Shown here: positions 1 to 64,000 of the stretch, piece after piece | Numbering within the stretch: the first letter of the stretch is position 1 | Layout of the letters: every line of letters begins with the position of its first letter | NCBI GenBank assembly: GCA_963801165.1 | Contig: CAWDDT010000009.1 | Coordinates: 32,001 to 96,000 of the forward strand | DNA length: 64,000 nucleotides | Direction of reading: 5' to 3' | Origin: an uncultured bacterium | GTDB lineage: Bacteria > Actinomycetota > Acidimicrobiia > Spongiisociales > UBA5794 | Program-made: the position numbers and the translations under genes | The notes under the pieces: generated by a model | Told to the model about the DNA's origin: nothing | Database searches by the model: none | What the model saw: the letters and a program-made list of their open reading frames with translations, nothing else

Positions 1-8
1 CCCGGATA

Positions 9-662
9 ATGGGCAAGAGGTCATATCACGCACCGCGTCGTGACGAGCAGGCCCGGGAAACGAGGGCCGCGATGATCGGGGCCGCTCACCGGCTGTTCGT
101 CGAAAGGGGTTATGCCGGCACCTCGATCCGTGAGATCGCCGACGAGTCGAGGGTTGCTGAACAGACCGTCTACCGGGTCTTCGACAACAAGGCAACGCTT
201 CTCCGTGAGGTTCTGCTGACCGCGGTCTCGGGCCGGGACCCGGCTGCGCCGGTCCGCGACATGGACGACTTCCTGGCGTCGGTGGCGACGGCGCAAACGC
301 CGCGCGACCGCATCCGGATAGTGGCATCTTGGAGCGCCGGCGTGTACGAGCGGGGGGCTGCCGAACTCGAGGAGGTGGTCTTCGCCGGAGCCGCGGCTGA
401 CCCGAGGGTCGAGGAGTTGTCGCTATTCATCCGGCAGCAGCGCTACGAGGACATCAGGGCACTGGTACCGGCAGTAGCCGGTGACGCCGGCCCGCCTTTT
501 GGTATGACTTTCGATGACATCGCCGATTACATCTATGCCGTCTGGTCGAGCCCCGTGTACCGGATGCTCGTCAAGGAGAGGGGATGGGCGCTCGACAAGT
601 ACATCGATTGGTGCGCCGTAATGGTCGAGCGGATGTTCTTCGGCAATGTGGCGCAAAGCTGA
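9..662 (+). CDS. TetR/AcrR family transcriptional regulator
   Basis: N-terminal TetR HTH (AAHRLFVERGYAGTSIREIADESRVAEQTVYRVF..K); 217 aa. Confidence 0.9.
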   Translation: MGKRSYHAPRRDEQARETRAAMIGAAHRLFVERGYAGTSIREIADESRVAEQTVYRVFDNKATLLREVLLTAVSGRDPAAPVRDMDDFLASVATAQTPRDRIRIVASWSAGVYERGAAELEEVVFAGAAADPRVEELSLFIRQQRYEDIRALVPAVAGDAGPPFGMTFDDIADYIYAVWSSPVYRMLVKERGWALDKYIDWCAVMVERMFFGNVAQS

Positions 663-693
663 GGCGTGCGTCGCGTCTGCGTGAGCCGGTCAA

Positions 694-1260
694 CTACCTG
701 CCCGAGCCCTCGGTCGGGTAGTCGTACTTCTTTGGGTAGCCCAGGGCCCGGGCCAGTGGCCCCATGACGGCGAATCCCATCTTCTGGAGAAGCAGCGGGG
801 GTTGGGTCGCGTAGAACGTATCGCTCCAGAACTGCGGGAGGACCCGCGACAGCCTCAGCACACTTTGCTTGCCTGTCGAGTCGACGAAGCCGAGTCGACC
901 CAGCGCAAACATGGTCTCTAGCAGGTCAACCATTGCCAGCTGCGGTGATGCCTCGATCTCGAGGATCACGTCGGATTCTGATTCGTTCCAGAAGCAATGG
1001 CGTGTGCCCGGTGCGACCGTCAGCTTCTCCTCGGGTTGGAACACTCGACGTTGACCGTCGATCAAAGCGGTGAGGGTTCCGGAGGTCACGCAAAACGACT
1101 CCGACAGCTTGGGATGAACGTGCTCGCGTGGACCAGACGCTCCGGGTGCCAGGTGAAGTGTGAAACCCAACGATGATGCAGATGCCCCGAACGGCTGGTT
1201 GAAGGTGATCCTCTCGCCAGAGGTCGGGTTCTCGATTGTGTCTCCGGATCGGATCGACAT
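694..1260 (-). CDS. Cupin domain protein
   Basis: Cupin motifs EHVHP..SESFCV and PGTRHCFWN; SD AGGAGG upstream. Confidence 0.85.
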   Translation of the reverse strand: MSIRSGDTIENPTSGERITFNQPFGASASSLGFTLHLAPGASGPREHVHPKLSESFCVTSGTLTALIDGQRRVFQPEEKLTVAPGTRHCFWNESESDVILEIEASPQLAMVDLLETMFALGRLGFVDSTGKQSVLRLSRVLPQFWSDTFYATQPPLLLQKMGFAVMGPLARALGYPKKYDYPTEGSGR

Positions 1261-1287
1261 ACCCCCTCCTATAACGGTAGTTGTACT

Positions 1288-1315
1288 ATTATGACAGTAG
1301 GGACACTACTGTCAA
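1288..1315 (-). promoter_or_regulatory. Sigma70-type promoter for the cupin gene with overlapping palindromic operator
   Basis: Minus strand TTGACA (1315-1310), 16 nt, CATAAT (1293-1288). Perfect inverted repeat TGACAGTAG-N5-CTACTGTCA at 1292-1314. Confidence 0.65.
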
Positions 1316-1537
1316 TAGGCTTTGAGATCCGTTGTTCGCCGGGTTGCGAACAAGAAGATCTCAAATTCATTACCAAGTCGAAGTCAGTTCACCGGATATT
1401 CGGCGGCCAGCCGGAAGAGGTCATTTGTCACCTTGACGTCGCATTGGATCCGGTCTTTGCCGGACGTCGAGCTGGGGTTCAGCTGCCGGCACGGTCCGCT
1501 CAATTCGGTTTGCTTGTGCAAAGACCGCGGTTGCGGG

Positions 1538-3076
1538 CTAGACGAGGGCGTGCTTTGCTGCCCACAACGCGGCGGCGCCACGGGTCGAGACCCCGATCTT
1601 TGTGTATATGTGCTCGATGTGGTGTGCAGTCGTCTTGGTCGAGATGACGAGCTCACCGGCGATTGCCTTGGCCGTATAACCGAGGGCGAGCAGCCGCAGT
1701 ACCTCGACCTCACGTGCCGTGAGGCCAGCGGGCCATTGCTTAGTGCGCTTGCGCCGGGTGCGATGGCCGGCAGCAGTGAGAACCGCCTCCACAGTGTCGG
1801 TCTCGAACGCCCCGGCACCGACCCGATCGCGGAGCTGAGCAGCGGCGACCGACGGTTCTTGTGCCGGCCGGTGCGACCTGGGTTGGGTGAGAGCCTGGTA
1901 GACGTCGGCGGCGGCGAGAATCCGCCCGGTGATCGGGAACTGCGCTCCGGCGACTCCACGGTGATAGCCCGATCCGTTGAGACGCTCGTGATGAAACGAA
2001 GCCAGCGAGCCCAGGTCGGCGAGAGGAGAGCCGGCAAGCGCCCGCTCGGTGCGGTACGGGTGCAAGCGGACCTGCTCCCACTCTGGATCGGTCAGCTCGC
2101 CCGGCTTGTCCCAGATCGAGTTGGGTACTCCGCAGCGACCGAGGTCGTGGACGAGGCCGGCACGTCGCACTGCAACGACATCATCCCGCCCGATACCGAG
2201 GTGCTCGGCCGCAGAGCCGGCGAGTTCTGCGACCGCACGGGAGTGCCCGACTGTGAACGGCGACTTCAGGTCGGCGAAATCGGCGAGCACCGTGAGCACG
2301 TCGTCGAGGCCCGCCGCAGGTACCGTCATATGGGGAGCAGGCTCGGCGTCGAGAAGAGCCTCCGGCCCGGATCGCTTGCCAAGCCGGTCGAGGATCTCCG
2401 CCCCTTCTGCGACAAAGGCGGCGGCAACGTTCGGGGCATAGGCACGGCCGGCGCGCCGCCGGGCCATCGCAAGTGCCGTCTCGGTGCCGGAACGGGCGAA
2501 CACCTCGAGCTCCTGTGCGGCATGAACGACGAGCATCGCATGCGGGATTGAATCCCCCGAGACGCCCCACGGCATCCCCCTGCCGTCCCATCGTTCGAAC
2601 GAGAAGTCGAGCGCCGCGGCGAGCCGAGGTTCGAGGCCGAGCCGCGTCACCAGTTCCCGTCCCACCTCGCAGCCGCCGCGAAAGCTGTCTGCGGCTGCAC
2701 GCTTTCCGCCCGCCAGGGCGCGGAGCACGCTTTGGATGCGGGCGGGGCCGCCGCGCTCTGTTCCTGCGTTGCGGATCATCCACCCAAGCACCGCTGGTGC
2801 TGAGCCGTAGTCGAGGGTGATCGCGTCGGCACGCGTTGCGATCTCGTCTCCGAAGAGTGAGGCGACTTCATGGGCGTGACCGGTGCAGCCAACGAAGCGA
2901 AGCTGACCCAGCCAATAGACGTCGGCCAGCTCCTCGCTCCCGGCGCCGAGCGCGCCCGCCAGTTCCATTGCGAGCAGAGTTGTGCGGGCCACGTGGTCAT
3001 CCGGCTGGCCGAAGCACAGGTCGATCGCTCTCGTGAGCGATGAGGTAATCGCGGCCAATCGAATAGACATCATCAT
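1538..3076 (-). CDS. HD-GYP-like domain plus LuxR HTH regulator
   Basis: Tandem HD domains (VHDLGR, HHERLNGSGYH) and C-terminal LuxR HTH (LTAREVEVLRLLA..IS.KT..HIEHIYTKIG). Confidence 0.9.
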   Translation of the reverse strand: MMMSIRLAAITSSLTRAIDLCFGQPDDHVARTTLLAMELAGALGAGSEELADVYWLGQLRFVGCTGHAHEVASLFGDEIATRADAITLDYGSAPAVLGWMIRNAGTERGGPARIQSVLRALAGGKRAAADSFRGGCEVGRELVTRLGLEPRLAAALDFSFERWDGRGMPWGVSGDSIPHAMLVVHAAQELEVFARSGTETALAMARRRAGRAYAPNVAAAFVAEGAEILDRLGKRSGPEALLDAEPAPHMTVPAAGLDDVLTVLADFADLKSPFTVGHSRAVAELAGSAAEHLGIGRDDVVAVRRAGLVHDLGRCGVPNSIWDKPGELTDPEWEQVRLHPYRTERALAGSPLADLGSLASFHHERLNGSGYHRGVAGAQFPITGRILAAADVYQALTQPRSHRPAQEPSVAAAQLRDRVGAGAFETDTVEAVLTAAGHRTRRKRTKQWPAGLTAREVEVLRLLALGYTAKAIAGELVISTKTTAHHIEHIYTKIGVSTRGAAALWAAKHALV

Positions 3077-3210
3077 TCAGGCTACATCCGTCGTGGCCGG
3101 GGGCTCGTTGGTCAGGTCCGTGTCGGAAAATGGGGAGTTTGCCCGATGAACTGCGTCCCCAGGCACCTTACGGTCGACAGCGTCCATCCGAACTAGAGAG
3201 AGGATCAACC

Positions 3211-3651
3211 ATGGACAACCAGAACGTCGCCGTCGTACTCCGCTACTACGAGGCCTTCAATACGCGGGACTATGCGATCTATACCGAGCTGTTCGCACCC
3301 GACGCTGAGAAGCTCGTCCCCGGCATGCCGCAACCCGAGAAGGTGGGCATCGAGGGCATGGTCGCTTTCGATCGGGCTTTCGCCGAAGGCTTCTCCGATG
3401 CGCGCATCGACTGTCTGGTCACAATTGGCTCGGGAGATCATGTGATGAGCGAAAACCGATTCACGGGCACACACGACGGCACCTTTCACACACCTATGGG
3501 CGACGCTCCGGCGACCGGCAACCATGCGGACTCTCGCTACGTCGGAACCTTCCTCGTCCGCGACGGCCGCATTGTCTCGCACCATACGTATTTCGACCAG
3601 GCCGAGATGGCGGCGGGAGTCGGTCTTGCTCCCCCGCTGCCATCGCTGTGA
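3211..3651 (+). CDS. SnoaL-like / ester cyclase family protein
   Basis: NTF2-like pattern (FTGTHDGTF...PATG, DGRIVSH.TYFD). ATG at 3211 follows AGAGGA; divergent from the HD-LuxR gene. Confidence 0.85.
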   Translation: MDNQNVAVVLRYYEAFNTRDYAIYTELFAPDAEKLVPGMPQPEKVGIEGMVAFDRAFAEGFSDARIDCLVTIGSGDHVMSENRFTGTHDGTFHTPMGDAPATGNHADSRYVGTFLVRDGRIVSHHTYFDQAEMAAGVGLAPPLPSL

Positions 3652-3861
3652 CCGAGTCCGTCCGTGGCGTTGCGCCAAAGAGGCACCGCGGGATGGCGTC
3701 TGCCCTTTCGCCGCCGTTGTCGGGCGTCGCTGCGACCAATCCATGTCCAACTATTACTAGCAATAAATCTGTCGTGTGAGCGAGCACCGAGGGAATCCGC
3801 GTCGTATAGTGGAATAGTAAATGACTGTACATTTACATAAGTTCGGTTCTTCAGATTGGAC

Positions 3862-4350
3862 ATGCGCATGTTTCGAAGAATCACCTCCGCCATCGCTACC
3901 GTTGCCCTGATCGCCTTCTTCGTGGCCGCTTGCTCCAGCGACTCGACCACGACGACGACAACAGCCGCAGCATCGTCGACGACTGCAGCCAATGCCTCGG
4001 GAACGATCACCGTCACCCTGGCCGATGTTGATGCCAATACCATGCTGCTCACTCCTACCCCAACTAGTGCGCCCGCCGGCGAGGTGACGTTTGAGGTCAC
4101 CAACAGCGGCGACAGGGAGCACGAGTTCGTTGTCGTCCAGACCGACCTGGCTCTGGCTGATCTCCCCTTCGACGCGGCGGCTGACGAGGTCCTCGAGGAC
4201 GAAATGACGGTCGTCGATGAGATCGGAAGCATCATGCCGGGCGAGACCAAGACTCTCACCGTGACCCTGGAGTCAGGGGGCTATGCCTTGATCTGCAACC
4301 TCGAGGGCCACTTCCGCAAGGGAATGCGGGCAGCCTTCACCGTCAACTAG
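3862..4350 (+). CDS. Blue-copper (cupredoxin) lipoprotein
   Basis: Lipobox FVAAC, Thr-rich linker, type-1 Cu ligands (HEFVV...C-NLEG-H-FRKG-M). Start could be 3856, 3862 or 3868. Confidence 0.85.
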   Translation: MRMFRRITSAIATVALIAFFVAACSSDSTTTTTTAAASSTTAANASGTITVTLADVDANTMLLTPTPTSAPAGEVTFEVTNSGDREHEFVVVQTDLALADLPFDAAADEVLEDEMTVVDEIGSIMPGETKTLTVTLESGGYALICNLEGHFRKGMRAAFTVN

Positions 4351-4437
4351 GGGGGCGTTCATTTCGGTGGCCGGCTCGTCCGTGGCCACCGTGCGGAAGC
4401 AGGTTGGGAGGCGTTTCTCATCACGACAGCACGCACG

Positions 4438-4650
4438 ATGAAGTGGGGGCAGGGCGCTGCTTGGGCGCTTGTCATCTTCGCCTATTTCGCCGTGTTCACC
4501 GTGTGGTTGCCTTCGCGAATCCTCCACCTGTCTGCTGTTGCGAGCGCCCCGGCGGCGATTCACGATCTCATCGGAGCGGGGGCCTGGCTCGCTCTCTTCG
4601 TCATCGGGATGTGGGCACTGCGCCGCCTGCAGTCGAGAGGTCGGATCTGA
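4438..4650 (+). CDS. Small two-helix membrane protein
   Basis: 70 aa with two hydrophobic segments; its TGA overlaps the next ATG at 4650. Confidence 0.65.
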   Translation: MKWGQGAAWALVIFAYFAVFTVWLPSRILHLSAVASAPAAIHDLIGAGAWLALFVIGMWALRRLQSRGRI

Positions 4651-6434
4651 TGAAGGCGTTGAGCTTCTTCGACGAGAACATCCCGTGCCTCGCGGCATGC
4701 CCTGTGCACACCAATGCAGGGGCATACGTCGCGGCGATTGCCGACGGGTACGACCAACAGTCATACCTGACCGCCCGGCTCCCCAACCCGTTTGCATCTG
4801 TTTGCGGCCGGGTCTGCGCCGCCCCCTGTGAAGATGCGTGCCGGCGAGGAGAGATCGACCGTCCGATCGCCATCCGTGCGTTGAAGAGATTCGTTACCGA
4901 GCAGTACGGGGTAGAAGCAGGACCCGACTCGGAGTGGGGCGACGTCGTTGCCGCTCCCGCCCAGGAGAGACGCGAGCGCGTCGCCATCGTGGGTGGTGGC
5001 CCGGCCGGCCTATCGGCGGCCCACGACCTGCGACGCATCGGCTATCAGGTCACACTCTTTGAAGCCGCGGGGGTGCTGGGGGGAATGATGGTTCTGGGGA
5101 TCCCCGAGTATCGGCTCGATCGGAGACTCCTGCACGCAGAGATCGATGCCATCCTCGCGCTCGGTGTGGACGTTCGGCTGAGTACCCGTCTTGGCACCGA
5201 CGTCACCCTCGATGAGTTGCGCGATGACTACGACGCCGTCTTCCTGGCTCTCGGGGCGACCCGGGGCAGGGATCTCGACATCGAAGGCCACCAGGCAGAC
5301 GGGGTGATCCGTGCGTTGGAATTCCTGATCAACATCAACCAGGGCTTCCACGTCGACGTCGGCGAGCGGGTGGTCGTCATCGGCGGCGGCAACGTTGCAA
5401 TGGACGCGGCCAGGACGGCTCTGCGGGCCGACGAATACCTGACCATGCGTGAGGGTGCGGATCGATACGAAGCCCGCGAGGAGCGCGGCCTCATCACCCA
5501 AGCCGTGGACGCGGCGCGAACCGCCGTGCGCGCAGGCGCTCACGAGGTCACGGTGGTATCACTCGAGTCGCAGGCAGAGATGCCCGCCGATGAGTTCGAA
5601 GTCCACGAGGCAGCGGTGGAGGGTATCGACTTCCTCCACAGAAGGGGCCCGTCCCGGATCCTGACCGAAGGAGATGTCGTCGTGGGTTTAGAAACCATCG
5701 GTGTCAAGTCGGTCTTCGATACGAGCGGTCGGTTTGCCCCGGTGTTCGATCCGGATGACCGGAGGGTGATCCCGTGCGATACGGTGATCCTCGCCATCGG
5801 ACAATCAGTTGACATTGAGGCTCTCGGAGAGGCAGGGCCCGTGATCTCGCCGCGCCGCACGATTCAAACGAACGATGATTCGAGCACGTCGTTGCACGGG
5901 GTTTGGGCCGGCGGTGACGCCGCAGCCGGGCCGCGCAACTTGATCGATGCGATCGCAGATGGCCGTCGCGCGGCCGCGGCGATCCATACACAGCTCAGCG
6001 GCGCCGAAGCCGAAAAGCCGGCCGAGGGTCAGATGATCGTTCTGGAGCAGTTCCACCGCACCGAGGACCTCTACGATCGGGTGCCGCGCACGCCCGTGCC
6101 CTCTCTTCCTACGGGTCGTCGCGTCGGTCTGCGCGAGGTCGAGCTCGGGTTCACGGAAGCGGAAGCTCGCTGCGAGGCTGCGCGGTGTCTGCGCTGTTTC
6201 GTCAACGTGTTGCTCGATGTCGATCGGTGCGTGCTTTGCGGCCTGTGCGTCGATGTGTGTCCCGTCGACGTCTTATCGATTGTGCCCGCCGCCGAGGTTG
6301 CGCCTGACCTTCCCGTGGGCACCGCTCTGCTTCTGGATGAGGTTGCGTGTATCCGCTGCGCCCTGTGCATCGACCGATGTCCAACTAACGCACTGTCGAT
6401 GGGTTTGTGGTCGGGAATCGGGGTGCCGGCGTGA
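4650..6434 (+). CDS. FAD/NAD-dependent iron-sulfur oxidoreductase (GltD/DsrL-like) with C-terminal 2x[4Fe-4S] ferredoxin
   Basis: PCLAACP...CGRVCAAPCEDAC, FAD motif GGGPAG, GGGNVAMD, GGDAA, EAARCLRC, then CVLCGLCVDVCP and CIRCALCIDRCP. Start set by TGATG coupling. Confidence 0.9.
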   Translation: MKALSFFDENIPCLAACPVHTNAGAYVAAIADGYDQQSYLTARLPNPFASVCGRVCAAPCEDACRRGEIDRPIAIRALKRFVTEQYGVEAGPDSEWGDVVAAPAQERRERVAIVGGGPAGLSAAHDLRRIGYQVTLFEAAGVLGGMMVLGIPEYRLDRRLLHAEIDAILALGVDVRLSTRLGTDVTLDELRDDYDAVFLALGATRGRDLDIEGHQADGVIRALEFLININQGFHVDVGERVVVIGGGNVAMDAARTALRADEYLTMREGADRYEAREERGLITQAVDAARTAVRAGAHEVTVVSLESQAEMPADEFEVHEAAVEGIDFLHRRGPSRILTEGDVVVGLETIGVKSVFDTSGRFAPVFDPDDRRVIPCDTVILAIGQSVDIEALGEAGPVISPRRTIQTNDDSSTSLHGVWAGGDAAAGPRNLIDAIADGRRAAAAIHTQLSGAEAEKPAEGQMIVLEQFHRTEDLYDRVPRTPVPSLPTGRRVGLREVELGFTEAEARCEAARCLRCFVNVLLDVDRCVLCGLCVDVCPVDVLSIVPAAEVAPDLPVGTALLLDEVACIRCALCIDRCPTNALSMGLWSGIGVPA

Positions 6435-7165
6435 GCATGGGCAGTCGCTTCCGCAACAGCACATTGGGCAGGTCCATCATCCGCAACCCCGACAGGGTGA
6501 CGACCCGTGATCGGGCCGCAGGCCACTGGTCAAACTTCTTCCTCCACATCTACCCGGTGAAGATTCGGCGAGAAGAGCTGGCTTTCAAGTATTCCTGGTA
6601 CCTGGGGGTGGCGTCGGCCACGCTCTTCATCTCGCTCATCGTCTCCGGTGTCTATTTGATGTTCTTCTATGTGCCATCGCCGGGCACGGCATACGGGGAC
6701 ATCCAATCCCTCCAGACGCAGGTCGCTTTCGGGCAGTACATCCGCAACGTGCATCGCTGGTCGGCGCACCTCATGATCATCGCGGTCGCGGCGCACATGG
6801 CCAGGGTGTTCTACCGCGGGGCCTACAAGTCGCCACGGGAGTTCAACTGGGTGATCGGCGTCGTGCTGCTGGTTCTCACTTTCTTGTTCTCTTTCACCGG
6901 GTATCTCCTGCCCTGGGATCAGCTGGCCTACTGGGCGGTCACGGTGGGAACGTCGATGGCCGCATACGTGCCGCTTGTCGGTAAGTCCGCCTCGAATATG
7001 CTCCTTGGAGGCAACGAGGTGGGCTCGGCGACGCTCCTTCGCTTCTACGTGCTCCACGTCGCGGTGTTGCCCACCCTCATGGTCACATTGATTGCGATCC
7101 ACCTATGGCGCTGGCGCAAGGATTCCATGCTCGACACGGGCGGGCAAGATCGGGGAGAGTCCTGA
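6431..7165 (+). CDS. Cytochrome b6-like N-terminal subunit of a Rieske/cytochrome b complex
   Basis: Heme His pairs HRWSAHLMIIAVAAH and HVAVLPTLMVTLIAIH; FTGYLLPWDQLAYWA. GTG overlaps the upstream TGA. Confidence 0.92.
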   Translation: MSMGSRFRNSTLGRSIIRNPDRVTTRDRAAGHWSNFFLHIYPVKIRREELAFKYSWYLGVASATLFISLIVSGVYLMFFYVPSPGTAYGDIQSLQTQVAFGQYIRNVHRWSAHLMIIAVAAHMARVFYRGAYKSPREFNWVIGVVLLVLTFLFSFTGYLLPWDQLAYWAVTVGTSMAAYVPLVGKSASNMLLGGNEVGSATLLRFYVLHVAVLPTLMVTLIAIHLWRWRKDSMLDTGGQDRGES

Positions 7166-7686
7166 TGGCCGACGAACAGCCGATCATCGTCGGGGGCAAG
7201 CGGGTTCTCGGGGTCGTCCCCGGAACGCCCGCGGCGGGCGATCGGAAGGTGCCGGAAGAGCAGGACTCGGTGATGGTATGGCCGCACCTTCTCGTGCGCC
7301 ACGCGGTGACAGCTCTTGCGGTGCTCTTCCTGGTGTTGTTGTTGGCCCTTGCCTTCGATGCACCTTTGCGGTCCATCGCCAACCCGAACCTGACGCCGAA
7401 CCCGGAGAAGGCCCCCTGGTACTTTGCGGGCCTTCAGGAGCTCCTGAGCCATTTCCATCCCATGGTGGCAGGCATCCTCGTTCCGGCAGGCATCGTTGTA
7501 GGTGCCATGGCGCTCCCTTATCTCGATAGGAGCCCGGAGACGAGCCCACGTCGTCGCAAGGTTGCCGTCCTGACATTCACGGTCTTCCTTGCTGCCTGGA
7601 TTGCGATCACGCTCATCGGCTTTGCCTTCAGGGGCCCGGACTGGAGCTGGGTATGGCCGTGGCAATCGTGGTATGGAGAGTTATGA
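7165..7686 (+). CDS. Cytochrome b subunit IV-like (split cytochrome b C-terminal part)
   Basis: WPHLL, ANPNLTPNPEKAPWYF, LPYLD; three TM helices; translationally coupled. Confidence 0.88.
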   Translation: MADEQPIIVGGKRVLGVVPGTPAAGDRKVPEEQDSVMVWPHLLVRHAVTALAVLFLVLLLALAFDAPLRSIANPNLTPNPEKAPWYFAGLQELLSHFHPMVAGILVPAGIVVGAMALPYLDRSPETSPRRRKVAVLTFTVFLAAWIAITLIGFAFRGPDWSWVWPWQSWYGEL

Positions 7687-8192
7687 CTGAGCAACAACTC
7701 CACACGAGAAGAGCGTTTCTCTCCCGGATGTGGGAGATCGGCGCATCACTCATGGCTGTGGCCGGTGCGTGGACGACGTGGGACATCCTGCGCCCGTCGG
7801 CTTCGGCGAGCCAATCCGGGCCGGTGCGGACCATCCCTGCCGCGGCGGTGCCCGGCACCGGCGTGATTGAAATCGCAGCCGCACGAGCGTACTTGACCAA
7901 GGAGGGAGACGCAGTTGTCGCTCTGTCGTGGAAGTGCCCCCATCTCGGGTGTCGCGTGCCGTGGTGTGACTCGTCGCAGGAGTTCGAGTGCCCGTGCCAT
8001 GGCTCGATCTTCAATCGAGTGGGCGAGCGCCGGGAGGGGCCTGCGCCGCGAGGAATGGATAGGTTTGCGGTTACCACAGAGGACGGGGTACTCGTCATCG
8101 ATCCCAACACGGTGATCAGCGGCCCACCACCGGGAAAAGAGACCATCGACGAGCCTCCCGCGGGCCCGCGATGTGTGGGAGGGGGTTCCTGA
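7683..8192 (+). CDS. Rieske [2Fe-2S] protein
   Basis: Tat-like TRRAFL anchor; CPHLGC and CPCHGS boxes; GPAPR. Confidence 0.93.
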   Translation: MTEQQLHTRRAFLSRMWEIGASLMAVAGAWTTWDILRPSASASQSGPVRTIPAAAVPGTGVIEIAAARAYLTKEGDAVVALSWKCPHLGCRVPWCDSSQEFECPCHGSIFNRVGERREGPAPRGMDRFAVTTEDGVLVIDPNTVISGPPPGKETIDEPPAGPRCVGGGS

Positions 8193-8641
8193 TGGCTGAG
8201 CACGTCGACCCCGAACTGGAAGCGTCGACGCGGCGATGGATGCAGGCGGGCGTCGTGCTGATGGTTCTCTTTGCGGTCGCGTTTCCCCTTTATCGGTTCT
8301 ATGAGCCCGAGGCGCGGGCCGCGGCGAGGGACCGCCAACTTGCTGATCTTCAGGCCGAGGGGCAGAACGTATACCTGGACAGTTGCAGCTCGTGCCATGG
8401 ATCGGACGGTGAAGGGGTGGATGCCCCCGCGCTCAACTCGAAACAGTTCCTGACCGATGCGACCCATAGCCAGATCGCATCCATCGCAGCCCACGGTATC
8501 CCAGGATCTGAGATGCCGGCATGGAGTGTCGACTACGGTGGCCCGCTGACTTCGGAACAGATCGATGCGGCGGCAAGCTTCATCGAGTCGTGGAAACCCA
8601 ACGCGCCTGATCGGCCTGACTGGCGAACGATCGGGGAGTGA
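8192..8641 (+). CDS. Membrane-anchored monoheme cytochrome c
   Basis: N-terminal TM helix, CSSCH, distal Met in EMPAW. Confidence 0.9.
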   Translation: MAEHVDPELEASTRRWMQAGVVLMVLFAVAFPLYRFYEPEARAAARDRQLADLQAEGQNVYLDSCSSCHGSDGEGVDAPALNSKQFLTDATHSQIASIAAHGIPGSEMPAWSVDYGGPLTSEQIDAAASFIESWKPNAPDRPDWRTIGE

Positions 8642-8656
8642 CGCAAAAGCTCCTTC

Positions 8657-9572
8657 TCAGCGGGGGTCTAGAGCTCTTGTGAGGGTGGAGATGATCGTGG
8701 CGGGCTCATCGAGCACCTGACGCCAGGTGAATCGGTAGACGGTCCATCCCAACGCATGAGCCCGGTTCTGCTTCGCCTATCGCCCTGGAATGTCTCCCGG
8801 TCCATGTGATACCGCTCTCCATCCAGCTCGATCAGCACCCGCTGCTGCGGATATGCGAAATCAGCACGGCATACGATCCTCGACCCATCACGAACCCGAT
8901 ACTGGGCCACCGGCAGCGGCAGGTAGGAGGCAGCGATCAGCCGCTGGAAGCGATCCTCGAGCACACTCTCGGATACCGTGTCCCAGCCGGTTCGCTCGTC
9001 CAGCAGGGGGCGGATCTTCCCAATGCCGTTACGGTCGGATTTGGCGACACGGCTGACGAACGTCTTGACGTCGCCGAGTTGGAACAGCCCGAGACGGAGA
9101 CCGGTATCCAAACAATGCTCAACATATCGAAGGGAAGCGGTGGCGCCAACGTCCACCACTGTTCTCACAGCTGCTGTCGTCGGGATTCCATCGACAGTCA
9201 CCACGTCGTCTGGTTCGAGGTCCTTGGACTCGTGGATCTGGGGGTGTCTGCGGTGGATTCGTTGATGACGGACGGTGACAATCTCAGCCGGCTCCGGCTC
9301 GATGGACGACATTCCCCAAAGGAACGCTGCGGTCTTGTGCGACGCGGCAGCGAGACCCGGCACAGACAGCACAAGAGCAGTGGCCTCCCGACGCCAGCTC
9401 GCCGGTGTACCGGGGAAGGCGAAGACGGAAGGCTGGAGCCGGGCGAGTGCGCCGCGGCGACGCGCTTGTCGAGCGTCGATCTGCCGATTCCCGCATCGCA
9501 GGCCTGATTGAGAGAGAAGACGCCGTGCTGCCGGGCGGCGATATCTGCGAGCAGTTGGTCGAGGTTTGACAC
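8657..9572 (-). pseudogene. AbiEi-like N-terminal domain plus DUF559/Vsr-like endonuclease protein, two frameshifts
   Basis: N-terminus LADIAARQHGVFSLNQA in one frame, core (DGIPTT..RTVVD, SESVLE, ADFAYP..RVLIELDG..YH) in a second, C-terminus (KQNRAHALGWTVYRFTW) in a third. Breaks near 9452 and 8776. Confidence 0.8.
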
Positions 9573-9621
9573 CTTCGAGGGTCGCACAACAGCAACCCGT
9601 TTCGACCCCCCTGCCGCTTTG

Positions 9622-9657
9622 GCGTCGCAAACCGGAATATGTTCCGGTTTGCGACGC
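9622..9657. repeat. Palindromic REP-like element, copy 1
   Basis: GCGTCGCAAACCGGAA-TATG-TTCCGGTTTGCGACGC, perfect 16-bp arms. Confidence 0.9.
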
Positions 9658-9679
9658 TAAAAGCCAGGTTTTCGCACAG

Positions 9680-11056
9680 CTAGCCGCAACCTCCGCCGCC
9701 GCTGCCGGTAGCTACGACCGTCGCTGCTTCGCTGGGCAGTTGCTCGGTTCCCGGGATGGATAGATAGGCGGGAACGACGAGCGTGGTGCCGGTCATCCAC
9801 GATCTGACCTGGTCCTGGTAGGCGGCCATGCTCGGCACTGCGGACGATGTTGTGGCCCCAGCAGCGCCGGCGACGACCCAATCCGGCCATATCGCATCAG
9901 CACCAAGGACGCTGGCTTGCCAGGCAGCGTCGCCTCCATCGAGCAGTAGCGCATTGACTCCCTGCAGTCGCAGATCGGTGACGAGACTCCGCGCAGTTGC
10001 GGATTGGTCCGTGTCGACAATCACCAGCGGCTTGTTCTTGTCTGCGGTCGTGATGAGGAGGTCGTCGAGAACAGCGAGGGCTGCCTCGTACTGATCGTTG
10101 CCTGGGGGCACCACCACCGTGCCCTGCATCGGGACGGCAGCCCGGTCCTGTTGATCCCGCAGATCGAGGACAAGGGAGTTGGGAGGGGTCTCCTCGGCGA
10201 TGCGGTTCGCGTCGGACACGATCCATCCCGCCAGGCTGAGCGCATCGATGCTCGGGACCTGTGCCCCGTCGACGGCCACCGCCGCAGGAACCTCAGATCC
10301 CACAGCGAGGATATCGGGCTCCTCGGCGCCGACCGAGAACACGGCGAGCACAACGGCCAGCGCTGCTGCCAGCCCGATAACCGCCTTCGTGGAGCGGCCC
10401 GCGTGAGGCCGAACCACGGGGGGCCTGGGTTCGCCAGCGAGTTGTTCCGGGGTCTTCAAGGCGAAACGCTGCTCGATAATGTACAGGTACCGGAAGGAGA
10501 GAATCACCCCACCGGTGATCACGATGGCGGCGAGCCAGGCAAGCGGATGCCCGTTCAGGCTCTGAACCGCAGCGCCGGCCGGTTCGTAGAAGCTCTGGAA
10601 CCACGATGCCTGCCCTGCGCCATCGAAGAACAGGGCGAACCCGTAAATGCCGAGCACGATCCCGAGCAGGAACACCCAGGCATCGAGCCGCCCGCGGACT
10701 GCCGATACCACCGCGGTGCCGGGGCAGAATCCCCCGAAGTAGAAGCCGACGCCGAACAGGAGACCGCCGAGGAACATCGGCCAGAAGTAGGTCGTGCCAA
10801 TCTCGAGCAGGCCGAGGTCCATCCACCCGAACGCGCTCAGCAACTGGGCACCGATCATTGCGGTGACGAGGGCGGTGAACATGACCCGGTAGACACCCCA
10901 GTCCCTCAGTATGAAGACCGAAGTGAGCTTCTTGGCCGAGCCGAAGCCGGCGCGTTCCAGGAAGAAGCCGAACGCGATACCCACCACCGCGGCCATCACC
11001 AGGTAGGTGGTCGGAGAGCCGCCGTCGAGAGGGAGTATTGGAAAGATCGTGCTCAT
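9680..11056 (-). CDS. YeeE/YedE sulfur-transporter half fused to rhodanese-like domain with C-terminal GGGGCG
   Basis: GIAFGFFLERAGFGS, GGLLFGVGF..GGFCPGT; rhodanese-like LDLRD...LLDGG..AW; ends ATGSGGGGCG. ATG overlaps the upstream stop. Confidence 0.85.
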   Translation of the reverse strand: MSTIFPILPLDGGSPTTYLVMAAVVGIAFGFFLERAGFGSAKKLTSVFILRDWGVYRVMFTALVTAMIGAQLLSAFGWMDLGLLEIGTTYFWPMFLGGLLFGVGFYFGGFCPGTAVVSAVRGRLDAWVFLLGIVLGIYGFALFFDGAGQASWFQSFYEPAGAAVQSLNGHPLAWLAAIVITGGVILSFRYLYIIEQRFALKTPEQLAGEPRPPVVRPHAGRSTKAVIGLAAALAVVLAVFSVGAEEPDILAVGSEVPAAVAVDGAQVPSIDALSLAGWIVSDANRIAEETPPNSLVLDLRDQQDRAAVPMQGTVVVPPGNDQYEAALAVLDDLLITTADKNKPLVIVDTDQSATARSLVTDLRLQGVNALLLDGGDAAWQASVLGADAIWPDWVVAGAAGATTSSAVPSMAAYQDQVRSWMTGTTLVVPAYLSIPGTEQLPSEAATVVATGSGGGGCG

Positions 11057-12312
11057 CGCCACACCTTCTTGAATGCAAACGCAGTCCCAAAGCCGCCGAT
11101 GAACACCGCAGCGAGGAACAACCAGGAGCCGGCTGACAACAGGGCCGCTTCCGAGAGATGATGCGAGGTGCAGCCGCGAGCGAACCGGGTGGCGATGCCA
11201 ACCACGATCCCGCCGGAGAGAGCGAACAGGAGCCGGCTTCGTCGCGAGATGAGGCTCCCGCGGTCGATTCCGAACTTGATCCGACCCGCGATGAGCGCCG
11301 ACACGAATCCGCCGACCGCAATTCCGAGAACGGTCCACGTCAGCCAGTATTCGCTCAGCTTGGTTCCCAGGACGGAACCCCAATATGCATTGGACGCAAC
11401 CTGATCGGGGGCCACCCCGGCGACGGCGAATGCCCCGAGTCGCGAGAACAATCCCGATGCTCCCGGGCCGTGTCCCATCAATGCGAACCCGGCGAGCACG
11501 CTCAGGCCCAGGCCGATCCCGGCAATATAAGGGGACCCGAGCGGTTTCGGCTTTGCGTGGTGCACTCGCAGTACCAGGCGCTTGACCGATCCGAGCACTT
11601 TGCGAGGCAAGGCGAATCTATCTGTCGGGCGCAGGGGCTCACCCTCGTCGCCGTGCTCGCGATACCACTCGGCATGGTGGTGTTCGACGTACTCGGCGTC
11701 AACATTGCCGGTGACCATGCTCACCAGTGCCGGGCGCTCCTCTTTCATGAGCGCGGCCATAGCGAAGTGGACGAAGAAGAAGGCGATGACGACACCGACG
11801 GTGATCAGATGGATGAGCACGAGCGACCTGCCCAGCGAACCACCTCCGGTTCCGAACCACATGAGGAGACCCGTTGTCCCGATGATGCTCGACCCGATTA
11901 GCACGACGGCGCCGAAGGCCTTCTGACCGGCGTTGTATGCGCCCTGGTCCGGCATCGGCAGCGATGGATCAAAGATCTCGGCCTTTGGCTTGACCTTGAA
12001 CCAGATGAGATCGTTGCGGGTGGGGACCAGATCCCGCAGGAAGCGCAGCGAGAGACCATGGGGATCGAGCAAGAAGGACGCAACCAGCACCCCGAACCAC
12101 AGCATCCCCACATACACGTGGACATGGAGCAGACGGGTGGCACCTCCGAAGAGGCTATTCACGGCATTGACATAGAAGCGGGGCCCGATCTGGTATCCCG
12201 AGTTGCTGATGATGGCGATTCCGGTCAGCCACAGGAACAGGAAGCTCGCTGCGTTGTACCAGTGAACGATGCGCTGCTGCAGCGGATGCTTGACGAGAGC
12301 TCTCTCACTCAT
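11053..12312 (-). CDS. PhsC/FdnI-like di-heme cytochrome b anchor fused to a YeeE/YedE half
   Basis: RIVHW, LHVH, YNAGQK, LIHL...FVHF, SMVTG.VD.EYVEHHH.EW; then SPYIAGIGLG...ATRFARGCTS in one uninterrupted ORF. Confidence 0.85.
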   Translation of the reverse strand: MSERALVKHPLQQRIVHWYNAASFLFLWLTGIAIISNSGYQIGPRFYVNAVNSLFGGATRLLHVHVYVGMLWFGVLVASFLLDPHGLSLRFLRDLVPTRNDLIWFKVKPKAEIFDPSLPMPDQGAYNAGQKAFGAVVLIGSSIIGTTGLLMWFGTGGGSLGRSLVLIHLITVGVVIAFFFVHFAMAALMKEERPALVSMVTGNVDAEYVEHHHAEWYREHGDEGEPLRPTDRFALPRKVLGSVKRLVLRVHHAKPKPLGSPYIAGIGLGLSVLAGFALMGHGPGASGLFSRLGAFAVAGVAPDQVASNAYWGSVLGTKLSEYWLTWTVLGIAVGGFVSALIAGRIKFGIDRGSLISRRSRLLFALSGGIVVGIATRFARGCTSHHLSEAALLSAGSWLFLAAVFIGGFGTAFAFKKVWR

Positions 12313-13108
12313 TGTCGGTTGCCTCCGCTTTCTCTGCGAGCATCTGCTCCTCCATCTCCTGCAAAGCGATTTTCTCTGCGCGGTCACGCAGCATCCGCAT
12401 TCCGATCATTGCCCCCATCGCCATGGCACTGGCCACACCCAGCCCGCCGACGGCTTTGCCGAAGCCGTTGCGCCAGAGCATGCTTGTTTCGCTGCCACCA
12501 CCCTGCGGCGGCAGCTTCTCCTGCAGCAACGCCAGATCCTCGGGCAGCCCGCTGAACCGCAGCCTTGGCCGCGGGTTCACGGCATTGGTGGTGAGGGCGA
12601 TGAGCTCGTGCCCGTCGTCGATGGCATTGACGTCGCCAACGCTCACGGTTCTCTCCTTGCCGTCGATCTCTACGACTTCGTAGAACGAGCGGGCGCCGGC
12701 GGGGCATACCTCGAAGCAAGCGGGCGCCTGGCCGTTCTCCACTCGTCCTTCGCACAGGGTGCACTTCTCTAGCTTCTTGGTGTCCTGCGCGACGTATCGA
12801 GCCTCGTAGGGACAGGCGGGCACGCATAGGCCACAGCCGATGCAGAGGTCCTTGTCGACGAGTACCCGTCCGTCTGCAGCCTTGAACGAGGCACCTGTGG
12901 GGCAGGCGTCGACACATGGCGCATCGGCACAGTGGTGGCAGAGATACGGGGCGAACGTCGTGTTGCCGACGACATCGCCATCGTCTTCGAGGAACTTCAC
13001 CCAGTTGCGGGCGCTGGACGGGTCGAGATCGTTGGCAGTGATACATGCCACCTCGCAGGCCCGACAGCCGATGCAGCGCGATATGTCGATACGGAATTGA
13101 AAAGACAT
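12305..13108 (-). CDS. 4x[4Fe-4S] electron-transfer subunit (PhsB/PsrB-like) with C-terminal TM helix
   Basis: CIGCRACEVAC, CHHCADAPCVDACP, CIGCGLCVPACP, CTLC..C..CP. Confidence 0.92.
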   Translation of the reverse strand: MSFQFRIDISRCIGCRACEVACITANDLDPSSARNWVKFLEDDGDVVGNTTFAPYLCHHCADAPCVDACPTGASFKAADGRVLVDKDLCIGCGLCVPACPYEARYVAQDTKKLEKCTLCEGRVENGQAPACFEVCPAGARSFYEVVEIDGKERTVSVGDVNAIDDGHELIALTTNAVNPRPRLRFSGLPEDLALLQEKLPPQGGGSETSMLWRNGFGKAVGGLGVASAMAMGAMIGMRMLRDRAEKIALQEMEEQMLAEKAEATDNE

Positions 13109-13118
13109 CGTTGTTCCC

Positions 13119-15446
13119 CTACGCCGAATTGGGCCGGACTAGACGTACGAAGTTCACGCGCATCCCGGTGCCGCCCGAGAGGGGATCGACTGCGTACTGT
13201 GTCATCAGGGCCGAGTCATCAACGCCACGTTTGTAGGCACGGGTGAGCTGCCGGCTGTTGTGGCCAAAACCGTGGGTGATGTAGACGGCGTCGTCGCTCA
13301 TCCGGTCGGTCACTTTCACCTTGATAGGGCCCTGGCGGACGCCGTCCTGGTTGAGCATCTCGACCAGTTCTCCGTCTGCGATTCCGTAGGCGGCTGCCGT
13401 TGCCGGCGATGCCCAGACCGCGTTCTCAGGGTCGCGCCCGTGGAGGATCGGCGTGTTCTGGGTACGTCCGAAGCTATGGACGGGCGACCGACCGTAGAGC
13501 AAGCGAACGTGCCCGGGTGGAGCTCCTCGTGGCGGGTAGTAGGTAGGCATCGGCTCGTAGCCCGTGGGGTCCTCGCCGGATTCGATCTTGCTCAGCCAGA
13601 CCTCCTCGAGGTCCGGCGAGTAGAGCTGGACGCGACCATCGCCGGCTTCACCCCTGAATGTGGGGAATTCGAAAGGGGCCCCGGCCCGGCCGCTGCCGTC
13701 GGTCCCGAGCCCGTATCCCTGCCGATAAATGGGAAGATTCTCGTCGGTGACCACGTAACCGGTGGCAACGAGGGTGTCCCAATCGACCTTGCCGCCTTCG
13801 GGATCTGAGTTGTACTTGGCAATTGTCGCTTCGGAGAGATCCTCGACCGATTCCCACAACCAGTAGCGTTCCAATCCGAGCTCGGCCCCGATGTCGCGGG
13901 CAATTTGTGCCTCGCCGCGGCTCTCCCCGATAGGTTCCACCGCTTGCTGCATCACGGCCACGAAGGGGTCGCGGCTGCCGCCGCTGCATAGATTGTCGGA
14001 CCGTTCCAGATAAGAAGCCGCCGGCAGGAGCACATCGGCGTACTGGGTTATCTCCGTGGGGAGCACATCGACCACCGCCAGGAATTCGAGTTTCTTCAGT
14101 GCGTCGATGGTCTCTTGCTGTGCGGGCAATGACGTAATGAGGTTCGTCCCGACAACAACCCAGGCCTTGATGGCGCCATCGCGTGTTGCCTGGCGGATAC
14201 CGTTGACGTTGACGCCGACGGCGAACGGATAGCCGGGGTCGCGACGGTCTGCCAGTTCCGGATACTTCGGGAGTTCGGGATAGACCTCTTCGAGGCTGGG
14301 GAGGTGGGCCTGGTTCGGCAGGTAGTAGCCGCCGCGCGATCCCCAGGCGCCGGTGATGGCGACGAGAATCGCCATGGCACGGGCTCGCTGCGTGTCGTCG
14401 CCGTACCAGACTACGTGTCTGCCGGGGTGGAGTGCCATGTGCGGCCCGGCCATCCCGATCATCTGCGCCGATGCCTCTATCTGCTCGGCCGTGAGACCGG
14501 TCTCGGCCGCGGCCCACTCGGGAGTGCTCGTCGCCACGTGTTCGCTGAGGACGTCGAATCCGGCGGTGTAGTCACGAACGAAGTCGCGGTCGTAGAGCCC
14601 GTCGCGGATCAGGATGTGTGTCCACGCCAGGAGCAGCGCCAGGTCGGTTCCAGGCTTGATCTGCAGCCAGATATCTGCGCGCAGGGCTGCGGTGGATCGT
14701 CTGGGGTCCACGACGATGAGATTGGCCCCGCGTGTCGTCGCTTCTACGAATTCCTGCACCTGGAGGTTGTGCATGTTCTCCCCGAGGTGGGAGCCGATCA
14801 GCACGAGGCAATCGGTGTTCGCAATGTCGAGCGGCTCGGGAGACTTCAAGGGATGCCCGAATGTCAGTTGATATCCGACTTCCCGCGGCGCCTTGCATTG
14901 GTCGTACGCGGGATGGGCGTGGTGGGCGGTGCCGATCGCTGCGGCCAGATGCTCGAAATGGGTCTCGGCGGCACCGTGGGTGAGAAAGGCAACCGCGCCC
15001 GGGCCGTCGGCCTCGATGATCTCGCGGAGTCGTGTTCCTATGACGGAGTTGGCTTCGTCCCAGGTGGTATTGCGGAACACCGCCTCCCCGCGCTCGCCGG
15101 TGCGGATCTGGGGGTGCTGCAATCGATCCGTGTCTTCGTGAAAGCCGATACCGCCGATACCGCGCGGGCAGAGCCGGCCTTGACTGAGCGGGTGGCCCGG
15201 TACTCCGCTGATGTGGAGGACTTCGCCCTGTTCGCCGATTTCGACGTTGATGCCGCACTTCCAAAAACACACACCGCACACCGACCGAACGGAGCGAACC
15301 GCGATCGGCGGGTCGAAACGGGGGTGGGCGATATCCGTCTGGGTGGCGCCCGCCTCCTGCTCGAAGAGGATGCTCGCGGCCGCGCCTGCCGATCCGGCAA
15401 AACCGAACTGGATGAATTCGCGCCTGGTATGACCGATAGCACTCAT
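13119..15446 (-). CDS. Molybdopterin oxidoreductase catalytic subunit, thiosulfate/polysulfide reductase (PhsA/PsrA) type
   Basis: Tat TRREFIQ, FS0 CGVCFWKC...LCPRG, putative Mo-ligand QCKAPR, GSHLGENMHN, HPGRH..WYGDD, HSFGRTQN. Confidence 0.9.
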   Translation of the reverse strand: MSAIGHTRREFIQFGFAGSAGAAASILFEQEAGATQTDIAHPRFDPPIAVRSVRSVCGVCFWKCGINVEIGEQGEVLHISGVPGHPLSQGRLCPRGIGGIGFHEDTDRLQHPQIRTGERGEAVFRNTTWDEANSVIGTRLREIIEADGPGAVAFLTHGAAETHFEHLAAAIGTAHHAHPAYDQCKAPREVGYQLTFGHPLKSPEPLDIANTDCLVLIGSHLGENMHNLQVQEFVEATTRGANLIVVDPRRSTAALRADIWLQIKPGTDLALLLAWTHILIRDGLYDRDFVRDYTAGFDVLSEHVATSTPEWAAAETGLTAEQIEASAQMIGMAGPHMALHPGRHVVWYGDDTQRARAMAILVAITGAWGSRGGYYLPNQAHLPSLEEVYPELPKYPELADRRDPGYPFAVGVNVNGIRQATRDGAIKAWVVVGTNLITSLPAQQETIDALKKLEFLAVVDVLPTEITQYADVLLPAASYLERSDNLCSGGSRDPFVAVMQQAVEPIGESRGEAQIARDIGAELGLERYWLWESVEDLSEATIAKYNSDPEGGKVDWDTLVATGYVVTDENLPIYRQGYGLGTDGSGRAGAPFEFPTFRGEAGDGRVQLYSPDLEEVWLSKIESGEDPTGYEPMPTYYPPRGAPPGHVRLLYGRSPVHSFGRTQNTPILHGRDPENAVWASPATAAAYGIADGELVEMLNQDGVRQGPIKVKVTDRMSDDAVYITHGFGHNSRQLTRAYKRGVDDSALMTQYAVDPLSGGTGMRVNFVRLVRPNSA

Positions 15447-15462
15447 GTGACTCCTAGGGGAA

Positions 15463-15475
15463 TTGTCAATGACAA
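15463..15475. promoter_or_regulatory. Inverted repeat upstream of the phsA-like gene, possible operator
   Basis: TTGTCA-A-TGACAA, 17 nt upstream of the start codon in an AT-rich leader. Confidence 0.4.
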
Positions 15476-15703
15476 CCTATGCACCCTATATATTGTCGGT
15501 TCCGAATATGTTTGGGTGAAGTCCCTGGTAAGGGGCCAATGGGCACAAGAAATGATGCTGAGCGGCACCGGTGCCTGGCAATTCCTGTGACCTAGCCTTC
15601 CGCCCGCGTCACTTATTGTCGAGGCTGATAGGAGACGCGGTGTCCCGGCGGTGGTTCAGACCCGGGTCTCACCGCAGCAGTCGAGCCGACTCGTTTTGGT
15701 TTG

Positions 15704-16030
15704 CTACCTGGCGCCTACCAGGAAGTAGGTCGGCATCAGGCCCTTGCCTTTGACCTCGACGTCGCCGCGGAGTTCGAATTCGTACCGATGCGACAGCAGG
15801 TCGCGCACCGCCTCCGTGCACTGGATGTGGTCCCCAACACCCTGCGACTCCATTCTGCTGGCGGTGTTGACGGTGTCCCCCCACAGGTCGTAGATGAACT
15901 TCTGCCGACCGATCACACCCGCGACGACGTCGCCGGAGTGCAGCCCGATCCGCACAGAAAGCGGGACATCGAGGCGACTTCCGAGTGCCGAAAGGGCGGG
16001 CATCATGTCGAGGGCAGCGCTGGCGAGGGC
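15704..16030 (-). pseudogene. Class III adenylate/guanylate cyclase, C-terminal fragment only
   Basis: VRIGLHSGDVVAGVIG..KFIYDLWGDTVNTASRMES...VKGKG; the N-terminal half with the metal-binding Asp residues is absent. Confidence 0.8.
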
Positions 16031-16247
16031 GCTCTCCCGGCTTGGCGCCGACGACCGTGTCGACGACGTAACCGTGATCGGCGACCGCAGATACGACATC
16101 GAAGCCGGACGTGCCCACAATACGCGGACGATCGGCGTCACCTGGGGGTTCGGAAGTCGCGACGAGCTCGAGCAAGCCGGCGCCGACCGGGTTGTGGATC
16201 ATCCGGGAGAGATAGCCGACATCGTTGCCCCGCTTGCCAACGGGTGA
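16018..16247 (+). pseudogene. HAD-family phosphatase, C-terminal fragment only
   Basis: Motif IV region VIGDRRYDIEAG...IGVTWGFGSRDEL..AGAD; no DxD motif I upstream. Confidence 0.8.
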
Positions 16248-16629
16248 AGATCAGCTTCTCGATGCGGAGCGAAGGTTGAGCGACCTGCCCGCCGACGCCT
16301 TCGAGCAGCGAATCGAGCTTCGAGACCAGATACACGAGCTGAGGGCCACGGCAGCCGCGGCCAGCCTCGAAACGAATGCCTCGTCCGGGCTGCTCCGCTA
16401 CCTGGAGCAACTGGAGGCGCGACGGGTGGCAATCAAGAGCGAGCGGCTCGATCCTTCCCAGCAGGACGGTGGTTTGGGTGGCATGGGGATCCCCGCCAAA
16501 CAGACCGACGAGCTGAACCGCCGTATCGAGGAAGCACAGGACCTGCCGGAACTGGAGCGGGAGATCGCCCGGATCCGGGAAGGGCTGGCGAGGGTCCCAC
16601 TCCGTGAAGGGAAGCCGACGAGTGACTGA
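16234..16629 (+). CDS. Hypothetical helical/coiled-coil protein
   Basis: Natural charged helical composition; start uncertain (16225 or 16234). Confidence 0.6.
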   Translation: MPTGEDQLLDAERRLSDLPADAFEQRIELRDQIHELRATAAAASLETNASSGLLRYLEQLEARRVAIKSERLDPSQQDGGLGGMGIPAKQTDELNRRIEEAQDLPELEREIARIREGLARVPLREGKPTSD

Positions 16630-16654
16630 GGCGGCTCGGTGCGGGCGGGTCGCC

Positions 16655-17044
16655 TCACTCTTCGACCATGTGGAGGACCTCCCAATCCTCGGTGATCCTC
16701 CCGTCCACAATACGACTGATGGTCACGCCGTGCACCGCGATCGGCCGCCCAGCCTGCGCCCCGGTCCAGAGTGGCTTGGTCGGCGTGCCCCGGCTCACCC
16801 AGCGGGTGACGACCCGGTTTCCCTCCGCGATCTGCTCCTCGACCGTGGAGACGCGGTCCGGCATCGAGTTGATGAGATTCCGGGCGATCTCCTTTGCTGC
16901 GTCCCGACCTCGCGCCTCAGAGCCACCGGGGCCGCGATAGACGTAGTCGTCGGCATACAGCCGATCGATTGCGCTTATGTCTCTGCCGTTCATGACGTAG
17001 TCGAACCAACCACGTGCGACCGTCTTCAGGTCTTGCTTCTCCAT
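16655..17044 (-). CDS. SnoaL-like / ester cyclase family protein
   Basis: EEQIAEGNRVVTRW..RGT, RIVDGRITEDW. Confidence 0.85.
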   Translation of the reverse strand: MEKQDLKTVARGWFDYVMNGRDISAIDRLYADDYVYRGPGGSEARGRDAAKEIARNLINSMPDRVSTVEEQIAEGNRVVTRWVSRGTPTKPLWTGAQAGRPIAVHGVTISRIVDGRITEDWEVLHMVEE

Positions 17045-17091
17045 ACTGCGAGCATACCCACCCCGCCCAGAGGCCGCCCCCCGCCACTCTG

Positions 17092-17127
17092 GCGTCGGAA
17101 ACCGGAATATGTTCCGGTCTGCGACGC
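17092..17127. repeat. Palindromic REP-like element, copy 2
   Basis: GCGTCGGAAACCGGAATATGTTCCGGTCTGCGACGC; 34/36 identical to 9622-9657, with similar flanks. Confidence 0.9.
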
Positions 17128-17149
17128 AAGAAGCAGAGGGGGAGTCCGC

Positions 17150-17680
17150 TCAGGCCTCCGCCACGGCCCAGTAGACGACGTCGATACCGTTCTCGCTGCC
17201 GACGACGGTGGCGGACATCTCGACATTCTCTCCGCCTACCTGCAGATCCGTGGTCGGTAATTGGTCCGACCAGGTGCCGGTGTGGGCTGCGGCGGCCTGT
17301 GTGGCGCAGGATTGGCCGGGTTCGGCACCACCGTTGGTGACGATCCAGTCGGCGAGCCGCCCGCAGACCGTCTCTGTGGATGCAACGCCGTGCTGGGTGA
17401 AGTAGCGGACGACCACCGTCTTGTTGTCACCAAGCCAGCCCGCTGGGTGCGTGTCGTCGGGTCGGTACACGAACACGGGCACGACGCTCGTACCGCCTGT
17501 GGTCAGGATCTCGCCGCCGTGCCAGCCCATTTCGGGTTCGGCGATACCGGAGTCGGCGGCGCCGGACGGAGCTGTCACGCTGAGAAGGGCGTGATGGGCA
17601 GCGTCGAGGCCGTCTCCACATCCGGTCGTCAGCATGCCAAACGCAGCAAGGAGGAGAACCCATCGTCCCCGGGTGGTCAT
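17150..17680 (-). CDS. Hypothetical lipoprotein
   Basis: Signal MTTRGRWVLLLAAFGMLTTGC with lipobox. Confidence 0.65.
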   Translation of the reverse strand: MTTRGRWVLLLAAFGMLTTGCGDGLDAAHHALLSVTAPSGAADSGIAEPEMGWHGGEILTTGGTSVVPVFVYRPDDTHPAGWLGDNKTVVVRYFTQHGVASTETVCGRLADWIVTNGGAEPGQSCATQAAAAHTGTWSDQLPTTDLQVGGENVEMSATVVGSENGIDVVYWAVAEA

Positions 17681-17729
17681 CACCGGCGAACTATATACGC
17701 GCCGGTGTGGCCGGGTTTCATCGACAAGG

Positions 17730-18380
17730 TCAGCCAGGCAGCGACGCGGCGACCGCGACGACCTCGGACGGTTCCGCACGTACCCGGTGGTTGAGATCGA
17801 TGAAGTCGAATCGGATCGTTCCGGCCCGGTCGATGACATACGTCGCCGGCACGGGCAGGGTCCACCGCTCGCTCCCGTTCAGCTCCCGGAGATCACGTCC
17901 GCCGGCCAGGTAGAGGTCGCGCTGTTCGGGAATGACTTCGTACACGAGACCGAATTGCTCCCCCACGCGGTTGTCCCGGTCGGACAGCACCGGGAACGTA
18001 AGCTCCAATTTGTCGATGAGCTCTACCGAGATGTCGGGCCGGTTCGGCGAGATCGCCACGAGCCGTGCCCCTGCGTTGACCACGTTGTCGAGCTCACGCT
18101 GCAGCGCCCGCAGCTCCAGGTTGCAGAACGGGCACCAGGATCCGCGGTAGAACGAGAGGATCACCGGGCCGGCGGCGAGCAGGTCCTGCAGGCGCACCGG
18201 CCTTCCATAGGCGTCGGGGAGCTCGAACATGGGAGCCGTGTCTCCCGTTCGCAACGCCTTGTCGAGTATCGGCGTTTCGGCTATCGCGGCGGATTGCTTG
18301 GCGTAGATCGCGGCGCGGTTCGGGTCGAAGGACTTCTTGCCCGCAGCCGCAAATTCGGCGAGTTCATCGCGTAATGACAT
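17730..18380 (-). CDS. Peroxiredoxin-like AhpC/TSA family protein
   Basis: GDTAPMFELPD, FYRGSWCPFCN, PVPATYVID; GGAG SD before MSLRDEL. Confidence 0.9.
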   Translation of the reverse strand: MSLRDELAEFAAAGKKSFDPNRAAIYAKQSAAIAETPILDKALRTGDTAPMFELPDAYGRPVRLQDLLAAGPVILSFYRGSWCPFCNLELRALQRELDNVVNAGARLVAISPNRPDISVELIDKLELTFPVLSDRDNRVGEQFGLVYEVIPEQRDLYLAGGRDLRELNGSERWTLPVPATYVIDRAGTIRFDFIDLNHRVRAEPSEVVAVAASLPG

Positions 18381-18527
18381 CGTTTCTCCAATGGTGTGCT
18401 CCCGATGCACAACGTGCCAGCGGCGTCCGCCTATTTCTGAACAAATCAGTCGACCAGCGCTTCCGCCGGTGCCACCGTGACGAGCTGGTCAGGTACGCCG
18501 TCGGAGTCGAGCGACCCCGAACCTCCG

Positions 18528-18620
18528 TCAGAGGACCGTTGCCGCCTGGGTAAGCGCGACGATGAATACGGTGACGATGAGAAGCGTTGCGACTGCAGTT
18601 GCGACGACTCGTGTGCTCAT
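18528..18620 (-). CDS. 30-aa hydrophobic small protein
   Basis: MSTRVVATAVATLLIVTVFIVALTQAATVL with AGGAGG 6 nt upstream of the ATG. Confidence 0.55.
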   Translation of the reverse strand: MSTRVVATAVATLLIVTVFIVALTQAATVL

Positions 18621-18801
18621 GGCTTGCCTCCTAGCCCTATGTCTATAAGACGTCGGGAAGAGTCCGGCGGTTCCCAAAGCACCCCACACCGCGACGGCTC
18701 GCAGCACACACGGCCATCCGGGCATGCGACAAGAGACCGTGATCTCGGCCAGGTGCGACATGTAGCGCGTAGGGTTGATCGGAGTCGACCGGAGGGATCT
18801 A

Positions 18802-19239
18802 TTGGCGGATCGAAGCCGCCCCTATGCGGGCTTCAACTATCTCGTGAGCATCGATGACGTCGAGGTCGCAGGGTTCTCGGAGGTATCGGGCCTCGATTTC
18901 GAGATCGAGGCGATCGAATACCGCGACGGAGCTGATGTGGAACCGCGCGTTCGCAAGGTGCCGGGTCTGCGGAAATACGGGAACATCACTCTGAAGCGGG
19001 GCATCACGGGCCAGAACGCATTCTGGGCATGGGTGCTCGAGGCACTGGAGGGGCCTGTTTCGAGGCGAAACGGCACCATCAGCCTGCTCGATGAGGCACG
19101 ACAGGCAGTCGTGATGTGGCACTTCACCGATGGGTGGCCCTGTAAGTACCGGGGCCCCGACCTCAACGCGGCGGCGAGTGAGATCGCGATCGAGTCGGTC
19201 GAGATCTGCCACGAGGGTCTGCGGCTGACGTACGGATGA
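18802..19239 (+). CDS. Phage tail tube protein (T4 gp19-like / eCIS Afp1-5 type)
   Basis: AGFSEVSGL..E...IEYRDG...KVPGLRKYGNITLKRGIT...W...WPCKY.GPDLNA....AIE..EICHEG. TTG after GGAGG. Confidence 0.92.
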   Translation: MADRSRPYAGFNYLVSIDDVEVAGFSEVSGLDFEIEAIEYRDGADVEPRVRKVPGLRKYGNITLKRGITGQNAFWAWVLEALEGPVSRRNGTISLLDEARQAVVMWHFTDGWPCKYRGPDLNAAASEIAIESVEICHEGLRLTYG

Positions 19240-19652
19240 GCGACCGACCAACGTCCCGCATCGCCGAGGTCGTTGCCGCCGAAGTCGTTGCCGCCGAAGT
19301 CGTTGTCGACGTCGATTACCGGTCGGGGGCCTTTGAGATCGTGATCGTCAATATCGGGGACGCCGTGGCGCACGATGTGAAGGTCAAATTCTCGCGAAAC
19401 CTGGTTGGCGCCCGCGACGTTGTAGTCTCGGAACTCCCTATCTTTCAGCGGCTTCGCACCCTGCCCCCCGGCAAGCAGATTCGTGTGTTCCTCGATTCAG
19501 CCGACGCCGTATTCCGGCGCCGCAAGACCAACACGTTCAGCGTCGTGGCCTACTGGAACAGCGCCGACGGGACGAGATCCACCGCCTCATACACCCACGA
19601 TCTCGATGCCTATCGCGACCTCCCAGAGATGGTGGTTCGAGAGTGGCGTTGA
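19236..19652 (+). CDS. Hypothetical beta-rich protein coupled to the tube gene
   Basis: ATGA overlap with the tube gene; NIGDAVAHDVKVKF...LPIF..L..L.PG...FLDS...HDL..Y.DL. Confidence 0.7.
   Translation: MSDRPTSRIAEVVAAEVVAAEVVVDVDYRSGAFEIVIVNIGDAVAHDVKVKFSRNLVGARDVVVSELPIFQRLRTLPPGKQIRVFLDSADAVFRRRKTNTFSVVAYWNSADGTRSTASYTHDLDAYRDLPEMVVREWR
19263..19307 (+). repeat. 3 x 15-bp in-frame tandem repeat (AEVVA)
   Basis: GCCGAGGTCGTTGCC GCCGAAGTCGTTGCC GCCGAAGTCGTTGTC. Confidence 0.85.
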
Positions 19653-19784
19653 GATATCTCCTTTTCGGAGGTCACGGGCCGGCTCCAACCCATCTGGATT
19701 TGGGATGCCCTGACGGCGCGGCCAGTGGCAATCCGCGGCGCGAGTGCCATATATTCAGTACGACGCATCGGGAGGAGGAGAACG

Positions 19785-21311
19785 ATGTCATTGAATCTGG
19801 CTCTGTTGCTTCGTGAGAGCGCCCATACCTACCCGGATCGGACCGCTCTCGTTGTGGGACCGAACACGTTGAGCTACGCCGCTCTGGACGACCAGGCCCG
19901 TCGCTTCGCCGGGGGGCTCCGCACGTTGGGCGTCGAGCCCGGCGACCGGGTGGCGCTGCTCGTGCCCAACGTGCCGCATTTCAGCATCGCCTACTTTGGA
20001 GTTCTGTACGCGGGGGCAACGGTGGTGCCGCTCAATGTGCTGTTGACCGGTCCCGAGGTGGCCTATCACCTTGCCGATTCCCACTCCAAGGTGCTGGTGG
20101 CTTGGGAAGGGTTCCTCAAACCGGCACGAGACGGGTTCACCGAGTGGGGTGACTCCGACCATCTCGTGGTCATTGCCGCCGGTACGGACAAACCGGAGCT
20201 AGGCCACAAGGAGGTCGACTTTGTAGGGTTGATCGAGACAGCCGAGCCCGTCGAAGAACTGCCCGCAACCGCACCCGACAACACGGCGGTGATCCTCTAT
20301 ACGTCGGGTACCACGGGTAAGCCGAAGGGGGCGGAGCTCACCCACTTCAATATGTTCTTCAACGCGCACTACACCCGGACGCTCTTGCTGCCGCTCACCT
20401 CAGAGACCGTGGCGTTGGCGACGCTGCCGCTGTTTCACAGCTTTGGGCAAACGGTCATGCACAACGCGGTCATCGGCGCCGGGGGGAAGGTTGTCCTGCT
20501 TCCCCGTTTCGATCCCGCGGCCGCGTTGGAGCTGATGCAACAGCACAAGGTGACGTTCTTCGGCGGTGTCCCCACCATGTACTTTGCACTGCTACACCAT
20601 CCCGATGCCGACCAGTACGACCTATCGAGCCTCGAGTTCTGCGTCGCCGGCGGCTCGGCAATGCCGGTCGAGGTGATGAAGGCGTTCGACGACAAGTACG
20701 ACGTCAACATTCTCGAGGGCTACGGGTTGTCCGAGACGTCCCCCGTGGCCAGCTTCAACCAGCTTGACCGACCCAAGAAGATCGGCTCGGTCGGTTTGCC
20801 CCTGTGGGGTGTCGAGTTCCGTCTCGAGACAGACGACGGGAAGGTGGTGATCGGCACCGACGAGCCGGGCGAGATCTGTATCAAGGGCCACAACGTGATG
20901 AAGGGCTACCTGGGCCGACCGGACGCCACCAAGGAGGCGATCAAGGACGGCTGGTTCCACAGCGGGGACATCGGAGTCAGGGACGAGGACGGTTTCTACT
21001 ACATCGTCGATCGCAAGAAGGACATGATCATCCGTGGTGGATTCAACGTGTACCCGCGGGAGATCGAGGAGGTTCTCTATGCCCACCCGGCGGTCGCCGA
21101 GGCGGCCGTGATCGGCGTTCCCGATGCCAGCCACGGGGAGGAGGTGAAGGCGGTGCTGGCTCTCAAGCCGGGAGCGGAGACCAACGCAGACGAGATCATC
21201 GCCTTCTGCAAGACCCAACTCGCCGCCTACAAGTACCCGAGGACGGTGGAGTTCCTCGACACGCTCCCCAAGGGTCCGACCGGGAAGATCCTCAAGCGCG
21301 AGCTGCGCTGA
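19785..21311 (+). CDS. Long-chain-fatty-acid--CoA ligase
   Basis: YTSGTTGKPKG, EGYGLSET, GWFHSGD, DRKKDMII, LPKGPTGKILKR; strong SD. Confidence 0.93.
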   Translation: MSLNLALLLRESAHTYPDRTALVVGPNTLSYAALDDQARRFAGGLRTLGVEPGDRVALLVPNVPHFSIAYFGVLYAGATVVPLNVLLTGPEVAYHLADSHSKVLVAWEGFLKPARDGFTEWGDSDHLVVIAAGTDKPELGHKEVDFVGLIETAEPVEELPATAPDNTAVILYTSGTTGKPKGAELTHFNMFFNAHYTRTLLLPLTSETVALATLPLFHSFGQTVMHNAVIGAGGKVVLLPRFDPAAALELMQQHKVTFFGGVPTMYFALLHHPDADQYDLSSLEFCVAGGSAMPVEVMKAFDDKYDVNILEGYGLSETSPVASFNQLDRPKKIGSVGLPLWGVEFRLETDDGKVVIGTDEPGEICIKGHNVMKGYLGRPDATKEAIKDGWFHSGDIGVRDEDGFYYIVDRKKDMIIRGGFNVYPREIEEVLYAHPAVAEAAVIGVPDASHGEEVKAVLALKPGAETNADEIIAFCKTQLAAYKYPRTVEFLDTLPKGPTGKILKRELR

Positions 21312-21337
21312 GCGCCCGTCCCTGTGGAACCAGATAG

Positions 21338-21356
21338 CGTGCTGCTCGGCAGCACG
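21338..21356. terminator. Hairpin between convergent genes
   Basis: CGTGCTGC-TCG-GCAGCACG, 8-bp stem; no U-tract. Confidence 0.4.
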
Positions 21357-21375
21357 ACTCTGTGTGAGGCCGCGC

Positions 21376-24183
21376 TCAAAGGAGCCCTTCGGTCGCCGCC
21401 AACACGGCAGCCTGAGTGCGATTCGTTGCCCCTGTCTTCATGAGGATGCTGCGGACGTGGTTGGCCGCCGTATTTGTGCTGATCATCAGCCGTTCTCCGA
21501 TCTCCCGGTTGCTGAGACCTTCGACGAGGAGGCGAAGGACGTCGATCTCCCGGCCACTCAGCCCGAGGTCGTTTCCTTTGGCACGGACCGGCCGGACGGT
21601 CTGCTCGAGCGGGATGCGGCGGTTCAAGCCAATGCGATCGGCGATAGCCCTTCCTTGCTGTCGTAGCTCGGCGGCTCGTTCGTGTTCGCCGACGATCTCG
21701 AGATGAGCGGCGAAAGACAGCAACGTCTCTGCCTCGTGAACGACGGCGTGCATCCTGCGGTCCATGTCCAGGGCCTTCTCGAAATGGATTGTTGCGGACT
21801 GCATGTCGCCGAGGAGATGGTCGATCAGAGCCAAATAGCGATCTGCGCTTCCGAGGGGCATGAGGAGATGTCCTGCCAGCAGGTTTTGGCCCTCGAATGG
21901 TGCCAGTATCTCACGCATCTTTCGAGCTGACACTGTGTCACGCAGCACGGCTGAAGCCTCTACGGCGAACACAGCGATCGCAGCCCACTGCGCCGAGACG
22001 GGGCTGATGTCCTCACATGACCTCACGACGGGTGGCAGGAGTACAGCGACCTCGTCCCTGTTGCCAACCTCGGTATACACGGCAAGGGCACCCGGCTTCC
22101 AACCCCCTTCCCTTACGGCCGCGGCTATGACCTGATCCGGGAGCCCCCGCAGCTTTCCAGTAGCTCGCTCGATGAAGAACATCTGCATTCCGAATGGCCC
22201 GTCGGCTTTGGCATCCCCGTAGGGTATTGCCTCATGCAGTCCCTTCTCGGACCGCCACCGCGCTTCCTCGAGCCGTCCTCCCAAATACGACACTGCAGCT
22301 TCGAGCCACAGTCCAGCGACGGTCATCGTCGGCTGTGCGACGGAGGGCCCCAGCTGCCGTGATACGAAGGTCTGGTCCTCGAGGCTGTTCGGAATCCCCA
22401 GCCTGTAACCGGCATTCGCCCCGACGCCAATGGCCAATCCCACGTTCATGTGCGTTGTAGCGTCGGCCAGCCCCCGCAGTTCCAGAGCCCGGTTGTACTG
22501 CACTTCCAGCCTGTCGGGAGTGGCAAACCCAAAGATGGCCGTGACCAGTGCGTGTGCCAGCAACTCCCTGTCACCGATCTCCCGCGCCCGCCGCAGCGCC
22601 AACTCGAGGATTGGTGCTGCTCTCTCGACCTCACCGGCCATGAGCAGCGCCCGGCCCATGCTTGCGAGTGCTCGTGTGTGCAAGGGGTCGTTTGTCGGAA
22701 GCAGTGGCAACGCATCTGCGAGCAGTTGAACGGAGAGTTCGGGGTCGATTGAATCCTCCCAGGACGCTTCCTCGTTGCCGATGGCAGCGCGAGCTTTGAT
22801 CCGCGCATCCGTGCCGTTGGCCAACTCCCGGTAACGAGCCCGAGCGATCTCACGTTGGTTGCCCCGGCAGTGCGACTCCGCCGCTTCGAATCTCAACTCG
22901 AGTGCCTGGGAGCCGTCGGAGATGGCAGCGGCATGGTCGAGAGCGGCTGCGGCCTCGCGATGGGCGAGACTGCGACGCGAGGCTTCTGCGCTCAGCCTCA
23001 GATACTCGATGGCTTTGTCGACGTGGCCGAGTGGTGCTGCCTGCTCGTAGTGGTGGGCGATAGCCGCGATCGCTTCGGGTGTCTGGCGGCCCCGTCGCTC
23101 CAAGGCAAGTGCAACATCGAGGTGGATCCGGAGCCGCTCGTGACGGGGAATGCGATCGATCACGGCCTGGCGGGTGAGGGCATGCCGAAACGAGATGCCG
23201 GAGCCGGTCTCATGAAGGAGCCCATGTGCGACGGCGTCGTCGACCGCAGCCAGCGCCGCGACGGGATCGAGACCGATGTCATACAGCAAGTCGAGATCGA
23301 GGTCGTCGCCGGCGATGGCCGCATGACCGAGAAAGTCGAGTGTGCCCGGTGCCAGGGCGGCGAGCCGGAGGTCGAGCACATCGCGCACGGTGCGCGGGGT
23401 GGGGAGGATCTCGGCGATCAACGCTTCGATGCCCCCACGCCGTTTGAGATCCCGCCACGTCTCTTCGAGAAAGAACGGGTTGCCGCCGGTGTAGTCACGC
23501 AGGATCGCAGCGGTCTGCCTGGCAATCGTTCCGGTTGCCCCGCCGGCAGCCGTCAAAAACGCGGCAATATCGTCTGTGTCGAGACCGGCGAGATCGATGC
23601 GGCTCACCCCGGCCATTCCGTAGAGGTCGGCGATCGATCTCGTTAGCTCCTGGGAGCGATCAGGGGCCGTGGTGCGATGGGTGGCGACGATGAACAGCCG
23701 TCGGTCATACGACGTCGTGACCAGGGCGCGCAACAACTGTCTGGTCTGTGGTCCCGCCCAATGGAGGTTGTCGAGCACCATCACCACTGCCGCGGCACCG
23801 GTCAGTACCCGGGTGACCTCGGTGACCGCATTGAGAAGTGCACCGGGGTCGTCAAAGACCGACGGAGCGGCCGGCTCCACCTCCGAGCGGCGCGCCAGTT
23901 GCGGACTCAGCAACGCCAGGCTGGCCACCGTGCTGGTGTCGAGATCACCAACGATCTCGAGCGCCGTCGGTTCGGAGAAGAGGTGGTCGAACATCTCGAC
24001 GAACGGCTGCAGCGGGTAGCCGAAGTCGCGGGTGTTGGAGCCGGCAAGGACGATGGCGCCGTCTTCGTAACAAGCAGAGGCCAACTCACCCGCCAGACGT
24101 GTCTTGCCGGCGCCCGGTTCGCCACCGATGAATACCGCCCGGCGACGACCGGAGACGACCTCATCCCAGTATATGGCGAGCAC
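21376..24183 (-). CDS. LAL-type AAA ATPase / LuxR regulator, probably 5'-truncated
   Basis: Walker A GEPGAGKT only about 20 aa from the ORF start, LDNLHWA, TGGNPFF, FRHAL, C-terminal LuxR HTH. The usual upstream FVGR..EL segment is missing. Confidence 0.85.
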   Translation of the reverse strand: MLAIYWDEVVSGRRRAVFIGGEPGAGKTRLAGELASACYEDGAIVLAGSNTRDFGYPLQPFVEMFDHLFSEPTALEIVGDLDTSTVASLALLSPQLARRSEVEPAAPSVFDDPGALLNAVTEVTRVLTGAAAVVMVLDNLHWAGPQTRQLLRALVTTSYDRRLFIVATHRTTAPDRSQELTRSIADLYGMAGVSRIDLAGLDTDDIAAFLTAAGGATGTIARQTAAILRDYTGGNPFFLEETWRDLKRRGGIEALIAEILPTPRTVRDVLDLRLAALAPGTLDFLGHAAIAGDDLDLDLLYDIGLDPVAALAAVDDAVAHGLLHETGSGISFRHALTRQAVIDRIPRHERLRIHLDVALALERRGRQTPEAIAAIAHHYEQAAPLGHVDKAIEYLRLSAEASRRSLAHREAAAALDHAAAISDGSQALELRFEAAESHCRGNQREIARARYRELANGTDARIKARAAIGNEEASWEDSIDPELSVQLLADALPLLPTNDPLHTRALASMGRALLMAGEVERAAPILELALRRAREIGDRELLAHALVTAIFGFATPDRLEVQYNRALELRGLADATTHMNVGLAIGVGANAGYRLGIPNSLEDQTFVSRQLGPSVAQPTMTVAGLWLEAAVSYLGGRLEEARWRSEKGLHEAIPYGDAKADGPFGMQMFFIERATGKLRGLPDQVIAAAVREGGWKPGALAVYTEVGNRDEVAVLLPPVVRSCEDISPVSAQWAAIAVFAVEASAVLRDTVSARKMREILAPFEGQNLLAGHLLMPLGSADRYLALIDHLLGDMQSATIHFEKALDMDRRMHAVVHEAETLLSFAAHLEIVGEHERAAELRQQGRAIADRIGLNRRIPLEQTVRPVRAKGNDLGLSGREIDVLRLLVEGLSNREIGERLMISTNTAANHVRSILMKTGATNRTQAAVLAATEGLL

Positions 24184-24345
24184 AGTTTCCTTTCTCAGGA
24201 TCTGCGCAAGACCTACTGCCTTTACGAGGCACCGAACGCGGACGCGATCCGAGCAGCCGCAGCCCGCGCCGGCATCCCGGCAGACGCGATAGTCGAACTT
24301 ACTGGACGTCTGGAGAATGACGGCTCGGTAACACCGATTGGCTGA
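24181..24345 (+). pseudogene. DUF4242-like protein, C-terminal fragment
   Basis: HSFLSQDLRKTYCLYEAPNADAIRAAAARAGIPADAIVE resembles the second half of DUF4242 proteins; no own start. Confidence 0.7.
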
Positions 24346-24373
24346 TCATCGTGAAAGGGATCTGATCGGACGG

Positions 24374-24399
24374 AGCGATAGTCAGACCTGACTATCGCT
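24374..24399. promoter_or_regulatory. Perfect palindrome upstream of acyl-CoA dehydrogenase, candidate operator
   Basis: AGCGATAGTCAG-AC-CTGACTATCGCT. Confidence 0.55.
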
Positions 24400-24472
24400 A
24401 GAAAAGGCGCAACCAGGTCATGCGTCTGGTGCGAGCAGTCCGTACGTTGACGGTGACGACATAGGAGGGGAC

Positions 24473-25657
24473 GTGACCACCACGATTCCAGTAGCAGATT
24501 TGCTGACCGACGATCTACTCAATCGCTTTGATTCTCGTGCGATGACATACGACCGGGAGAACCGGTTCTTCGCCGAGGACTTCGAGGATCTCGTTTCCAC
24601 CGGCTACCTGGCACTGCCGCTCCCTGTGGATCGTGGTGGCAGGGGCGCCTCCATCGCTGAGGTAGTTGCGGCCACTCGACGTTTGGCTTCGGTGGCCCCT
24701 GCCACCGCGGTCGCCTGCAACATGCACCTCTACTGGGTGGGCATCGCCGCGGACCTGGAACGTGCCGGTGATTCCAGGGGCAAGTTCATCCTCGATGCGG
24801 CCGCAGCAGGAAGGGTCTTGGCCGCTGGGCACGGAGAGCGGGGCAACGACATTCCCGGTCTCTTCTCGAGCGCCAATGCGGAACGAGTCGACGGCGGGTG
24901 GCGTATCACCGGGCACAAGATCTTCGGAAGCCTGTCTCCCGTGTGGGATTACCTCGGGTTGCACGCCATGGACGGCAGCGATCCCGCGGCGCCGAAGATC
25001 GTCCACGGTTTCGTAGCTCGCGATGCAGAAGGCCTTCGTGTCGAAGAGACGTGGGATGCGCTGGGCATGCGCGCTACAGCCAGCCACGACACCATCCTCG
25101 ATGGTGTGTTCCTGCCCGACGAGCAGGTCATCACGGTGTGCCCGGCTGGTTTTGGGGGTGCCGACAACTTCATTGTGGCCTGGTTCGCCTGGGCGCTGTT
25201 TGGCTTGAGCTCGGTCTATCTGGGTGCCGCCGAGCGTGCCTACTCCGAGACCGTCGCCGCGGCGCAGAAGAAGACGTCGCTGGCGATGACCCGTTCGATG
25301 GCCTATCACCCCGAGGTGCAACACAACGTTGCCGAGATGCGGATGCGTCTGGAGACCGCATCTGCGCTGTTAGAGCGCATGGCCATCGACTGGACCGCGG
25401 GTGTTGACTACGGCGTTGACTGGATAGTCAAGATTGTTACCACCAAGCACGTCGTCGCTACAAACGCCTGGCGGGTGGTCGACACCGCTATCGATGTCGC
25501 CGGCGGCGGCGGAGTGATGAAGCGAAATCGTCTCGAACAGCTGTTCCGGGACGTCCGTATGGGCCTCATCCATCCTGCCAACCCACTGTTCACACACGAA
25601 GTCGTCGGGAAGCTCTCTCTCGGCGTCAATCCCGACGAACAACCTCGCTGGGGCTGA
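24473..25657 (+). CDS. Acyl-CoA dehydrogenase / flavin monooxygenase family protein
   Basis: GGWRITGHKIFGS, WDALGMRATAS, LEQLFRDVR; SD AGGAGG. Confidence 0.9.
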   Translation: MTTTIPVADLLTDDLLNRFDSRAMTYDRENRFFAEDFEDLVSTGYLALPLPVDRGGRGASIAEVVAATRRLASVAPATAVACNMHLYWVGIAADLERAGDSRGKFILDAAAAGRVLAAGHGERGNDIPGLFSSANAERVDGGWRITGHKIFGSLSPVWDYLGLHAMDGSDPAAPKIVHGFVARDAEGLRVEETWDALGMRATASHDTILDGVFLPDEQVITVCPAGFGGADNFIVAWFAWALFGLSSVYLGAAERAYSETVAAAQKKTSLAMTRSMAYHPEVQHNVAEMRMRLETASALLERMAIDWTAGVDYGVDWIVKIVTTKHVVATNAWRVVDTAIDVAGGGGVMKRNRLEQLFRDVRMGLIHPANPLFTHEVVGKLSLGVNPDEQPRWG

Positions 25658-25771
25658 GTCCGACCCTTCGTAGCCCCTGATACCCCCGCCCGGGCGGCCC
25701 CGATGCATCTGCGCATCGCGCCGTATTGATTGCCTGCCGCGCTGTGTGGTCGGCATGGGAAGGAGCAAAGC

Positions 25772-25989
25772 ATGAGGAACGCAAGACGTATACACAGTTG
25801 GCTGGTTGTGGCAATGGTCGGGCTCATGGTCATGTCGGTCACCGTGGCGGCGGACGCCCCATCGATCACCCAACGTCGTTTGAGATTGTGGGTGATACCG
25901 CGTACGTCGCCACCCCGGGCGGTGAGGTATGGAAGGTGGATCACATTGGCCCACCGCACGGCGGGTGCTGCCAGTCGATAGGTCCCTGA
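25772..25989 (+). pseudogene. Internally deleted secreted protein (ScyD/ScyE-like C-terminus)
   Basis: SD AAGGAG and signal peptide MRNARRIHSWLVVAMVGLMVMSVTVAA, joined out of frame near 25860 to IDHPTSFEIVGDTAYVATPGGEVWKV. Confidence 0.55.
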
Positions 25990-26094
25990 GCGGGGGCTAA
26001 GGGAAAGCGCGGGCGCTCCGCCGATCAATCCGGCGGAGCACCCGTCGCGCCTAGACGCTTCTTCCTCCCCCTCCGGCTGTCGCGCACCTCCGGT

Positions 26095-26595
26095 TCACGC
26101 CAGTGACGTGCTCATATCCGGGGTCCCGGCGATCGTCTGGAAGACGACGCAGTAGCGCTCGGTGAGCTTGAGCAGCGTCGCCAGCTTCTCCTCGTCGGCG
26201 TCGGTGTCCAGATCAAACGACAGCCGGATAGCGCGGAAACCGACCGGGGCGTCCTTGCCGACAGCGAGGGTTCCCCTGAAATCGAGGTCGCCTTCGGCGC
26301 GTACGACGCCGCGGCGGACATCGACGCCGATCGAGGTTGCCACTGCGCCGAGTGTTACCCCGGCGCACGCAACGAGCGCCTCGAGCAGCATGTCGCCCGA
26401 GCACAGCGACAAGCCGTCACCGCCGCTTGCCGGATGAAGCCCCGCCCTCGCCATCGCCCGGCCCGTCTTCACCGAGCAGGTCACGTCTTCGCCGATCTCA
26501 CCCTCGGCCTCGAGGGTGACCACTGCGGCATCGGGATCGTCGCGGTAGCGCTGTTTGAGTGGGTCCTGTGCGGCCCGAAGTTCATCTCTCTTCAT
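26095..26595 (-). CDS. OsmC family protein
   Basis: CSGDMLLEALVACAGVT...TERYCVVFQT. Confidence 0.9.
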   Translation of the reverse strand: MKRDELRAAQDPLKQRYRDDPDAAVVTLEAEGEIGEDVTCSVKTGRAMARAGLHPASGGDGLSLCSGDMLLEALVACAGVTLGAVATSIGVDVRRGVVRAEGDLDFRGTLAVGKDAPVGFRAIRLSFDLDTDADEEKLATLLKLTERYCVVFQTIAGTPDMSTSLA

Positions 26596-26656
26596 GCCCT
26601 GCAACCTACCCGACGTCCTCACCCTTTCATGACGGAGCCTCGTGAGAGAATGCGGT

Positions 26657-27355
26657 ATGGACGAGCTACGGGAAGGCGAGGCGTATTGGTCGCAACAAGC
26701 GAAGACGTTCGACGAGGAGCCAGACCACGGGCTCACCGATCCACAGGTTCGGGCCGCTTGGTTAAATCGGCTGAAGACGTGGCTGCCATCCGGTTACGGG
26801 AGAGTCGCCGACCTGGGATGTGGCACCGGGACGTTGTCGGTGTTGCTCGCGCAAGATGGTGCCGAGGTGATAGGAGTCGATCTGTCTCCTGCGATGATCG
26901 ATCTAGCGATGCGCAAGGCGGACGATGCGGCAGTCGCCGTTCGGTTTTCGGTTGGTGATGCATCAGATCCCGACCTGGCCGCAGGCTCCTTTGATGCCGT
27001 GCTGTGCCGTCATGTTCTGTGGAACCTTCCCGACCCGGCGTCTGTGCTCGGCCGCTGGGCTCGGCTGCTCCGGAGCGGGGGTCGGATGGTGTTGATAGAG
27101 GGGCTCTGGCGGAACGTCGCCGATGGCCAGAAGCTGTTGGGCATCCCGGCCGCTTTCCTCATCGAGACACTGTCGTCGATGTTTGCCCGAGTCGACCACT
27201 ACCCCCTTTCCGAGGACACTGCGCTCTGGGGCAAGGCCGTCGCGGACGAGCGGTACGCCGTCGTGGCCGCGGGCGCTCCCGGCAGCGCCCGTCCGGACGG
27301 ATCGGCTCCGAAGGCCGTGTCGTACGGGATCAATCGCTGTTCTTGGGACGATTGA
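26657..27355 (+). CDS. Class I SAM-dependent methyltransferase
   Basis: VADLGCGTG, GVDLSPAM, FDAVLCRHVLW. Confidence 0.9.
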   Translation: MDELREGEAYWSQQAKTFDEEPDHGLTDPQVRAAWLNRLKTWLPSGYGRVADLGCGTGTLSVLLAQDGAEVIGVDLSPAMIDLAMRKADDAAVAVRFSVGDASDPDLAAGSFDAVLCRHVLWNLPDPASVLGRWARLLRSGGRMVLIEGLWRNVADGQKLLGIPAAFLIETLSSMFARVDHYPLSEDTALWGKAVADERYAVVAAGAPGSARPDGSAPKAVSYGINRCSWDD

Positions 27356-27364
27356 GTCCCGGCG

Positions 27365-27946
27365 TCACTGCTCGTCCGGTATCTGCTCGGTGTCGGGCAA
27401 AGTGGGATGCTCGGTCGGGTACAGACCGGCAACGAACCCGTAGACCGTCTCTCCGGAGCGCGGCAGCCGGCTGAAATCGTTGACGAGCTCGAAAACCCTG
27501 TCCCAGAACTCGGCGGCCCGTTCCGGCGAAATCCGTGCGTGGCGGAGGATGGCGCGTAGGTCGTCGGCTTCATGTGCGGGAACGGATGCGGCGGCGGCAA
27601 TGGTGAGGACATTGGGTAGCGTCTCCAATTGCTCCGGTTGGATCACCCCGACGTAGAAGATGCGTGCCGTGCGACCGTAGAAGCGTTCCTCGATTGCGCG
27701 CACCCGCCTCGTGCGTACAACCTTGAGGGCGTCTGCGGCGACGAGAACACCGACGTGGTAAGCGACCGTGCTCTTCGGCCGGTCTACCGCGGCAGCGAGC
27801 TCGCTGACCGTAGCCGCCCGCTCCAGGACCAACTCGAGGATCGTGCTCCTCAGTGGGTGGAAGATCGCGCTCAGCTCCCGAGACGCCGATACCACACGGA
27901 CATCCTCGAGCTCGTAATCCGGAATCTGACTATTGCCCGAAGTCAC
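27365..27946 (-). CDS. ArsR-like winged-helix regulator
   Basis: HPLRSTILELV..RAATVSELA..V....STVAYHVGVL. Confidence 0.85.
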   Translation of the reverse strand: MTSGNSQIPDYELEDVRVVSASRELSAIFHPLRSTILELVLERAATVSELAAAVDRPKSTVAYHVGVLVAADALKVVRTRRVRAIEERFYGRTARIFYVGVIQPEQLETLPNVLTIAAAASVPAHEADDLRAILRHARISPERAAEFWDRVFELVNDFSRLPRSGETVYGFVAGLYPTEHPTLPDTEQIPDEQ

Positions 27947-27967
27947 TCGATCAGTCTATTCTGTTAG

Positions 27968-27991
27968 AATGATCGAATAAAGTCGATCATT
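27968..27991. promoter_or_regulatory. Inverted-repeat operator between divergent regulator and hydrolase
   Basis: AATGATCGA-N6-TCGATCATT. Confidence 0.6.
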
Positions 27992-28009
27992 GGTCGAAAG
28001 GATGGTCTT

Positions 28010-28588
28010 GTGGCCGAAGTTCTGTTATTCCATCACGCTCAGGGTCAGACCGCGGGGTTCCTGGCGTTCGCAGACGAGTTACGTGCCGCCGGCCATACCG
28101 TGCACACGCCGGATCTGTACGAGGGTCGCGTCTTCGAGGACTTCGACGAAGGGTTGGCATACGCCGAGGAGACCGGGTTCGGCGTGCTCATCGAACGCGG
28201 AGTGCACGCGGCCGCAGGTCTTCCGAACGGTCTGGTTTACGCCGGTTTCTCCCTGGGGGTCGTGATGGCGCAGAACCTGGCTCAGACACGGCCCGGCGCA
28301 CGGGGAGCGTTGTTCTTCTATTCATGTGTTCCCGTCTCCGAGTTCGGTGAGTCTTGGCCCGCCGATGTCCCTGTCCAGATTCACGGTATGGACAACGACC
28401 CGATCTTCGTTGGGGAGGGTGACATCGACGCCGCCCGGGCCATAGTGGCCTCCGCTCCCGACGCCGAGTTGTTCCTGTATCCCGGTGATCAGCACTACTT
28501 CGCCGACTCGAGCCTTCCGTCGTATGACGCCGGCGCCACCGCCCTCCTCACCGAGCGGGTGCTCGATTTCCTGAGCCGTATCGACTGA
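28010..28588 (+). CDS. Dienelactone hydrolase family protein
   Basis: GFSLG nucleophile elbow, DP.F, YPG..HYF. Confidence 0.88.
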   Translation: MAEVLLFHHAQGQTAGFLAFADELRAAGHTVHTPDLYEGRVFEDFDEGLAYAEETGFGVLIERGVHAAAGLPNGLVYAGFSLGVVMAQNLAQTRPGARGALFFYSCVPVSEFGESWPADVPVQIHGMDNDPIFVGEGDIDAARAIVASAPDAELFLYPGDQHYFADSSLPSYDAGATALLTERVLDFLSRID

Positions 28589-28598
28589 GGCGTAGCCG

Positions 28599-29381
28599 TC
28601 ACGCGGCAGTTCTCTTGTGGAAAAGGTGGGCCGAGACTGGAATCGCGACCGCGAGGATTCCGGCGCACCACGCAATTGCATACCATGCGTTGTTGCCGAG
28701 TGGTTGGTCGAGGAGCAGCCCGCGCGCCGTTTCGATGATCGGTGTCACCGGCTGGTGGTCGGCGACCGTCCGCAGTACCACCGGCATCGTGTCGGTCGGC
28801 ACGAAGGCGCTGCTCACGTATGGCAAGAACGCCACGAAGAAAGCGAAGCCGCCGGCGGCGTCGACGTTCTTGGCCAGCAGGCCGAGGATCACCGCAAACC
28901 AGGTGATGGCGAGGACGTAGAGGGAGAGGATCGCCACCACCCCGAGCCACTGCCATGGCGACGCCAGTGGTCTGAACCCGATGGCGATGGCAACGGCGAA
29001 CACGAGTGCGGTGACAATCAGGTTCCGCACCATGCTGGCGACGACATGACCCGCAACGGCCGACGAGGGTCGAACCGGCATCGACCGGAGTCGATCCATG
29101 AAACCCTCGGTCAAATCGGCACAGACTGCGGTCGCCGTCAGGCCTGCGCCGAACCCGGCGGTGAGAAGGATGATCCCGGGTGCCACGTAGTTCACGTATC
29201 GGGTGTCGGTCCTGATAGCGCCCCCGAAGACGTAGACGAATAGGAGCAGAACCGTGACCGGTAGCGCCACCGACAGGACGAGGGCATCGGTGGATCGCAC
29301 GATATGGCGGACGCTCCGGCCGACCAGGACACGGCTATTGCGGATCAGTGAGCTTCCGGTTGCGATCCGACGCGCCGTCAT
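28599..29381 (-). CDS. ABC-2 type exporter permease (DrrB-like)
   Basis: Six TM helices; DRLRSMP, SSAFVP..TMP. Confidence 0.9.
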   Translation of the reverse strand: MTARRIATGSSLIRNSRVLVGRSVRHIVRSTDALVLSVALPVTVLLLFVYVFGGAIRTDTRYVNYVAPGIILLTAGFGAGLTATAVCADLTEGFMDRLRSMPVRPSSAVAGHVVASMVRNLIVTALVFAVAIAIGFRPLASPWQWLGVVAILSLYVLAITWFAVILGLLAKNVDAAGGFAFFVAFLPYVSSAFVPTDTMPVVLRTVADHQPVTPIIETARGLLLDQPLGNNAWYAIAWCAGILAVAIPVSAHLFHKRTAA

Positions 29382-30358
29382 ACGCGGCTCCCTTCGTGGT
29401 CAGATCTTGCGGCTGTGACCGCGAGGAACACGTCATCGAGTGTCGGCTGTGTGACGATGACGCTCTGCGGCTTCAGCTCCGAGCGACGAAGTCGATCGAG
29501 GATGTCGTGCAAGCGCCACGGGTCATCAAACCCCAGGGTCAACATCGTTCTCGCCACGTCGCTCACGACTCCGAGGTCGGCAAGCAACGCCGCGGCAGCT
29601 GCGACTCCGGCGGCGTCGGCAAATGTCAGCTCGGCGCGCTCGGCACCGATCCTTCGTTTCAGCGCCGCAGGCGTTCCTTGCGTGACCACGCGGCCGTCGT
29701 CGATGACGGCGATGCTGTCGGCTAGCAGGTCGGCCTCCTCCAGATACTGCGTGGTGAGCAGAACCGTGGTCCCCCGGCCAAGCAGGTTCCTGATGATGTT
29801 CCAGACCTTTTGCCTCGCCAGCGGGTCGAGGCCCGTTGTCGGCTCATCGAGAAACATGATCGACGGGGTCCTGACCATGCTTGCGGCCAGGTCGAGGCGA
29901 CGCTTCATTCCCCCCGAATACGTCTTGACCCGACGGTCACCGGCATCCTCGAGGCCAAGGAGAACGAGGAGTTGATCGGCTCTCCGGCGCGCCGACGTCG
30001 TATCGAGACCCAGGAGCCGTCCGACCATGACCAGGTTCTCGTGTCCGGTCAGAAGCTCATCGACCGACGTGGCCTGGCCGGTGAGACCGAATACCTCCCG
30101 TGCTCGTGCCGGGTGCTTGGTGACGTCATGGCCTCCGACCAGCACGGTGCCGCCGTCGGGCTCGAGGAGGGTCGCCAGTATCCGCACCGTTGTCGTCTTG
30201 CCCGCCCCGTTTGGGCCGAGCAGCGCCAGCATGGTGCCGGGTTCGACCTCGAAGTCGATTCCCCGCAGAACCGGCGTTTCACCGAACGACTTGATGAGCC
30301 CCGCAACGACGATGCCCGTGGTACGAGCGGTGGGGGAACGATTGGTCGCTGTCATCAT
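29378..30358 (-). CDS. ABC exporter ATP-binding subunit (DrrA-like)
   Basis: GPNGAGKT, YSGGMKRR, FLDEPTTGLDP, TTQYLEEAD. Confidence 0.93.
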   Translation of the reverse strand: MMTATNRSPTARTTGIVVAGLIKSFGETPVLRGIDFEVEPGTMLALLGPNGAGKTTTVRILATLLEPDGGTVLVGGHDVTKHPARAREVFGLTGQATSVDELLTGHENLVMVGRLLGLDTTSARRRADQLLVLLGLEDAGDRRVKTYSGGMKRRLDLAASMVRTPSIMFLDEPTTGLDPLARQKVWNIIRNLLGRGTTVLLTTQYLEEADLLADSIAVIDDGRVVTQGTPAALKRRIGAERAELTFADAAGVAAAAALLADLGVVSDVARTMLTLGFDDPWRLHDILDRLRRSELKPQSVIVTQPTLDDVFLAVTAARSDHEGSRV

Positions 30359-30370
30359 GTTGGTTATCTC

Positions 30371-30425
30371 CGTACAGACTACGATGTCGTATAGAATACG
30401 GAGTTTATACACCGTATATCATACG
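30371..30425. promoter_or_regulatory. Three CGTA-N5-TACG operator-like sites
   Basis: At 30371-30383, 30388-30400 and 30413-30425, between the divergent ABC and TetR genes. Confidence 0.6.
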
Positions 30426-30445
30426 AAGTCAAGAGACGGCAAGAG

Positions 30446-31201
30446 GTGACGATGACTGCGGAGAACGTCGGTTGGGACCCGCTTCGTGTTGAGCTGCTCT
30501 GGGGTCTCAAGGAGCCCCCGGGTCGTGGTCCCAAGCCTACGTTGACCGTCGAGCAGATTGTCAGCGCCGGCATCGATATCGCCGATACGGATGGTCTGGG
30601 CGCGCTTTCCATGCAACGGCTCGCCAAGGAACTCGGTGTCGGGACGATGACCCTGTACACCTACGTACCCGACAAGGACGCGCTGCTCGAGGTGATGCTC
30701 GATCGTGCGTACGGCGCCGCGATCAGCTCTCTGATCCCCGCCTCCGGCTGGCGCGAGTACCTCGAGCGAGTAGCGAACGCCCTCTTGCGGGCGTACCAGC
30801 TCCATCCGTGGGCCTTACAGGTTTTCGTGGGTGGTCCCCCGCTCGGCCCAAGCCAGATGCACTTTCTCGAAGCCGCCCTCCAGGCTCTCAATGGATGCGG
30901 GCTCGAACCGGCTGAGAGGCTCGATGCTGTTATGGCGGTGACCTCGTTCGTGAGGGGTGTTGCCCACATTTCTGTCGGTATTCTCGAACACGAGGCGCGC
31001 ACCGGGCTCACCGAAGACCAGCTGGCCGTTGAGCATTTCAAGGCCTACAGCCGGGTCCTCGACCCCGGGGCCTTCCCGGCGACCTTCGAGCTCCTGGCTG
31101 CTCCACCGGGCGAGACCGACGTGGCATACGACTACGGCTTCGAGTTCGGCCTGCAGCGGATACTCGATGGGATCGAAGCCCACATCGCCGCCCGAAGCTG
31201 A
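30446..31201 (+). CDS. TetR family regulator (TetR_C type)
   Basis: GPKPTLT..QIV.AGI.IAD.DGL.ALSMQRLA.ELGVGTMTLY...FEFGLQRILDG. Confidence 0.9.
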   Translation: MTMTAENVGWDPLRVELLWGLKEPPGRGPKPTLTVEQIVSAGIDIADTDGLGALSMQRLAKELGVGTMTLYTYVPDKDALLEVMLDRAYGAAISSLIPASGWREYLERVANALLRAYQLHPWALQVFVGGPPLGPSQMHFLEAALQALNGCGLEPAERLDAVMAVTSFVRGVAHISVGILEHEARTGLTEDQLAVEHFKAYSRVLDPGAFPATFELLAAPPGETDVAYDYGFEFGLQRILDGIEAHIAARS

Positions 31202-31208
31202 CCCGGGC

Positions 31209-31655
31209 TCAATCGTCTCCGACGAGCCCATCGTAGAGACGCTGCAGCATTCGATTCAGCATCGACTGCTCGTCGGGCTCCAGCAGCCCGAGGAAGGCTG
31301 ACTGGCTGATCGCGGCCTCGTGTGCGATGTCCCGGCTCACCCGGCGGCCCTGTGCGGTCAGGTGAACCTGTCTCCTGCGACCATCCAACGGGTCGACGCG
31401 CCTTTCGGCCAGGTTTCGGTCGGCCAAGCCGTCGACGATGGCGACGATGTTGCGCGGGTCGACCGCAATCAGCTCGGCAAGACGACCCTGGCCGAGCGGT
31501 CCCGCTTGCTCGAGAACCGCGAGCGCCGAGTACTGGGCCAGCGTCACACCGTGCCGGCTGAGCAGCGATGACCACGACCTCTCCGCCATGGTCCCGAGTC
31601 GGGACAGCAGGAATCCCGTCCCCTCTTTGTAGCGCGGTCGTTCAACTTTCTCCAC
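31209..31655 (-). CDS. MarR family regulator
   Basis: QYSAL..L...GP..Q..LA, DPLDGRR..V.LT..G. Confidence 0.88.
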   Translation of the reverse strand: MEKVERPRYKEGTGFLLSRLGTMAERSWSSLLSRHGVTLAQYSALAVLEQAGPLGQGRLAELIAVDPRNIVAIVDGLADRNLAERRVDPLDGRRRQVHLTAQGRRVSRDIAHEAAISQSAFLGLLEPDEQSMLNRMLQRLYDGLVGDD

Positions 31656-31673
31656 AGCGACATCTTACTTGTC

Positions 31674-31716
31674 TACATGAATCATGTATAGTATGATGTA
31701 CATAAATCATGTATAG
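31674..31716. promoter_or_regulatory. Duplicated palindromic operator (MarR-like)
   Basis: TACATGAATCATGTATAG (31674) and TACATAAATCATGTATAG (31699). Confidence 0.6.
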
Positions 31717-31732
31717 ATGGAAGGCGGATCTC

Positions 31733-32275
31733 ATGCACGGCCTGGTCATAGCTGCTCCCCGCCCCAACGGGCACAACAGCGTCAACTCATTCGTGATCGT
31801 GAGAGGTTCGGCGAGCGGGTTCATAGATTTCCTCGAGGACGTATTCGGAGCGACCGAGCGCACCGACGTGAGAACCCCGGATCGGGACGGCAGCCTGATC
31901 CATGCCGAGGTCACCCTGGGGAATGCGACCATCATGATCTGCGATTCCAAGCCGGACTGGCCGTTCACCCCGGCCTTCACCCAGGTGTACGTCGCCGACG
32001 CCCGGACGGTGCTCGACCGGGCTCGAGCCCGGGGCGCCAGTATCGTCACCCGTCTTTCGTTGTTCTACAACGGCGTCAAGCTGGCGCGGTTTCGAGATCC
32101 CTGGGGCAATCTGTGGTGGTTGTACGAACCGGTGCCGAACCAGCCGGAGACGGACTCTTCAAGCACGTCCTGGCACGATGCCGACCCGAGCTATGTGTAT
32201 ACCACTCTAATGACGGCCATGCGCTCTCTGGCACAGGGCATTGACCGCACTGACACAAGGGAGAACCCAGCGTGA
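31733..32275 (+). CDS. VOC/glyoxalase (PhnB-like) protein
   Basis: HAEVTLG, VYVAD, FRDPWGNLWW. Confidence 0.85.
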   Translation: MHGLVIAAPRPNGHNSVNSFVIVRGSASGFIDFLEDVFGATERTDVRTPDRDGSLIHAEVTLGNATIMICDSKPDWPFTPAFTQVYVADARTVLDRARARGASIVTRLSLFYNGVKLARFRDPWGNLWWLYEPVPNQPETDSSSTSWHDADPSYVYTTLMTAMRSLAQGIDRTDTRENPA

Positions 32276-32283
32276 CGTGATGT

Positions 32284-34077
32284 CTACGACGCCGGCTCGC
32301 TCTCGTACATAGCGTCGAGCCGGGCCGCGTTGTGTTGCTCCACCACCCTGCGTTTTAGCTTCAGAGATGGGGTCAGCTCGCCGGTGTCTACCTCAAACTC
32401 GGACGGAAGGATGCTGACCTTTTTGATCGTCTCGAACGACGGCAGTTTTCGATTCACGTCGTCGACGGCAGACTCGATGAGTTTGATCATCTCGGGATGT
32501 CGAGAAATGGAGGCCATATCGCCCGGCACGTTCTTGTCGTCCGCCCAGTGGGTGATGGCGTCGGGGTCGAGGGTGACCAATGCGACGCAGTACTTGCGAC
32601 GATCACCGTGGACAATCGCACTCGAGATGTACGGAGATGCCGACGTTATGAGCCCTTCGAGCTTGGCCGGGGCGATGTATTTGCCCCCTGAGGTCTTGAT
32701 CAGTTCCTTCTTGCGGTCGGTGATTCGCAGATAGCCGCGCTCGTCCAGTTCCCCGATGTCACCGGTATGCAACCAACCGTCGCGAAGTGTCGCCGCCGTC
32801 TCGTCGGGGAGACCGTGGTACCCGCGCATGATCGCCCTACTCCGGATCAAGATCTCGCCGTCGTCGGCGATGCGCACATCCGTCTCGGGGATAGGCGGAC
32901 CTACCGTGCCGAACCGGGGCGCTTCCGGCGGGTTCACGAACGTCGACGCCGATGACTCGGTCAGGCCGTAGCCCTCGAGGATGGTCATGCCCGCTGCGTC
33001 GAAGAACTCCGCCATGCTCAGCGACAGGGGCGCCGAACCGGAGATGAAGTACCGCACACGGCCCCCGAACCGGGCCCGCAGCTTGGAGAAGACGAGACGG
33101 TCGGCGAGAGCATGCTGGAGCGTTTGAAGCCGACCCTGTGGTTGTCCCCGCTGCCGTCGTCTTACCGTCTCCAGTCCGACGCCGAGCGCCCAGCGGAAGA
33201 TCACCCACCGTAGCCCGGCCTCGGCACGGACCGACGAGACCACGACGTTGTACACCTTCTCGAAGATGCGGGGAGCCGCAGCCATCAGCGTCGGGCGGAT
33301 CAAGGCGAGATTCTCGACGATCTTGTCGACCCGGCCGTCGATTGCGGTTTCGACGCCTGCGTCGATCATCAGCACCTCGATCACCTTGCCAAATGAGTGA
33401 GAAAGGGGCAGCCACAGGAAGTGGACGTCGTCGGAACGGATGATGTCCACCCGTGATCCCCCTTCCGCCGCGTACAGCCAGTTGTCGTGAGTGAGCTCGA
33501 CCCCTTTGGGTTTTCCCGTTGTGCCCGAGGTATAGATCAGGGTTGCCAGCTGGTGTGGGTCGATGCCATCGATGACGGCTTCGATGTCATCGTCAGTGCC
33601 GAGTTCGGCAAGTTGTCGAAACGACAACGCGTCTTCGGCGGTACCATCGATCACAACGAGCTTGATCGCCTGAGGTATGTCGGCGATCACTTCCCGGATC
33701 TTGGCCAGTTGCTCGGTGTTCTCGACGATCACGATGGTGGCGTTCGAGTCCGAGATGATGAAGGAGCACTCCTCGGCGACGCTCGATGGGTAGATGGCGG
33801 TCGTGGCGCCGCCGGCGGCGAGGATGCCGAGGTCGGCGACCACCCATTCGGCCCGGGTCGAGCACAGCAGTGCCACCCGGTCCTCGCTCACCACCCCGAG
33901 ACTCCTGAGACCGGCCGCTACCCGGAGCACCTGCCGGTATAGCTCGTGCCACGTCATCGATTGCCAGGCATCGCCGGCGGGGTAGCGGAGCGATATGGTT
34001 GCCGGTGTCTCGGTGGCGCGGATCCGTAGCAGATCGGGAATCGATCCGACCGACTGTCTTTGCAGGATGTGTCCCAT
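32284..34077 (-). CDS. Long-chain-fatty-acid--CoA ligase (AMP-binding)
   Basis: YTSGTTGKPKG, EGYGLTE, GWLHTGD, ELTPSLKLKR. Start could extend to 34149. Confidence 0.92.
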   Translation of the reverse strand: MGHILQRQSVGSIPDLLRIRATETPATISLRYPAGDAWQSMTWHELYRQVLRVAAGLRSLGVVSEDRVALLCSTRAEWVVADLGILAAGGATTAIYPSSVAEECSFIISDSNATIVIVENTEQLAKIREVIADIPQAIKLVVIDGTAEDALSFRQLAELGTDDDIEAVIDGIDPHQLATLIYTSGTTGKPKGVELTHDNWLYAAEGGSRVDIIRSDDVHFLWLPLSHSFGKVIEVLMIDAGVETAIDGRVDKIVENLALIRPTLMAAAPRIFEKVYNVVVSSVRAEAGLRWVIFRWALGVGLETVRRRQRGQPQGRLQTLQHALADRLVFSKLRARFGGRVRYFISGSAPLSLSMAEFFDAAGMTILEGYGLTESSASTFVNPPEAPRFGTVGPPIPETDVRIADDGEILIRSRAIMRGYHGLPDETAATLRDGWLHTGDIGELDERGYLRITDRKKELIKTSGGKYIAPAKLEGLITSASPYISSAIVHGDRRKYCVALVTLDPDAITHWADDKNVPGDMASISRHPEMIKLIESAVDDVNRKLPSFETIKKVSILPSEFEVDTGELTPSLKLKRRVVEQHNAARLDAMYESEPAS

Positions 34078-34191
34078 GTTCCTTGGCGCCGGGCTGACCA
34101 CAACGCCGGCGGCGCGTTGTGTCAACCGTACCAAGATCGGCAACGACATGAACGCCGGGCGGCGCAGCCGTCTTGCGGTGGCCGGTACCCG

Positions 34192-35640
34192 CTAGAGCTG
34201 GATCGAGGCGTAGAGCGGGAAGCGGGCCAACAGGTCGGCGCACCGCTCCCGGGACACGTCGGCGAGCCCGTTGGCGATGAGGTGCCCCGCCTTGGAGGCG
34301 GCTCCGGACGAGGTTGTGGTCGGGGTCGTGCCCCGCAATACCTCAACCACGATGTCGGCCACCTCGTCCATCTCGGCAATACCCATCCCAAGCGTGGTCA
34401 GGGCAGGTGTCCCGAGACGGATTCCCGACGTGTACCAGGCGCCGTTGGGATCGAGCGGCACCGAATTCCGGTTGGTGACCACGCCGCTCTCGAGCAGGGC
34501 CGCTTCCGCCTGACGTCCGGTCAGTCCAAAGCTCCGGGCCACATCGAGGAGGATGATGTGGTTGTCGGTTCCGTCGCTGACCAGCTTCAACCCCCGGCGT
34601 AGGAAGGAATCGGCGAGGGCGGCGGCGTTCTCCACGATCCGGTGGGCATAGTCACGGAACGACGGTTGGGACGCCTCGGCGAGGGCGACCGCCTTGGCCG
34701 CCATCATCGAGGCGATCGGGCCGCCGAGCACCATGGGGCATCCCTTGTCGACGAACTCAGCCAGGTCATCGTTGCACAGCACCATGCCGCCGCGCGGTCC
34801 CCGCAGCGACTTGTGGGTTGTGGTGGTGACGATCTGCGCATGGGGAATCGGATCGAAGTCGCCGATGAACACCTTTCCGGCTACCAACCCGGCGAAGTGG
34901 GCCATGTCGACCATCAAGGTGGCGCCGACCTCGTCTGCGATCTCCCGCATCCTGGCGAAATTGACCCTGCGGGGGTAGGCCGAGTATCCGGCGACGATGA
35001 TAAGCGGCCGGAAGTCGCTCGCGAGCCGGGCCACTTCGTCGTAGTCGAGCCGGCCGGTGACCGGGTCGGTACCGTAGGAACGCTGGTCGAAGAGCTTGCC
35101 GGAGATGTTGGCCCGGAACCCGTGCGTGAGGTGGCCGCCCGAATCTAGCGACATCCCGATCATCCTCTGATCGCCGAGCGCGGTCCGCAGCTTGGCCCAT
35201 TCCTCGTCGGAGAGGTCGTTGACGTTGCTGGCGCCGAGTCGCTCCAGTTCGGGCGCCTCGACCTCCTTGGCCAGCACCGACCAGTACGCCACCAGGTTGG
35301 CGTCGATGCCGGAGTGGGGCTGGACGTATGCGTGGTCGGCGCCGAAGAGAGCTCTCGCCAGCTCGGCGGCACGCGCTTCGACCTTGTCGACGTACTCGCA
35401 CCCGGCGTAGAACCGGTGACCCACCGTGCCTTCGGCGTATTTGTCCGATAGCCAGTTGCCCATCGCAAGCAAAGTGGCAGGGGAGGCGTAGTTCTCGCTG
35501 GCGATCAGCTTGAGCTGACGGCGCTGGTTGCCGAGCTCTCCGGCGATGGCGTCTGCGATGACCGGATCGACGGCGCGGATCACCCCGAGACCGGCGGAGA
35601 AGGGCAGTGACGGGTTGGGGGCTGGGTCTGGGCTGGGCAT
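34192..35640 (-). CDS. glyA: Serine hydroxymethyltransferase
   Basis: [49 protein letters not shown]. Confidence 0.97.
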
Positions 35641-35678
35641 GGTGACTCCCTGGGACGAACGGCCGCTATTCGGTTCGA

Positions 35679-35759
35679 GCCCAGGCGCACGGCAACAGAT
35701 CCCAAGGGACCGGGCCGCTCCCTAGTGGTACTCCACCCACAACTCGCCAGTCACGGCCT
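35679..35759 (-). ncRNA. ZMP/ZTP riboswitch (pfl motif)
   Basis: Minus strand GGCCGTGACTGGCGA...GTGG..CCAC.AGGGAGCGGCC, linker, GCCGTGCGCCTGGGC, directly upstream of glyA. Confidence 0.9.
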
Positions 35760-35818
35760 CGGCGCCGAGAATAGCGTCGTATGGCCCGCAAGCCGGGGAC
35801 CTCGGGACACCCGGTCCG

Positions 35819-36691
35819 CTACCGGGCGGCGACTGCGACCCGTCCGTAGCTCACCGAGCGCACGTTCTTGATCTGGAGCCCGAGACCCTGGGCGATTGTG
35901 AGCAGATCGGCGTCTCGCAGCACGTGGAAGCCCTTGCCGGCAAGCAGATCGCTCATCTCGTCGGGTTGCCAGTGTGATCGGTGCGGTTCGTGCCGGAAGA
36001 CATCGGGCCGTCTGGTCACAAACAGCATTGCCCTGGCGAACCATCGGCCGGCCACGGCTGCGACCGCCGGCACCTGGTAGTTGACGATCAGCCTGCTTCC
36101 CTCTGCCGACCCGGCACCGATCGAGCGAAGAGTTGCTGTGACGTCCGGTTTTGTCAGGTAGGGAACGACCCCTTCCCAGATCCACGTCGTCGGCGTGTCG
36201 TTGCGGTGGCCGGCCAGCTGCAACTGCGTCTCCAGCGAATCTTGCCGGAAGTCGACGGGCACGAAGCGAACCTCACCTGCTGTCGGCTCGAGATCGCCGA
36301 TCCGGTCCCGCTTGTCGGCCTGAGATGCGGGCTGATCTACTTCGAAGACCACCGAATCCGCCAACTCCGGCATCCGCCACGCTCGCCCGTCGAGCCCGGC
36401 CCCGAGGATCACCACTTGTGGCGACGGGTGCTCTCGCACGGCGTCGTCAATTGCGACCGTGCGCGGCACCATCACTTCGGCGTTTCCCCGCATCGTCTCG
36501 TAGTCCATGCGGGCATGCCAGTCGTTCGGCTCCGTCGCGGCCCGGGCGCGCGCTACGGGCTCCATTTCATCGGGACGGAGCAACTGTTCCGCGATCGGAT
36601 CAGAGAACCGTTCGGTCGCCATGCGCCCGTGGCCAAAGGCTCGCCCCTGGCACACGAGTACCGCAGTCGTGCTCGCTTCGGTCGATTCCAT
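35819..36691 (-). CDS. SAM-dependent methyltransferase (LCM/Omt-like)
   Basis: RT..IDD, QVVILGAGLDGRAWR, FEVD.P, WIWEGV..YL. Confidence 0.9.
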   Translation of the reverse strand: MESTEASTTAVLVCQGRAFGHGRMATERFSDPIAEQLLRPDEMEPVARARAATEPNDWHARMDYETMRGNAEVMVPRTVAIDDAVREHPSPQVVILGAGLDGRAWRMPELADSVVFEVDQPASQADKRDRIGDLEPTAGEVRFVPVDFRQDSLETQLQLAGHRNDTPTTWIWEGVVPYLTKPDVTATLRSIGAGSAEGSRLIVNYQVPAVAAVAGRWFARAMLFVTRRPDVFRHEPHRSHWQPDEMSDLLAGKGFHVLRDADLLTIAQGLGLQIKNVRSVSYGRVAVAAR

Positions 36692-36782
36692 GGGACTGAG
36701 TCTGGTACTGATCGCGCAGCCGGCACGACGCATCGATGCGAACGTCGGTAGGTTTTGATCCGGTCAACGGAAAGGAATCACC

Positions 36783-37253
36783 ATGACCGCTTCACCAATC
36801 CCTGATGGCATGCACTCGGTCACACCGTCGCTGACGTGCACCCCGTGCGCCGATGCCATCGAGTTCTACAAGAAGGCCTTTGGTGCCGAAGAGATCGTGC
36901 CTCGAATGGCCGACGCCGACGGGGTGGTCGCCCACGCCGAGATGCGCATCGGCGACAGCGTGATCATGCTGGGTGACGAGTGGCCGGACGGCCCCACCAA
37001 ATCTCCCAGCACTCTGGGCGGATCAACCATGGCGCTTTTCGTCTACACGGACGACGTCGACTCCCTCTGGGCGCGAGCCCTGCACGCCGGTGCCGAGGTT
37101 GTTTTCCCTCTCGAGGTCCAGTTCTACGGTGACAAGGGAGGCAGGTTGCGTGATCCGTTCGGGCATACGTGGGGTCTCGCCCAGCACATCGAAGATGTGA
37201 GTCCCGAGGAGATGGAGCGGCGGATGGCCACCTTCTACACCGAGCAGAGCTGA
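36783..37253 (+). CDS. VOC/glyoxalase (PhnB-like) protein
   Basis: AIEFYKKAFGA, HAEMRIGDS, LRDPFGH.W. Confidence 0.92.
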   Translation: MTASPIPDGMHSVTPSLTCTPCADAIEFYKKAFGAEEIVPRMADADGVVAHAEMRIGDSVIMLGDEWPDGPTKSPSTLGGSTMALFVYTDDVDSLWARALHAGAEVVFPLEVQFYGDKGGRLRDPFGHTWGLAQHIEDVSPEEMERRMATFYTEQS

Positions 37254-37378
37254 GCCAACAAAGAACGAACCATCCAGTCGAGTGCGTTTCGTTCGCTTCG
37301 CAGAGCAAAGGGCGATTTCCCCTATCGCTAGCCACCACGGTCGTGACATGATGATGGCGTCAGCAAGAAGGGTATCTG

Positions 37379-38446
37379 GTGCGGATTCTCCTCGTGACTC
37401 CGCCGTGGATCCGGGTACCCCCCATGGCATATGGGGGAATAGAGCTGGTTGTCAGCGGCCTGGCCGACGGGCTGGTGGACGCTGGACACGAAGTGACATT
37501 GGTGGCGCCGGGGGGCTCGGAGACACGGGCAGAGCTGAAGGCCGTCTTCGACGAGCCGATGTTCGAGCACCTGGGCGACGCCCGGATCGAAACCGTCCAG
37601 GCACTAAGCGCGTATCGGCTGCGGCACGAATACGACATCGTCCACGACCACACCGCGGCAGTCGGTCCCGCTCTTGCCTCGCTGGCCGACGGCCCGCCGG
37701 TGGTCCATACTCTGCACCACGCCTGGGACCCGGTGCAGGCGGAGCTGGCGCGGCTGGTCTCCCCGCCCGTGCGGTTGGTGGCGATCAGCCGTTCCCAGGC
37801 GCGGCTTGCTCCCGAGGACGTCACCATCCCGTTCATTGTCCACAACGGCATCCCGATGGAGCGCTACCCGTTTTGCGCCGACAAGGACGACTACCTGCTC
37901 TGGGTGGGTCGCGCCAGCCCCGACAAAGGGCCGAAGACCGCAGTCGAGGTGGCCACACGTCTCGAACGGCCCCTGGTGGTTGTGATCAAGATCAACCAAC
38001 GAGATGAGCACGAGTACTGGGAAGGAGTCGTCGAGCCATCAATCGCGGCAAGCCCGATCCCGGTCGAAGTTGTTCCCAACGCCGGGCACGAGCGGAAAAC
38101 CGAGCTGATGGCCAGGGCTTCCGCCGTACTGATGCCGGTCGCCTGGGAGGAGCCCTTCGGGTTGGTGATGCCCGAGGCAAATGCGTGCGGCACGGCGGTT
38201 GTTGCTTTTGATCGGGGAGCGGTGCCAGAGGTCATCGATGATGGGATCACTGGCTTTGTGGTTCCGCCGGGCGACATAGACGCCTTCTGCGCTGCCGTCG
38301 ACCGCACGGGTGAGATCGACCCGGAAGCGTGTCGTGCCCACGTCGAAGAGAGGTTCTCGGCGAAGCGAATGGTCGCCGGCTACGAGCGTGCTTACGAGAT
38401 GGTGGAGGCGATCGATCTGAGAGGCGGCGTCACCGTAGTGTTGTGA
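37379..38446 (+). CDS. Glycosyltransferase family 4
   Basis: VPP.AYGGIE, HNGI, GR..PDKG, WEEPFGLVMPEA.ACGT. Confidence 0.92.
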   Translation: MRILLVTPPWIRVPPMAYGGIELVVSGLADGLVDAGHEVTLVAPGGSETRAELKAVFDEPMFEHLGDARIETVQALSAYRLRHEYDIVHDHTAAVGPALASLADGPPVVHTLHHAWDPVQAELARLVSPPVRLVAISRSQARLAPEDVTIPFIVHNGIPMERYPFCADKDDYLLWVGRASPDKGPKTAVEVATRLERPLVVVIKINQRDEHEYWEGVVEPSIAASPIPVEVVPNAGHERKTELMARASAVLMPVAWEEPFGLVMPEANACGTAVVAFDRGAVPEVIDDGITGFVVPPGDIDAFCAAVDRTGEIDPEACRAHVEERFSAKRMVAGYERAYEMVEAIDLRGGVTVVL

Positions 38447-38477
38447 TCTGCTGCCGGTGCGGCGTAGCCTTACTCGA

Positions 38478-40601
38478 ATGGTGTACAAGGAGAGGCAGGA
38501 GAGCCGGTCGGACCAGGGTGCATGGTCGGAGATCGGACGGGTTCCTGCCCGAGCCGGACGTGAGATCTACACCATTGCCGGGCGAGCATTCTGTGTGTCC
38601 GGCCGCAGCGGCAACATCACCGCGTTGGGCCCGCAAGGCTTCTTCAACGACGACACCCGGTTCCTCTCAGGCTTCCGGCTCCTGGTAGACGGTGTCGATC
38701 CCCAGGTCGTCGACGCCACTTCGGTGGACGCAGATGAGGCCGTGTTCTTCTTGAGGACCCGGGCGCCTGAGCAAGATCCGTATGACGAGCCAGGGCTGAT
38801 AATCCGCCGGCACCGCTACCAGGGTCCCACGGTGCATGAGGACATCATCATCAGAAACCGGAGCGGTCGGGCAACGGTGGTGACAGTCGAGCTGCAAATC
38901 GACGTTGACTTCGCCGATCTCCTGGATGTGCATCTCGCGGGACCGGTTGCTGATCGCCGGATCCGAGCTCATGCTTCGGATGGTGAGCTTGTCTTCAGCT
39001 ACAGCCGGGAGGGCTTCGAGCGGGAGACGAGCGTGGCGACGTCGGAGCCGGCGACCATCGAGCGTGAGAAGCTCAGTCTCGTGTGCAGCATCGATGCCGG
39101 GGAGCAGTGGCGAACTTGCGTCGACATCGTGCCGATCGTCAATGGGACACGTTTGCCCATCGAGCGAACCTGCCGCGGTGGTCGCCGCAGCGTCGCCGCC
39201 ACCGGCACGCCCCGCCAGATGGGCCGGATTCCCGAGTTGCGCTCATCGGCCGATGCCCTGGAGCACCTGTGGGAGCACAGCCTGGCCGATCTGGCCGCGC
39301 TCGAGATACGGATGGGTGGGGTGCGGGCATTTGCTGCCGGGATCCCCTGGTACGTAGCGCTGTTCGGGCGGGACAGCATCCTCACCTCGATCGAGGCAAC
39401 TCTGCTCGATCCCGACGTCGCGTTCGGTACCGCGCAACTGCTTGGGGAACTGCAGGGCACCAAGACGGACCCTGCGATGTCGGAAGAGCCGGGCAAGATC
39501 CTCCATGAGGTTCGGTTCGGCGAGCGGAGCTACCCGCACGACCAGATGAGCCGCTACTACGGGAGCGTGGACACCACGCCGTTGTGGTGCATGCAGCTGG
39601 ACAAGATGTATCGCTGGGGTGTTGAGCCTGCACGGATCGAGCAGTTGCTGCCCAACGTGAGGGCCGCGGCCGGTTGGATACGTCGGCAGCTCGAGGTCGG
39701 TGACGGCCTCCTGGTGTACGAAGGTGACAGCACCCGGCTCAGCAACCAGGGCTGGAAGGATTCGAGTGATTCCATGGTCGCGGCCGACGGCTCGCTGCTC
39801 GAGCCTCCGATCGCGGTTGTCGAAGTGCAGGGATATGCCGTTGCGGCGCTCCGGTCGGCAGCACGGATCGAGAACGACCTGGGGGATGCGTCGGTGTCCG
39901 GCCGGCTGCGGGCTGAGGCCGACGAGTTGCAGCAGCGTATCGAGGATCGGTTCTGGCGCTCCGAGCTGGGAACCTTCGACATGGCGCTCGGTAAGGGTGG
40001 CAGACCGGCCAACACGGTGTCGTCGAACGCCGGGCACCTGCTCTGGGCGGAGGCGGTGACAGCCGAGAAGGCGGAGGCGGTTGCCGGGTCGCTGTCCAGC
40101 GACGACCTCTGGTCGGGCTGGGGGATCCGCACACTCGCCGAGAGTCATGTCTCTTTTCACCCGCTGTCTTACCACCGCGGCAGCGTCTGGCCCCACGACA
40201 CCATGCTGGCGATCGCAGGTCTGATGTCGTACGGGTTCGTCGATCAGGCTCTCGAGGTGGCTGGTGGTCTGCTGGCGGCGGCGGCGCACTTCTCCTATGA
40301 GCTGCCGGAGCTGTTCTCGGGTTTCTCCCGCAACGAGGTATCTCAGCCGGTGGCGTACCCGACCAGCTCGTCCCCGCAGGCGTGGGCCGCTGCTGTTCCC
40401 ATCTATCTCACCGAGCAGTTGCTCGGGTTACGCCCGGACCTACCCGCGGGTCGGGTTGTCGTCGATCCGCACCTCCCCGACGGTGTCCAGCTGCAGCTCG
40501 ACGATCTTCGTCTCGGTGGGGGGACCCTCTCATTACGAGCGGAGGGGCGGAGCGTCCAGTTCTTCGAGGTCCCCACCGGCGTCGACGTCGTGGTCCGCTG
40601 A
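38478..40601 (+). CDS. Amylo-alpha-1,6-glucosidase / glycogen debranching-like glycoside hydrolase
   Basis: AAGIPWY.ALFGRDS, EEPGKILHE, YYGSVD.TPL, NQGWKDS, SYHRGSVWPHD, PQAW. Confidence 0.9.
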   Translation: MVYKERQESRSDQGAWSEIGRVPARAGREIYTIAGRAFCVSGRSGNITALGPQGFFNDDTRFLSGFRLLVDGVDPQVVDATSVDADEAVFFLRTRAPEQDPYDEPGLIIRRHRYQGPTVHEDIIIRNRSGRATVVTVELQIDVDFADLLDVHLAGPVADRRIRAHASDGELVFSYSREGFERETSVATSEPATIEREKLSLVCSIDAGEQWRTCVDIVPIVNGTRLPIERTCRGGRRSVAATGTPRQMGRIPELRSSADALEHLWEHSLADLAALEIRMGGVRAFAAGIPWYVALFGRDSILTSIEATLLDPDVAFGTAQLLGELQGTKTDPAMSEEPGKILHEVRFGERSYPHDQMSRYYGSVDTTPLWCMQLDKMYRWGVEPARIEQLLPNVRAAAGWIRRQLEVGDGLLVYEGDSTRLSNQGWKDSSDSMVAADGSLLEPPIAVVEVQGYAVAALRSAARIENDLGDASVSGRLRAEADELQQRIEDRFWRSELGTFDMALGKGGRPANTVSSNAGHLLWAEAVTAEKAEAVAGSLSSDDLWSGWGIRTLAESHVSFHPLSYHRGSVWPHDTMLAIAGLMSYGFVDQALEVAGGLLAAAAHFSYELPELFSGFSRNEVSQPVAYPTSSSPQAWAAAVPIYLTEQLLGLRPDLPAGRVVVDPHLPDGVQLQLDDLRLGGGTLSLRAEGRSVQFFEVPTGVDVVVR

Positions 40602-40660
40602 GGACCGGTAACGCTGTCGGGATCAATGGTGGTGGTTGGCCCGGTGGTGCATCGGCCGTG

Positions 40661-40903
40661 CTACCCGCGCCGGGTGCGATAGCCGAGCAGGGCGCCGACG
40701 ACCGCGCCGAGCGGCACGAGAACCCCCCGTGTTGCCGGGTCCGCTACCAATTCGGCCATGCGGCCGGCCGGCATCGTCAGTACGGCGAGCATCCCGACAA
40801 ACAATGCGGCGGTGGCTCCGAAGACCACCCCTACAGAGACGCGCGCCAGCCGGTTCGCACGGGGTGTGTAATACATCACAGGTCTGCCTCCTTCGACTGT
40901 CAC
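40661..40903 (-). CDS. Small two-TM hypothetical protein
   Basis: Two hydrophobic helices; fills the intergenic gap; start uncertain. Confidence 0.45.
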   Translation of the reverse strand: MTVEGGRPVMYYTPRANRLARVSVGVVFGATAALFVGMLAVLTMPAGRMAELVADPATRGVLVPLGAVVGALLGYRTRRG

Positions 40904-41065
40904 GTGTGTGACGCACGAGAGAGGCGAAAGGGTTCCCTCGAGCTAGATATGCGGTTTGCGAGCGGGGTCTGTTGTTCAGCAACACCATGCCGAGAGGAGG
41001 CGGCCCCGAGAAAGGGGCGGCACGTTCTGGTTGGCGGAGTGAGCGGTGGCGACGAGACTGGGCGT

Positions 41066-41911
41066 ATGAGCGAAGCACCCACCGCCGTCTCGCGAGCCGA
41101 TCTTCCCTCCGCAGACGACCTCTACGACGAGATCGCGGGCCGTCTCGAAGGAGAGCGGTCTGCCCTGTTCTTCGACTACGACGGTGTGCTGACCCCGATC
41201 ATCTGTCACCCCGATCTGGCCGTGCTGTCCGCTGAGATGCGTCGCGTGCTCACCGATCTGGCTGCGGTGACGACGGTGGCGGTGGTCAGCGGGCGGGACG
41301 TTGCCGATGTGCGTGGCAAGGTGCGGCTGCCCGGCATCTACTACGCCGGCAGCCACGGGTTCGATATCGTCGGGCCCGATGGAGAGCCTGTTGTCGACGA
41401 GCGGCTCGAGCGATTCCACGTCTACCTGGGCCCGCTCGACCAGGTCGCCGGGATGCTCGGCGAGCGGCTCGGCGATGTTGCCGGTGCCCGGGTGGAGCGG
41501 AAGCGCTTTGCGATCACCGTGCACTACCGGCAGGTCGCAGACGAGGACTATGCCGCAGTTGAAGCGGCGGTCACCGAGACGGCGCCGCACTTTCCGCTGC
41601 TCCGGGTCGAGACCGGCAAGAAGATCTTCGAGTTCCGGCCCGACTTCGCCTGGGACAAGGGAAAGGCGCTCGAGTGGCTGCTCGCCGAGTTGGATCTGAC
41701 CGGATCCGACGTAGTCCCGGTGTATTTCGGTGACGACACTACCGACGAGGATGCCTTCCGTGTCGTCGCGAGCGATGGCATAGGCATTGTGGTGGGCCGG
41801 GACGGCGACCCGTCGCTCGCCCGCTACGCCCTCGACAACACGGACGAGGTGCGGGTGTTCCTGGCCCGGCTCGCCGCTGATCTACGGCCGGGATCAGGCG
41901 AACTGCACTGA
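41066..41911 (+). CDS. otsB: Trehalose-6-phosphate phosphatase
   Basis: FFDYDGVLTPI, VSGR, YAGSHG, WDKGKA, GDDTTDEDAF. Confidence 0.93.
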   Translation: MSEAPTAVSRADLPSADDLYDEIAGRLEGERSALFFDYDGVLTPIICHPDLAVLSAEMRRVLTDLAAVTTVAVVSGRDVADVRGKVRLPGIYYAGSHGFDIVGPDGEPVVDERLERFHVYLGPLDQVAGMLGERLGDVAGARVERKRFAITVHYRQVADEDYAAVEAAVTETAPHFPLLRVETGKKIFEFRPDFAWDKGKALEWLLAELDLTGSDVVPVYFGDDTTDEDAFRVVASDGIGIVVGRDGDPSLARYALDNTDEVRVFLARLAADLRPGSGELH

Positions 41912-42769
41912 GCGCTTGGCGAAGCCAAACTGGAAATCGTCGATAACCGTTTGTGGTGGCTGCTCGGGGTCGGTTGCTGCCCCGAGGGCGATGAACAACG
42001 GGGTGAAGTGATCAACCGTGGGGTGGGCGTACGGCATCCCGGGAGCCGTCTCGAACGCAGCCAGCGTCTCGAGATCACCCCTTTCGAGCGCATCGGCCAC
42101 CCAGGCGTCGAACTCGGCAGACCAACCGGGTACCACGTTGTGCTCGAACATCTCGCGGGTGGCAAAGCGAAGGCCGTGGGTCATGAACCCGGAGCCGACC
42201 ACCAGCACCCCCTCATCGCGCAGCGGTGCCAGCCGTCGTCCCAGGGCCATCAACCGAGCCGGGTCGTGGGTTGGCATGCTGAGCTGGAGCACGGGCACAT
42301 CTGCATACGGGTACATCACCTTGAGTGGCACCCAGGCGCCATGGTCGAGACCGCGGGTCGGGTGTTGATAGAGCGGCTCCGCGTCGGGCATCATCGCTGC
42401 CACCCGGATCGCCAGACCCATCGCATCCGGGGTGGGATAGGTCATCTGGTAGTAGCGCGGAGCGAAGCCGCCAAAGTCATACACGAGAGGTGTACCGGCA
42501 CCGGGGGCCGACAGCGCCGGCGGGGCCGTTTCCCAGTGTGCGCTCACGATCACGATCCCCTTCGGCTTTGGCATGGCCTGCGACCAGGTGAACAGCTGGT
42601 CGATCCAATGGGGGTCGTCGAAGACCGGTGGGGCGCCGTGACTCAGGTAGAGGGCAGGCATCGGACCGTCGGCCTCGGTCCATGTTTTGGCCGTTTTCGC
42701 CTCGGGCGCCCGCCCTGCCAGGAAGGCGTCAAACGGCGCTCCCGGCATCTCAGGATGGATGATGCTCAT
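41894..42769 (-). CDS. LigB/DODA-type extradiol dioxygenase
   Basis: LSHGAP, SAHW, RGLDHGAWVPL, GSG..TH, HPT.DHF.PL. Confidence 0.9.
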   Translation of the reverse strand: MSIIHPEMPGAPFDAFLAGRAPEAKTAKTWTEADGPMPALYLSHGAPPVFDDPHWIDQLFTWSQAMPKPKGIVIVSAHWETAPPALSAPGAGTPLVYDFGGFAPRYYQMTYPTPDAMGLAIRVAAMMPDAEPLYQHPTRGLDHGAWVPLKVMYPYADVPVLQLSMPTHDPARLMALGRRLAPLRDEGVLVVGSGFMTHGLRFATREMFEHNVVPGWSAEFDAWVADALERGDLETLAAFETAPGMPYAHPTVDHFTPLFIALGAATDPEQPPQTVIDDFQFGFAKRSVQFA

Positions 42770-42912
42770 AGGATCAGGCTACCGAAGGTGGGAACCGACG
42801 GTGACGGTGTCTCCGTAGTGGGGGATACACGATTGACCGCAGGCGGGCGCAGCGCACTTCCGGAGGAGCCCCGTGCGGTCCCGGCAATAACGACGACGAA
42901 ACGGACACAGCG

Positions 42913-43656
42913 ATGTCAGGCAGCAGAAACCGGAGAATCATCGGCTATTCGATCGGCGCATTGGTGGCGCTCGGCGTCGTCGCGGTAGCGGCCTATTTCT
43001 TCTTCTTTGGATCGGCTCCCGACGAGGTCTCGCTTGGGTCCGCCGTCGAGAGTGCCCAGCAAGCCGCCGACGCCAGTCAGCCGGCCGCAACCCCGGACGG
43101 CATCGCGGGCACGTGGGTTGTCGACACGTCCGTCGGTGACTTCAGCTTCGAGGACTCGACGGCGTCGTTCGTCGGTTTCCGCATCCAGGAGCAGCTGGTT
43201 GGAGTTGGGGCGACGACGGCCGTGGGTCGTACCCCAACCATCGACGGGACGCTGACCATCGCAGGGACGACTGTCACCGGGGCAACCATCACGGCCGACA
43301 TGACCGACATCGTCACCAACAACTCGAAGCGCAACGGTCGGGTCCAGGAAGCGCTCTCCACCAGCGACTTCCCGATTGCCACCTTCACCCTGACCCAGCC
43401 CTTTGACATCGGCTCGGAGCCGGCCGACGGTGACCAGTTCTCTGTAACCGCCGTCGGGGATCTGACCATTGCCGGTGTGACCAACCAGGTCGAAGTCCCG
43501 CTCGAGGCTCAGGTCGTCGGTGACCTCGTTGTCGTGGTCGGTTCTGTGGACATCGACTTCACCGACTGGAACGTATCGGTCCCTTCCGCTCCTGTGGTCG
43601 TGTCGGCAGAGAATCAAGGGCCGATTGAGATGCAGCTGTACTTCACGAGGGGGTGA
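42913..43656 (+). CDS. Membrane-anchored YceI family protein
   Basis: N-terminal TM; VGFRIQE.L, L.T.DFP.ATF, GDLTI.GVT. Confidence 0.85.
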   Translation: MSGSRNRRIIGYSIGALVALGVVAVAAYFFFFGSAPDEVSLGSAVESAQQAADASQPAATPDGIAGTWVVDTSVGDFSFEDSTASFVGFRIQEQLVGVGATTAVGRTPTIDGTLTIAGTTVTGATITADMTDIVTNNSKRNGRVQEALSTSDFPIATFTLTQPFDIGSEPADGDQFSVTAVGDLTIAGVTNQVEVPLEAQVVGDLVVVVGSVDIDFTDWNVSVPSAPVVVSAENQGPIEMQLYFTRG

Positions 43657-43663
43657 GCCAGGC

Positions 43664-44266
43664 TCACGCCCCCAACAGCGTGGCGACCGTCTGCTCCAGC
43701 TCGTCGTAGGCGCCTTCACCGACGTGATCGAACCGGATCAACCCGTCCTGATCGAGCACGTAGGTGCGGGGCCAGTAGGCGGGGCTGCCCTGCCAGGCGT
43801 GGAAGTTGTGTCTGTCGGTGTCGAGGGCGATGGGCCACGTCACGCCTAGATCCTGTGCTGCAGTGAGGATCGAATCGGGGTCGCGCTCGTAGTCGAACTC
43901 GGGGGAGTGGACACCGACGATCTCGAGACCCTTGTCGTGGTATTGGGCGTAGATGTCCTGAAGATAGGGGATCGTGTTCTTGCAGTTGTAGCAACCGAAC
44001 GTCCAGAACCAGACGATCACCACCTGCCCGTGCAAATCGTCGAGCGCGCTTATGTCGGTTTGCAGCCAGCCGTCCAGGTCGGAGAGAGCCAGCGCCTGGC
44101 CCAGCATCGGCGGTTCGGGTGCGGCGGTCGTGGTGGTCGCGGTCGCCGTTGTGGTAGTCGCCGGGGCGGCCTCAGTCGCGGCGACGGCCGATGGGTCGTT
44201 GCTGCGCACGGCGAGGGCGCCGGCGGCTGCCAGCACCAGAACGAGTATGGCCAGGACGATTCGCAT
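43664..44266 (-). CDS. Exported thioredoxin-like redoxin (DipZ-type)
   Basis: FWTFGCYNC, GVHSPEF, YWP, GEGAY. Confidence 0.88.
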   Translation of the reverse strand: MRIVLAILVLVLAAAGALAVRSNDPSAVAATEAAPATTTTATATTTTAAPEPPMLGQALALSDLDGWLQTDISALDDLHGQVVIVWFWTFGCYNCKNTIPYLQDIYAQYHDKGLEIVGVHSPEFDYERDPDSILTAAQDLGVTWPIALDTDRHNFHAWQGSPAYWPRTYVLDQDGLIRFDHVGEGAYDELEQTVATLLGA

Positions 44267-44438
44267 GACCCAACCTTGCCAGACCGGGGATCGCTCCGGG
44301 ACGAAAACCGGATTACAAAAAGCTGAACATCGCCGGCCGGCGATCAGGCACCCCTTCCAATTTCTTGTGGTTTACCCGGTCTTTCCTACGGCCCCGGCAA
44401 CAGGGTCTTCCGGCCCTAGGTAAATGGCACCGTCTTGG

Positions 44439-44460
44439 TACATTTATAGGCATGCCTAAA
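44439..44460 (+). promoter_or_regulatory. -10 element and palindromic DtxR-family operator over a probably leaderless start
   Basis: TACATT at 44439-44444, 7 nt before ATG 44452; palindrome TAGGCATGCCTA at 44447-44458. Confidence 0.6.
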
Positions 44461-45171
44461 GAATCCGTCGCCGAAGTTACAGCCTTGCCCGAACTCAGCA
44501 CGACCTCGGAGGCCGAGCAGATGTACCTGATCACCGTCGCCCGGGCGGTGGAAGCCGGCACCGAGGGCCCGGTGTCGATCGCCAGAATCGCCGGGGCGCT
44601 TCAGGTCTCGGTGCCGTCGGCCAACGAGATGGTGCGCAAGCTCGACAGCAGAGGGCTGCTCGTCTACGAGCCCTATCACGGGGCGCAACTCAGCGCCGCG
44701 GGGCGCGCCCTTGCCAACCAGGTTTTGCGCACCCGCCGGTTGTGGGCCACCTTCCTGGCCGGGCATCTGGGTTTCGATGCGGCGGAGGCCGATGAACAGG
44801 CCTGCTCGCTCGAACACGCCACGACCGGCGAAGCGGCCGATCGGCTCGCCGAGTATCTGGGTAACCCCGCTGCTGGTCCGCTCGGCCAGCCGATACCCAC
44901 CAAGGGCCTCTCAGTGCCACCGCCGGCGCCGGTGCGTCTCGACGATCTGCCGGTCGGCGTCCTCGCCGAAGTCGTCGCGGTCACCGCCGTTGGCCGGAGT
45001 CGCGAGTTCCTCCGCTCGGAGAACGTCATCCCGGGCGTCACGCTGACGATCACCGCCGCGGGGAGCTCCGGGCTGCTTGTCGATCTCACCGACCGCGAGG
45101 TTCATCTCAGCAACAGGCTCGCCGCCTCGATCGACGTGCGCCGCGTAGGGGGTCATCGTGCTTCGGCGTAG
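44452..45171 (+). CDS. DtxR/MntR family metal-dependent regulator with FeoA domain
   Basis: EQMYL..., IA..LQVS.PSANEMVRKL, RRLW..FL, AC.LEH, G.PIP. Confidence 0.9.
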   Translation: MPKESVAEVTALPELSTTSEAEQMYLITVARAVEAGTEGPVSIARIAGALQVSVPSANEMVRKLDSRGLLVYEPYHGAQLSAAGRALANQVLRTRRLWATFLAGHLGFDAAEADEQACSLEHATTGEAADRLAEYLGNPAAGPLGQPIPTKGLSVPPPAPVRLDDLPVGVLAEVVAVTAVGRSREFLRSENVIPGVTLTITAAGSSGLLVDLTDREVHLSNRLAASIDVRRVGGHRASA

Positions 45172-45418
45172 GACATCCGGGACACCGCCTGCGACGGGCC
45201 GACGAACCCTCGAGAAGACCCGGCGTGACGAAACAGTCCGTGTGGTGCGCGTGTCGGGCCGCCCCGTGCTGATCAGGCGACTTGCGGCACTCGGGCTGGT
45301 TCCCGGGGCGCAGTTGACGGTGATGAAACCGGCGAGTCCGCTGATCGTATCCCTGGGCGGAGCCCGCATCGCCATCGGCAGAACGGCGGCGTCGTCGGTA
45401 GAGGTCGAGGTTGGCTGA
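45158..45418 (+). CDS. feoA: Ferrous iron transport protein A
   Basis: RRLAALGLVPG...PLIV...RIAIG; immediately before feoB. Confidence 0.85.
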   Translation: MLRRRTSGTPPATGRRTLEKTRRDETVRVVRVSGRPVLIRRLAALGLVPGAQLTVMKPASPLIVSLGGARIAIGRTAASSVEVEVG

Positions 45419-47704
45419 ATGTCCTGCCCCACCTGCTCGTCGAGCCAGCGGACTCGCCACAGTCACGCCGATTGCGAGGCCGGAGACGACAGGGTTCGGA
45501 CGCGCGAGCATCCCATCGTCGCCGTCGCCGGATGTCCCAATGCGGGTAAGACCTCGCTGTTCAACCAGCTGACGGGTCTGCAGCAGAAGGTCGGCAACTG
45601 GCCGGGCCAGACCGTCGCCCAGTACACGGGACAGTTCCGGGTTGGGGAGCAGGAGTTCGCAGTGGTCGACCTTCCGGGCACCTACGGTCTGGTTGCGGTA
45701 TCCGCAGAAGAAGCAATCGCCGCAACGTACCTGGCGGAGGAACGGCCCGATGTTGTCGTGTCGGTGGTAGACGCGTCCAACCTGACGGGCAGCCTCCATC
45801 TCGTCGCGCAGATCGCCGAGGCCGGGCACCGGCAAGTCATCGCGCTGAACATGACAGACGTGGCCGAGCGAAGAGGCATCGAAATCGACGAGTCTGCACT
45901 GGCCCGCAGGCTGGGCGTCGAGGTGGTGCGGACCGTCGCCAGGAAGGGAACCGGCCTCGCCGAGCTGAGGCAGGCGATTGACCGGTGTCTGGAGCGCTCG
46001 CCGCAGCCACTGCGGGTGGACTACGGCCCGGTGGTCGAGCGTCACCTCGAGCGTCTGGTCGCCAACATCACCTCGAGCCCGGTCGCCGTCGAGCTCGGCT
46101 CCCCGCGATGGGCTGCGCTCCAATTACTCGCAGGGGACCACGGTCTACGGCGGAGACTCGCCGGAAGCGACGGCGGACGCGTGGTGCTGGAGGCCGCCGC
46201 CGCCGATCGGGACGGTATAACCGCCGAGGCCGAGTCCGAGTGTGAGATGGAGCTCGCCGAGCATCGGTTCAACTGGATCTCCGAACTCGTCGACGAGATG
46301 ACGGGATCGCTTCCCGCGGTCACGACATGGTCGGATCGGGCCGATCGGGTCTTGACGCACCGGTTCGTCGGTGTTCCCATATTCCTCGCGGTGATGTGGG
46401 TTGTTCTCCGGGTCACCGCCGACGTCACCGCACCGTATCTCGACTGGATCGAGAGCACCATCTCCGGGCCGATCTCCCGGTGGGTGGTGAGCCTTCTGTC
46501 GGTTGTCAGGCTGGGCGGTGGATGGGTAAAGAGCTTGATCGTCGATGGGGTCCTCGCCGGCGTCGGCAGCGTGCTGACCTTCGTGCCCGTTCTCTTCGGT
46601 CTGTACCTGATGCTTGCATTGCTCGAGGATTCCGGGTACATGTCGCGGGCTGCCGCCGTCATGGATCGGGCGATGCGCGCCATCGGCATCCCCGGCAAGG
46701 CCTTCCTGCCGATGATGGTGGGTTTCGGCTGCACCGTCCCGGCTGTGTATGCCACGAGGACACTCGACTCGCCACGGGATCGGCTGCTCACCGGTCTGAT
46801 CACCCCGTTCATGTCGTGTGGTGCCCGGCTCCCCGTCTACGTTCTCCTCGCCGGAGTCTTCTTTGCCAGGACCAAGAGCATGGTGGTCTTTGCGATGTAC
46901 CTGATCGGGATCGCAGTAGCGGTCGCCATCGGGTTCCTGCTCAGCCGCACCGTCATGCGCGAGGACGATCCCGCACCTTTGGTGATGGTGATGCCCGAGT
47001 TCCGGCTCCCCAGCATGAGAACCGTGTGGATCCTGGTGAAACAACGCACCGCGTCATTCATCAAGGGTGCCGGGACCACCATCCTCGTGGCGAGCATGGT
47101 GGTGTGGCTGCTGCTCTCGATCCCGCTGGGCGGCGGCGGTCACTTCGCAGACACGGATGTCGAGCACAGCGCCTTCGGGGTCGTCAGCAAAGGCATCGCG
47201 CCGATCTTGCGTCCGCTCGGTTTTGGCGATTGGGAGCAGTCCGGGTCGCTGCTCTCCGGCTTCGTTGCCAAGGAGGTGGTCGTCAGCACCATGGCCCAGC
47301 TCTACAGCACCGAAGGGCAGGCCGTCGTCGGTCCCGCTCCCAGCCTGGGCGACGATTTGCGTGATATCGGCAGATCGTTTGTCACCGCGGGCGTCGACAC
47401 GGTGCGCGCCATCCCCCGGGTGGTCGGTCTGGACTTCGTCGACCTCAACGACGACACAGGCACGGGTCTACAGACCGCCGTCCGCGACTCCTTTGCCGGG
47501 AGCAGCGGTGGTCACGGTGCTCTCGCGGCGTTTGCATTCATGGTCTTTGTTCTCCTCTACACGCCGTGTATGGCTGCAGTTGCCGCGTTCCGCCAGGAGT
47601 TCGGGACCAGGTGGATGTGGGTGAGCGTGATCGGTCAGTTTGCGATCGCCGGCGCCGGCGCCTTCGTCGTGTTCCAGGGCGGCAGATTGTTGGGGATCGG
47701 ATGA
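45419..47704 (+). CDS. feoB: Ferrous iron transport protein B
   Basis: GCPNAGKT, VGNWPG.TV, DLPGTY, LEDSGY, GFGC.VPA, PFMSC.ARL, LYTPC. Confidence 0.97.
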   Translation: MSCPTCSSSQRTRHSHADCEAGDDRVRTREHPIVAVAGCPNAGKTSLFNQLTGLQQKVGNWPGQTVAQYTGQFRVGEQEFAVVDLPGTYGLVAVSAEEAIAATYLAEERPDVVVSVVDASNLTGSLHLVAQIAEAGHRQVIALNMTDVAERRGIEIDESALARRLGVEVVRTVARKGTGLAELRQAIDRCLERSPQPLRVDYGPVVERHLERLVANITSSPVAVELGSPRWAALQLLAGDHGLRRRLAGSDGGRVVLEAAAADRDGITAEAESECEMELAEHRFNWISELVDEMTGSLPAVTTWSDRADRVLTHRFVGVPIFLAVMWVVLRVTADVTAPYLDWIESTISGPISRWVVSLLSVVRLGGGWVKSLIVDGVLAGVGSVLTFVPVLFGLYLMLALLEDSGYMSRAAAVMDRAMRAIGIPGKAFLPMMVGFGCTVPAVYATRTLDSPRDRLLTGLITPFMSCGARLPVYVLLAGVFFARTKSMVVFAMYLIGIAVAVAIGFLLSRTVMREDDPAPLVMVMPEFRLPSMRTVWILVKQRTASFIKGAGTTILVASMVVWLLLSIPLGGGGHFADTDVEHSAFGVVSKGIAPILRPLGFGDWEQSGSLLSGFVAKEVVVSTMAQLYSTEGQAVVGPAPSLGDDLRDIGRSFVTAGVDTVRAIPRVVGLDFVDLNDDTGTGLQTAVRDSFAGSSGGHGALAAFAFMVFVLLYTPCMAAVAAFRQEFGTRWMWVSVIGQFAIAGAGAFVVFQGGRLLGIG

Positions 47705-47985
47705 GGCTGGCCGCACTACTGGACGAGTTGGAGCGAGCCTCCGGGCCGGTCACCGGCATCGAGTTGGCCGACCGTCTTGGCGTCCCTCCGTCCCGGGTGG
47801 CTGCCATGCTCGACGCACTTCGCGCTTCCGGGAGGCTGGGTCTCGAGTCACGACGGACGACCGCTCCGGGCAGCTGCGCTACATCGGGGTCGTGCTCGAT
47901 GAGTTGCCCCGGGCCGGATGAGTGCGCTCTGACGGTGGACCTGAGCGTCACAACCCTCCAGATCCAACCCTTCACCCGGCGCTGA
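47701..47985 (+). CDS. FeoC-like winged-helix protein
   Basis: ATGA overlap with feoB; wHTH followed by the four-Cys cluster CATSGSCSMSCPGPDEC. Confidence 0.75.
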   Translation: MRLAALLDELERASGPVTGIELADRLGVPPSRVAAMLDALRASGRLGLESRRTTAPGSCATSGSCSMSCPGPDECALTVDLSVTTLQIQPFTRR

Positions 47986-47986
47986 A

Positions 47987-48679
47987 TCAAGGCGCGACGA
48001 GCGCTCCGGCAAAGGGGACCGAGAATCGCTTGCACCAGACGAGGGCATAGTGATGCACAGACGGGTCGTATTCCGCAGGCAGCTCGTAGTTCTGGCCACC
48101 GACGTTGCCCTTCAGGTTCCCCAGGTCGAGGTAGGCGCCGAGGTTGTTTGGCTCGTAATCGTCCTTGTTGAGCAGGTATACATACAGATCGGGGCCGTTG
48201 AAGATCTCGGTGTCATCCTCGAACCGCAGCACGTAGGCGCCGTTCTGCTCGTAGATCGTGGCTGTGCCGGACGCCTCGTGGGCGAAGCTCGTTATCGGCC
48301 CGGTGGCGACGACGGTCGGCTCGGAAGACGCAGCTGCTGTGGTGCTCGTCGTGGACTCGTCCTCGGTCATGGCCTCGGTGGTCGTTGTGGTTGTCTCTTC
48401 TCCGGTCATGTCCTCGTAGGTCGTGGTCGTCTCGTCTTCGGTCATGGCCTCGGTGGTCGTTGTCGTCTCGTGTTCGGTCATGGTGGTAGTGGTTGTGGCG
48501 GGTTCGATGGTTGTCGTGGTTGTCACCGTCGAGACCACTGGGAAGGCGTCTTGCAGCGACTCGTCGACCCGATCGTCGACGAACAGTTTGTCGGGCCGGA
48601 ACGCCAGGAAGGCCACCAGGAGCACAACTGCCGCCACTCCGCCGAGCACCCATTTGTATCTTTTCAAGAAATCCATCAT
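47987..48679 (-). CDS. DM13 domain protein with TM anchor and Thr/Glu/Met repeat linker
   Basis: H.ASG.A, NGPDLYVYL, LG.LKGN.G.QNY, VWCKRFSV.F. Confidence 0.9.
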   Translation of the reverse strand: MMDFLKRYKWVLGGVAAVVLLVAFLAFRPDKLFVDDRVDESLQDAFPVVSTVTTTTTIEPATTTTTMTEHETTTTTEAMTEDETTTTYEDMTGEETTTTTTEAMTEDESTTSTTAAASSEPTVVATGPITSFAHEASGTATIYEQNGAYVLRFEDDTEIFNGPDLYVYLLNKDDYEPNNLGAYLDLGNLKGNVGGQNYELPAEYDPSVHHYALVWCKRFSVPFAGALVAP

Positions 48680-48779
48680 CTTCACCCCGTTTGGACGACT
48701 CTACGGGCGCAAACGGTCACACGACCCACGGTTGTTCCTCCTGGAGAGGAAGTTCTCCTTTTGTTCATACTCGAGCCGG

Positions 48780-49811
48780 TCAGATCGTTCTCGTGACCTT
48801 TGTCAATCCGCGGGGTCGCTCGGGGTCGAGACCACGGGCCTCCCCGAGGTGCAGGGTGAACAGTTGGGCGGCCACGATCGCCGCGATTGGTGTCATCCAC
48901 TCCGGCATGTCGGGCAACATCACGCCGGAATGCACCGCATGGAGCGCTTCCGATCGGTTGGTGATGGCGACGGTGCGTGCGCGATGTATCGTGGTTGCTT
49001 TCTGTAGTAGGTCCATCATGTCACCAAACAGCGGGCCCGCCATGGCGACGGCCAGGATCGGGAAGCCGGGCTCGACGACGGCAATCGGCCCATGTCTGAA
49101 GTCGGCGCTCGAATAGGGATGCGCCAGGGTGTAGGTGACCTCCTGGAGCTTCAGCGCCCACTCGAATGCGGTGCAGTGGTTGTAGCCGCGCCCGAGAACG
49201 GCGCACGCGCCCATGTCGGCGAATGCACCCGTGAGCGCCGCGATGTGCTCTTCGGCGTCGAGAACGGATTGGGCATGCCCGGGCAGCGCCGTCAGTTGGT
49301 CCGCCCATGCACCCGGGTCGAGCGCTGCCGAGAGCATGGCGATTGCCAGCAGCTCGGCCGTGTAGGTCTTTGTGGCGGCGATGGCCATCTCGCGGCCCGC
49401 CATGATGTCTATGACCGCGTCCGCTTGCCCGGCGAGCGGTGACTCCGGCTCGTTGGTGATCGCAATTGTCGGTCTTCCCTGGTGGCTTGCTTCCTCGAGC
49501 ACCGCGATCAGGTCTGGTGACTCGCCGGACTGTGAGATTCCGATGACGAGCGCCCCGTCGAGGCGTGGTGGCCGGTCGTAGCTGGTGAAGAGCGACGGAG
49601 CCGCCAATGCCACCGGGATCCGGTTGTGCGCCGCCAGCAGGTATTTCCCATAGCGTGCGGCGTTGTCCGAGGTGCCCCGGGCGGCGATCATCGCGTAATT
49701 GAAGTCGTGCGATGTGACGGCGGCCGCCACGTTGGCGATTGGCTCCCGGTTGGCTTCCAGGGCGTGCCGCAACACGCCCGGCTGCTCCAGGATCTCAGCA
49801 CGCATGCTCAC
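48780..49811 (-). CDS. SIS-domain sugar-phosphate isomerase/deaminase (GlmS C-terminal-like)
   Basis: EILEQP, ARGTSDNA, ISQSGES.D, AATKTY, ALKLQE, FRHGP, P.GL.KVT.T. Confidence 0.9.
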   Translation of the reverse strand: MSMRAEILEQPGVLRHALEANREPIANVAAAVTSHDFNYAMIAARGTSDNAARYGKYLLAAHNRIPVALAAPSLFTSYDRPPRLDGALVIGISQSGESPDLIAVLEEASHQGRPTIAITNEPESPLAGQADAVIDIMAGREMAIAATKTYTAELLAIAMLSAALDPGAWADQLTALPGHAQSVLDAEEHIAALTGAFADMGACAVLGRGYNHCTAFEWALKLQEVTYTLAHPYSSADFRHGPIAVVEPGFPILAVAMAGPLFGDMMDLLQKATTIHRARTVAITNRSEALHAVHSGVMLPDMPEWMTPIAAIVAAQLFTLHLGEARGLDPERPRGLTKVTRTI

Positions 49812-49824
49812 GTTGCCACCACCC

Positions 49825-50676
49825 TCAGCAGAGACGATCGATCCGGGCGGTGATCTCATCTCGCATCCGTGCGATGTGGGCGGTGACGTGGTCGGCAACG
49901 TCCGCCGCCGGGTCTTGGATCAGCGGCGTCAGATCCATGGCGATGATGATTGCCCCGGCCGTGTCTACCTCATGGCTCTGCAAGTAGGTGGCGTGTGCCA
50001 ACCTGCGTCCGGAGACAGCGAGGTCGTAGCGCTTCCCTCCGGACACCTGCGAGTCGTATACGCCGACGAGAGCAGCGGAGAGATTTGGGCGAAGCGTGAC
50101 GTCGAAAAGCACCTTGTCTGTGTCGGTCATCCAATCGAGGTCGCGCCAGACCTCACAGCCGTACAGCTTCTCGGGTTGCTCATCGGCGGCGAGGCTGCGG
50201 ATTGCGGCGATCGTGCGCAGAGCGGTAGCGACGTGGGTGTCGTGCTTGTCGGCCGGGTTGTGGGTGTACACGACCCGTGGTGCGGCTGCGGTGATGATGC
50301 CTGCCAGCTCCGTGACGACATCAGATGACGATCCGTCTTTGGCGACCGCACTCGGGTAGTCGAGCTGGATAGCGGCGCTGTACTCGCCGACGTAGGCGGC
50401 CTTGTTCTCCTCGCCGGCGCGAACACGTCGCATCTGTTCGTCACTGTGGTCGGCGTAGAGGTCTGCTCGGGGGCTGCCCGCTCCGTCGGTCACGGTGACT
50501 GCCAGGAACCACCGATCGCTCTGCCCGAAGCAGTGCAAGATCCCGTCGCAAGCCATGATCGCGATGTCGTCCTGGTGTGCGCCTACGGCGAGGTGGGTCG
50601 TCCGGGACAGCGCAATCTCCGAAGCCGCCCCGTCGGGAACGAAGATCTGAGCACCCGGGTTGCGAAACTCCATCAT
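49825..50676 (-). CDS. PIG-L family deacetylase
   Basis: GAHQDD, VTDGAGS, YTHN.ADKHDTH. Confidence 0.85.
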   Translation of the reverse strand: MMEFRNPGAQIFVPDGAASEIALSRTTHLAVGAHQDDIAIMACDGILHCFGQSDRWFLAVTVTDGAGSPRADLYADHSDEQMRRVRAGEENKAAYVGEYSAAIQLDYPSAVAKDGSSSDVVTELAGIITAAAPRVVYTHNPADKHDTHVATALRTIAAIRSLAADEQPEKLYGCEVWRDLDWMTDTDKVLFDVTLRPNLSAALVGVYDSQVSGGKRYDLAVSGRRLAHATYLQSHEVDTAGAIIIAMDLTPLIQDPAADVADHVTAHIARMRDEITARIDRLC

Positions 50677-50813
50677 CCGATCTCCTTGTCGCGTCGGGGC
50701 AGGCCGACCGTTGCAGGCTGTGTTTGACCAACATATCAAGTTTGCCGCAGCTCGCAGGCAACCCGGTGCGAAGGTCCGAGATATCGCATCATGAGGCCGT
50801 GTATGGTTCCGTC

Positions 50814-51851
50814 ATGGTGCACCGTCTCGTTTCGGTTCTCGAGCAATCGCTGGGCGTCTACGGGACAGCCCCGACCTGCTATCTGTCGGCTCTTGCCCGG
50901 GTGCCCCACTTCTCCATCGCCAGCTTCGACGCCGCCATCGCCGGACAGATGCTGGTGCGGATCCGGGCGATGCGCTACTCGGTGTACACGCTCCCCGTCG
51001 GGATGGTCGCCATGGTTGCGGCGGCTACCCGGAGCATCGGGCGAAAGCAGAACGTCAGGCGAAGGCGGATCGAGAGGCGCTACGAGCGGCTCTCTTTGGC
51101 GATCGAGGAAGCGCTGGCCGGTGGGCCCCGAGCAGCCTCAGAGATCCGGGACATCGTGGATCCCGAGCACGAACTCGATGACGAATTGGGCATCGTCATC
51201 GGAACAATGCTGTCCGACTTCCGGCTGGTGCGGGCGACGTCCACAGGCACCTGGCGCTCCGATCGCTACCTGTATGCGCGCTGGGCGGACTGGATCCCGG
51301 AAGTCGATCCGGAGGCGATCGGCGAGCTGGATGCGAAACGGGAATTAGTGGAGCGGTATGTCGCCGCCTACGGTCCGGTCACCCTCGACGACGTCAAATG
51401 GTGGACGGGATGGACCAAGACCGAGTCCTTGGAGGCGGCCGACGGCATCGATCTGGCTCGTACCGGAGATGCAGCGGTGCTGCTCGAGGGGACGAGGCTG
51501 CTGCCGGTATGGGATGCGCTCATGGTCGCCTATCGCAAACGCGATCGGCTGCTTGATCCGAGCTTCGCCCCGCTGGTATACGACCGGTATGGAAACGCCA
51601 CCTCCGTCGTACTCGACGACGGGCGGGCGGTCGGTCAGTGGGACCTCGGCAGCGCCGACTCCCCGCTGGCGCTGAAGGTGGCACCGTTCGAGGAGTGGTC
51701 GCCCGCGCGCTGGGATCGGGTCGAGGAGCAGGCCAACCTGATCGCCACCCTTGCTGGCGCGGCGTCGGTCACGGTCACCCGGCTCGAGGAGCCAACGGAT
51801 TTGCTCGACTCGTCACGCAATCGCTTTCTCGCCCCGCTCTCACGACGGTGA
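50814..51851 (+). CDS. AlkZ/YcaQ-like (HTH_42) winged-helix DNA glycosylase family protein
   Basis: YLS..AR, AMRYSV, YVAAYGPVT..D..WWTG, LLP.WD, DGR.VG.W. Start uncertain. Confidence 0.75.
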   Translation: MVHRLVSVLEQSLGVYGTAPTCYLSALARVPHFSIASFDAAIAGQMLVRIRAMRYSVYTLPVGMVAMVAAATRSIGRKQNVRRRRIERRYERLSLAIEEALAGGPRAASEIRDIVDPEHELDDELGIVIGTMLSDFRLVRATSTGTWRSDRYLYARWADWIPEVDPEAIGELDAKRELVERYVAAYGPVTLDDVKWWTGWTKTESLEAADGIDLARTGDAAVLLEGTRLLPVWDALMVAYRKRDRLLDPSFAPLVYDRYGNATSVVLDDGRAVGQWDLGSADSPLALKVAPFEEWSPARWDRVEEQANLIATLAGAASVTVTRLEEPTDLLDSSRNRFLAPLSRR

Positions 51852-51899
51852 CGTCGCGCCGGTAGGTACGCTGGCCTCGTCAATCAAGGAGCGCACACA

Positions 51900-52619
51900 A
51901 TGCGAGATCTCACTGGTCGGATCGTTGCCATCACAGGTGGGAGCTCGGGGATCGGGGCGGCCACGGCACGGGCGCTCGCCGGCCGCGGGGCCAAGTTGGT
52001 GCTGGGGGCGCGGCATCCCGAGCGGCTCCGCACAATCGTTGATGAGCTCGATGGGGCGGCTGTCGCCGTCGAGATGGACGTTTGCGACCCCGAGGGGGCT
52101 CGTCGTCTCGTCGCCACGGCGGTCGGTTCGTTTGGTGACCTCGACGTGCTCGTGGCCAACGCGGGAGTCGGAACATACGGCGGGATCATGGACAACAGCG
52201 ACGAGCGGCTCCGCGACATGATGGACACAAATGTCGCCGGTACGGTATGGACGGTCCGCGCCGCTGTGCCGCATTTTCTCGAGAGGGGCGAAGGCGACAT
52301 CGTGATCGTGGCGTCGACGGCCGGTCTGCGCAGTGGTCCGAACCAGGCCGTGTATGCGGCGACGAAGTACGCCCAGGTGGGTCTGGCCGGTGGTCTCGAC
52401 CAGGAGCTGCGGCAGAAGAACATTCGGGTAAGCGCCATCTGCCCCGGCGGTGTCGAGACGGAGTTCGCAATGGGTTTCGGGCGGACCCCGGACATGCCCG
52501 TCCTCGCAGAGATGATGCGCCCGGAGGACATCGCGGACGCCATCGTCACGATCCTCACCCAACCCAAGACCATGCGAACTCTGATCTGGTCGATGCGGGG
52601 CATGTACGAACCGGACTGA
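51900..52619 (+). CDS. Short-chain dehydrogenase/reductase
   Basis: TGGSSGIG, ANAG, YAATK. Confidence 0.93.
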   Translation: MRDLTGRIVAITGGSSGIGAATARALAGRGAKLVLGARHPERLRTIVDELDGAAVAVEMDVCDPEGARRLVATAVGSFGDLDVLVANAGVGTYGGIMDNSDERLRDMMDTNVAGTVWTVRAAVPHFLERGEGDIVIVASTAGLRSGPNQAVYAATKYAQVGLAGGLDQELRQKNIRVSAICPGGVETEFAMGFGRTPDMPVLAEMMRPEDIADAIVTILTQPKTMRTLIWSMRGMYEPD

Positions 52620-52933
52620 CCTCTCAGCGTGTTGCGGATTTCTGACGCCTCGAAAGCCCGCCGATGTCCGCAAGAACCGGGAGCGAAACTCTCAGGAACC
52701 TCTTAGGTTCTCATTCGGCTGGTCTCAGGTTGGGGAGAGATGATGAACGAGTCATGGAAACATGACAGACAACCGAATATCGCACGCAGGAGCATCGGGC
52801 TCACTCTCTCCCCTTCCTCCCCTCCCGGCCAATAATCACCGTGAAAACGATGATGAGGCGCCCCGAGAGACCTGCGTGCGAACTCTTCCCCTCAGCCCCG
52901 GAGTCACTACACCGGGGCTGAGTCTCGTCCGGG

Positions 52934-53158
52934 TCAGTACGGCGCCGGGCCCGTCAGTGCGAGATCCTCAGCGGTGATCGGTGGGATGTCGCCACACACG
53001 ACGGGGAGAGCCGAGCGGCAGGGCTCAGAACCTCGCGAGGGCAGATCCCAGACGAGCACGGTGCCGCACTCAGGGCACCACTCGTACCCCTCATCGCGCA
53101 GCTCGTCGTGGTGACGCTCACGCTCTGCAGTGTGCATGCGCTGGTAGGTATGTTCCAT
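52934..53158 (-). CDS. Possible small His/Cys-rich protein (CPEC knuckle)
   Basis: MEHTYQRMH..ERERHHDEL...WCPECG; lies in an otherwise empty gap. Confidence 0.3.
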   Translation of the reverse strand: MEHTYQRMHTAERERHHDELRDEGYEWCPECGTVLVWDLPSRGSEPCRSALPVVCGDIPPITAEDLALTGPAPY

Positions 53159-53234
53159 GCAGTGAATGTCGGCAGATTGCATAGAAACTTGAAGTGCCTC
53201 CGTGTATATTTCCATCGTACCTCGTGGGTAGGCT

Positions 53235-54161
53235 ATGTCGATGGGTTTTGCATCCGAGGCAACGGGCTGGCTCATAGACGGCGATGCCTCCATCAGCTGG
53301 CAAACGATGCAGGACCTGCTCAATCGGGCACCCGCGACGGTGGCACGGGAGCGGGCCCGGGTTGCGACCACCGGCTGGGGAAAGCGGCTGTTGGAGAAGC
53401 AGGACGCGGAAGGTACCTGGGCGCATGGCGTCTACGGCCCGAAGTGGATCTCCACCACATACACGCTCTTGCTGTTGCGCCGGCTCGGTATACCGCCCAA
53501 CAGCCTTGACGGCAGGCGAGGCTGCCGGGCGCTGTGGGACCGGATCATCGTCGACGGAGGGGTCACCTGGGCGAACACGGCGGTGATGCCCGATGTCTGT
53601 GTGACGGCAATGTTTCTCGCTCTCGACTACTACTTCGACAACCGCGACCCGCGCCGCGAGGAAGCGCTGGCCTGGATGCTCGATCAACAGCTTCCCGACG
53701 GGGGCTGGAACTGCTCGGCGAGACGCTCCGGGTCGAGCCACGGGTCCTTTCATACGACGATCTCCGTGCTCGAGGCCCTCGCCGAGATCGGCGATCCTGC
53801 CAGTGACACAGCGGCCGGGCGGGGCCGCGAGTTCTTTCTCGGTCACCGGATGTACCGCTCACACCGCACGGGCGAGGTGTCGCACCCGTCCTTCACCAAG
53901 CTGTCGTTCCCGCCGCGCTGGTACTACGACGTGCTGCGTGGTCTCGACTACTTTCGCCTGGTCGACGCCCCCTACGACGAGCGGCTCGACGACGCTCTCG
54001 AGCTCCTCGTCACCAAGCGACGCAAGGACGGTAAGTGGCCCGTGCAGAACAAGCACCAGGGCCGGGTGTGGTTCGACATGGAGACGGGGCGCGAGCCCAG
54101 CCGCTGGAACACGTTGCGGGCGCTCCGCGTGCTCGACCGCTATCAGCCGAGCGCCCGGTGA
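53235..54161 (+). CDS. Prenyltransferase/squalene-cyclase-like repeat protein
   Basis: QDAEGTW, QLPDGGWNC, FPPRW.YD.LRGL, PSRWNTLRA. Confidence 0.8.
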   Translation: MSMGFASEATGWLIDGDASISWQTMQDLLNRAPATVARERARVATTGWGKRLLEKQDAEGTWAHGVYGPKWISTTYTLLLLRRLGIPPNSLDGRRGCRALWDRIIVDGGVTWANTAVMPDVCVTAMFLALDYYFDNRDPRREEALAWMLDQQLPDGGWNCSARRSGSSHGSFHTTISVLEALAEIGDPASDTAAGRGREFFLGHRMYRSHRTGEVSHPSFTKLSFPPRWYYDVLRGLDYFRLVDAPYDERLDDALELLVTKRRKDGKWPVQNKHQGRVWFDMETGREPSRWNTLRALRVLDRYQPSAR

Positions 54162-55921
54162 AGGAACGCCGCCATCTGGCCGCGGGTCACCGACTGTGTC
54201 GGGCAGAACCGGTCGTTGGCCGGCGGGTTGCAGCCCTTGGTGATCCCGGCGCCGGCCAGTAGCTCAATGCTCGTCTCGAAGACAGACCCGTTGTCGTCCA
54301 CGAATTGGGTACCGTCTGCGTCACCCGTGAGATCAAGCGCTCGCACCAGGAACGCCGCCATCTGGGCGCGGGTCACCGGGTCGGTGGGGCAGAAGTGGTC
54401 GTTGGCCGGCGGGTTGCAGCCTTTGGTGATCCCGTCCGCCGCCAGTGTGTTGATATTGGCGAAGTGGACCGAGGACCCCGTGTCGGTGAAGGGGTTGCTC
54501 GTCACCGCCGGCAGATCGAGTGCCCGAACCAGGAACGTGGCCATTTGTTCCCGGGTGACGACATCGTCCGGGCAGTACAGATCGTTGATCGGCGGGTTGC
54601 AGCCCTTGGTGATGCCCTGGTCGGCCAGCCAGCTGATGTCGTTCTCGAAGAGGTAGCCGGGCGGCACGTCCCGAAACCCGGAGGCGGGTAGATCATCTGT
54701 CGATCCGTACTCGTCAGCACCGATGTCGGCGGCTGCCCCGACCGGCCGATAGTTCCCATCGAAATCGTCGTCGACGAGCGTGACACCAGCGGCGGCGTCG
54801 ATGGCTCCGGTGGCCGCTGCGGTCAGGTGCAGATCGCCGCTCCCGAAAAACCAGCCGGCGGGCGCGTTGGTGACGTTGCCCTGGAGCGTCCCCGTGGCGC
54901 CGTCCCGCTGCCAGATCGGCCCATCGGTGAGATTGTTGGCGATCGTCGCCGTGGTCGATGAGAAGCGGTACTCGATGGTCCCCGACGGGAACGTGCCATT
55001 CTGGATGACCGTGTTGTGATAGATCGCGACGTCCCGTGCGTAGTTGACGGTGATGCCGATGTCGCCGGAGCCTTCCCGGTAGATCATGTTGTTGCGGATC
55101 TCACCGCCCTGGAAGTCATAGGTGCTCTCGCCGTCCCTGGAGTTGACGTCGGGCGCCGACAATCCGAGAGCGATGGACCGGTCGCACTCGATGAACAGGT
55201 TTCGTTCGACGACGGTGTTGATCGAGTTGCGCCACATCAGCACGGCCGGCCCGGCGAGCTGGCCCTCGGGAGCGCGAATGTTGCGGAACTCGTTGTCCCT
55301 GATGATCCACCCCGACCCGGCGAGCACGTCGACGCCGTTGGTGTAGTCGCTGCGAGCCCGGTCGGTGTACTCGAACAGAGAGCACTCGACGACGCCGTCG
55401 TCTGCATAGGGTCCCGGGTTGCCCGCCGTCGATCCCTTGACGAATTGCTCACCGGCGTCGACCAGGTGAAGGTTGTACAGATGCACTCCGTCGGCGTCAT
55501 CCTCCCCGTGGATCTGGATCAGGTGGTAGTAGGCGTCACGCAGCGTGAGGTCGGCGATCAGCACTTCCTTGGCGTCGTAGACCGCCATCACGTGTGGCAC
55601 GTTGCCGTAACTGGTGTTCGACATGCCCCGTCCGCGCAGGACGACCGCATCGCGGTTGCCGCTCGCCGAGCGGATTGTCACGTTGGATACGCCACGGATG
55701 TTGAGCGTGTTGGTCAGGTCGTAGGTGCCGTCTGCGATGAGGATGGTGGTGCCGGAGGTGAGGTTGTTCACCGCGTCCTGGAGATCGGCGGTGGTGGCGA
55801 CGGTCACCACGTTTCCCGTCGCCGATGACAGCGGGCCACACGCGGAAGCCGCCCCAGCTTGCGGCGAAGGGAAGGTGAAGAGGGCGGTGGCGACCAGGAT
55901 CAGTGGAAGGGATCGTTTCAT
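54143..55921 (-). CDS. Secreted parallel beta-helix protein with three C-terminal SLH domains
   Basis: Signal peptide, TI.IADGTY, Asn-ladder repeats, ADIGADE; 3 x (GITKGCNPP...FCP...VTR.QMA.FL.RAL). Confidence 0.88.
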   Translation of the reverse strand: MKRSLPLILVATALFTFPSPQAGAASACGPLSSATGNVVTVATTADLQDAVNNLTSGTTILIADGTYDLTNTLNIRGVSNVTIRSASGNRDAVVLRGRGMSNTSYGNVPHVMAVYDAKEVLIADLTLRDAYYHLIQIHGEDDADGVHLYNLHLVDAGEQFVKGSTAGNPGPYADDGVVECSLFEYTDRARSDYTNGVDVLAGSGWIIRDNEFRNIRAPEGQLAGPAVLMWRNSINTVVERNLFIECDRSIALGLSAPDVNSRDGESTYDFQGGEIRNNMIYREGSGDIGITVNYARDVAIYHNTVIQNGTFPSGTIEYRFSSTTATIANNLTDGPIWQRDGATGTLQGNVTNAPAGWFFGSGDLHLTAAATGAIDAAAGVTLVDDDFDGNYRPVGAAADIGADEYGSTDDLPASGFRDVPPGYLFENDISWLADQGITKGCNPPINDLYCPDDVVTREQMATFLVRALDLPAVTSNPFTDTGSSVHFANINTLAADGITKGCNPPANDHFCPTDPVTRAQMAAFLVRALDLTGDADGTQFVDDNGSVFETSIELLAGAGITKGCNPPANDRFCPTQSVTRGQMAAFLHRALG

Positions 55922-56014
55922 AGGCACATTCTGGCTTGGCCGGGTTTCCTACCGGAATCCGACGGCGTGTCCCGGTGCGACGCTCTACGATCCGCTCCGG
56001 TCTGCGAGGAGCCA

Positions 56015-58069
56015 ATGCCCGATTACCCGGTGACACGACGAGACGAGACGGTCGACGACTACCACGGCATGGCGGTTGCCGACCCTTACCGATGGCTGGA
56101 GGCGACTGACTCCGCCGAGACGCTCGCCTGGGTGGATGCGCAAAACGAGGTCACGTTCGCTCATCTCGATGCCATCCCGCAGCGGTCCGCGTTGCGGCAC
56201 CGGTTCGAGCAACTGTGGAACTTCCCACGGGAGTCGACGCCGATGCGCCGGGGAGACTGGTATTTCTTCACCCGGAACGACGGTCTGCAACCTCAGCCGA
56301 TCCTCTATAAACGTCCAGCGGCCGGCGGTGATCCGGTCGTCGTGCTCGACCCCAACACCATGTCCGACGACGGTACCGTCGCCCTGATGACTCTGTCGTT
56401 CACCAGCGACGGTGGGCTGCTGGCATATACCGTTGCCGAGGCAGGCAGCGACTGGCAGGTAGCCCGGGTGCTCGATACCGAGACCGGGGAGCACCTCCCC
56501 GACGAGCTGCAACGCATCAAGTTCACGACCCTGGCGTGGACCCCGGATGGGGAGGCGTTCTACTACGCCCGGTTCCCGGAGCCCGGCGAGTTCCCCGGCG
56601 CCTCGCCGTCGACCAACCAGCGTGTCCACCTTCACCGGCTCAGCGACGACCAGACCGAGGACGAACTCGTATACGCCCGTCCGGACGAACCGGACTTCGG
56701 CTTTCAACCCATTGTCACGGATGACGGTCGGCTGCTGGTGCTTCATGTCTGGCACGGAACCGACACGCGTAACCGCCTCTACTACCGGGAGGAGGGCGAC
56801 GGCGGGGTGTTTGTCGAGCTTCTCGACGACTTCGATGCCAAGTATCAACTCATTGATCACGTCGACGGGTGGCTCTACCTCCTGACCGACAGGGACGCAC
56901 CGAGGGGCAAGGTCATCGCCATCCCGCTCGCCCGGCCCACCGTCGAGAATTGGCGTGAGATCGTTCCTGAGGGAAAGGACACCATGGAGTTCGCCGCCGT
57001 CGCCGGCGGGCGGCTCGTCACCTTCGTGCTGCGTGACGCCAGCCACGCGGTCTCGGTCTACAGCCTCAACGGGGAGCCTGTCGCATCGCTTGATCTCCCT
57101 GCACTCGGCAGCGTCACCGAGTTTGCCGGAAAGCCCGGCCACAACGAGTTCTTCATCAGCTTCGAGTCGTTTGTCCTTCCCCCAACTGTGCTCCGTTACG
57201 ACCTGGTCGGCGGTTCGCTCGCTGCGGTCGCCGGGGCCGATGCCAGGATCGATCCCGATCGGTATGTCACGAAGCGGATTTGGGCGAGGTCGGCAGACGG
57301 CACCCCCATCCCGATGTTCGTCAGCCACCGCACAGATGTTGTTCTCGACGGCACCAACCCGACCATTCTGTTCGGCTACGGCGGTTTCGATATCTCCATG
57401 ACCCCGATGTACGCCCCCGATCGGCTCGGGTTCGTCGAAGCAGGCGGCGTCTTCGCCCTGGCCAACCTCCGGGGCGGCGGCGAGTATGGCAGGAAATGGC
57501 ATGAAGCGGGCATGTTCGGCGCCAAGCAGAATGTCTTCGACGACTGTATCGCTGCCGCCGAGCACCTGATCGCTTCCGGCTATACGTCAAACGAGCATCT
57601 CGGCATCTACGGTCGATCCAACGGTGGCCTGCTGGTGACGGCGTGTCTGGTGCAGCGGCCCGATCTGTTCGGCGCCGCGGTGGCGATGGTGCCGGTCACC
57701 GACATGCTCCGCTATCACCGTTTCACTGCCGGCCGCTATTGGACGGCGGAATGGGGCAGTGCCGACGACGGTCCTATGCAATTTGAATACCTGCATGCCT
57801 ATTCGCCGTTGCACAACGTGACTCCGGCGACCTATCCGCCGACGCTGGTCACCACCGGTGACACCGACGACAGGGTGGTGCCGCTTCACGCCTACAAGTT
57901 CATTGCCACGCTCCAGGCCGCCGTCGGCGGCTCCGGACCGGCCCTGCTTCGTGTCGATCGGCGCGCCGGTCACGGTCTCGGCAAGCCCATCTCGAAGCTC
58001 ATAGACGAGGCAGCCGACATCTACGCGTTTTTCCTCCACCACCTGGCAAAGGCGCCGGGGGCTAGTTAG
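56015..58069 (+). CDS. Prolyl oligopeptidase (S9A)
   Basis: DPYRWLE, GYGGF, GRSNGG (Ser), DDRV (Asp), AGHG (His). Confidence 0.95.
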   Translation: MPDYPVTRRDETVDDYHGMAVADPYRWLEATDSAETLAWVDAQNEVTFAHLDAIPQRSALRHRFEQLWNFPRESTPMRRGDWYFFTRNDGLQPQPILYKRPAAGGDPVVVLDPNTMSDDGTVALMTLSFTSDGGLLAYTVAEAGSDWQVARVLDTETGEHLPDELQRIKFTTLAWTPDGEAFYYARFPEPGEFPGASPSTNQRVHLHRLSDDQTEDELVYARPDEPDFGFQPIVTDDGRLLVLHVWHGTDTRNRLYYREEGDGGVFVELLDDFDAKYQLIDHVDGWLYLLTDRDAPRGKVIAIPLARPTVENWREIVPEGKDTMEFAAVAGGRLVTFVLRDASHAVSVYSLNGEPVASLDLPALGSVTEFAGKPGHNEFFISFESFVLPPTVLRYDLVGGSLAAVAGADARIDPDRYVTKRIWARSADGTPIPMFVSHRTDVVLDGTNPTILFGYGGFDISMTPMYAPDRLGFVEAGGVFALANLRGGGEYGRKWHEAGMFGAKQNVFDDCIAAAEHLIASGYTSNEHLGIYGRSNGGLLVTACLVQRPDLFGAAVAMVPVTDMLRYHRFTAGRYWTAEWGSADDGPMQFEYLHAYSPLHNVTPATYPPTLVTTGDTDDRVVPLHAYKFIATLQAAVGGSGPALLRVDRRAGHGLGKPISKLIDEAADIYAFFLHHLAKAPGAS

Positions 58070-58150
58070 CACGGAGCAGCGGAAGATGCCACCATATAGC
58101 CCCGGCCACCGGTTCAGCGGTGGCGAGTCCCTGTCGATGTGAGGGAGTAC

Positions 58151-59518
58151 ATGGCTCTGACCCGTGCCAATCAGTCGCGTGCCCTGTGGTGGACCATCGC
58201 CGGTGTTGTCGCCGTGGCTCTGCTTGCCCTGGGAGCGTTTCTGTTCGTCAACTCGTTCACGACGGGACGGGCGCTCGACAAGGCCGAGACGTTGCACCGG
58301 GCCGACCTCGCTCTTGCTGCTCAGGACGTGGCGATCAAGTCGATCGGGCAGCTCGTCCTCGTTTCCCAGGATGCCGCACTCCAGGTGGCGACCCCCGCCG
58401 ATGTCGAGGCCGCCGCAGGTGAGGCAGATCGAGCCGTTTCCGACCTTGGTGAGCGGTTCGAGGCCCTGGATTCCGGTCTGGTGGACAAGCTCACCCCCGC
58501 TTTCGACGCCTGGCAGGCGGCTGCCCTGGACGTGACCTCGGCGGCGTCGTCCGGCGTTCCGCAACAGGCAGCTGACGCGTTGACGGGATCCCTGGCGCAG
58601 GCTTCAGACCGCTTCGTCAACGAGCTCTCTATTGAGCGTGACTCCGCGGCTCAGGCTGTGTCTGACACCACCGATAGCGTGAGCTCTCTGACCCGCCTCG
58701 TTGGTTTTCTCACGCTTTTCCTCATTCCCCTGGTGGCGGTCTTCGTCTACTGGCTGATTGCCCGCCGCCAGCTCCGCGACGCTACGGCCCATCTCGATGC
58801 CCGCATTGAGGCAGAAAAGACGTTGGGCCGAGCCAAGGATCAGTTCATCGCCAACTTCTCGGAAGAGTTACGGACACCACTCACCTCGATCTACGGCTTC
58901 TCCGAGGTGCTTCTCGACAAGGGGTTCATCGACCCGCAGGCGGGTGATCTGGTCGGTCTGATCAACCAGGAGTCCGGCGAGCTGGCGCGTATGGTTGAAG
59001 ACCTGCTGGTGGCTGCCCACGATGAGAGCGCCCCGCTCCCAATCGGTCTCGAGACCCTCGACATGGATGAGCAGATCCGCGAAGTGATTGCGCCGTTCGA
59101 GAAGCGTGGGCGTGCCGTTGGTGGGACATGGGGTGGTGGTGCGGTGCGGGCCGACGCGCTCCGGGTAAGGCAGATCCTACGCAACCTCATCACCAACGCC
59201 ATCGAGCACGGTGGTCCCGACATCAGGATCTTCGGAGACGCGGCGGGCAGTAAGTATGTCGTGTCGGTGGAGGACAACGGGCCTGGTGTCCCCGAGGAGA
59301 TCGTCAATCAGTTGTTTGCCCGTTTTGTGAGCGGTGGGGAGCCTTTGACAACGGGAACACCCGGTCTGGGTCTTGCGGTGGCACGACTGCTGGCCCGGGC
59401 GATGGGTGGATCGCTCGAATATCAGCGAGTCGCCAACCGCACAGCGTTTGTCGTCTCCCTGCCGCTGGCGACGCAGGCCGACGACGATGCGGGCCCGGCT
59501 CCAGCGTCTGACCGATGA
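58151..59518 (+). CDS. Two-TM sensor histidine-kinase-like protein lacking the phosphoacceptor His
   Basis: H-box reads FSEELRTPL (TCG GAA GAG). N (NLITNA), G1 (DNGPG), F and G2 (GLGL) boxes are present. Confidence 0.9.
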   Translation: MALTRANQSRALWWTIAGVVAVALLALGAFLFVNSFTTGRALDKAETLHRADLALAAQDVAIKSIGQLVLVSQDAALQVATPADVEAAAGEADRAVSDLGERFEALDSGLVDKLTPAFDAWQAAALDVTSAASSGVPQQAADALTGSLAQASDRFVNELSIERDSAAQAVSDTTDSVSSLTRLVGFLTLFLIPLVAVFVYWLIARRQLRDATAHLDARIEAEKTLGRAKDQFIANFSEELRTPLTSIYGFSEVLLDKGFIDPQAGDLVGLINQESGELARMVEDLLVAAHDESAPLPIGLETLDMDEQIREVIAPFEKRGRAVGGTWGGGAVRADALRVRQILRNLITNAIEHGGPDIRIFGDAAGSKYVVSVEDNGPGVPEEIVNQLFARFVSGGEPLTTGTPGLGLAVARLLARAMGGSLEYQRVANRTAFVVSLPLATQADDDAGPAPASDR

Positions 59519-61758
59519 TGGCCGGTCTTCGTCGTATCGCGACTGCCTTTGCCGCAGCAGCCCTTGTGGCTGCGTTGCCCGGTGCCGCGGTAGCCGATTT
59601 CGGCAACGGTCCCTCGCTCGAGCCCATTCCGGATCAGACCGTTGCCGAGCTGAGCCAGATGCGGGTGACGGTCGAAGCAAGCGACCCCGATCTACCCAAT
59701 GACGTGCTCCGCTTCTCTCTGGCCGGAGGCCCGCTCGGTGCAGTCATGGCGCCGGGCGGAACCATCACGTGGACCCCTTCGGAGGCCAACGGTCCTGGTA
59801 CGTATACGATCGTCGCCCGCGTGGCGGATGCGTCGGGGCAGACCGACCAGGAGTCCTTTCAGGTGACGGTCACCGAGGTGAACACCGCACCCAAAATCGG
59901 ATCCATTCCGGATCAGGCGCTCGGACCGGGCGACGAGCTCGAGCTTGAAATCCCGGTTACCGATGTCGACCAGCCGGCCAACTCGTTCACGTTCGCGGCA
60001 ACCGGGCTTCCCCCGGGAACGAGCATCGACAGCACTACGGGGAAGATCAGCGGGACTGTGTCGAGCGTTGGGGACGCCACCTCGGGTACCGCCGTTATCA
60101 CCGTGACCGACGACGGCAACCCTCCCGCCCGGGCGACGCGTTCCTTCTCGTGGTTGGTAACGGCCGGCAACCATGCTCCGACCATGCAGCCGCTCGGCGA
60201 GCAAACGGTTCTCGAGGACGGTGTGGTCCGGTTCACGGTTTCTGCCCTGGACGCCGACCCGGGTGACGCGCTCATCTACTGGCTGGCAGAGGGTGTCGAC
60301 CCGGTGCCGGCCGGCGCCACGATCGACGAGAAGGGTGGGGTGTTCACCTGGAAACCGACGCAGGACCAGTACGGGGCTACCTACCGGTTCAACGTGATCG
60401 TGTCGGATTCGGGGTCGCCGCGACTATCCGATACCCAGCTGATCACGGTCGTCCTTCCTGAGTACAACACGCCCCCCGAGATCGGCGCCGTTTCCGACCA
60501 GCATTCGGCCGAGGGCGACAGCGTGCTGGTGAGAGTGACCGCAACCGACGTGGAACGCAACGCCCTCACCTTTTCGGCGGCGGACCTCCCTGCAGGGCTC
60601 GAGATCGATCCGGCCACAGGCGTGATCAGCGGCGAAGTCGGATACGAGGCCGGGGCGCGATCGCCGTATAGCGTCGTAGTGACGGTCACCGATGATGGGC
60701 GGCCTGCGGCGTCCAGTCACGCTTCGTTCAGCTGGGCGATCGACGAGACCAACCGGCCGCCGGTGGTCACGCCGGTGACGGTGGCGGCGATGGTGGGGAG
60801 AACGACACCTATCGAACTCGACGTATCCGACCCCGATGGCGACCCGCTCACGTTCACGATCGTCGACCAGCCGAGCAACGGCAGGCTCAGCGGAGTGCCG
60901 CCCACACTGACCTACCTGAGCGATGGGGGCACGAGCGACGCGTTCACCTTCACCGTCACCGACGGTGAGTTCGAGGTTGAGGGGACCGTGCTGATCGAGA
61001 TCAGAGAGAGCAATGCTCCGCCGGAGCCGGGTGTCGACGAGTACCAGCTGACGAGCGGCGAGACGCTTCAGGTCGACGCCCCCGGGGTGTTGGGCAATGA
61101 CCACGATCCCGACAGCGAGCAGCTGACCGCGGTGCTGGTGGCCCGACCCGACCACGGTGAGCTGACCCTAAACGCCGACGGTTCTTTCACCTATACCCCC
61201 GAAGCCGGCTACGTCGGGGCCGACAAGTTCACCTATGCCGCCGTCGACGAGCTCGGGGAGGAGTCGACGGCAACCGTCGTCCTGACCGTGGTGGCCGCAC
61301 AGACACCGGGCGAGGTCGAGCCCCCGGCAGGATCGCGGGCGGCGGTCGTTGCCGCCACTGCGGCGGCGTGGCGGCCGCCGGCCGAGGAGGACGGGGCTTT
61401 GCTCCCGCGGGTTGGCCGCGCCGTGACCGACGCCTTTCACAGTGGCGTTGCCGCGATTCCGCAGATCGCCTATCCGTTGTTGTTGCTGATCGCAGCACTG
61501 GTGCTGGCACTCACCGTCGGCAAGGTTTCGCTGCTGCCGGTGGGCAACGGGCGCACCCAGGGTGAAGGGACGGTGGACTGGTACGACCCGGCCCGCGGTT
61601 TCGGCCGCATCTTGTCCGATGACCGCGGTGACGAGGTCTTCGTCCACGCCGGCTCGTTCGAGAAGGGGGAGACCCCGGTACCGGGCCAGCGGGTCGAGTT
61701 CATCGCCGCCACCATCCGCGACCGCAAGATGGCCCTCAAAGCCTGGCAGGCGTCTTGA
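59515..61758 (+). CDS. Surface protein: signal peptide, six Ig/cadherin-like repeats, TM helix, C-terminal cold-shock domain
   Basis: Repeats start NGPS, NTAP, NHAP, NTPP, NRPP, NAPP with DxD motifs; TM IAYPLLLLIAALVLALTVG; then GTVDWYDPARGFGRI...EVFVH...GQRVEF. Confidence 0.88.
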   Translation: MMAGLRRIATAFAAAALVAALPGAAVADFGNGPSLEPIPDQTVAELSQMRVTVEASDPDLPNDVLRFSLAGGPLGAVMAPGGTITWTPSEANGPGTYTIVARVADASGQTDQESFQVTVTEVNTAPKIGSIPDQALGPGDELELEIPVTDVDQPANSFTFAATGLPPGTSIDSTTGKISGTVSSVGDATSGTAVITVTDDGNPPARATRSFSWLVTAGNHAPTMQPLGEQTVLEDGVVRFTVSALDADPGDALIYWLAEGVDPVPAGATIDEKGGVFTWKPTQDQYGATYRFNVIVSDSGSPRLSDTQLITVVLPEYNTPPEIGAVSDQHSAEGDSVLVRVTATDVERNALTFSAADLPAGLEIDPATGVISGEVGYEAGARSPYSVVVTVTDDGRPAASSHASFSWAIDETNRPPVVTPVTVAAMVGRTTPIELDVSDPDGDPLTFTIVDQPSNGRLSGVPPTLTYLSDGGTSDAFTFTVTDGEFEVEGTVLIEIRESNAPPEPGVDEYQLTSGETLQVDAPGVLGNDHDPDSEQLTAVLVARPDHGELTLNADGSFTYTPEAGYVGADKFTYAAVDELGEESTATVVLTVVAAQTPGEVEPPAGSRAAVVAATAAAWRPPAEEDGALLPRVGRAVTDAFHSGVAAIPQIAYPLLLLIAALVLALTVGKVSLLPVGNGRTQGEGTVDWYDPARGFGRILSDDRGDEVFVHAGSFEKGETPVPGQRVEFIAATIRDRKMALKAWQAS

Positions 61759-62944
61759 CCATTCCCAGCTGGTGGACATCGATCCTCCCGGTGCGGAACC
61801 CGGCCTCGCAGTACGCCAGGTAGTAGCGCCACGTTCGCCGGAACCGCTCGTCGAGGCCCAGGCTGCGCAATGCCGGCCAGGAGTTTTCGAAGCGCTCCCG
61901 CCAGGTACGCAGCGTCCGTGCGTATGAGGCGGCGAACGAGTCGACAGACCTGACGGTCAAACCTCGCTCTCCGGCGAGGTCGCGCAGCTTTTCCACCGAT
62001 GGGAGGGCGCCACCCGGGAAGATGTGCTTGCTGATGAAGTCGTCGCGGCCGAGCAGTGAGTCGAAGAGCCGGTTGTCGATGGTGATGGCCTGCATGGCGA
62101 CCGCCCCGTTGGGGCGGAGCCGGGCCTGGATCTGGTCGAACAGCGTGGGCCAGAGATCTGCGGGAATCGACTCGATCATCTCGATTGTCACGATCTTGTC
62201 ATACAGCCCCGTCTCATCGCGGAAGTCCTGGAGCCTGATTTCTGTCCGGTCGGCGACACCGGCCCTGGCGAGCCGTTCCCTGGCGTAGGTCGCCTGCTCA
62301 CCGCTGAGAGTGAGCCCGGTCACCGACGCGCCCATCTCGGTGGCCGCGTATTCCGCGAAGCCTCCCCAGCCGCAGCCGATCTCGAGCACTCGGTCGCCCG
62401 GCCCAACCCCGGCGAGCTCGGCGAGACGCTGGTACTTGGTCAACTGCCCCTGGGTGAGATCGTCGTCTTCCGACCGGAACACCGCCGATGAGTACGTCAT
62501 AGTGGAGTCGAGCCAGGCGGTGTAGAAGTCGTTGCCGAGGTCGTAGTGGTCGCCGATGCTGGGGATCTCGGAACGGCGCCGTACCGTCAATCGTTGCCAT
62601 AGCCGGCGGGCGGCTGTGATGACACGGCCGGGATTGCGGTCCCTCACACGGGCGTCGAGGTTCCTCGCCATCGCTTCCAGGGTCGCTGCCAGGTCGGGGG
62701 TGTCCCACAGACCGGCCATGTAGGCCTCGGCGAACCCGACGCCGCCGCCTGTGGCGAGCCGCCACAAGAACCGTATCGGACGGTAGACGGTGACGCGCCC
62801 GCTTGGCCCCGGCTCGGCGCCATGTCCTACCAGGATGGCCGAGCCGGGTAGTTCGACGGTGATCTCGCCGACTCGAATCCGTCGTAGCAGCGCTCCGTAG
62901 CCGGCTCGCACCGGTTTCATCGTGATCGACGCAAAGACGCTCAC
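61736..62944 (-). CDS. Cyclopropane-fatty-acyl-phospholipid synthase family methyltransferase
   Basis: HYDLGNDFY, MTYS, LEIGCGWG, IEMIE, IFPGG.LP, YYLAYCEAGF. Confidence 0.92.
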   Translation of the reverse strand: MSVFASITMKPVRAGYGALLRRIRVGEITVELPGSAILVGHGAEPGPSGRVTVYRPIRFLWRLATGGGVGFAEAYMAGLWDTPDLAATLEAMARNLDARVRDRNPGRVITAARRLWQRLTVRRRSEIPSIGDHYDLGNDFYTAWLDSTMTYSSAVFRSEDDDLTQGQLTKYQRLAELAGVGPGDRVLEIGCGWGGFAEYAATEMGASVTGLTLSGEQATYARERLARAGVADRTEIRLQDFRDETGLYDKIVTIEMIESIPADLWPTLFDQIQARLRPNGAVAMQAITIDNRLFDSLLGRDDFISKHIFPGGALPSVEKLRDLAGERGLTVRSVDSFAASYARTLRTWRERFENSWPALRSLGLDERFRRTWRYYLAYCEAGFRTGRIDVHQLGMVKTPARL

Positions 62945-63714
62945 GGCTGGGCCACCATGCTCTCGATCCGCACCGGTACCTGCGGTGGTTCCGGGACCCG
63001 GTGATACCGGCCGCCTTTCATCAGGATACGCAACGCATGCCAGTGGATGGCCGAGATCACCTTCAGTGTGAGCAAGGGGTGAGTGAAGAAGGCGGTGAGC
63101 AGGTTGCGGTCGGTGAATTCGTGCCGGGCCCCCACCATCGTTGCCGTTAGTCGATCTTCCGTTGGCGTGGTGTAGCCGATCGAGATCGAGAAGCGCTCCC
63201 CCGGGGGGCGGAGGGTGAACGTATAGCCACCCTCCCGGTCGAAGAACGGGGAGACGTGGAACTCCTTGCCGAAGCTGTGCCGGTGGGGTTCGCGTCCTTC
63301 GACCGGGATCAGGTGACTGTGGCTGTGCCCGAACGTGTTGTGGATCTCGTAGAGGACGGCGTCCAGGGAGCCGTCGGCATCGCGACAGAACCAGACCGTC
63401 AGGGGGTTGAACTGGTAGCCGAGCATGCGCGGATAGAGGAGTACTTCGATCCGCCCTCCGGGAAGATCTATACCGGCGAGTCGCAGCTGCTCGTGTATCC
63501 ACATTCGCATGCTGGTGCCGTCTCTGGCTCCGTGATCGCGATCGTGCACCGACAGGAGGTTCCAGCGGTTGTGGGAGAACCAGCGGCTGCCGTCGGCGAG
63601 CTCCTCGAGCTCGTCCAGGTCGACGAGCAACGAGAAGGTGCGGTAGGCCAGTTCGTGCCGGAACGGCGCCTTGCGGCGATGGGCGACCCGGCCGACAAAG
63701 ATGCCGCTATTCAT
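62941..63714 (-). CDS. DUF1365 family protein
   Basis: HRR..P..H, PR.LGY.FNP, EIHNTFG, K.FHVSPF, IHWHAL. Confidence 0.9.
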   Translation of the reverse strand: MNSGIFVGRVAHRRKAPFRHELAYRTFSLLVDLDELEELADGSRWFSHNRWNLLSVHDRDHGARDGTSMRMWIHEQLRLAGIDLPGGRIEVLLYPRMLGYQFNPLTVWFCRDADGSLDAVLYEIHNTFGHSHSHLIPVEGREPHRHSFGKEFHVSPFFDREGGYTFTLRPPGERFSISIGYTTPTEDRLTATMVGARHEFTDRNLLTAFFTHPLLTLKVISAIHWHALRILMKGGRYHRVPEPPQVPVRIESMVAQP

Positions 63715-64000
63715 GCCGTCACCAGGGATCGCCTGCGCAACGCAACGGACGCGGCCGGGCTGCGGCGCACGATTCGATCTGCCCACGGGGCCGCTGCCCC
63801 GAGCTGGGCGGCGACGGTGAGTCCGGCCTGGAGCCCGTCCTCATGGAAGCCGTATCCGCAGTAGGCGCCGGCGAACCAGGTGCGACGTTCCCCCTGGATC
63901 GTGCCGAGATCACGCTGGGCTCGGGCCGACGCGGCATCGAATTGGGGATGAGAGAACCAGACCTCGTCAACAACGGTGTCCGGGTGTGGCTCGATCGCCG
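63711..64000 (-). CDS. FAD-dependent oxidoreductase (amine oxidase-like), 3' end only
   Basis: My translation: HPQFD...IQGERRTWFAGAYCGYGFHEDGL; the stop overlaps the DUF1365 start; runs off the window edge. Confidence 0.85.
   Translation of the reverse strand, partial: AIEPHPDTVVDEVWFSHPQFDAASARAQRDLGTIQGERRTWFAGAYCGYGFHEDGLQAGLTVAAQLGAAAPWADRIVRRSPAASVALRRRSLVTA

Follow-up and report, generated by a model that had tools for sequence, protein, structure and literature searches.

A PsrA-like molybdoenzyme operon with a cytochrome b::YeeE fusion and a cysteine-tailed channel half: a candidate unit for sulfane sulfur

In the window, that is, the whole stretch of 64,000 nt that was analysed, four tightly coupled genes, g1 to g4, occupy positions 9680-15446 of the minus strand in the order Mo subunit, FeS subunit, cytochrome b::YeeE and YeeE with a rhodanese-like tail (Table 1). 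A four-gene operon had been proposed by the first-pass annotation, and all four minus-strand open reading frames are found at the coordinates it gave. The best start of g3 is the ATG at 12312, which is preceded by GGAGG and overlaps the g2 stop codon, and the ATG of g4 overlaps the g3 stop as ATGA. The 58-nt repeat that follows g4 possibly marks the 3' boundary of the operon. It is a dispersed repeat, the 38-nt core of which gives 26 strand-hits in the genome.

Table 1. Genes, domains and other features of the operon (positions in the window).
Feature	Position	Strand	Basis
g1, Tat-signal Mo-bisPGD catalytic subunit, PsrA/PhsA/SrrA lineage, 775 aa	13119..15446	-	Pfam, NCBIfam, PDB
g2, four-cluster ferredoxin subunit, 267 aa, C-terminal TM helix	12305..13108	-	Pfam, PDB, hydropathy
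g3 whole, cytochrome b::YeeE C-half, 419 aa	11053..12312	-	Pfam, one frame
g3 N-terminal part, FdnI-type di-haem cytochrome b, residues 1-~225	11638..12312	-	PF01292, TIGR01583, 1kqf_C
g3 inter-domain linker, residues ~226-259	11536..11637	-	charge count, contigs across junction
g3 C-terminal part, PmpA-like C-half of YeeE/YedE channel	11053..11535	-	PF04143 model positions 178-309
g4 whole, 458 aa	9680..11056	-	Sulf_transp and further parts
g4 N-terminal part, PmpB-like N-half of YeeE/YedE channel	10457..11056	-	PF04143 model positions 1-196
g4 extra TM helix, residues 225-243	10328..10384	-	hydropathy 2.57
g4 rhodanese-like domain, residues ~270-390, without catalytic Cys	9887..10249	-	PF00581, AF2, Foldseek
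g4 C-terminal arm, residues 444-458, ending GSGGGGCG	9683..9727	-	pLDDT, alignment
58-nt repeat with perfect hairpin, directly after the g4 stop	9607..9664	.	second copy 17077-17134

The catalytic subunit g1 carries the twin-arginine motif TRREFIQ (residues 7-13) and matches the Pfam families Molybdop_Fe4S4, Molybdopterin and Molydop_binding. Its best solved relative is Thermus PsrA (PDB 2vpw_A, E 1.2e-158, 533 bits; the next best reaches 162 bits and FdnG 82 bits) and among NCBIfam models PhsA scores highest, with 401 bits against a cut-off of 694 bits, in agreement with the earlier assignment of g1 to the Psr/Phs group. Cys184 (14895-14897) and Arg343 align with Cys173 and Arg332 of the 2vpw_A chain; Cys184 is the putative Mo ligand. 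The FeS subunit g2 (Fer4_11, E 5e-24, and related Fe-S families) finds PsrB as best PDB match (2vpw_B, E 2e-36), with FdnH (1kqf_B) at E 1e-22, and possesses one hydrophobic helix at residues 219-237. Together with the alignment of g3 to FdnI, in which His168 and His182 fall on His155 and His169 of the 1kqf_C chain, this C-terminal helix bears out the FdnH/FdnI-like anchoring that had been suggested. His17, His65, His168 and His182 of g3 are invariant in 16/16 aligned homologues, and the score of g3 against TIGR01583, 97.6 bits, lies below the cut-off of 115.85.

The two parts of g3, Ni_hydr_CYTB (PF01292, E 3e-18) and positions 178-309 of the Sulf_transp model (E 2e-11), are read in a single frame, and the cytochrome b::YeeE fusion is real. 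Its linker contains neither stop nor frameshift, belongs to a basic loop (residues 182-261 carry 12 K/R) and is predicted to be cytoplasmic; Cys381, in an RGCTS motif, is invariant and the sole cysteine of g3. Homologues extend from the start of the cytochrome b to the end of YeeE in 45/57 clusters, and cytochrome b and YeeE parts share one frame at 13/13 loci (L003-L015), which also carry g1 (12/13), g2 (13/13) and g4 (10/13), each miss coinciding with a contig end, and which keep the order Mo, FeS, cyt b::YeeE, YeeE::rhodanese-tail wherever the contig permits. The in-frame fusion is maintained down to 51% identity. With regard to the junction, positions 9600-12350 are spanned by a 4897-nt contig that comes from a salt-marsh run of another study and differs by 66 substitutions and 0 gaps. 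Contigs from other studies, those of runs X5 and X6, pass the linker gap-free. That the fusion arose as a sequencing or assembly artefact, by a lost stop codon or a frameshift, is practically inconceivable against the independent full-length clusters, the in-frame loci and these contigs. PhsC is not known to carry a transporter domain. Literature searches found no paper describing a fusion of a reductase cytochrome b with YeeE, in line with the first-pass annotation, which recognised no described PhsC-YeeE fusion.

The first-pass annotation had called g4 a second YeeE half, which holds for its N-terminal part (positions 1-196 of PF04143, E 2e-15; Cys111 in the motif GGFCPGT, invariant in 31/31), but is incomplete, as a sixth transmembrane helix, a rhodanese-like domain and a GGC(G/N) tail follow. 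From hydropathy and charge counts, the extra helix, which is preceded by a basic loop (6 K/R) and followed by 215 residues with 8 K/R vs 27 D/E, is predicted to place the remainder of the protein outside the membrane. There, the region modelled by AF2 with pLDDT of about 85-95 resembles rhodanese domains (Foldseek TM-score on target 0.66-0.68, E 3e-3; PF00581 at 18.7 bits, under the 22.2 cut-off), and the family profile shows Asp at the position of the Uba4 rhodanese Cys. The C-terminal arm is disordered in the model (pLDDT 34-49) and exposes Cys457 as penultimate residue; besides Cys111 it is the only cysteine of g4. G455, G456 and C457 are invariant in 31/31, the tail reads GGC[GN] in 54/55 homologues aligned past residue 400, and ten more distant relatives end in GGCGG, the motif in which, according to the available portions of PMC6067878 and PMC5336275, the Cys of SoxY binds sulfur substrates. 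Like SoxY of SoxYZ, g4 thus presents a single reactive Cys, set among glycines, at the very end of a flexible C-terminal peptide, here on the predicted outer side of the membrane, but the arm is membrane-tethered on a rhodanese-like domain. The likeness is one of analogy, not homology, since the SoxY fold family PF13501 is not matched. The rhodanese-like domain devoid of its Cys, combined with a SoxY-like cysteine arm, is the feature most informative on mechanism.

The same parts are encoded as separate neighbouring genes in Ignavibacterium, Myxococcales and Acidobacteriaceae. At four loci (L016, L017, L021, L028) cytochrome b and YeeE half are separate genes in different frames; one of these, L017, comprises six genes, among them a separate TM and rhodanese-like protein ending REGC, the counterpart of which in L021 ends GTGCS. 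A plasmid of Chondrinema litorale encodes a PsrA-like protein (40% identity), PsrB, NrfD/PsrC, two YeeE halves and a TM-anchored rhodanese-like protein ending GGCS. In metagenomes, a cytochrome b and an octahaem Otr-like cytochrome are likewise followed by the split channel with its Cys-tailed candidate carrier: among 80 loci of the module, a PmpA-like gene lies directly upstream in 72 and GGC-type tails close 59 of the 69 complete ones, while, where the contig leaves room, an FdnI-type cytochrome b lies directly upstream in 50/52 and an octahaem gene (PDB 1sp3 match, E 1e-155) is found in 24/26. The pair would therefore always accompany a quinone-linked redox enzyme on the outside. Many Acidobacteriota relatives have the Mo, FeS and cytochrome b genes but neither YeeE nor carrier genes, from which it follows that the redox module can do without these.

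Among characterised systems, Thermus thermophilus PsrABC (PDB 2vpw-2vpz) provides the best solved relatives of g1, with equivalents of the Mo-ligand Cys and Arg332 retained, and of g2. Wolinella Psr is accompanied by the Sud sulfur transferase, so that there, too, a rhodanese-fold protein outside the membrane goes with the enzyme. In contrast to PsrABC, an FdnI-type di-haem cytochrome b takes the place of the NrfD-type PsrC as anchor, a TM helix forms part of the Fe-S subunit and a split YeeE channel is fused in; unlike in PsrABC/Sud, the rhodanese-like domain lacks the catalytic Cys and is membrane-tethered, its sole outside Cys being on the terminal arm. The anchor of PhsABC is a cytochrome b of the PF01292 type. 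The PhsABC of Salmonella and of E. coli plasmid type thus shares this anchor and a Mo subunit of the same lineage, but g1 stays below the 694-bit equivalog cut-off and is 28% identical to a PGAP-annotated plasmid PhsA. FdnGHI (PDB 1kqf) has the same arrangement of Tat-exported Mo subunit, Fe-S subunit with C-terminal TM helix and four-helix di-haem cytochrome b, although with an Fdh-type in place of a Psr-like catalytic subunit, and TIGR01583 remains under its cut-off. The two YeeE matches correspond in half, order (pmpA, then pmpB) and conserved Cys to PmpA/PmpB, equivalent to YedE1/YedE2 and related to TsuA/YeeE and SoxT1A, described in the accessible parts of PMC11582611 and PMC10812762 as C- and N-halves of YeeE, PmpA and PmpB each having a single essential Cys (PMC11582611); here, in contrast, neither half is free-standing, one residing on a respiratory cytochrome b and the other continuing into the extra TM helix, the rhodanese-like domain and the Cys arm. 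Operons for an enzyme like the octahaem tetrathionate reductase Otr of Shewanella (PDB 1sp3) use the same kit of cytochrome b, PmpA-like half and PmpB::rhodanese::GGCG tail, but their redox enzyme is an octahaem cytochrome c, and the fusion partner of their cytochrome b is a multihaem protein and not a channel half. For lucinid symbionts, a soxY variant adjoining otr has been reported (PMC11237559, in part).

The best reading of the observed domain content, fusion, conservation and recurrence is a unit for sulfane sulfur composed of a quinone-linked enzyme, a carrier arm and a channel, and that these three form one functional unit is likely. The first-pass interpretation is partly supported: the gene content, the fusion, the anchoring and the Psr/Phs lineage are borne out, and its supercomplex serving sulfur respiration or disproportionation stays a proposal. 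The redox module would be built like formate dehydrogenase-N or PhsABC, with the Tat-exported Mo subunit and the TM-anchored 4x[4Fe-4S] subunit located outside, atop the di-haem cytochrome b, one half of a two-piece PmpA/PmpB (YedE1E2) type channel being covalently attached to the latter. The other half would lead via the extra TM helix to the outward, catalytically dead rhodanese-like domain and its glycine-rich tail, on which Cys457 may hold sulfane sulfur as persulfide or polysulfide, as the GGCGG arm of SoxY does. We infer that the arm takes up zero-valent sulfur outside the cell and offers it in the Mo funnel, where menaquinol-derived electrons would reduce it to sulfide; the sulfur may also pass from Cys457 to Cys381 of g3, then to Cys111 of g4 and on to cytoplasmic TusA/DsrE-type acceptors. 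A sulfane hand-over from SoxYZ to SoxT1A has been proposed (PMC11582611) and zero-valent sulfur is imported by YedE1E2 (PMC10812762), as far as the available text of these sources goes. The same genome contains TusA/DsrE clusters, and its [NiFe] hydrogenase is a possible donor side. Complex prediction with g1 residues 40-775 and g4 residues 246-458 lends weak support to a contact: it scored 0.59 (best of 3 controls 0.00) without returning an interface, above a mark reached by 58/80 solved complexes and 2/110 mismatched pairs, yet at or below 0.60, where just 7 of these solved complexes and both passing mismatches lie; contact agreement between runs was at least 50% and partner pLDDT at least 73. 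Such an arrangement suggests an enzyme whose sulfur is presented by a protein arm and whose chemistry is wired directly to a transmembrane sulfur passage. The full reading, reductive direction included, is held tentatively, and is less economical than the oxidative one because the enzyme would destroy what the channel imports.

In the opposite direction, the Mo site would oxidise sulfide and load the resulting zero-valent sulfur on the Cys457 arm, which would bring it to the YeeE-type importer to be oxidised in the cytoplasm or assimilated; menaquinone on the cytoplasmic side would receive the electrons by way of the Fe-S chain and the two b haems, in a proton-motive redox loop like that of Fdn-N. 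This would be the simplest account of the joining of enzyme, arm and importer, as the importer would receive its substrate from the enzyme; an architecture of the FdnH/FdnI type belongs to a periplasmic dehydrogenase, hosts include Ectothiorhodospiraceae with DsrAB-like pairs, and the genome itself contains TusA, DsrE and an LbpA-like gene. The oxidation of sulfide to S0 by menaquinone is, by textbook potentials, exergonic. Characterised members of the YeeE family are importers in the accessible parts of PMC10812762 and PMC11582611. Against it, the characterised PsrA/PhsA/SrrA members are all reductases as far as the cited part of PMC10100899 covers them, and neither the SoxY family nor a NIR_SIR (DsrAB-type) gene was found in the genome, which is 98% complete. 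We regard the oxidative direction as rather unlikely.

Channel and arm might also take up thiosulfate or S0 independently for assimilation, sharing merely operon and polypeptide with a reductase anchor, while the substrate of the Mo enzyme would be free polysulfide or thiosulfate, with no exchange of sulfur between enzyme and arm. The pair occurs mostly without the Mo enzyme (no g1 match in 77/80 metagenome loci), as do the Acidobacteriota redox genes without the pair, and uptake of reduced sulfur would be useful to a genome without a match to the siroheme sulfite reductase family; the absence of NIR_SIR is, however, order-wide (0/31 genomes, families f1-f5) and says nothing specific. The pair is nevertheless joined to cytochrome b and the sulfur-active octahaem enzyme in nearly all loci with room, and the persistence of the fusion and the weakly supported g1-g4 contact further render independent uptake improbable.

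Finally, the substrate might be selenium, with an SrrA-like selenite reductase loading its product on the Cys arm as selenopersulfide for import through a YedE-like channel, which we consider decidedly improbable. PsrA, PhsA and SrrA form one lineage inseparable by sequence (PMC10100899, in part), the only known srr operon contains two rhodanese-domain proteins of 38 and 45 kDa (PMC12481199, in part), g4 weakly matches YedE selenium-transporter models (32.8 and 25.2 bits, with cut-offs of 200 and 350 far above), and selD of the same genome scores above its cut-off, with one in-frame TGA. In salt marsh and soil, by contrast, sulfur far exceeds selenium, and among solved structures the Thermus Psr is the nearest. 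For Cys-arm carriers and PmpAB/YedE1E2, the cited parts of PMC5336275, PMC10812762, PMC11582611 and PMC6067878 document a role with sulfur, and the module partners the Otr-like enzyme too.

The four genes that the first-pass annotation had read as one operon were all recovered as open reading frames with matching Pfam content, and ORF calling on the window places them head to tail on the minus strand. They encode a PsrA-like Mo subunit (g1), a subunit with four [4Fe-4S] clusters (g2), a cytochrome b joined to the C-terminal half of a YeeE channel (g3), and a protein that starts with the N-terminal YeeE half and ends in a Cys-tipped arm (g4). All of these families are known already; their combination, the fusion and the tethered arm are undescribed. 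Full-text searching, which left subscription journals mostly uncovered, found a description neither of a cytochrome b::YeeE fusion nor of an operon in which a Psr-type enzyme is combined with a split YeeE channel and a Cys-tailed carrier of rhodanese-like type.

The junction within g3 is real by several lines of evidence. Among 57 clusters of g3 homologues, 45 cover the whole of the cytochrome b and continue through the YeeE half to its end, at identities down to 51%, the remaining 12 being fragments or cytochrome b alone, and both parts share a frame in 13/13 fused genome loci (L003-L015; Actinomycetota/Acidimicrobiia, one Myxococcota and two Ectothiorhodospiraceae MAGs). Contigs from other studies pass the junction without gaps: one of 4897 nt, from a salt-marsh run of another study, spans 9600-12350 with 66 substitutions and no gap, and shorter contigs from two further runs cross 11500-11700 equally gap-free. 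A stop or frameshift between the domains, which the annotation had named as the observation that would speak against a fusion, is thus absent from clusters, loci and contigs alike. The order g1-g2-g3-g4 is kept in all 13 fused loci wherever the contig permits (g1 in 12, g2 in 13, g4 in 10, each miss sitting at a contig end). No larger fusions were seen among proteins of 735-2095 aa related to g3, which is weak evidence, and no conserved neighbours beyond g1-g4 among 43 flanking ORFs scanned in nine related loci; near the Myxococcota locus L013 only, one ArsR-family gene and a TauE gene were noted.

Features of the operon, its surroundings and related loci (coordinates refer to the window unless a contig or accession is given; G000 is the window's own genome)
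Feature	Location	Strand	Content
g1, Mo subunit	13119-15446	-	775 aa; PF04879, PF00384 and PF01568 (Molybdop_Fe4S4, Molybdopterin, Molydop_binding), all above cut-offs
g2, FeS subunit	12305-13108	-	267 aa; Pfam four-cluster ferredoxin families
g3, cytochrome b::YeeE C-half	11053-12312	-	419 aa; best start ATG at 12312, preceded by GGAGG and overlapping the g2 stop; Ni_hydr_CYTB and Sulf_transp (PF04143, model positions 178-309) in a single frame (Pfam)
g4, YeeE N-half with arm	9680-11056	-	458 aa; ATG at 11056 overlaps the g3 stop as ATGA; Sulf_transp positions 1-196, Rhodanese match sub-threshold (Pfam)
Direct repeat, 58 nt	9607-9664 and 17077-17134		88% identical; contains a perfect hairpin with a 16-bp stem; the copies flank the operon region
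Cluster convergent with the operon	3856-8641	+	cupredoxin, 676-aa GltD-like Fe-S flavoprotein, split cytochrome b6 and subunit IV, Rieske protein, cytochrome c
T4 gp19 tail-tube ORF	18775-19239		PF06841, E 6e-43; few kb from the operon
L039, sulfur-trafficking and hydrogenase genes	G000:C6:264311-273044		TusA, two DsrE-family genes, GcvH-like (LbpA-type), [NiFe]-hydrogenase small and large subunits, HdrD-like CCG/Fe-S protein, HycI, HypC, lipoate-protein ligase
selD	G000:C9:522433-523359		397 bits, above cut-off; one in-frame TGA
L121, Chondrinema litorale WSW3-B12 plasmid	NZ_CP111047.1, 246578-252515		PsrA-like (40% identity), PsrB, NrfD/PsrC, two YeeE halves; locus tags of the cluster OQ292_RS27040-27070
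L017, MAG labelled Ignavibacterium album			six separate genes, for Mo subunit, FeS subunit with a TM helix, cytochrome b, YeeE C-half, YeeE N-half and a rhodanese-like protein that is TM-anchored and has REGC as its terminus
L021, Acidobacteriaceae			rhodanese-like protein as in L017, ending GTGCS
L016 and L028, Myxococcales			cytochrome b and C-half in different frames

The assignment of the Mo subunit to the Psr/Phs group is supported by its PDB and NCBIfam scores, which rank the PsrA/PhsA/SrrA lineage above Fdh, Nap, Dms, Arr and Ttr. Its closest solved relative is PsrA of Thermus thermophilus (2vpw_A, E 1.2e-158, 533 bits), against 162 bits for the next best PDB match, of FdhF type, and 87 bits for ArrA; the NCBIfam scores are 401 bits for PhsA, 251 for Fdh-alpha, 84 for ArrA and 37 for TtrA. 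The protein stays below the cut-off of the PhsA equivalog NF012032 (401.3 vs 694 bits) and is only 28% identical to a PGAP-annotated plasmid PhsA. Its layout is that of a three-domain MopB protein carrying a [4Fe-4S] motif near the N-terminus (Pfam, all three above cut-offs), and its Cys184 and Arg343 align to Cys173, presumably the Mo ligand, and Arg332 of 2vpw_A. The sections of PMC10100899 on this group give Cys as the Mo ligand of the PsrA/PhsA/SrrA lineage and treat PsrA, PhsA, SrrA and archaeal SreA as one lineage that is not separable by substrate. The N-terminus of g1 carries the twin-arginine motif TRREFIQ followed by a hydrophobic stretch, and the protein is predicted to be Tat-exported to the outer face of the membrane. 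A quick tree of Mo subunits, built without curated Psr/Phs/Srr/Arr references, shows the Acidobacteriaceae locus L021, which has YeeE genes, as sister to relatives without them.

PsrB is the best match of g2 (E 2e-36). The FdnH-like C-terminal TM helix attributed to the FeS subunit was found as a single hydrophobic helix at residues 219-237; PsrB, in contrast, lacks such a helix, and FdnH has one. The cytochrome b of g3 fits the FdnI/PhsC-type di-haem pattern of four TM helices and four His haem ligands: PF01292 reaches 66.6 bits (cut-off 30.1), His17, 65, 168 and 182 are invariant in 16/16 homologues, and His168 and His182 align to His155 and His169 of FdnI. Since its score for TIGR01583, the equivalog of the formate dehydrogenase gamma subunit, does not reach the cut-off (97.6 against 115.85 bits), the name 'formate dehydrogenase gamma subunit' borne by g3 homologues is an unjustified over-annotation, one example of the many wrong database names for these genes.

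The YeeE channel is divided between g3, whose C-terminal domain is the C-half, and g4, whose N-terminal domain is the N-half, both matches being above cut-off. Each half has an invariant Cys, g3 Cys381 in RGCTS (16/16) and g4 Cys111 in GGFCPGT (31/31). The two halves match the description of PmpA and PmpB as C- and N-half with one conserved Cys each, and the conserved Cys of the halves would correspond, by that description, to TsuA Cys293 and Cys91 (PMC11582611, in part); they equally match what is described of the channel halves of the zero-valent-sulfur importer YedE1E2 (PMC10812762, in part). Hydropathy suggests that Cys381 lies toward the outer and Cys111 toward the inner side, and charge counts point to opposite membrane insertion of the two halves.

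The fourth gene had been taken for a second YeeE half; the N-half is indeed present, but Pfam, hydropathy, AlphaFold2 and Foldseek add an extra TM helix, a rhodanese-like domain and a Cys tail. The channel half is followed by a basic loop (6 K/R), a strongly hydrophobic helix (225-243) and an acidic stretch of 215 residues (8 K/R vs 27 D/E), which would lie outside the membrane because the basic loop precedes the helix and the acidic charge follows it. An AlphaFold2 model of g4 from a 31-row alignment (mean pLDDT 70.1, pTM 0.50) contains a confident alpha/beta domain at residues ~270-390, to which Foldseek assigns rhodanese domains (TM-score on target 0.66-0.68, E 3e-3), and the g4 family profile matches the rhodanese domain of Uba4 (E 2e-4); against the PDB, this profile retrieved rhodanese domains only and no YeeE structure. 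With the window sequence alone, PF00581 reaches 18.7 bits, below its cut-off of 22.2, and phmmer against PDB sequences returned nothing at E up to 10. Unlike rhodanese sulfurtransferases, Sud included, the domain has no catalytic Cys, that of Uba4 being replaced by Asp in the family profile, and the 31-homologue alignment shows residues 112-456 to be free of any conserved Cys. This outside domain is rare, with only 18 representatives among 1.84 billion proteins.

Apart from Cys111, the only Cys of g4 is Cys457 in the C-terminal GGGGCG, within the last 15 residues, modelled at pLDDT 34-49. The GG-C-(G/N) tail is invariant in 31/31 aligned homologues, and of 55 listed homologues whose alignment extends beyond residue 400, all but one terminate in GGC[GN] (54/55), the last one ending in REGC; ten more distant relatives of ~395-415 aa with the same layout terminate in GGCGG. 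SoxY also terminates in GGCGG, and the Cys of this swinging arm bears the sulfur intermediates formed in the Sox pathway (PMC6067878 and PMC5336275, each in part). The glycine-flanked C-terminal Cys on a low-pLDDT tail may be a SoxY-like mobile arm; unlike SoxY, g4 does not have the SoxY fold, PF13501 finding no match in g4 nor anywhere in its own genome.

The same parts are also found as separate genes, in L017, L021, L016 and L028 and on the Chondrinema litorale plasmid, which encodes in addition a TM-anchored rhodanese-like protein that lacks the catalytic Cys and has its sole Cys in a GGCS end. A second rhodanese-like protein of this locus, whose host is a cultured Bacteroidota, is without any Cys. 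In many Acidobacteriota loci the genes for Mo subunit, FeS subunit and cytochrome b stand alone. For I. album, the published genome description, as excerpted, reports a three-gene Psr/Phs-like cluster and no assimilatory sulfate reduction, with no mention of accessory genes in those excerpts (PMC3362086). Among 301 sampled genomes of the class, the full-length fusion occurs in the window's own genome only (five others have a YeeE half only, three cytochrome b only), so the operon is rare and patchy in the class; its patchiness over at least five phyla suggests lateral spread. In two other genomes of the class, YeeE C-half matches begin at g3 residue 209 (G198:C1:70035-70688 and G054:C86:6694-7344; the open frames that contain them have 292 and 661 aa); they keep the linker with its HHH motif, without cytochrome b, possibly joined to other fusion partners.

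A metagenome scan seeded with GGCGG-type proteins returned at least 479 loci, 80 of which were examined. A PmpA-like gene lies directly upstream in 72/80, the other eight starting at the contig edge; an FdnI-type cytochrome b, which in most cases forms the C-terminal part of a ~900-aa multihaem protein, follows directly upstream in 50 of the 52 loci with at least 700 nt upstream. Where at least 4.4 kb upstream are available, 24 of 26 loci encode an octahaem protein (~480 aa) that matches PDB 1sp3, the Shewanella octahaem tetrathionate reductase (Otr), at E 1e-155; the two exceptions, L104 and L106, have a PsrA-like enzyme with an NrfD-type anchor. Complete tails are of the GGC type in 59/69 (GGGCG 34, KGGCG 10, SGGCG 7, and others) and not in 10. 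One such octahaem operon, L047:3237-9233, encodes an Otr-like octahaem cytochrome, a multihaem::cytochrome b, a PmpA-like half and a PmpB::rhodanese::GGCG-tail protein. In lucinid symbionts, a soxY variant is described as adjoining otr (PMC11237559, in part). From the metagenome gene neighbourhoods, split channel and Cys-arm carrier form a portable kit that always accompanies a quinone-linked redox enzyme of the outer face, and the window holds the variant that has this kit joined by fusion to the anchor of the enzyme itself.

Enzyme, arm and channel probably act as one functional unit. Cys457 would ferry sulfane sulfur among the outside, the Mo funnel and the channel, inside which it would be handed to g3 Cys381 and then to g4 Cys111; in the reductive direction, arm-bound sulfur would be reduced to sulfide by quinol. 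Complex prediction for g1 40-775 with g4 246-458 scored 0.59 (best of three controls 0.00, no interface reported), with runs sharing at least 50% of contacts and a partner pLDDT of at least 73. The mark for such scores was reached by 58/80 solved complexes and 2/110 mismatched pairs, and at scores up to 0.60 by only seven of those 80 together with both passing mismatches; the predicted g1-g4 contact finds weak support.

As to direction, we lean to reduction, because the characterised enzymes of the lineage are reductases without exception, according to the relevant part of PMC10100899, and because the [NiFe] hydrogenase of the same genome lies beside TusA, DsrE and LbpA-like genes (L039), a gene string that appears to tie hydrogenase to sulfur trafficking and is a possible donor side. 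The same uniformity of the lineage speaks against the main rival, an oxidative direction in which sulfide is loaded onto the arm and then imported, although this would account more economically for the coupling to an importer. Next to the single functional unit, an independent importer, with channel and arm acting apart from the enzyme, is a less probable alternative. So is selenium as substrate, for which the genome's own selD, probably a selenocysteine-containing selenophosphate synthetase, and the two rhodanese-domain proteins reported for the characterised srr operon (PMC12481199, in part) can be cited. The missing sulfite reductase was rejected as a clue to an assimilatory role, since NIR_SIR is lacking throughout the order (0/31 genomes, families f1-f5).

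No NIR_SIR match was found in the window's own genome; the domain is present in 61/121 of the class sample and in 3/10 other operon-bearing genomes. In the Myxococcota genome of L013, two adjacent NIR_SIR genes with DsrAB-like open frames of 373 and 419 aa (G304:C1:2235820-2237614) apparently lie ~7 kb from the fused operon, the same large contig being assumed from the coordinates.

The findings bear on how a periplasm-facing Mo enzyme handles poorly soluble or unstable zero-valent sulfur, and on how the sulfur then crosses the membrane. The conserved in-frame fusion of a respiratory cytochrome b to half a YeeE channel, together with a SoxY-like Cys arm on the other half, is direct genetic evidence for a probable physical link of both processes. 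Tentatively, and with rather less than even confidence, the tethered Cys-tipped arm on a half-YeeE may be read as a new class of sulfur carrier, with protein-bound sulfur as the true substrate of Psr-type (and Otr-type) enzymes and with the fusion hard-wiring enzyme, arm and relay into one complex; if so, redox chemistry outside and sulfur translocation would be mechanically coupled. It is a testable hypothesis that Psr-like and Otr-like enzymes naturally act on carrier-bound sulfur or selenium, and the unfused version in the cultured Chondrinema litorale WSW3-B12, perhaps also in Ignavibacterium album, makes experiments possible.

Near-identical DNA is found in metagenomes from soil and salt marsh. 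One salt-marsh metatranscriptome contributes six short contigs that fall on the stretch: five match g1, the g2/g3 boundary and g3, and the sixth matches the repeat, a hint of expression in a kind of library that can contain DNA. One copy of the 58-nt repeat abuts the 3' end of the operon and the second lies ~1.6 kb beyond its 5' end; a 38-nt core has 26 strand-hits in the genome (at most 6 mismatches), and the repeat looks like a REP-like dispersed element. The convergent cluster at 3856-8641 is an unusual bc/b6f-type quinol oxidase cluster that could supply the Mo enzyme with quinol or drain quinol from it, and the tail-tube ORF suggests a remnant of a contractile tail or injection system.

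Follow-up and report, generated by a model that had tools for sequence, protein, structure and literature searches.

The usual end point of a two-component system is a DNA-binding response regulator, and in actinobacteria a classical HisKA sensor kinase can be accompanied by an accessory protein of the membrane or cell surface whose gene lies downstream, as in MtrB-LpqB. DivL of Caulobacter is a pseudo-histidine kinase that acts on the receiver DivK. Nucleic-acid-binding domains or cold-shock domains (CSDs) can also be held at the membrane by transmembrane (TM) segments, as in the ToxR/CadC regulators and in the CSD-DUF1294 membrane proteins; CSDs themselves carry the motifs RNP1 (K-G-F-G-F-I) and RNP2 (V-F-V-H-F) on an aromatic surface. 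The excerpts of the literature found contain only passing mentions of DUF1294. In group A Streptococcus, RocA, a membrane protein similar to histidine kinases, works without autophosphorylation of a canonical His and acts on CovS (excerpt of PMC7028121).

The gene pair described here lies in a window of 64,000 nt, which is the whole stretch of DNA analyzed, and is probably a reduced derivative of a signalling module that is undescribed so far and belongs to a single group of uncultured actinobacteria. As in classical HisKA systems, a kinase with two TM helices and HisKA and HATPase_c domains is found with a putatively co-transcribed extracytoplasmic partner, and relatives keep the phospho-acceptor His and, in some cases, have a receiver gene. 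Unlike in those systems, the partner is a large protein of Ig/cadherin repeats that carries a predicted cytoplasmic CSD, and the window kinase lacks both the His and a linked receiver. It resembles RocA and DivL in being a histidine kinase-like membrane protein that would work without autophosphorylation at the canonical His. Those two act on a defined kinase or receiver; the window kinase appears to keep its ATP pocket and is constantly accompanied by a surface protein with a CSD tail. The tail of this companion has the fold of, and a sequence homologous to, CspA, CspE, CspB and the Y-box CSDs; whereas these Csp proteins are free cytoplasmic proteins of 70 aa, the window CSD is tethered around 10 residues past the TM helix of a 747-aa exported protein. 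As with ToxR and CadC, a domain of the nucleic-acid-binding type would be placed at the inner face of the membrane, TM-linked to an outside domain, although the partner has the opposite polarity (N-out/C-in), its inner domain is a CSD and not a winged helix, its repeat ectodomain is huge and its gene has a kinase gene as an obligatory neighbour. Likewise, the partner shares tandem Big_9, He_PIG and cadherin-like repeats with BapA, Bap, LapF and the tandem-95 proteins, but it differs from BapA and LapF in its score with the NCBIfam model adhes_GNV_Cterm (43 bits, cut-off 180) and from LPXTG- and T1SS-type adhesins in being anchored by a C-terminal TM helix followed by a predicted cytoplasmic domain; no LPXTG motif was found in the protein. 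Neither a kinase partner with a TM-anchored CSD nor the module is described among the titles and abstract openings of the literature found.

Table 1. Features of the kinase-partner gene pair (positions in the window).
Feature	Coordinates	Strand	Evidence
Sensor (pseudo)kinase of the HisKA type, without the acceptor His; 455 aa, start at ATG 58151	58151..59518	+	ORF; Pfam HisKA and HATPase_c
Kinase TM1 (residues ~11-38)	58181..58264	+	Hydrophobicity scan
Kinase TM2 (residues ~179-205)	58685..58765	+	Hydrophobicity scan
HisKA (DHp) domain	58832..59017	+	PF00512, 49.5 bits (cut-off 26.9)
H-box codon GAA, with Glu in place of the phospho-acceptor His	58862..58864	+	Alignment
HATPase_c (CA) domain	59153..59470	+	PF02518, 78.6 bits
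ATGA start/stop overlap, kinase/partner	59515..59518	+	Read from sequence
Surface repeat protein (747 aa), TM-anchored towards its C-terminus, with predicted cytoplasmic CSD	59515..61758	+	ORF; Pfam
Signal-peptide-like N-terminus, residues 1-27 (...AAVA/DFG)	59515..59595	+	Hydrophobic segment, residues 8-27
Tandem Ig-like/cadherin-like repeats (He_PIG, Big_9, Cadherin_4/5)	59596..61314	+	Pfam
TM anchor with conserved juxtamembrane G-K/R-V/I-S/G-x-x-P	61444..61545	+	Hydrophobicity scan; alignment A1; AF2 helix
CSD (GTVDWYD...RGFGRI...VFVHA)	61564..61728	+	Pfam; family profile; AF2; Foldseek

The first in-frame start of the kinase ORF in the ORF listing is GTG 58139, but we place the start at ATG 58151, which is preceded by GAGGGAG, because the homologues begin at the same place (MALT...). 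The overlap between the two genes and their unrelated neighbours, both pointed out in the sequence-only reading, were confirmed: Pfam identified a prolyl oligopeptidase gene upstream, on the same strand and separated by 81 nt, and a convergent gene for a CMAS-type methyltransferase on the other flank. The peptidase was rejected as a part of the module; a same-strand upstream ORF of ~680-750 aa, matched to it by size and strand, occurs only in loci from the same genus and is absent from other genera. A scan of positions 55800-62200 against shuffled sequences retrieved no promoter-like sites and a single terminator-like site, inside the peptidase gene, with no excess over the shuffles.

The kinase contains an extracytoplasmic segment of ~140 aa between its TM helices, for which there were no Pfam matches. 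Its H-box reads SEELRTPL, versus SHELRTPL in its relatives, so that it indeed lacks the acceptor His, as had been proposed; the same Glu occurs in a metagenome contig with 97% identity (L117) and in P0001. The presence of an N box (RNLITNAIEHGG), a G1 box (EDNGPGVP) and a G2 box (GTPGLGLAV) points to an ATP-binding pocket. No NCBIfam kinase equivalog was found, the best model being PnpS (112 bits, cut-off 400). The protein thus has the DHp and CA domains of a HisKA-class sensor kinase but neither the acceptor His nor a linked response regulator, and it corresponds to a pseudo-histidine kinase, that is, a histidine kinase fold without the acceptor site that is kept under selection.

A family kinase gene followed by the partner gene was found in 25 loci (the window, L061-L077, L117-L121, L163, and L165) spanning three families of a single Acidimicrobiia order, often with several pairs per genome, and the pair is real and conserved; the source labels of the homologues include, e.g., 'Acidimicrobiia bacterium'. 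In 25 of the 30 best family loci, the kinase gene is followed on its strand by an ORF whose start resembles a signal peptide, and 18 of these show the 4-nt overlap; additionally, the clades of the kinase tree correspond to partner architectures. The window pair shares this organization, with a family kinase directly upstream of a partner with a TM segment and a CSD tail. A search of the genome contig collection with the kinase retrieved only six distant kinases (24-33% identity); the class-level tally also takes in genomes G361, G465, G302, and G342, and no module locus comes from these four. The expectation that loss of the His would co-vary with the CSD fusion did not hold: the His is kept in 20 of the 25 paired kinases, whose partners still carry the TM segment and the CSD.

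No receiver gene (PF00072) occurs in the window (C9:32001-96000), and the nearest of the 54 matches in the genome is at C9:142015, ~50 kb away from the pair. The pair itself is therefore without a nearby response regulator, as had been read from the sequence, but this is not a property of the system, since a receiver gene immediately adjoins 9 of the 25 pairs; eight of these receivers are small and that of L077 is a 221-aa response regulator, and the module-linked receivers are mostly single-domain proteins without a DNA-binding output. Judging from its His-bearing relatives, the module normally uses phosphotransfer. The independence from a phosphorelay put forward in the sequence-only reading fits the window clade, where the catalytic H-box residues are relaxed, but is not supported outside of it: orthologous kinases keep the His and some have a regulator, two findings that this reading had itself named as refuting it. 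Since phosphotransfer is the norm in these relatives, an unlinked partner kinase or response regulator may exist elsewhere in the genome. Another kinase of the family, this one with the His, is encoded in the genome at C13:36938-38449 (full-length HMM match, E 4.5e-99; 33% identity to the window kinase), and the single-domain receivers of the genome are 35-46% identical to the module-linked receivers; one of 131 aa (C13:121560-121955) shows 36-46% identity to four of six of them (those of L072, L074, L075, and L076).

The His-less clade that includes the window kinase is a single branch, of 13 rows with an SH-like support of 98 or of 14 rows, with P0051, and a support of 89. In alignment A3, H238, E239, and T242 are present in all 50 His-bearing rows versus 0, 8, and 3, respectively, of the 11 clade rows, in which the His site is occupied by E, E, N, R, T, T, Y, A, Q, Q, and N. 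The neighbouring S237, L240, R241, P243, L244, and I247 are kept in 11/11 clade rows and the N, G1, and G2 boxes are invariant within the clade. This combination of relaxed H, E, and T with invariant ATP-binding motifs fits a function of the clade that would be independent of phosphotransfer. The Glu of the window kinase was rejected as a selected phosphomimic, because the position varies freely. Within the kinase, DHp and CA have changed less than any other part, and the clade kinases have intact reading frames at 59-96% identity. Both genes are under purifying selection, with dN/dS values of 0.17-0.26 in the clade and of 0.18-0.20 in His-bearing pairs, all at a dS near saturation. The five His-less kinases with known context (the window, L117, L118, L119, and G077/L065) all adjoin a partner of ~750 aa.

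The partner starts with a putative signal peptide, with a predicted cleavage site after AAVA, and its repeats (Big_9, 149 bits; He_PIG, 136 bits; with matches also to Cadherin_4 and Cadherin_5) carry DPDGD and NDHDPD motifs, as read from the translation; the NCBIfam tandem-95 repeat model also matched (102 bits, cut-off 90). The assignment of its tail as a true CSD homologue was borne out by several approaches. The Pfam match (PF00313, residues 684-738) scored 31.6 bits against a cut-off of 27, and a profile of the family tails retrieved Csp chains from the PDB with E around 1e-12 and down to 7e-13. The AF2 model of the tail is a five-strand barrel (pLDDT 88-96 in the barrel, mean 84), with CspA (TMt up to 0.87) and YB-1 as its best Foldseek matches and Lin28 also matched. 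A search of a protein atlas with the tail gave no usable match. The window CSD keeps four of six aromatic/His positions (the Trp, the F of GFG, and the F and H of VFVH), more than other family tails, and has two aromatic positions replaced (GFG-R-I and VFVH-A), which we take to be nucleic-acid-contact aromatics in CspA-type CSDs; this replacement speaks against our preferred reading (below). Nucleic-acid binding by the domain is putative, as are the input by surface contact or Ca2+ and the proteolytic release suggested in the sequence-only reading. The Trp was rejected as a gain tied to His loss, as it is also found in the tails of L163 and L165, from other families and beside His-bearing kinases. 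The signal peptide, the single TM segment and the K/R bias, with more of these residues after the TM helix than before it in 17/17 family tails, predict that the CSD lies on the cytoplasmic side. The invariant columns in the tail alignment (A1) are P, L, G, and R only, and the tail was rejected as a conserved phospho-acceptor, given that it has no invariant phosphorylatable residue.

The N-terminal end of the partner also distinguishes the clade. The core of the N-domain, a beta-sandwich head, was matched in 18 of the 20 His-bearing pairs, with L077 partial and L165 without it, but in none of the ~750-aa partners of the five His-less kinases, where the flank (model positions 163-204) matches only in L119 and L065. 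The N-domain HMM had no matches in the window partner or anywhere in the genome; its profile did not match any PDB sequence, the CBM-like resemblance of the head coming from fold comparison only. On these profile matches, the partner of the window clade appears to have lost its N-terminal CBM-like head. Because both losses, of the His and of the head, occurred in one clade, they count as a single evolutionary event and not as a statistical association.

Our preferred reading, with a probability of around 0.5, is that the pair derives from a sensory module specific to this lineage and has become phosphotransfer-dead, the two proteins likely forming a membrane complex without a phosphorelay. The ancestral module would have comprised a HisKA kinase with two TM helices and, translationally coupled to it, a surface protein, in many cases together with a small receiver standing alone; this surface protein would have had a CBM-like head, an Ig/cadherin-like stalk, a TM anchor and a cytoplasmic CSD. 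In the window clade, the kinase would have lost the catalytic H, E, and T, retaining the dimerisation scaffold, the ATP pocket and the extracytoplasmic segment, and the partner would have lost the head, retaining stalk, anchor and CSD. In the membrane complex, the pseudokinase could then serve the CSD-tailed protein, its putative interactor, as a scaffold or as a switch that binds ATP. A complex prediction for the partner tail (A1) with two copies of kinase residues 176-455 (A3) yielded no answer, with a score of 0.00, and counts neither way.

It is unlikely, in our opinion, that the pseudokinase instead works as RocA or DivL, its main action being to bind and modulate a bona fide kinase, or a receiver in its phosphorylated state, from another locus, with the adjacent surface protein as input or cargo. 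No part of the pseudokinase is better conserved than the DHp, and the C13 kinase and 131-aa receiver provide possible targets; however, that kinase is too divergent for heterodimerisation to be more than putative, the clade retains the strict 4-nt coupling to its own partner, and the decay of the phosphatase-type E and T is of no help for handling a receiver. An active kinase using a non-canonical acceptor, such as H214, H290, a Ser, Thr or Tyr, or the partner tail, would agree with the invariant ATP-binding boxes, and H214 and H290 are each present in 11/11 clade rows versus 25/50 His-bearing relatives. We consider it improbable, as the clade shows no specific residue gain (only I219 and K318 differ consistently, both conservatively), the general-base Glu beside the His site is Gly in 3/11 clade rows, and the invariant tail residues offer nothing to phosphorylate.

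The joint loss of head, His and regulator could also mark a relic on its way to pseudogenisation, as could the frameshifts in both genes of G077, due either to assembly error or to decay, and at least four further isolated His losses among the ~460-aa relatives. Nevertheless, the clade-wide intact reading frames, a dN/dS of ~0.2 in both genes, the invariant motifs of the catalytic domain and the finding of the same allele in several metagenomes make decay very improbable. We give the least credence to the two genes being neighbours without a functional link, one for an orphan kinase and the other for an adhesin whose CSD would serve the adhesin alone, e.g., in its own biogenesis: the interaction is putative and the partner in some genera is a ~375-aa protein without CSD (L019, L021, and L023), but three families have preserved adjacency, orientation and the start/stop overlap, and these have also survived repeated co-duplication.

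In this module, a kinase family is paired with an exported repeat protein whose only predicted cytoplasmic part is a CSD, and the linked receivers have no output domain; these two features suggest an output at the level of RNA/ssDNA or of a protein scaffold, undescribed so far. A more specific version, which is speculative and rather unlikely, is that the order-specific module is a transmembrane post-transcriptional device, in which a glycan- or contact-sensing ectodomain would connect through one TM helix to a membrane-tethered CSD, with the neighbouring kinase and a stand-alone receiver gating either RNA/ssDNA binding by this CSD or the release of the CSD itself, and with the His-less clade gating by ATP binding or scaffolding alone. 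The His-less clade constitutes a natural separation-of-function experiment, in which the parts needed without phosphotransfer would be, in the kinase, the DHp scaffold and ATP pocket and, in the partner, stalk, anchor and CSD, and it ties the loss of the head domain to that of phosphotransfer.

The contigs carrying the stretch come from runs labelled as soil and salt-marsh metagenomes. Compared at the level of run contigs, those of X1, a run that may come from the source sample itself, showed no differences over positions 58299-60809, which include the His-site codon, and those of X7 showed four differences, none of them at this codon, which was unchanged in both runs.

The arrangement described in the sequence-only reading, a His-less kinase overlapping a repeat protein with a cold-shock domain (CSD) tail among unrelated neighbors and with no receiver in the window, was borne out by the ORF anatomy, the Pfam domains, the receiver scan and the flanking genes (see the table). 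The two genes are joined by ATGA at 59515–59518, the kinase stop overlapping the partner start; the kinase start at ATG 58151 is preceded by a GAGGGAG box and agrees with the N-termini of homologs. Hydrophobic segments span residues ca. 11–38 and 179–205 of the kinase, with no Pfam match in the ca. 140 residues between them, and the C-terminal half contains HisKA (49.5 bits) followed by HATPase_c (78.6 bits). The partner has a signal-peptide-like start, Big_9/He_PIG/cadherin-like repeats, a single hydrophobic segment (residues ca. 644–677) and a CSD at residues 684–738 (31.6 bits; cut-off 27), and a search for an LPXTG motif in it found none. None of the 54 receiver-domain matches of the genome lies inside the window; the nearest, on the same contig, is at a distance of ca. 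50 kb. As for the neighbors, the end of the methyltransferase ORF overlaps the 3′ end of the partner gene by 23 nt, and the architecture of the 594-aa protein points to S-layer membership or cell-wall anchoring, here in an actinobacterium. At the position of the prolyl oligopeptidase, four loci of the same genus (L061–L064) have a same-strand ORF of 680–750 aa, a candidate counterpart, that more distant pairs lack.

Features of the window locus and receivers linked to related pairs
Feature	Position	Strand or orientation	Remarks
594-aa secreted protein, right-handed beta-helix region plus three C-terminal SLH-like repeats	54143-55927	-	
Prolyl oligopeptidase (Peptidase_S9_N + S9)	55859-58069, likely start near 56015	+	81 nt upstream of kinase
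Kinase ORF	58139/58151-59518	+	ORF call
Partner ORF	59515-61758	+	ORF call
CMAS-type (cyclopropane/mycolic acid synthase-like) methyltransferase	61736-63502	-	convergent with partner gene
Receiver, loci L071-L074	immediately downstream	same strand as pair	
Receiver, loci L075-L077		convergent with pair	in L077, a 221-aa response regulator
Two receivers, locus L163	downstream		
Receiver, locus L165	upstream of kinase		

Sequence and fold both identify the partner tail as a cold-shock domain. A profile built from 17 tails of the family, comprising the transmembrane (TM) segment and the CSD, matched solved Csp chains (CspE, E 7.3e-13; CspA, 1.9e-12), and AlphaFold2 on the same alignment modeled a five-stranded barrel behind a TM helix (mean pLDDT 84; barrel 88–96) for which the top Foldseek ranks were the CSDs of CRHSP-24, CspA (TMt 0.87), YB-1 and Lin28. 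In all 17 tails Lys/Arg are more numerous in the 15 residues that follow the TM segment than in those that precede it, a bias that, together with the N-terminal signal peptide, would place the CSD in the cytoplasm. Aligned to Csp chains, the window CSD retains the Trp, the GFG Phe, and the VFVH Phe and His, with Arg and Ala replacing the two remaining aromatics, which in CspA-type proteins contact nucleic acid.

Kinase and partner occur together, in this order, in 25 loci (the window, L061–L077, L117–L121, L163, and L165) from three families of one order, and a single genome may carry two pairs. Gene calls in the relatives are heuristic, and the flanking DNA was mapped with custom-built HMMs. 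The 30 best kinase loci (one per genome) include 25 in which an ORF with a signal-peptide-like start lies downstream on the same strand; it overlaps the kinase by exactly 4 nt in 18 cases and by 1–31 nt in five, and is separated from it by a gap of 73–85 nt in two. The other five have a short flank in which no partner could be called. Within the family of the window genome, 58 of 101 genomes contain a close relative of the kinase and 13 a long ORF ending in the TM plus CSD tail, with a frame of at least 785 aa in 12 and a broken one in G077. The pair is thus conserved, but the co-variation of His loss with the cold-shock fusion that the sequence-only reading proposed as a test was not found: the His is kept in 20 of the 25 kinases, and in each of 16 relatives inspected SHELRTPL accompanies the TM plus CSD tail.

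Of 401 genomes sampled across the class, long ORFs matching the full TM plus CSD model were confined to the order of the window, in families f1 (the window's own genome, G014, G016 twice, and G004), f7 (G326 and G234), and f4 (G196 and G204); the other genomes gave Csp-sized matches to the CSD part only. None of 400 other genomes of a phylum-level sample reached E 1e-15 with the tail model; these sets are partial samples, and absence applies to the genomes searched. Among the best 150 matches from 1.84 billion representatives, 38 are C-terminal, single-stretch matches to nearly the whole model and the remainder are multi-CSD proteins. A word-indexed search retrieved 51 matches, 24 of them Ig-repeat proteins with this tail under generic labels such as “cold shock domain-containing protein” or “VCBS repeat-containing protein.”

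The window kinase has SEELRTPL as its H-box, with GAA (58862–58864) as the codon at the His position. Glu is also found there in metagenome contig L117 (97% identical) and protein P0001 (96%), and the codon is spanned with no difference listed by contigs of runs X7 and X1 (the latter possibly the source sample); an assembly slip as its origin is ruled out by these sequences. A search for sequencing runs containing the stretch listed no RNA run. The ten closest homologs (59–96% identity) all lack the His, and a FastTree phylogeny of 77 kinases placed the window in a clade of 13 His-less sequences (support 98; 14 with the long-branch P0051, whose H-box is unreadable), sister to the His-bearing L061-type kinases. 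HisKA proteins carry H-E-x-x-T as their kinase/phosphatase motif; H238, E239, and T242 are present in all 50 His-bearing sequences aligned, whereas in 11 clade members H is found in none (E, E, N, R, T, T, Y, A, Q, Q, N), E in eight and T in three. The neighbors S237, L240, R241, P243, L244, and I247 remain in 11/11, so the sequence pattern is one in which phosphoryl chemistry was specifically lost from a helix that stayed intact. Across the clade, the N, G1, and G2 boxes do not vary. The tree also contains at least four further isolated losses, in ca. 460-aa kinases outside the main clade and without a linked receiver (P0026, P0034/P0039, P0043, and P0045, with Q, N/R, R, and S), although these are single metagenome proteins in which errors are possible. 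In the closest genome relative (L065, G077:C4, 7796–11434), with Thr at the His site, the kinase is split over two frames and the partner is broken into three or more pieces, from either assembly indel errors or real decay; an intact, near-identical counterpart of this kinase exists (P0004).

Partners of His-bearing kinases have a domain of ca. 195 residues after the signal peptide, modeled by AlphaFold2 as a beta-sandwich (pLDDT 84.6). No match to it at the sequence level was found in the PDB, whereas by fold Foldseek ranked it closest to carbohydrate-binding modules (CBM15, 22, 61, and 4) and to the adhesin domains of gingipains and MAM domains (TM ca. 0.5–0.69). The core of this head domain is present in 18 of 20 such partners, being absent from L165 and partial in L077, probably through a start-calling problem, and in none of the five partners of His-less kinases (the window, L117, L118, L119, and L065 of G077). 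These five are ca. 750 aa long, against ca. 1005 aa, and their alignment to the L061 partner begins near its residue 289; the head-domain HMM had no match anywhere in the window's genome. Because the loss of the His and that of the head are confined to a single clade, together they represent one evolutionary event and not a statistical correlation.

The absence of a nearby response regulator holds for the window but not for its relatives, as a receiver gene directly adjoins 9 of the 25 pairs. Response_reg was the sole domain in the three receivers tested, and those of L071–L076 share 38–63% identity. No receiver was found within up to 20 kb of the ca. 1000-aa-partner loci L061–L064, L066, L068–L070, and L120/L121. 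Of the features that define a working two-component kinase, the window pair is missing two (the His and a linked regulator), and of those of its own module it is missing one (the head domain).

In the ancestral module, the head and stalk protein would relay a signal from outside the cell (a glycan or contact, perhaps) to the kinase, which would phosphorylate a small receiver; the membrane CSD would be the target of this receiver or a separate output. In the window pair, phosphotransfer and head would be gone and all else retained under selection. From the invariant ATP boxes, the dN/dS ratios, the loss of H, E, and T and that of the head, we infer that the two proteins probably continue to act as a complex, with the pseudokinase as the likely scaffold or ATP-binding switch for the CSD-tailed protein.

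Decay of the pair, or independence of the two genes, was considered beside this reading. Nei-Gojobori dN/dS in the clade is 0.17–0.23 for the kinase and 0.19–0.26 for the partner, similar to the 0.18–0.20 of His-bearing pairs, although these are rough ratios because dS is close to saturation; DHp (HisKA) and CA (HATPase_c) are the least changed parts of the kinase. The pseudokinase could also modulate another kinase, or a receiver, in the manner of RocA/DivL, in favor of which the genome has a second kinase of the family, with His, and similar single-domain receivers. As to a non-canonical phospho-acceptor, a conserved one in the tail is disfavored because no His, Asp, Ser, Thr, or Tyr is invariant among the 17 tails. 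In the region G000:C13:26000-38449, the second kinase lies upstream of ca. 10 kb of repeat-rich ORFs in at least six pieces, which resemble one giant surface protein and in which neither a CSD tail nor a head domain was found.

The components are all of known kinds (HisKA kinase, pseudo-histidine kinase, CSD, repeat adhesin). Their combination, a kinase family always coupled to an exported repeat protein with a predicted cytoplasmic CSD, and with output-less receivers, was not found among the papers listed by full-text searches.

Partners also vary in architecture. In some genera (L019, L021, and L023) the partner is ca. 375 aa long and consists of the head, a Thr/Pro-rich linker and a TM segment, with neither Ig repeats nor CSD, so the constant core of the module consists of the kinase and a tethered protein that carries the head. 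The 1698-aa partner at L163 (G326:C39, 5946–14016), from another family of the order, has an internal head domain preceded by an extra N-terminal repeat region of GDxGTILKTxDGGxSW-like units, and its CSD is very canonical (GTVAWYD...GFGYI...VFIHH).

Follow-up and report, generated by a model that had tools for sequence, protein, structure and literature searches.

The gene at positions 59515..61758 (+ strand) of the window, by which we mean the whole 64,000-nucleotide stretch of DNA that was analyzed, is genuine and conserved, and encodes a membrane protein of predicted type I topology in which a signal peptide, six Ig/cadherin-like repeats, a Pro/Ala linker and one transmembrane (TM) helix are followed by a C-terminal cold-shock domain (CSD). 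The gene is one half of a conserved pair with an upstream histidine kinase. The first-pass annotation of this DNA had proposed a type I Ig/cadherin-repeat surface protein with an intracellular CSD, an architecture that it found unfamiliar; this proposal is supported, with the cytoplasmic location as its predicted element, and the structural elements that it named are all confirmed by translation, Pfam, AF2 and Foldseek. The kinase pairing goes beyond that annotation, as do the loss of the phospho-acceptor His from the window's kinase and the uneven conservation of the CSD binding face within the family. Our preferred reading, to which we give a probability of roughly 0.45, is a two-gene module for sensing at the envelope: this protein would be the partner of the kinase, and its CSD, tethered to the membrane, would form the effector end of the module in the cytoplasm.

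Architecture and distribution of the protein family

The gene consists of one uninterrupted 747-aa open reading frame (ORF call and translation), and all features described below lie on the + strand. Its signal peptide (residues 1-27; 59515..59595) was read directly from the translation as MMAGLRRIATAFAAAALVAALPGAAVA, with DF after the cleavage site predicted behind AVA, and contains an AF2 helix at residues 6-18. The extracytoplasmic part is formed by six Ig/cadherin-like repeats of about 90-98 aa apiece (residues ~33-594; 59611..61296), with boundaries in the translation at NTAP (residue 123), NHAP (219), NTPP (318), NRPP (413) and NAPP (500) and an acidic DxD-type motif in every repeat, in agreement with the six repeats with cadherin-like DxD and NxxP motifs annotated earlier. 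This ectodomain scores above the Pfam cut-offs for He_PIG (136 bits), Big_9 (149), Cadherin_4 (94) and Cadherin_5 (85), reaches 102 bits against the NCBIfam tandem-95 repeat model (cut-off 90), and appears as six beta-sandwich blocks over residues 33-593 in the full-length AF2 model. With tandem repeats behind a signal peptide, the protein falls among the Ig-like/cadherin-like repeat surface proteins. The Pro/Ala-rich linker (residues about 594-651; 61297..61467) has low pLDDT and a single predicted strand at residues 608-614, and holds a conserved segment in which G606, R608, A614, T615 and W619 are invariant in an alignment of 6 orthologues.

The single TM helix, previously placed at about 61465-61521, is matched by an AF2 helix at residues 652-668 (61468..61518), from which a short tether of about 14 residues (669-682; 61519..61560; alignments, low pLDDT) leads to the CSD. 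A conserved juxtamembrane motif, G(R/K)(V/I)S..P, lies directly after the helix. In the 35-sequence family alignment, P654 and L657 are each retained in 33/35 members, L658 in 34/35, G669 in 35/35 and P675 in 32/35, and conservation runs as a single block through the TM helix, tether and CSD. Lys and Arg are together more abundant just after the TM helix than just before it in 30 of the 31 members with enough sequence, and equal in the other. From these sequences we infer that the CSD lies on the cytoplasmic side, ~14 residues from the membrane.

The family is rare and restricted to uncultured Acidimicrobiia, with members in 6 of the 301 genomes sampled from the class, all within a single order. 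Matches to the TM helix plus CSD at E <= 1e-25 are present in 12 of the 15 genomes of the genus (G000 included), the genome contigs of relatives hold three full-length loci, and five further metagenome proteins display the same Pfam set, including the CSD. About 15 of the best 150 representatives have the TM helix and CSD at their C-terminus, and all long representatives with this ending have He_PIG/Big_9/cadherin ectodomains. Members range from 575 to more than 2300 aa, with widely varying repeat numbers. Orthologues share 53-85% identity over the C-terminal 123 residues versus 55-81% overall, suggesting that the CSD is about as well conserved as the rest of the protein. A full-text literature search found no papers on a bacterial CSD that is anchored in the membrane, linked to Ig repeats or paired with a kinase.

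The cold-shock domain and its binding face

The complete CSD that had been annotated at 61561-61755 (residues 683-747; 61561..61758 with the stop codon), together with its OB/CSD fold, is borne out by sequence matches and, for the fold, by prediction. PF00313 matches residues 684-738 with 31.6 bits in the whole protein and with 36.0 bits when the C-terminal 97 aa are scanned alone (cut-off 27), and phmmer matches to solved CSDs reach E-values down to 7e-7 (AtGRP2 CSD, a 134-aa CspB, CspE and CspA). In the AF2 model of a 120-aa piece, the domain is predicted to form a five-stranded antiparallel beta-barrel (strands 53-64, 69-74, 80-84, 99-107 and 110-118; pLDDT 84-91). Almost all of the Foldseek PDB matches listed are CSDs, led by CRHSP-24, CspA, YB-1 and CspE, and comparison with CspA 2l15 gives a TM-score of 0.86 on the target with an rmsd of 1.7.

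The domain is homologous to the small cold-shock proteins CspA, CspB and CspE (PF00313), with which it shares the predicted five-stranded barrel and RNP1/RNP2-like motifs. However, those proteins are soluble and about 65-75 aa long, whereas here the domain forms the C-terminal end of an exported membrane protein of 747 aa and has Arg and Ala at two positions of the aromatic face. The NCBIfam equivalog models for Csp proteins give 17-28 bits where the cut-offs are 115-152 (the best, 28.2 bits, with the CspE model, cut-off 120), and the protein is not a stand-alone, ~70-aa member of the CspA family (NCBIfam CspA/C/D/E/G). Fusions of a CSD with DUF1294, which the first-pass annotation brought up, place the CSD N-terminal to a small multi-helix membrane domain and are not known to have an ectodomain. 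They resemble the present protein in attaching a CSD to a membrane part, but a Pfam scan (E <= 1) of the 747-aa protein contains no DUF1294, which sets it outside that group.

The CSD consensus is K-G-F-G-F-I for RNP1 and V-F-V-H-F for RNP2. The window's CSD contains the RNP1-like RGFGRI and the RNP2-like VFVH (VFVHAG in its longer context), both as first described, and does not have a complete RNP1 plus RNP2. The Trp, Phe, Phe and His reported as kept are Trp689, Phe696, Phe709 and His711, and the two changed aromatic positions are Arg698 (second RNP1 aromatic) and Ala712 (last RNP2 aromatic). Across the 35-sequence alignment, the stacking face is poorly retained, with Trp in 8/35 members, the first RNP1 aromatic in 22/35, the second in 0/35 and His in 26/35; the second RNP1 aromatic occurs in loci L047, L048 and L035. 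In several orthologues from the same genus, GFG is replaced by GLG, GVG or GTG. The f11 and f12 family members display canonical GFGFI, GFGYI or GYGFI together with VF(V/I/F)H, and Trp was found in both of those whose strand-1 region was read (2/2). Judged by these residues, the nucleic-acid face appears complete in distant members, partly retained in the window and eroded in several close relatives.

Only two PF00313 matches were found in the genome, namely this CSD and a divergent small one, and there is no canonical small Csp. An ESM Atlas search with residues 628-747 returned no usable match. A hidden Shine-Dalgarno sequence in the conserved E-G before the CSD was considered and set aside, since this conservation is judged to be accounted for by the protein motif: a Gly precedes strand 1 in CSPs. 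CSDs are also listed, in a passage of PMC7159879, among the RNA-binding effector domains of conflict systems, a setting that is not relevant here.

Pairing with an upstream histidine-kinase gene

A sensor histidine-kinase-like gene of 459 aa is located at 58139..59518 (+ strand; Pfam HisKA 49.5 bits, HATPase_c 78.6 bits). Two TM segments flank an extracytoplasmic helical region of ~150 aa and are followed by HisKA and HATPase_c, and in the window sequence the stop codon of this gene overlaps the start of the Ig-TM-CSD gene as ATGA. Every assessable locus (19/19, from 15 genomes) has a kinase homologue immediately upstream and in the same orientation, with 35-66% identity over nearly the full length; these loci take in paralogues of 2000-2300 aa as well as members of other genera and families. 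It should be noted that all sampled members belong to one order, so that this conserved adjacency partly reflects shared ancestry. The two genes are also inherited jointly: identity matrices of the kinase and of the partner C-terminus are correlated (r = 0.90, 17 loci), and paralogues co-cluster. In one genome (G013), the kinase, repeats and TM helix are absent together, and a stand-alone 77-aa CSD ORF starts almost exactly at the juxtamembrane G-R position. No conserved third gene or response regulator was found beside the module, the flanks of which vary by locus (for L047, the region preceding the kinase was not part of the comparison).

The H-box of the window's kinase reads FSEELRTPL, i.e., the phospho-acceptor His is replaced by Glu242 (H242E). 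This His is retained in 15 of the 19 loci and absent from the window's kinase and three other loci, which suggests that the kinase half in the window may not signal canonically. With Glu at the H-box and no conserved adjacent response regulator, the window's pair is not a canonical two-component system. Across loci, loss of the phospho-acceptor His followed no pattern with respect to how eroded the CSD face is.

Being encoded beside a sensor kinase and co-inherited with it, the protein resembles the extracytoplasmic accessory proteins known for some histidine kinases (e.g., LpqB for MtrB and YycH/YycI for WalK); these kinases have an adjacent response regulator. The likeness extends to a gene directly downstream of the kinase gene, a membrane anchor, a large extracytoplasmic part and a conserved pair. 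However, there is no sequence relation, none of the domains of these proteins appears in the Pfam scan of the 747-aa protein, and we know of no cytoplasmic nucleic-acid-binding domain in LpqB, YycH or YycI. Regulators of the ToxR/CadC type are likewise single-pass, with a sensor outside and a nucleic-acid-binding type of domain inside, but their topology is the opposite one: they have an N-terminal cytoplasmic winged-helix domain, have no known signal peptide and bind double-stranded DNA, whereas here a C-terminal CSD stands behind an Ig-repeat stalk.

Potential functions of the module

In the envelope-sensing scenario that we favor, the Ig-TM-CSD gene would be translationally coupled to the upstream histidine-kinase-like gene, the repeat stalk would make contact with a partner in the envelope or beyond it, the TM helix and juxtamembrane stretch, which are conserved to an unusual degree, would associate with the TM region of the kinase, and the CSD would act as the cytoplasmic effector end of the kinase/partner pair. 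On this reading the window's CSD would, most probably, have kept its ability to bind single-stranded RNA or DNA at the membrane, which would give the module an output without need of an adjacent response regulator. A complex prediction of two kinase cytoplasmic parts with the tether and CSD scored 0.00; run without controls, it speaks neither for nor against binding. Bacterial transmembrane signaling is usually pictured as a kinase acting on a response regulator or as ToxR-like one-component proteins, and CSDs are treated as soluble RNA/ssDNA chaperones. Here, a conserved family has a CSD that is predicted to be anchored at the cytoplasmic surface of the membrane, behind a stalk that resembles an adhesin, with a sensor kinase gene alongside in every assessable locus and no conserved adjacent regulator, and this constant placement after a sensor kinase gene suggests an undescribed route from surface sensing to the cell interior. 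Should the CSD bind RNA or DNA, contact at the surface would be tied directly to the handling of nucleic acids at the membrane; should it bind neither, the family would offer a clear example, in bacteria, of a CSD repurposed as a protein module.

The latter possibility is part of the best-placed alternative, which we nonetheless consider somewhat unlikely, namely that the protein is a kinase accessory protein with a non-canonical CSD that modulates the upstream kinase, the CSD being a protein contact module (e.g., docking on the kinase cytoplasmic domains) with no nucleic-acid binding. Conservation within the CSD peaks at the beta4-beta5 hairpin (GQRV.F.AA.I(R/K)GRRIALKVW) and not at RNP1/RNP2, a pattern that suits protein contact at least as well as nucleic-acid binding, and the same reading draws on the kinase pairing in all 19 loci, the strong conservation of the TM helix and the eroded RNP1/RNP2 aromatics of many members. 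In contrast, four stacking residues are retained in the window's CSD, the fully canonical RNP1/RNP2 of distant members points to an ancestral nucleic-acid function, and the Pfam scan contains no known kinase accessory domain. Rather doubtful in our view is a response-regulator-less pathway in which the Ig-repeat receptor has its own nucleic-acid-binding CSD output, gated by the kinase-like protein through contact or through CSD release. If true, this would represent a new output class for bacterial transmembrane signaling and a receptor of type I topology whose tail binds RNA/ssDNA, which to our knowledge has not been described in bacteria.

It is improbable that the protein is a plain membrane-anchored adhesin or stalk, with a CSD that serves passively as a stopper in the cytoplasm or is a remnant, and with a kinase neighbor retained through inherited synteny with no functional link. 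The ectodomain does belong to repeat families typical of adhesins (He_PIG, Big_9, Cadherin_4/5, tandem-95), its repeat number varies as widely as the range of protein lengths implies, and every member falls in one order. LPxTG is among the usual anchors of such repeat adhesins; no LPxTG motif occurs in the 747-aa translation, and a TM helix with a folded domain on its cytoplasmic side stands in place of the usual anchors. The pairing, however, holds where all other neighbors differ, also in same-genome paralogues, kinase and partner diverge in step, and the CSD is not less conserved than the remaining protein, all of which argue against a passive role.

Quite improbable, too, is regulated proteolysis, in which an ectodomain signal would lead to cleavage in or near the TM helix and free a cold-shock protein of ~8 kDa to act on RNA or transcription, in a Notch- or RseA-style relay. 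The strongly conserved TM/juxtamembrane motif, with Pro at the helix start and Gly-Arg at its cytoplasmic end, and the lack of a canonical small Csp in the genome are consistent with such a relay, and the 77-aa ORF of G013 suggests that a free CSD is at least viable as a gene. However, no protease gene is conserved beside the module, the cleavage is hypothetical, and the kinase pairing would be left unexplained.

The fusion is not an artefact: in-frame GTG codons just upstream of the CSD (V676, V687) could in principle serve as internal starts, but an erroneous joining of a stand-alone csp gene and an adhesin gene during assembly or sequencing, or a CSD made from an internal start, is extremely improbable given the same open frame in over 15 genomes and in several proteins from metagenomes, the independent contigs that span the junction without indels and the conservation of TM helix, tether and CSD as a single block. 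The first-pass annotation had proposed checking sequence support over the junction and had named a stop that splits off a stand-alone csp gene as the outcome that would overturn it; independent contigs cross the TM/CSD junction without indels, and no such stop occurs in the window, the independent contigs or the orthologues. The contigs of runs X1, X3 and X4 have uncovered stretches (e.g., X1 61289-61540), and such holes prove nothing. None of the 20 runs identified was listed as RNA. An 8599-b contig from another study covers 58139-61900 with 52 substitutions and no gaps, and a 495-b contig from a further study covers 61337-61831 with zero differences. The DNA that bears the locus stems from soil and salt-marsh studies.

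Architecture and distribution of the Ig-TM-CSD protein

The gene at 59515-61758 on the + strand is a single open frame of 747 aa, encoding a signal peptide (MMAGLRRIATAFAAAALVAALPGAAVA, followed by DF), six repeats, a Pro/Ala-rich linker, one hydrophobic helix and, at the C-terminus, a domain some 65 aa long, and the coordinates proposed for it and its parts in the first-pass annotation are all correct. The repeats (about 90-98 aa apiece) each carry an acidic DxD-type motif, have N-x-x-P motifs at their boundaries (NTAP, NHAP, NTPP, NRPP and NAPP) and belong to common adhesin repeat families, matching He_PIG (136 bits), Big_9 (149), Cadherin_4 (94) and Cadherin_5 (85) in Pfam and the NCBIfam tandem-95 repeat (102 bits, cut-off 90). 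The full-length AF2 model has six beta-sandwich blocks (residues 33-593), a transmembrane (TM) helix (652-668) and a cold-shock domain (CSD; 681-745). The predicted topology, with the CSD inside the cell, follows from the signal peptide and single TM helix, and is supported by the positive-inside pattern of 30 of 31 family members.

Within the otherwise variable linker lies a conserved segment (61330-61375, residues 606-619), in which G606, R608, A614, T615 and W619 are invariant among six orthologues and AF2 places a lone strand; this segment could be a contact site. In longer family members (proteins P0006, P0011, P0121 and P0139) the N-terminus bears an additional domain, some 170 aa long, that contains conserved Cys residues and a W..W.E motif; it matched nothing in Pfam, and the window's protein lacks it. 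Elsewhere in the window, the - strand encodes a right-handed beta-helix protein with an SLH domain (54146-55927), so the organism's envelope may be of the S-layer or secondary cell-wall polymer type.

The joining of ectodomain, TM helix and CSD in one protein, as first proposed, is not an artefact, since the same architecture recurs in other proteins and loci and independent contigs cross the junction. Searches with residues 625-747 recovered five other proteins (746-918 aa; 53-85% identity over this region) with an identical Pfam set, including the CSD; their source records bear only automatic annotations ('VCBS repeat-containing protein', 'large repetitive protein', 'cold shock CspA family protein'). 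A genome contig search added three full-length loci, one titled Acidimicrobiia MAG. Contigs from other public runs span the TM/CSD junction, one of 8599 b covering 58139-61900 gap-free, at 52 substitutions, and one of 495 b covering 61337-61831 with zero differences. Among 41 relatives (a tally that includes the unpublished G027 and G038, on which no claim rests), TM+CSD occurs in a long open frame at E <= 1e-25 in 12 of the 15 genomes of the genus, including the source genome G000, and three genomes of other genera have weaker full-length matches. Four genomes of the genus (G002, G006, G012 and G008; loci L030, L031, L032 and L033, respectively) encode a second, paralogous protein in a giant frame of 2000-2300 aa.

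A TM+CSD profile gave 2503 hits (E <= 1e-3) among 1.84 billion representatives. About 15 of the best 150 have TM+CSD at the very C-terminus, the rest being multi-CSD proteins, and the long family representatives listed among these 150 (575-1664 aa) all have He_PIG, Big_9 and cadherin-like ectodomains. Of 301 genomes drawn evenly across the class, 6 encode TM+CSD in a long frame, all of them from the same order (families f1, f11 and f12), and all other matches were small stand-alone cold-shock proteins. The family is thus genuine and small, and within this sampling it is restricted to a single order. Full-text literature searches returned nothing on this architecture, which, judged from sequence, is confirmed, conserved and unusual.

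The cold-shock domain and its nucleic-acid face

The tail of the protein belongs to the Pfam CSD family PF00313 (31.6 bits, cut-off 27; 36.0 bits for the last 97 aa scanned alone), yet the protein falls outside the CspA family of cold-shock proteins; its matches to the NCBIfam CspA/C/D/E/G equivalogs are all sub-threshold. Folded along with those of four orthologues, its C-terminal 120-aa piece gave a TM helix and a five-stranded barrel (pLDDT 84-91). Cold-shock domains make up nearly all of the Foldseek PDB matches listed, among them CRHSP-24, CspA (TM 0.86 on target), YB-1 and CspE, and phmmer reached solved CSDs from this domain at E = 7e-7. A CSD-DUF1294 fusion was ruled out for this protein by the Pfam scan.

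The motifs reported at first pass (RGFGRI and VFVH, with W, F, F and H kept and two aromatic positions changed to Arg and Ala) are present as described. In a 35-sequence family alignment, whose counts are not independent because the sequences are related and which does not include f11 and f12 members, the Trp is kept in 8/35, the first RNP1 aromatic in 22/35 and the second in 0/35, the RNP2 Phe/Tyr in 33/35 and the His in 26/35. Conservation is highest in the TM helix with its G(R/K)(V/I)S..P end and in the beta4-beta5 hairpin. In members from f11 and f12 the face is canonical (GFGFI, GFGYI or GYGFI with VF(V/I/F)H), and the Trp is present in both whose strand-1 region was read. The likeliest history suggested by these sequences starts from a CSD that bound nucleic acid, with its face later relaxed in some members of the window's genus; judged by its residues, the window's copy is among the better-kept ones.

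G000 (98% complete) contains only one other PF00313 match, a small divergent CSD on the - strand (contig C10, 115356-115541; 1477-1866 of locus L002) just downstream of an L28-like ORF, with GIGVI in place of GFGFI and without VFVH. The PF00313 scan of this genome found no canonical CspA-type gene.

Pairing with an upstream sensor kinase

A HisKA/HATPase_c sensor kinase gene (58139-59518, +) lies directly upstream, and its stop codon overlaps the ATG start of its Ig-TM-CSD neighbour in the sequence ATGA. A same-strand kinase homologue (35-66% identity, near full length) occupies this position in 19/19 loci from 15 genomes, comprising 10 same-genus orthologues (one with its kinase frameshifted in the assembly), three giant paralogues and six loci from other genera or families; three further loci ending at contig edges were left out of this count. 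Each giant paralogue with upstream DNA (three loci) has its own kinase. Close relatives share the neighbourhood (prolyl oligopeptidase upstream; convergent CFA synthase, DUF1365 and amine oxidase downstream). The distant loci and paralogues have wholly different flanks (e.g., TetR, dehydrogenase, MFS, metallo-beta-lactamase, LCP, transglutaminase), in which no conserved response regulator was found. Paralogous kinases co-cluster with paralogous partners, and pairwise identities of kinases and partner C-termini correlate over 17 loci (r = 0.90); relatedness inflates this figure, which therefore indicates joint inheritance, not coevolution. This link to the kinase is new and testable, in organisms that are uncultured.

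Of the 19 paired kinases, 15 have the H-box ISHELRTPL. In the window it is FSEELRTPL, the phospho-acceptor His being replaced by Glu242 (58862-58864); loci L003 and L037 have VSTELRAPL, with Thr at the His position, and that of L005 is unrecognisable. Since the N, G1 and G2 boxes are retained, the window's protein probably binds ATP, with canonical autophosphorylation predicted to be impossible. Part of the genus seems to carry a pseudo-kinase at this position.

In genome G013 (82% complete, fragmented), kinase, repeats and TM helix are missing together, and a stand-alone 77-aa CSD ORF (contig C304; locus L044, 4727-4975, GTG start at 4742) begins 13 bases after the prolyl oligopeptidase stop. 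L044 is read as a natural deletion variant, though in so fragmented and incomplete a genome the contig may be chimeric.

Candidate functions

From sequence and models, we infer, at somewhat below even odds (about 0.45), that this protein and the kinase make up an envelope-sensing module of two genes, with this protein as the non-kinase partner. The stalk of Ig repeats would sense or bind outside the cell, the conserved TM helix and juxtamembrane segment would couple to the kinase, and the CSD, on a tether of about 14 residues from the membrane, would be the cytoplasmic effector end, which in the window's organism probably still binds single-stranded RNA or DNA. The order of the two genes recalls LpqB, YycH/YycI and similar accessory proteins of kinases, to which the protein has no homology. 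Its logic resembles that of ToxR-like tethered regulators, but the topology is opposite and the binding domain different.

A less probable alternative, still the strongest competitor, is that the CSD of such an accessory protein serves purely for protein contacts; the scarcity of the Trp in the family alignment is consistent with this, and the canonical face in f11 and f12 speaks instead for nucleic-acid binding in the ancestor. It is unlikely that the protein is a plain anchored adhesin and the synteny coincidental: the ectodomain fits this reading, but the kinase persists among wholly different flanks. Slightly less likely still is signal-triggered proteolysis freeing the CSD, a fate compatible with the stand-alone ORF of G013, alongside a TM helix among the best conserved parts. 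An artefact, or a CSD translated from an internal start, is very improbable in view of the junction-crossing contigs and recurring architecture.

In G304, a second kinase homologue lies divergent beside the paired one (locus L046, 583-2004, -, and 2206-3744, +). The same genome has a T4 gp19 tail-tube-like ORF (locus L045, 435-1043, +) roughly 1.3 kb upstream of the kinase of the module, which could belong to a contractile injection system or a prophage. In locus L034, a class II ribonucleotide reductase gene (2-1765, -) has Hint-domain matches, which suggests an intein.
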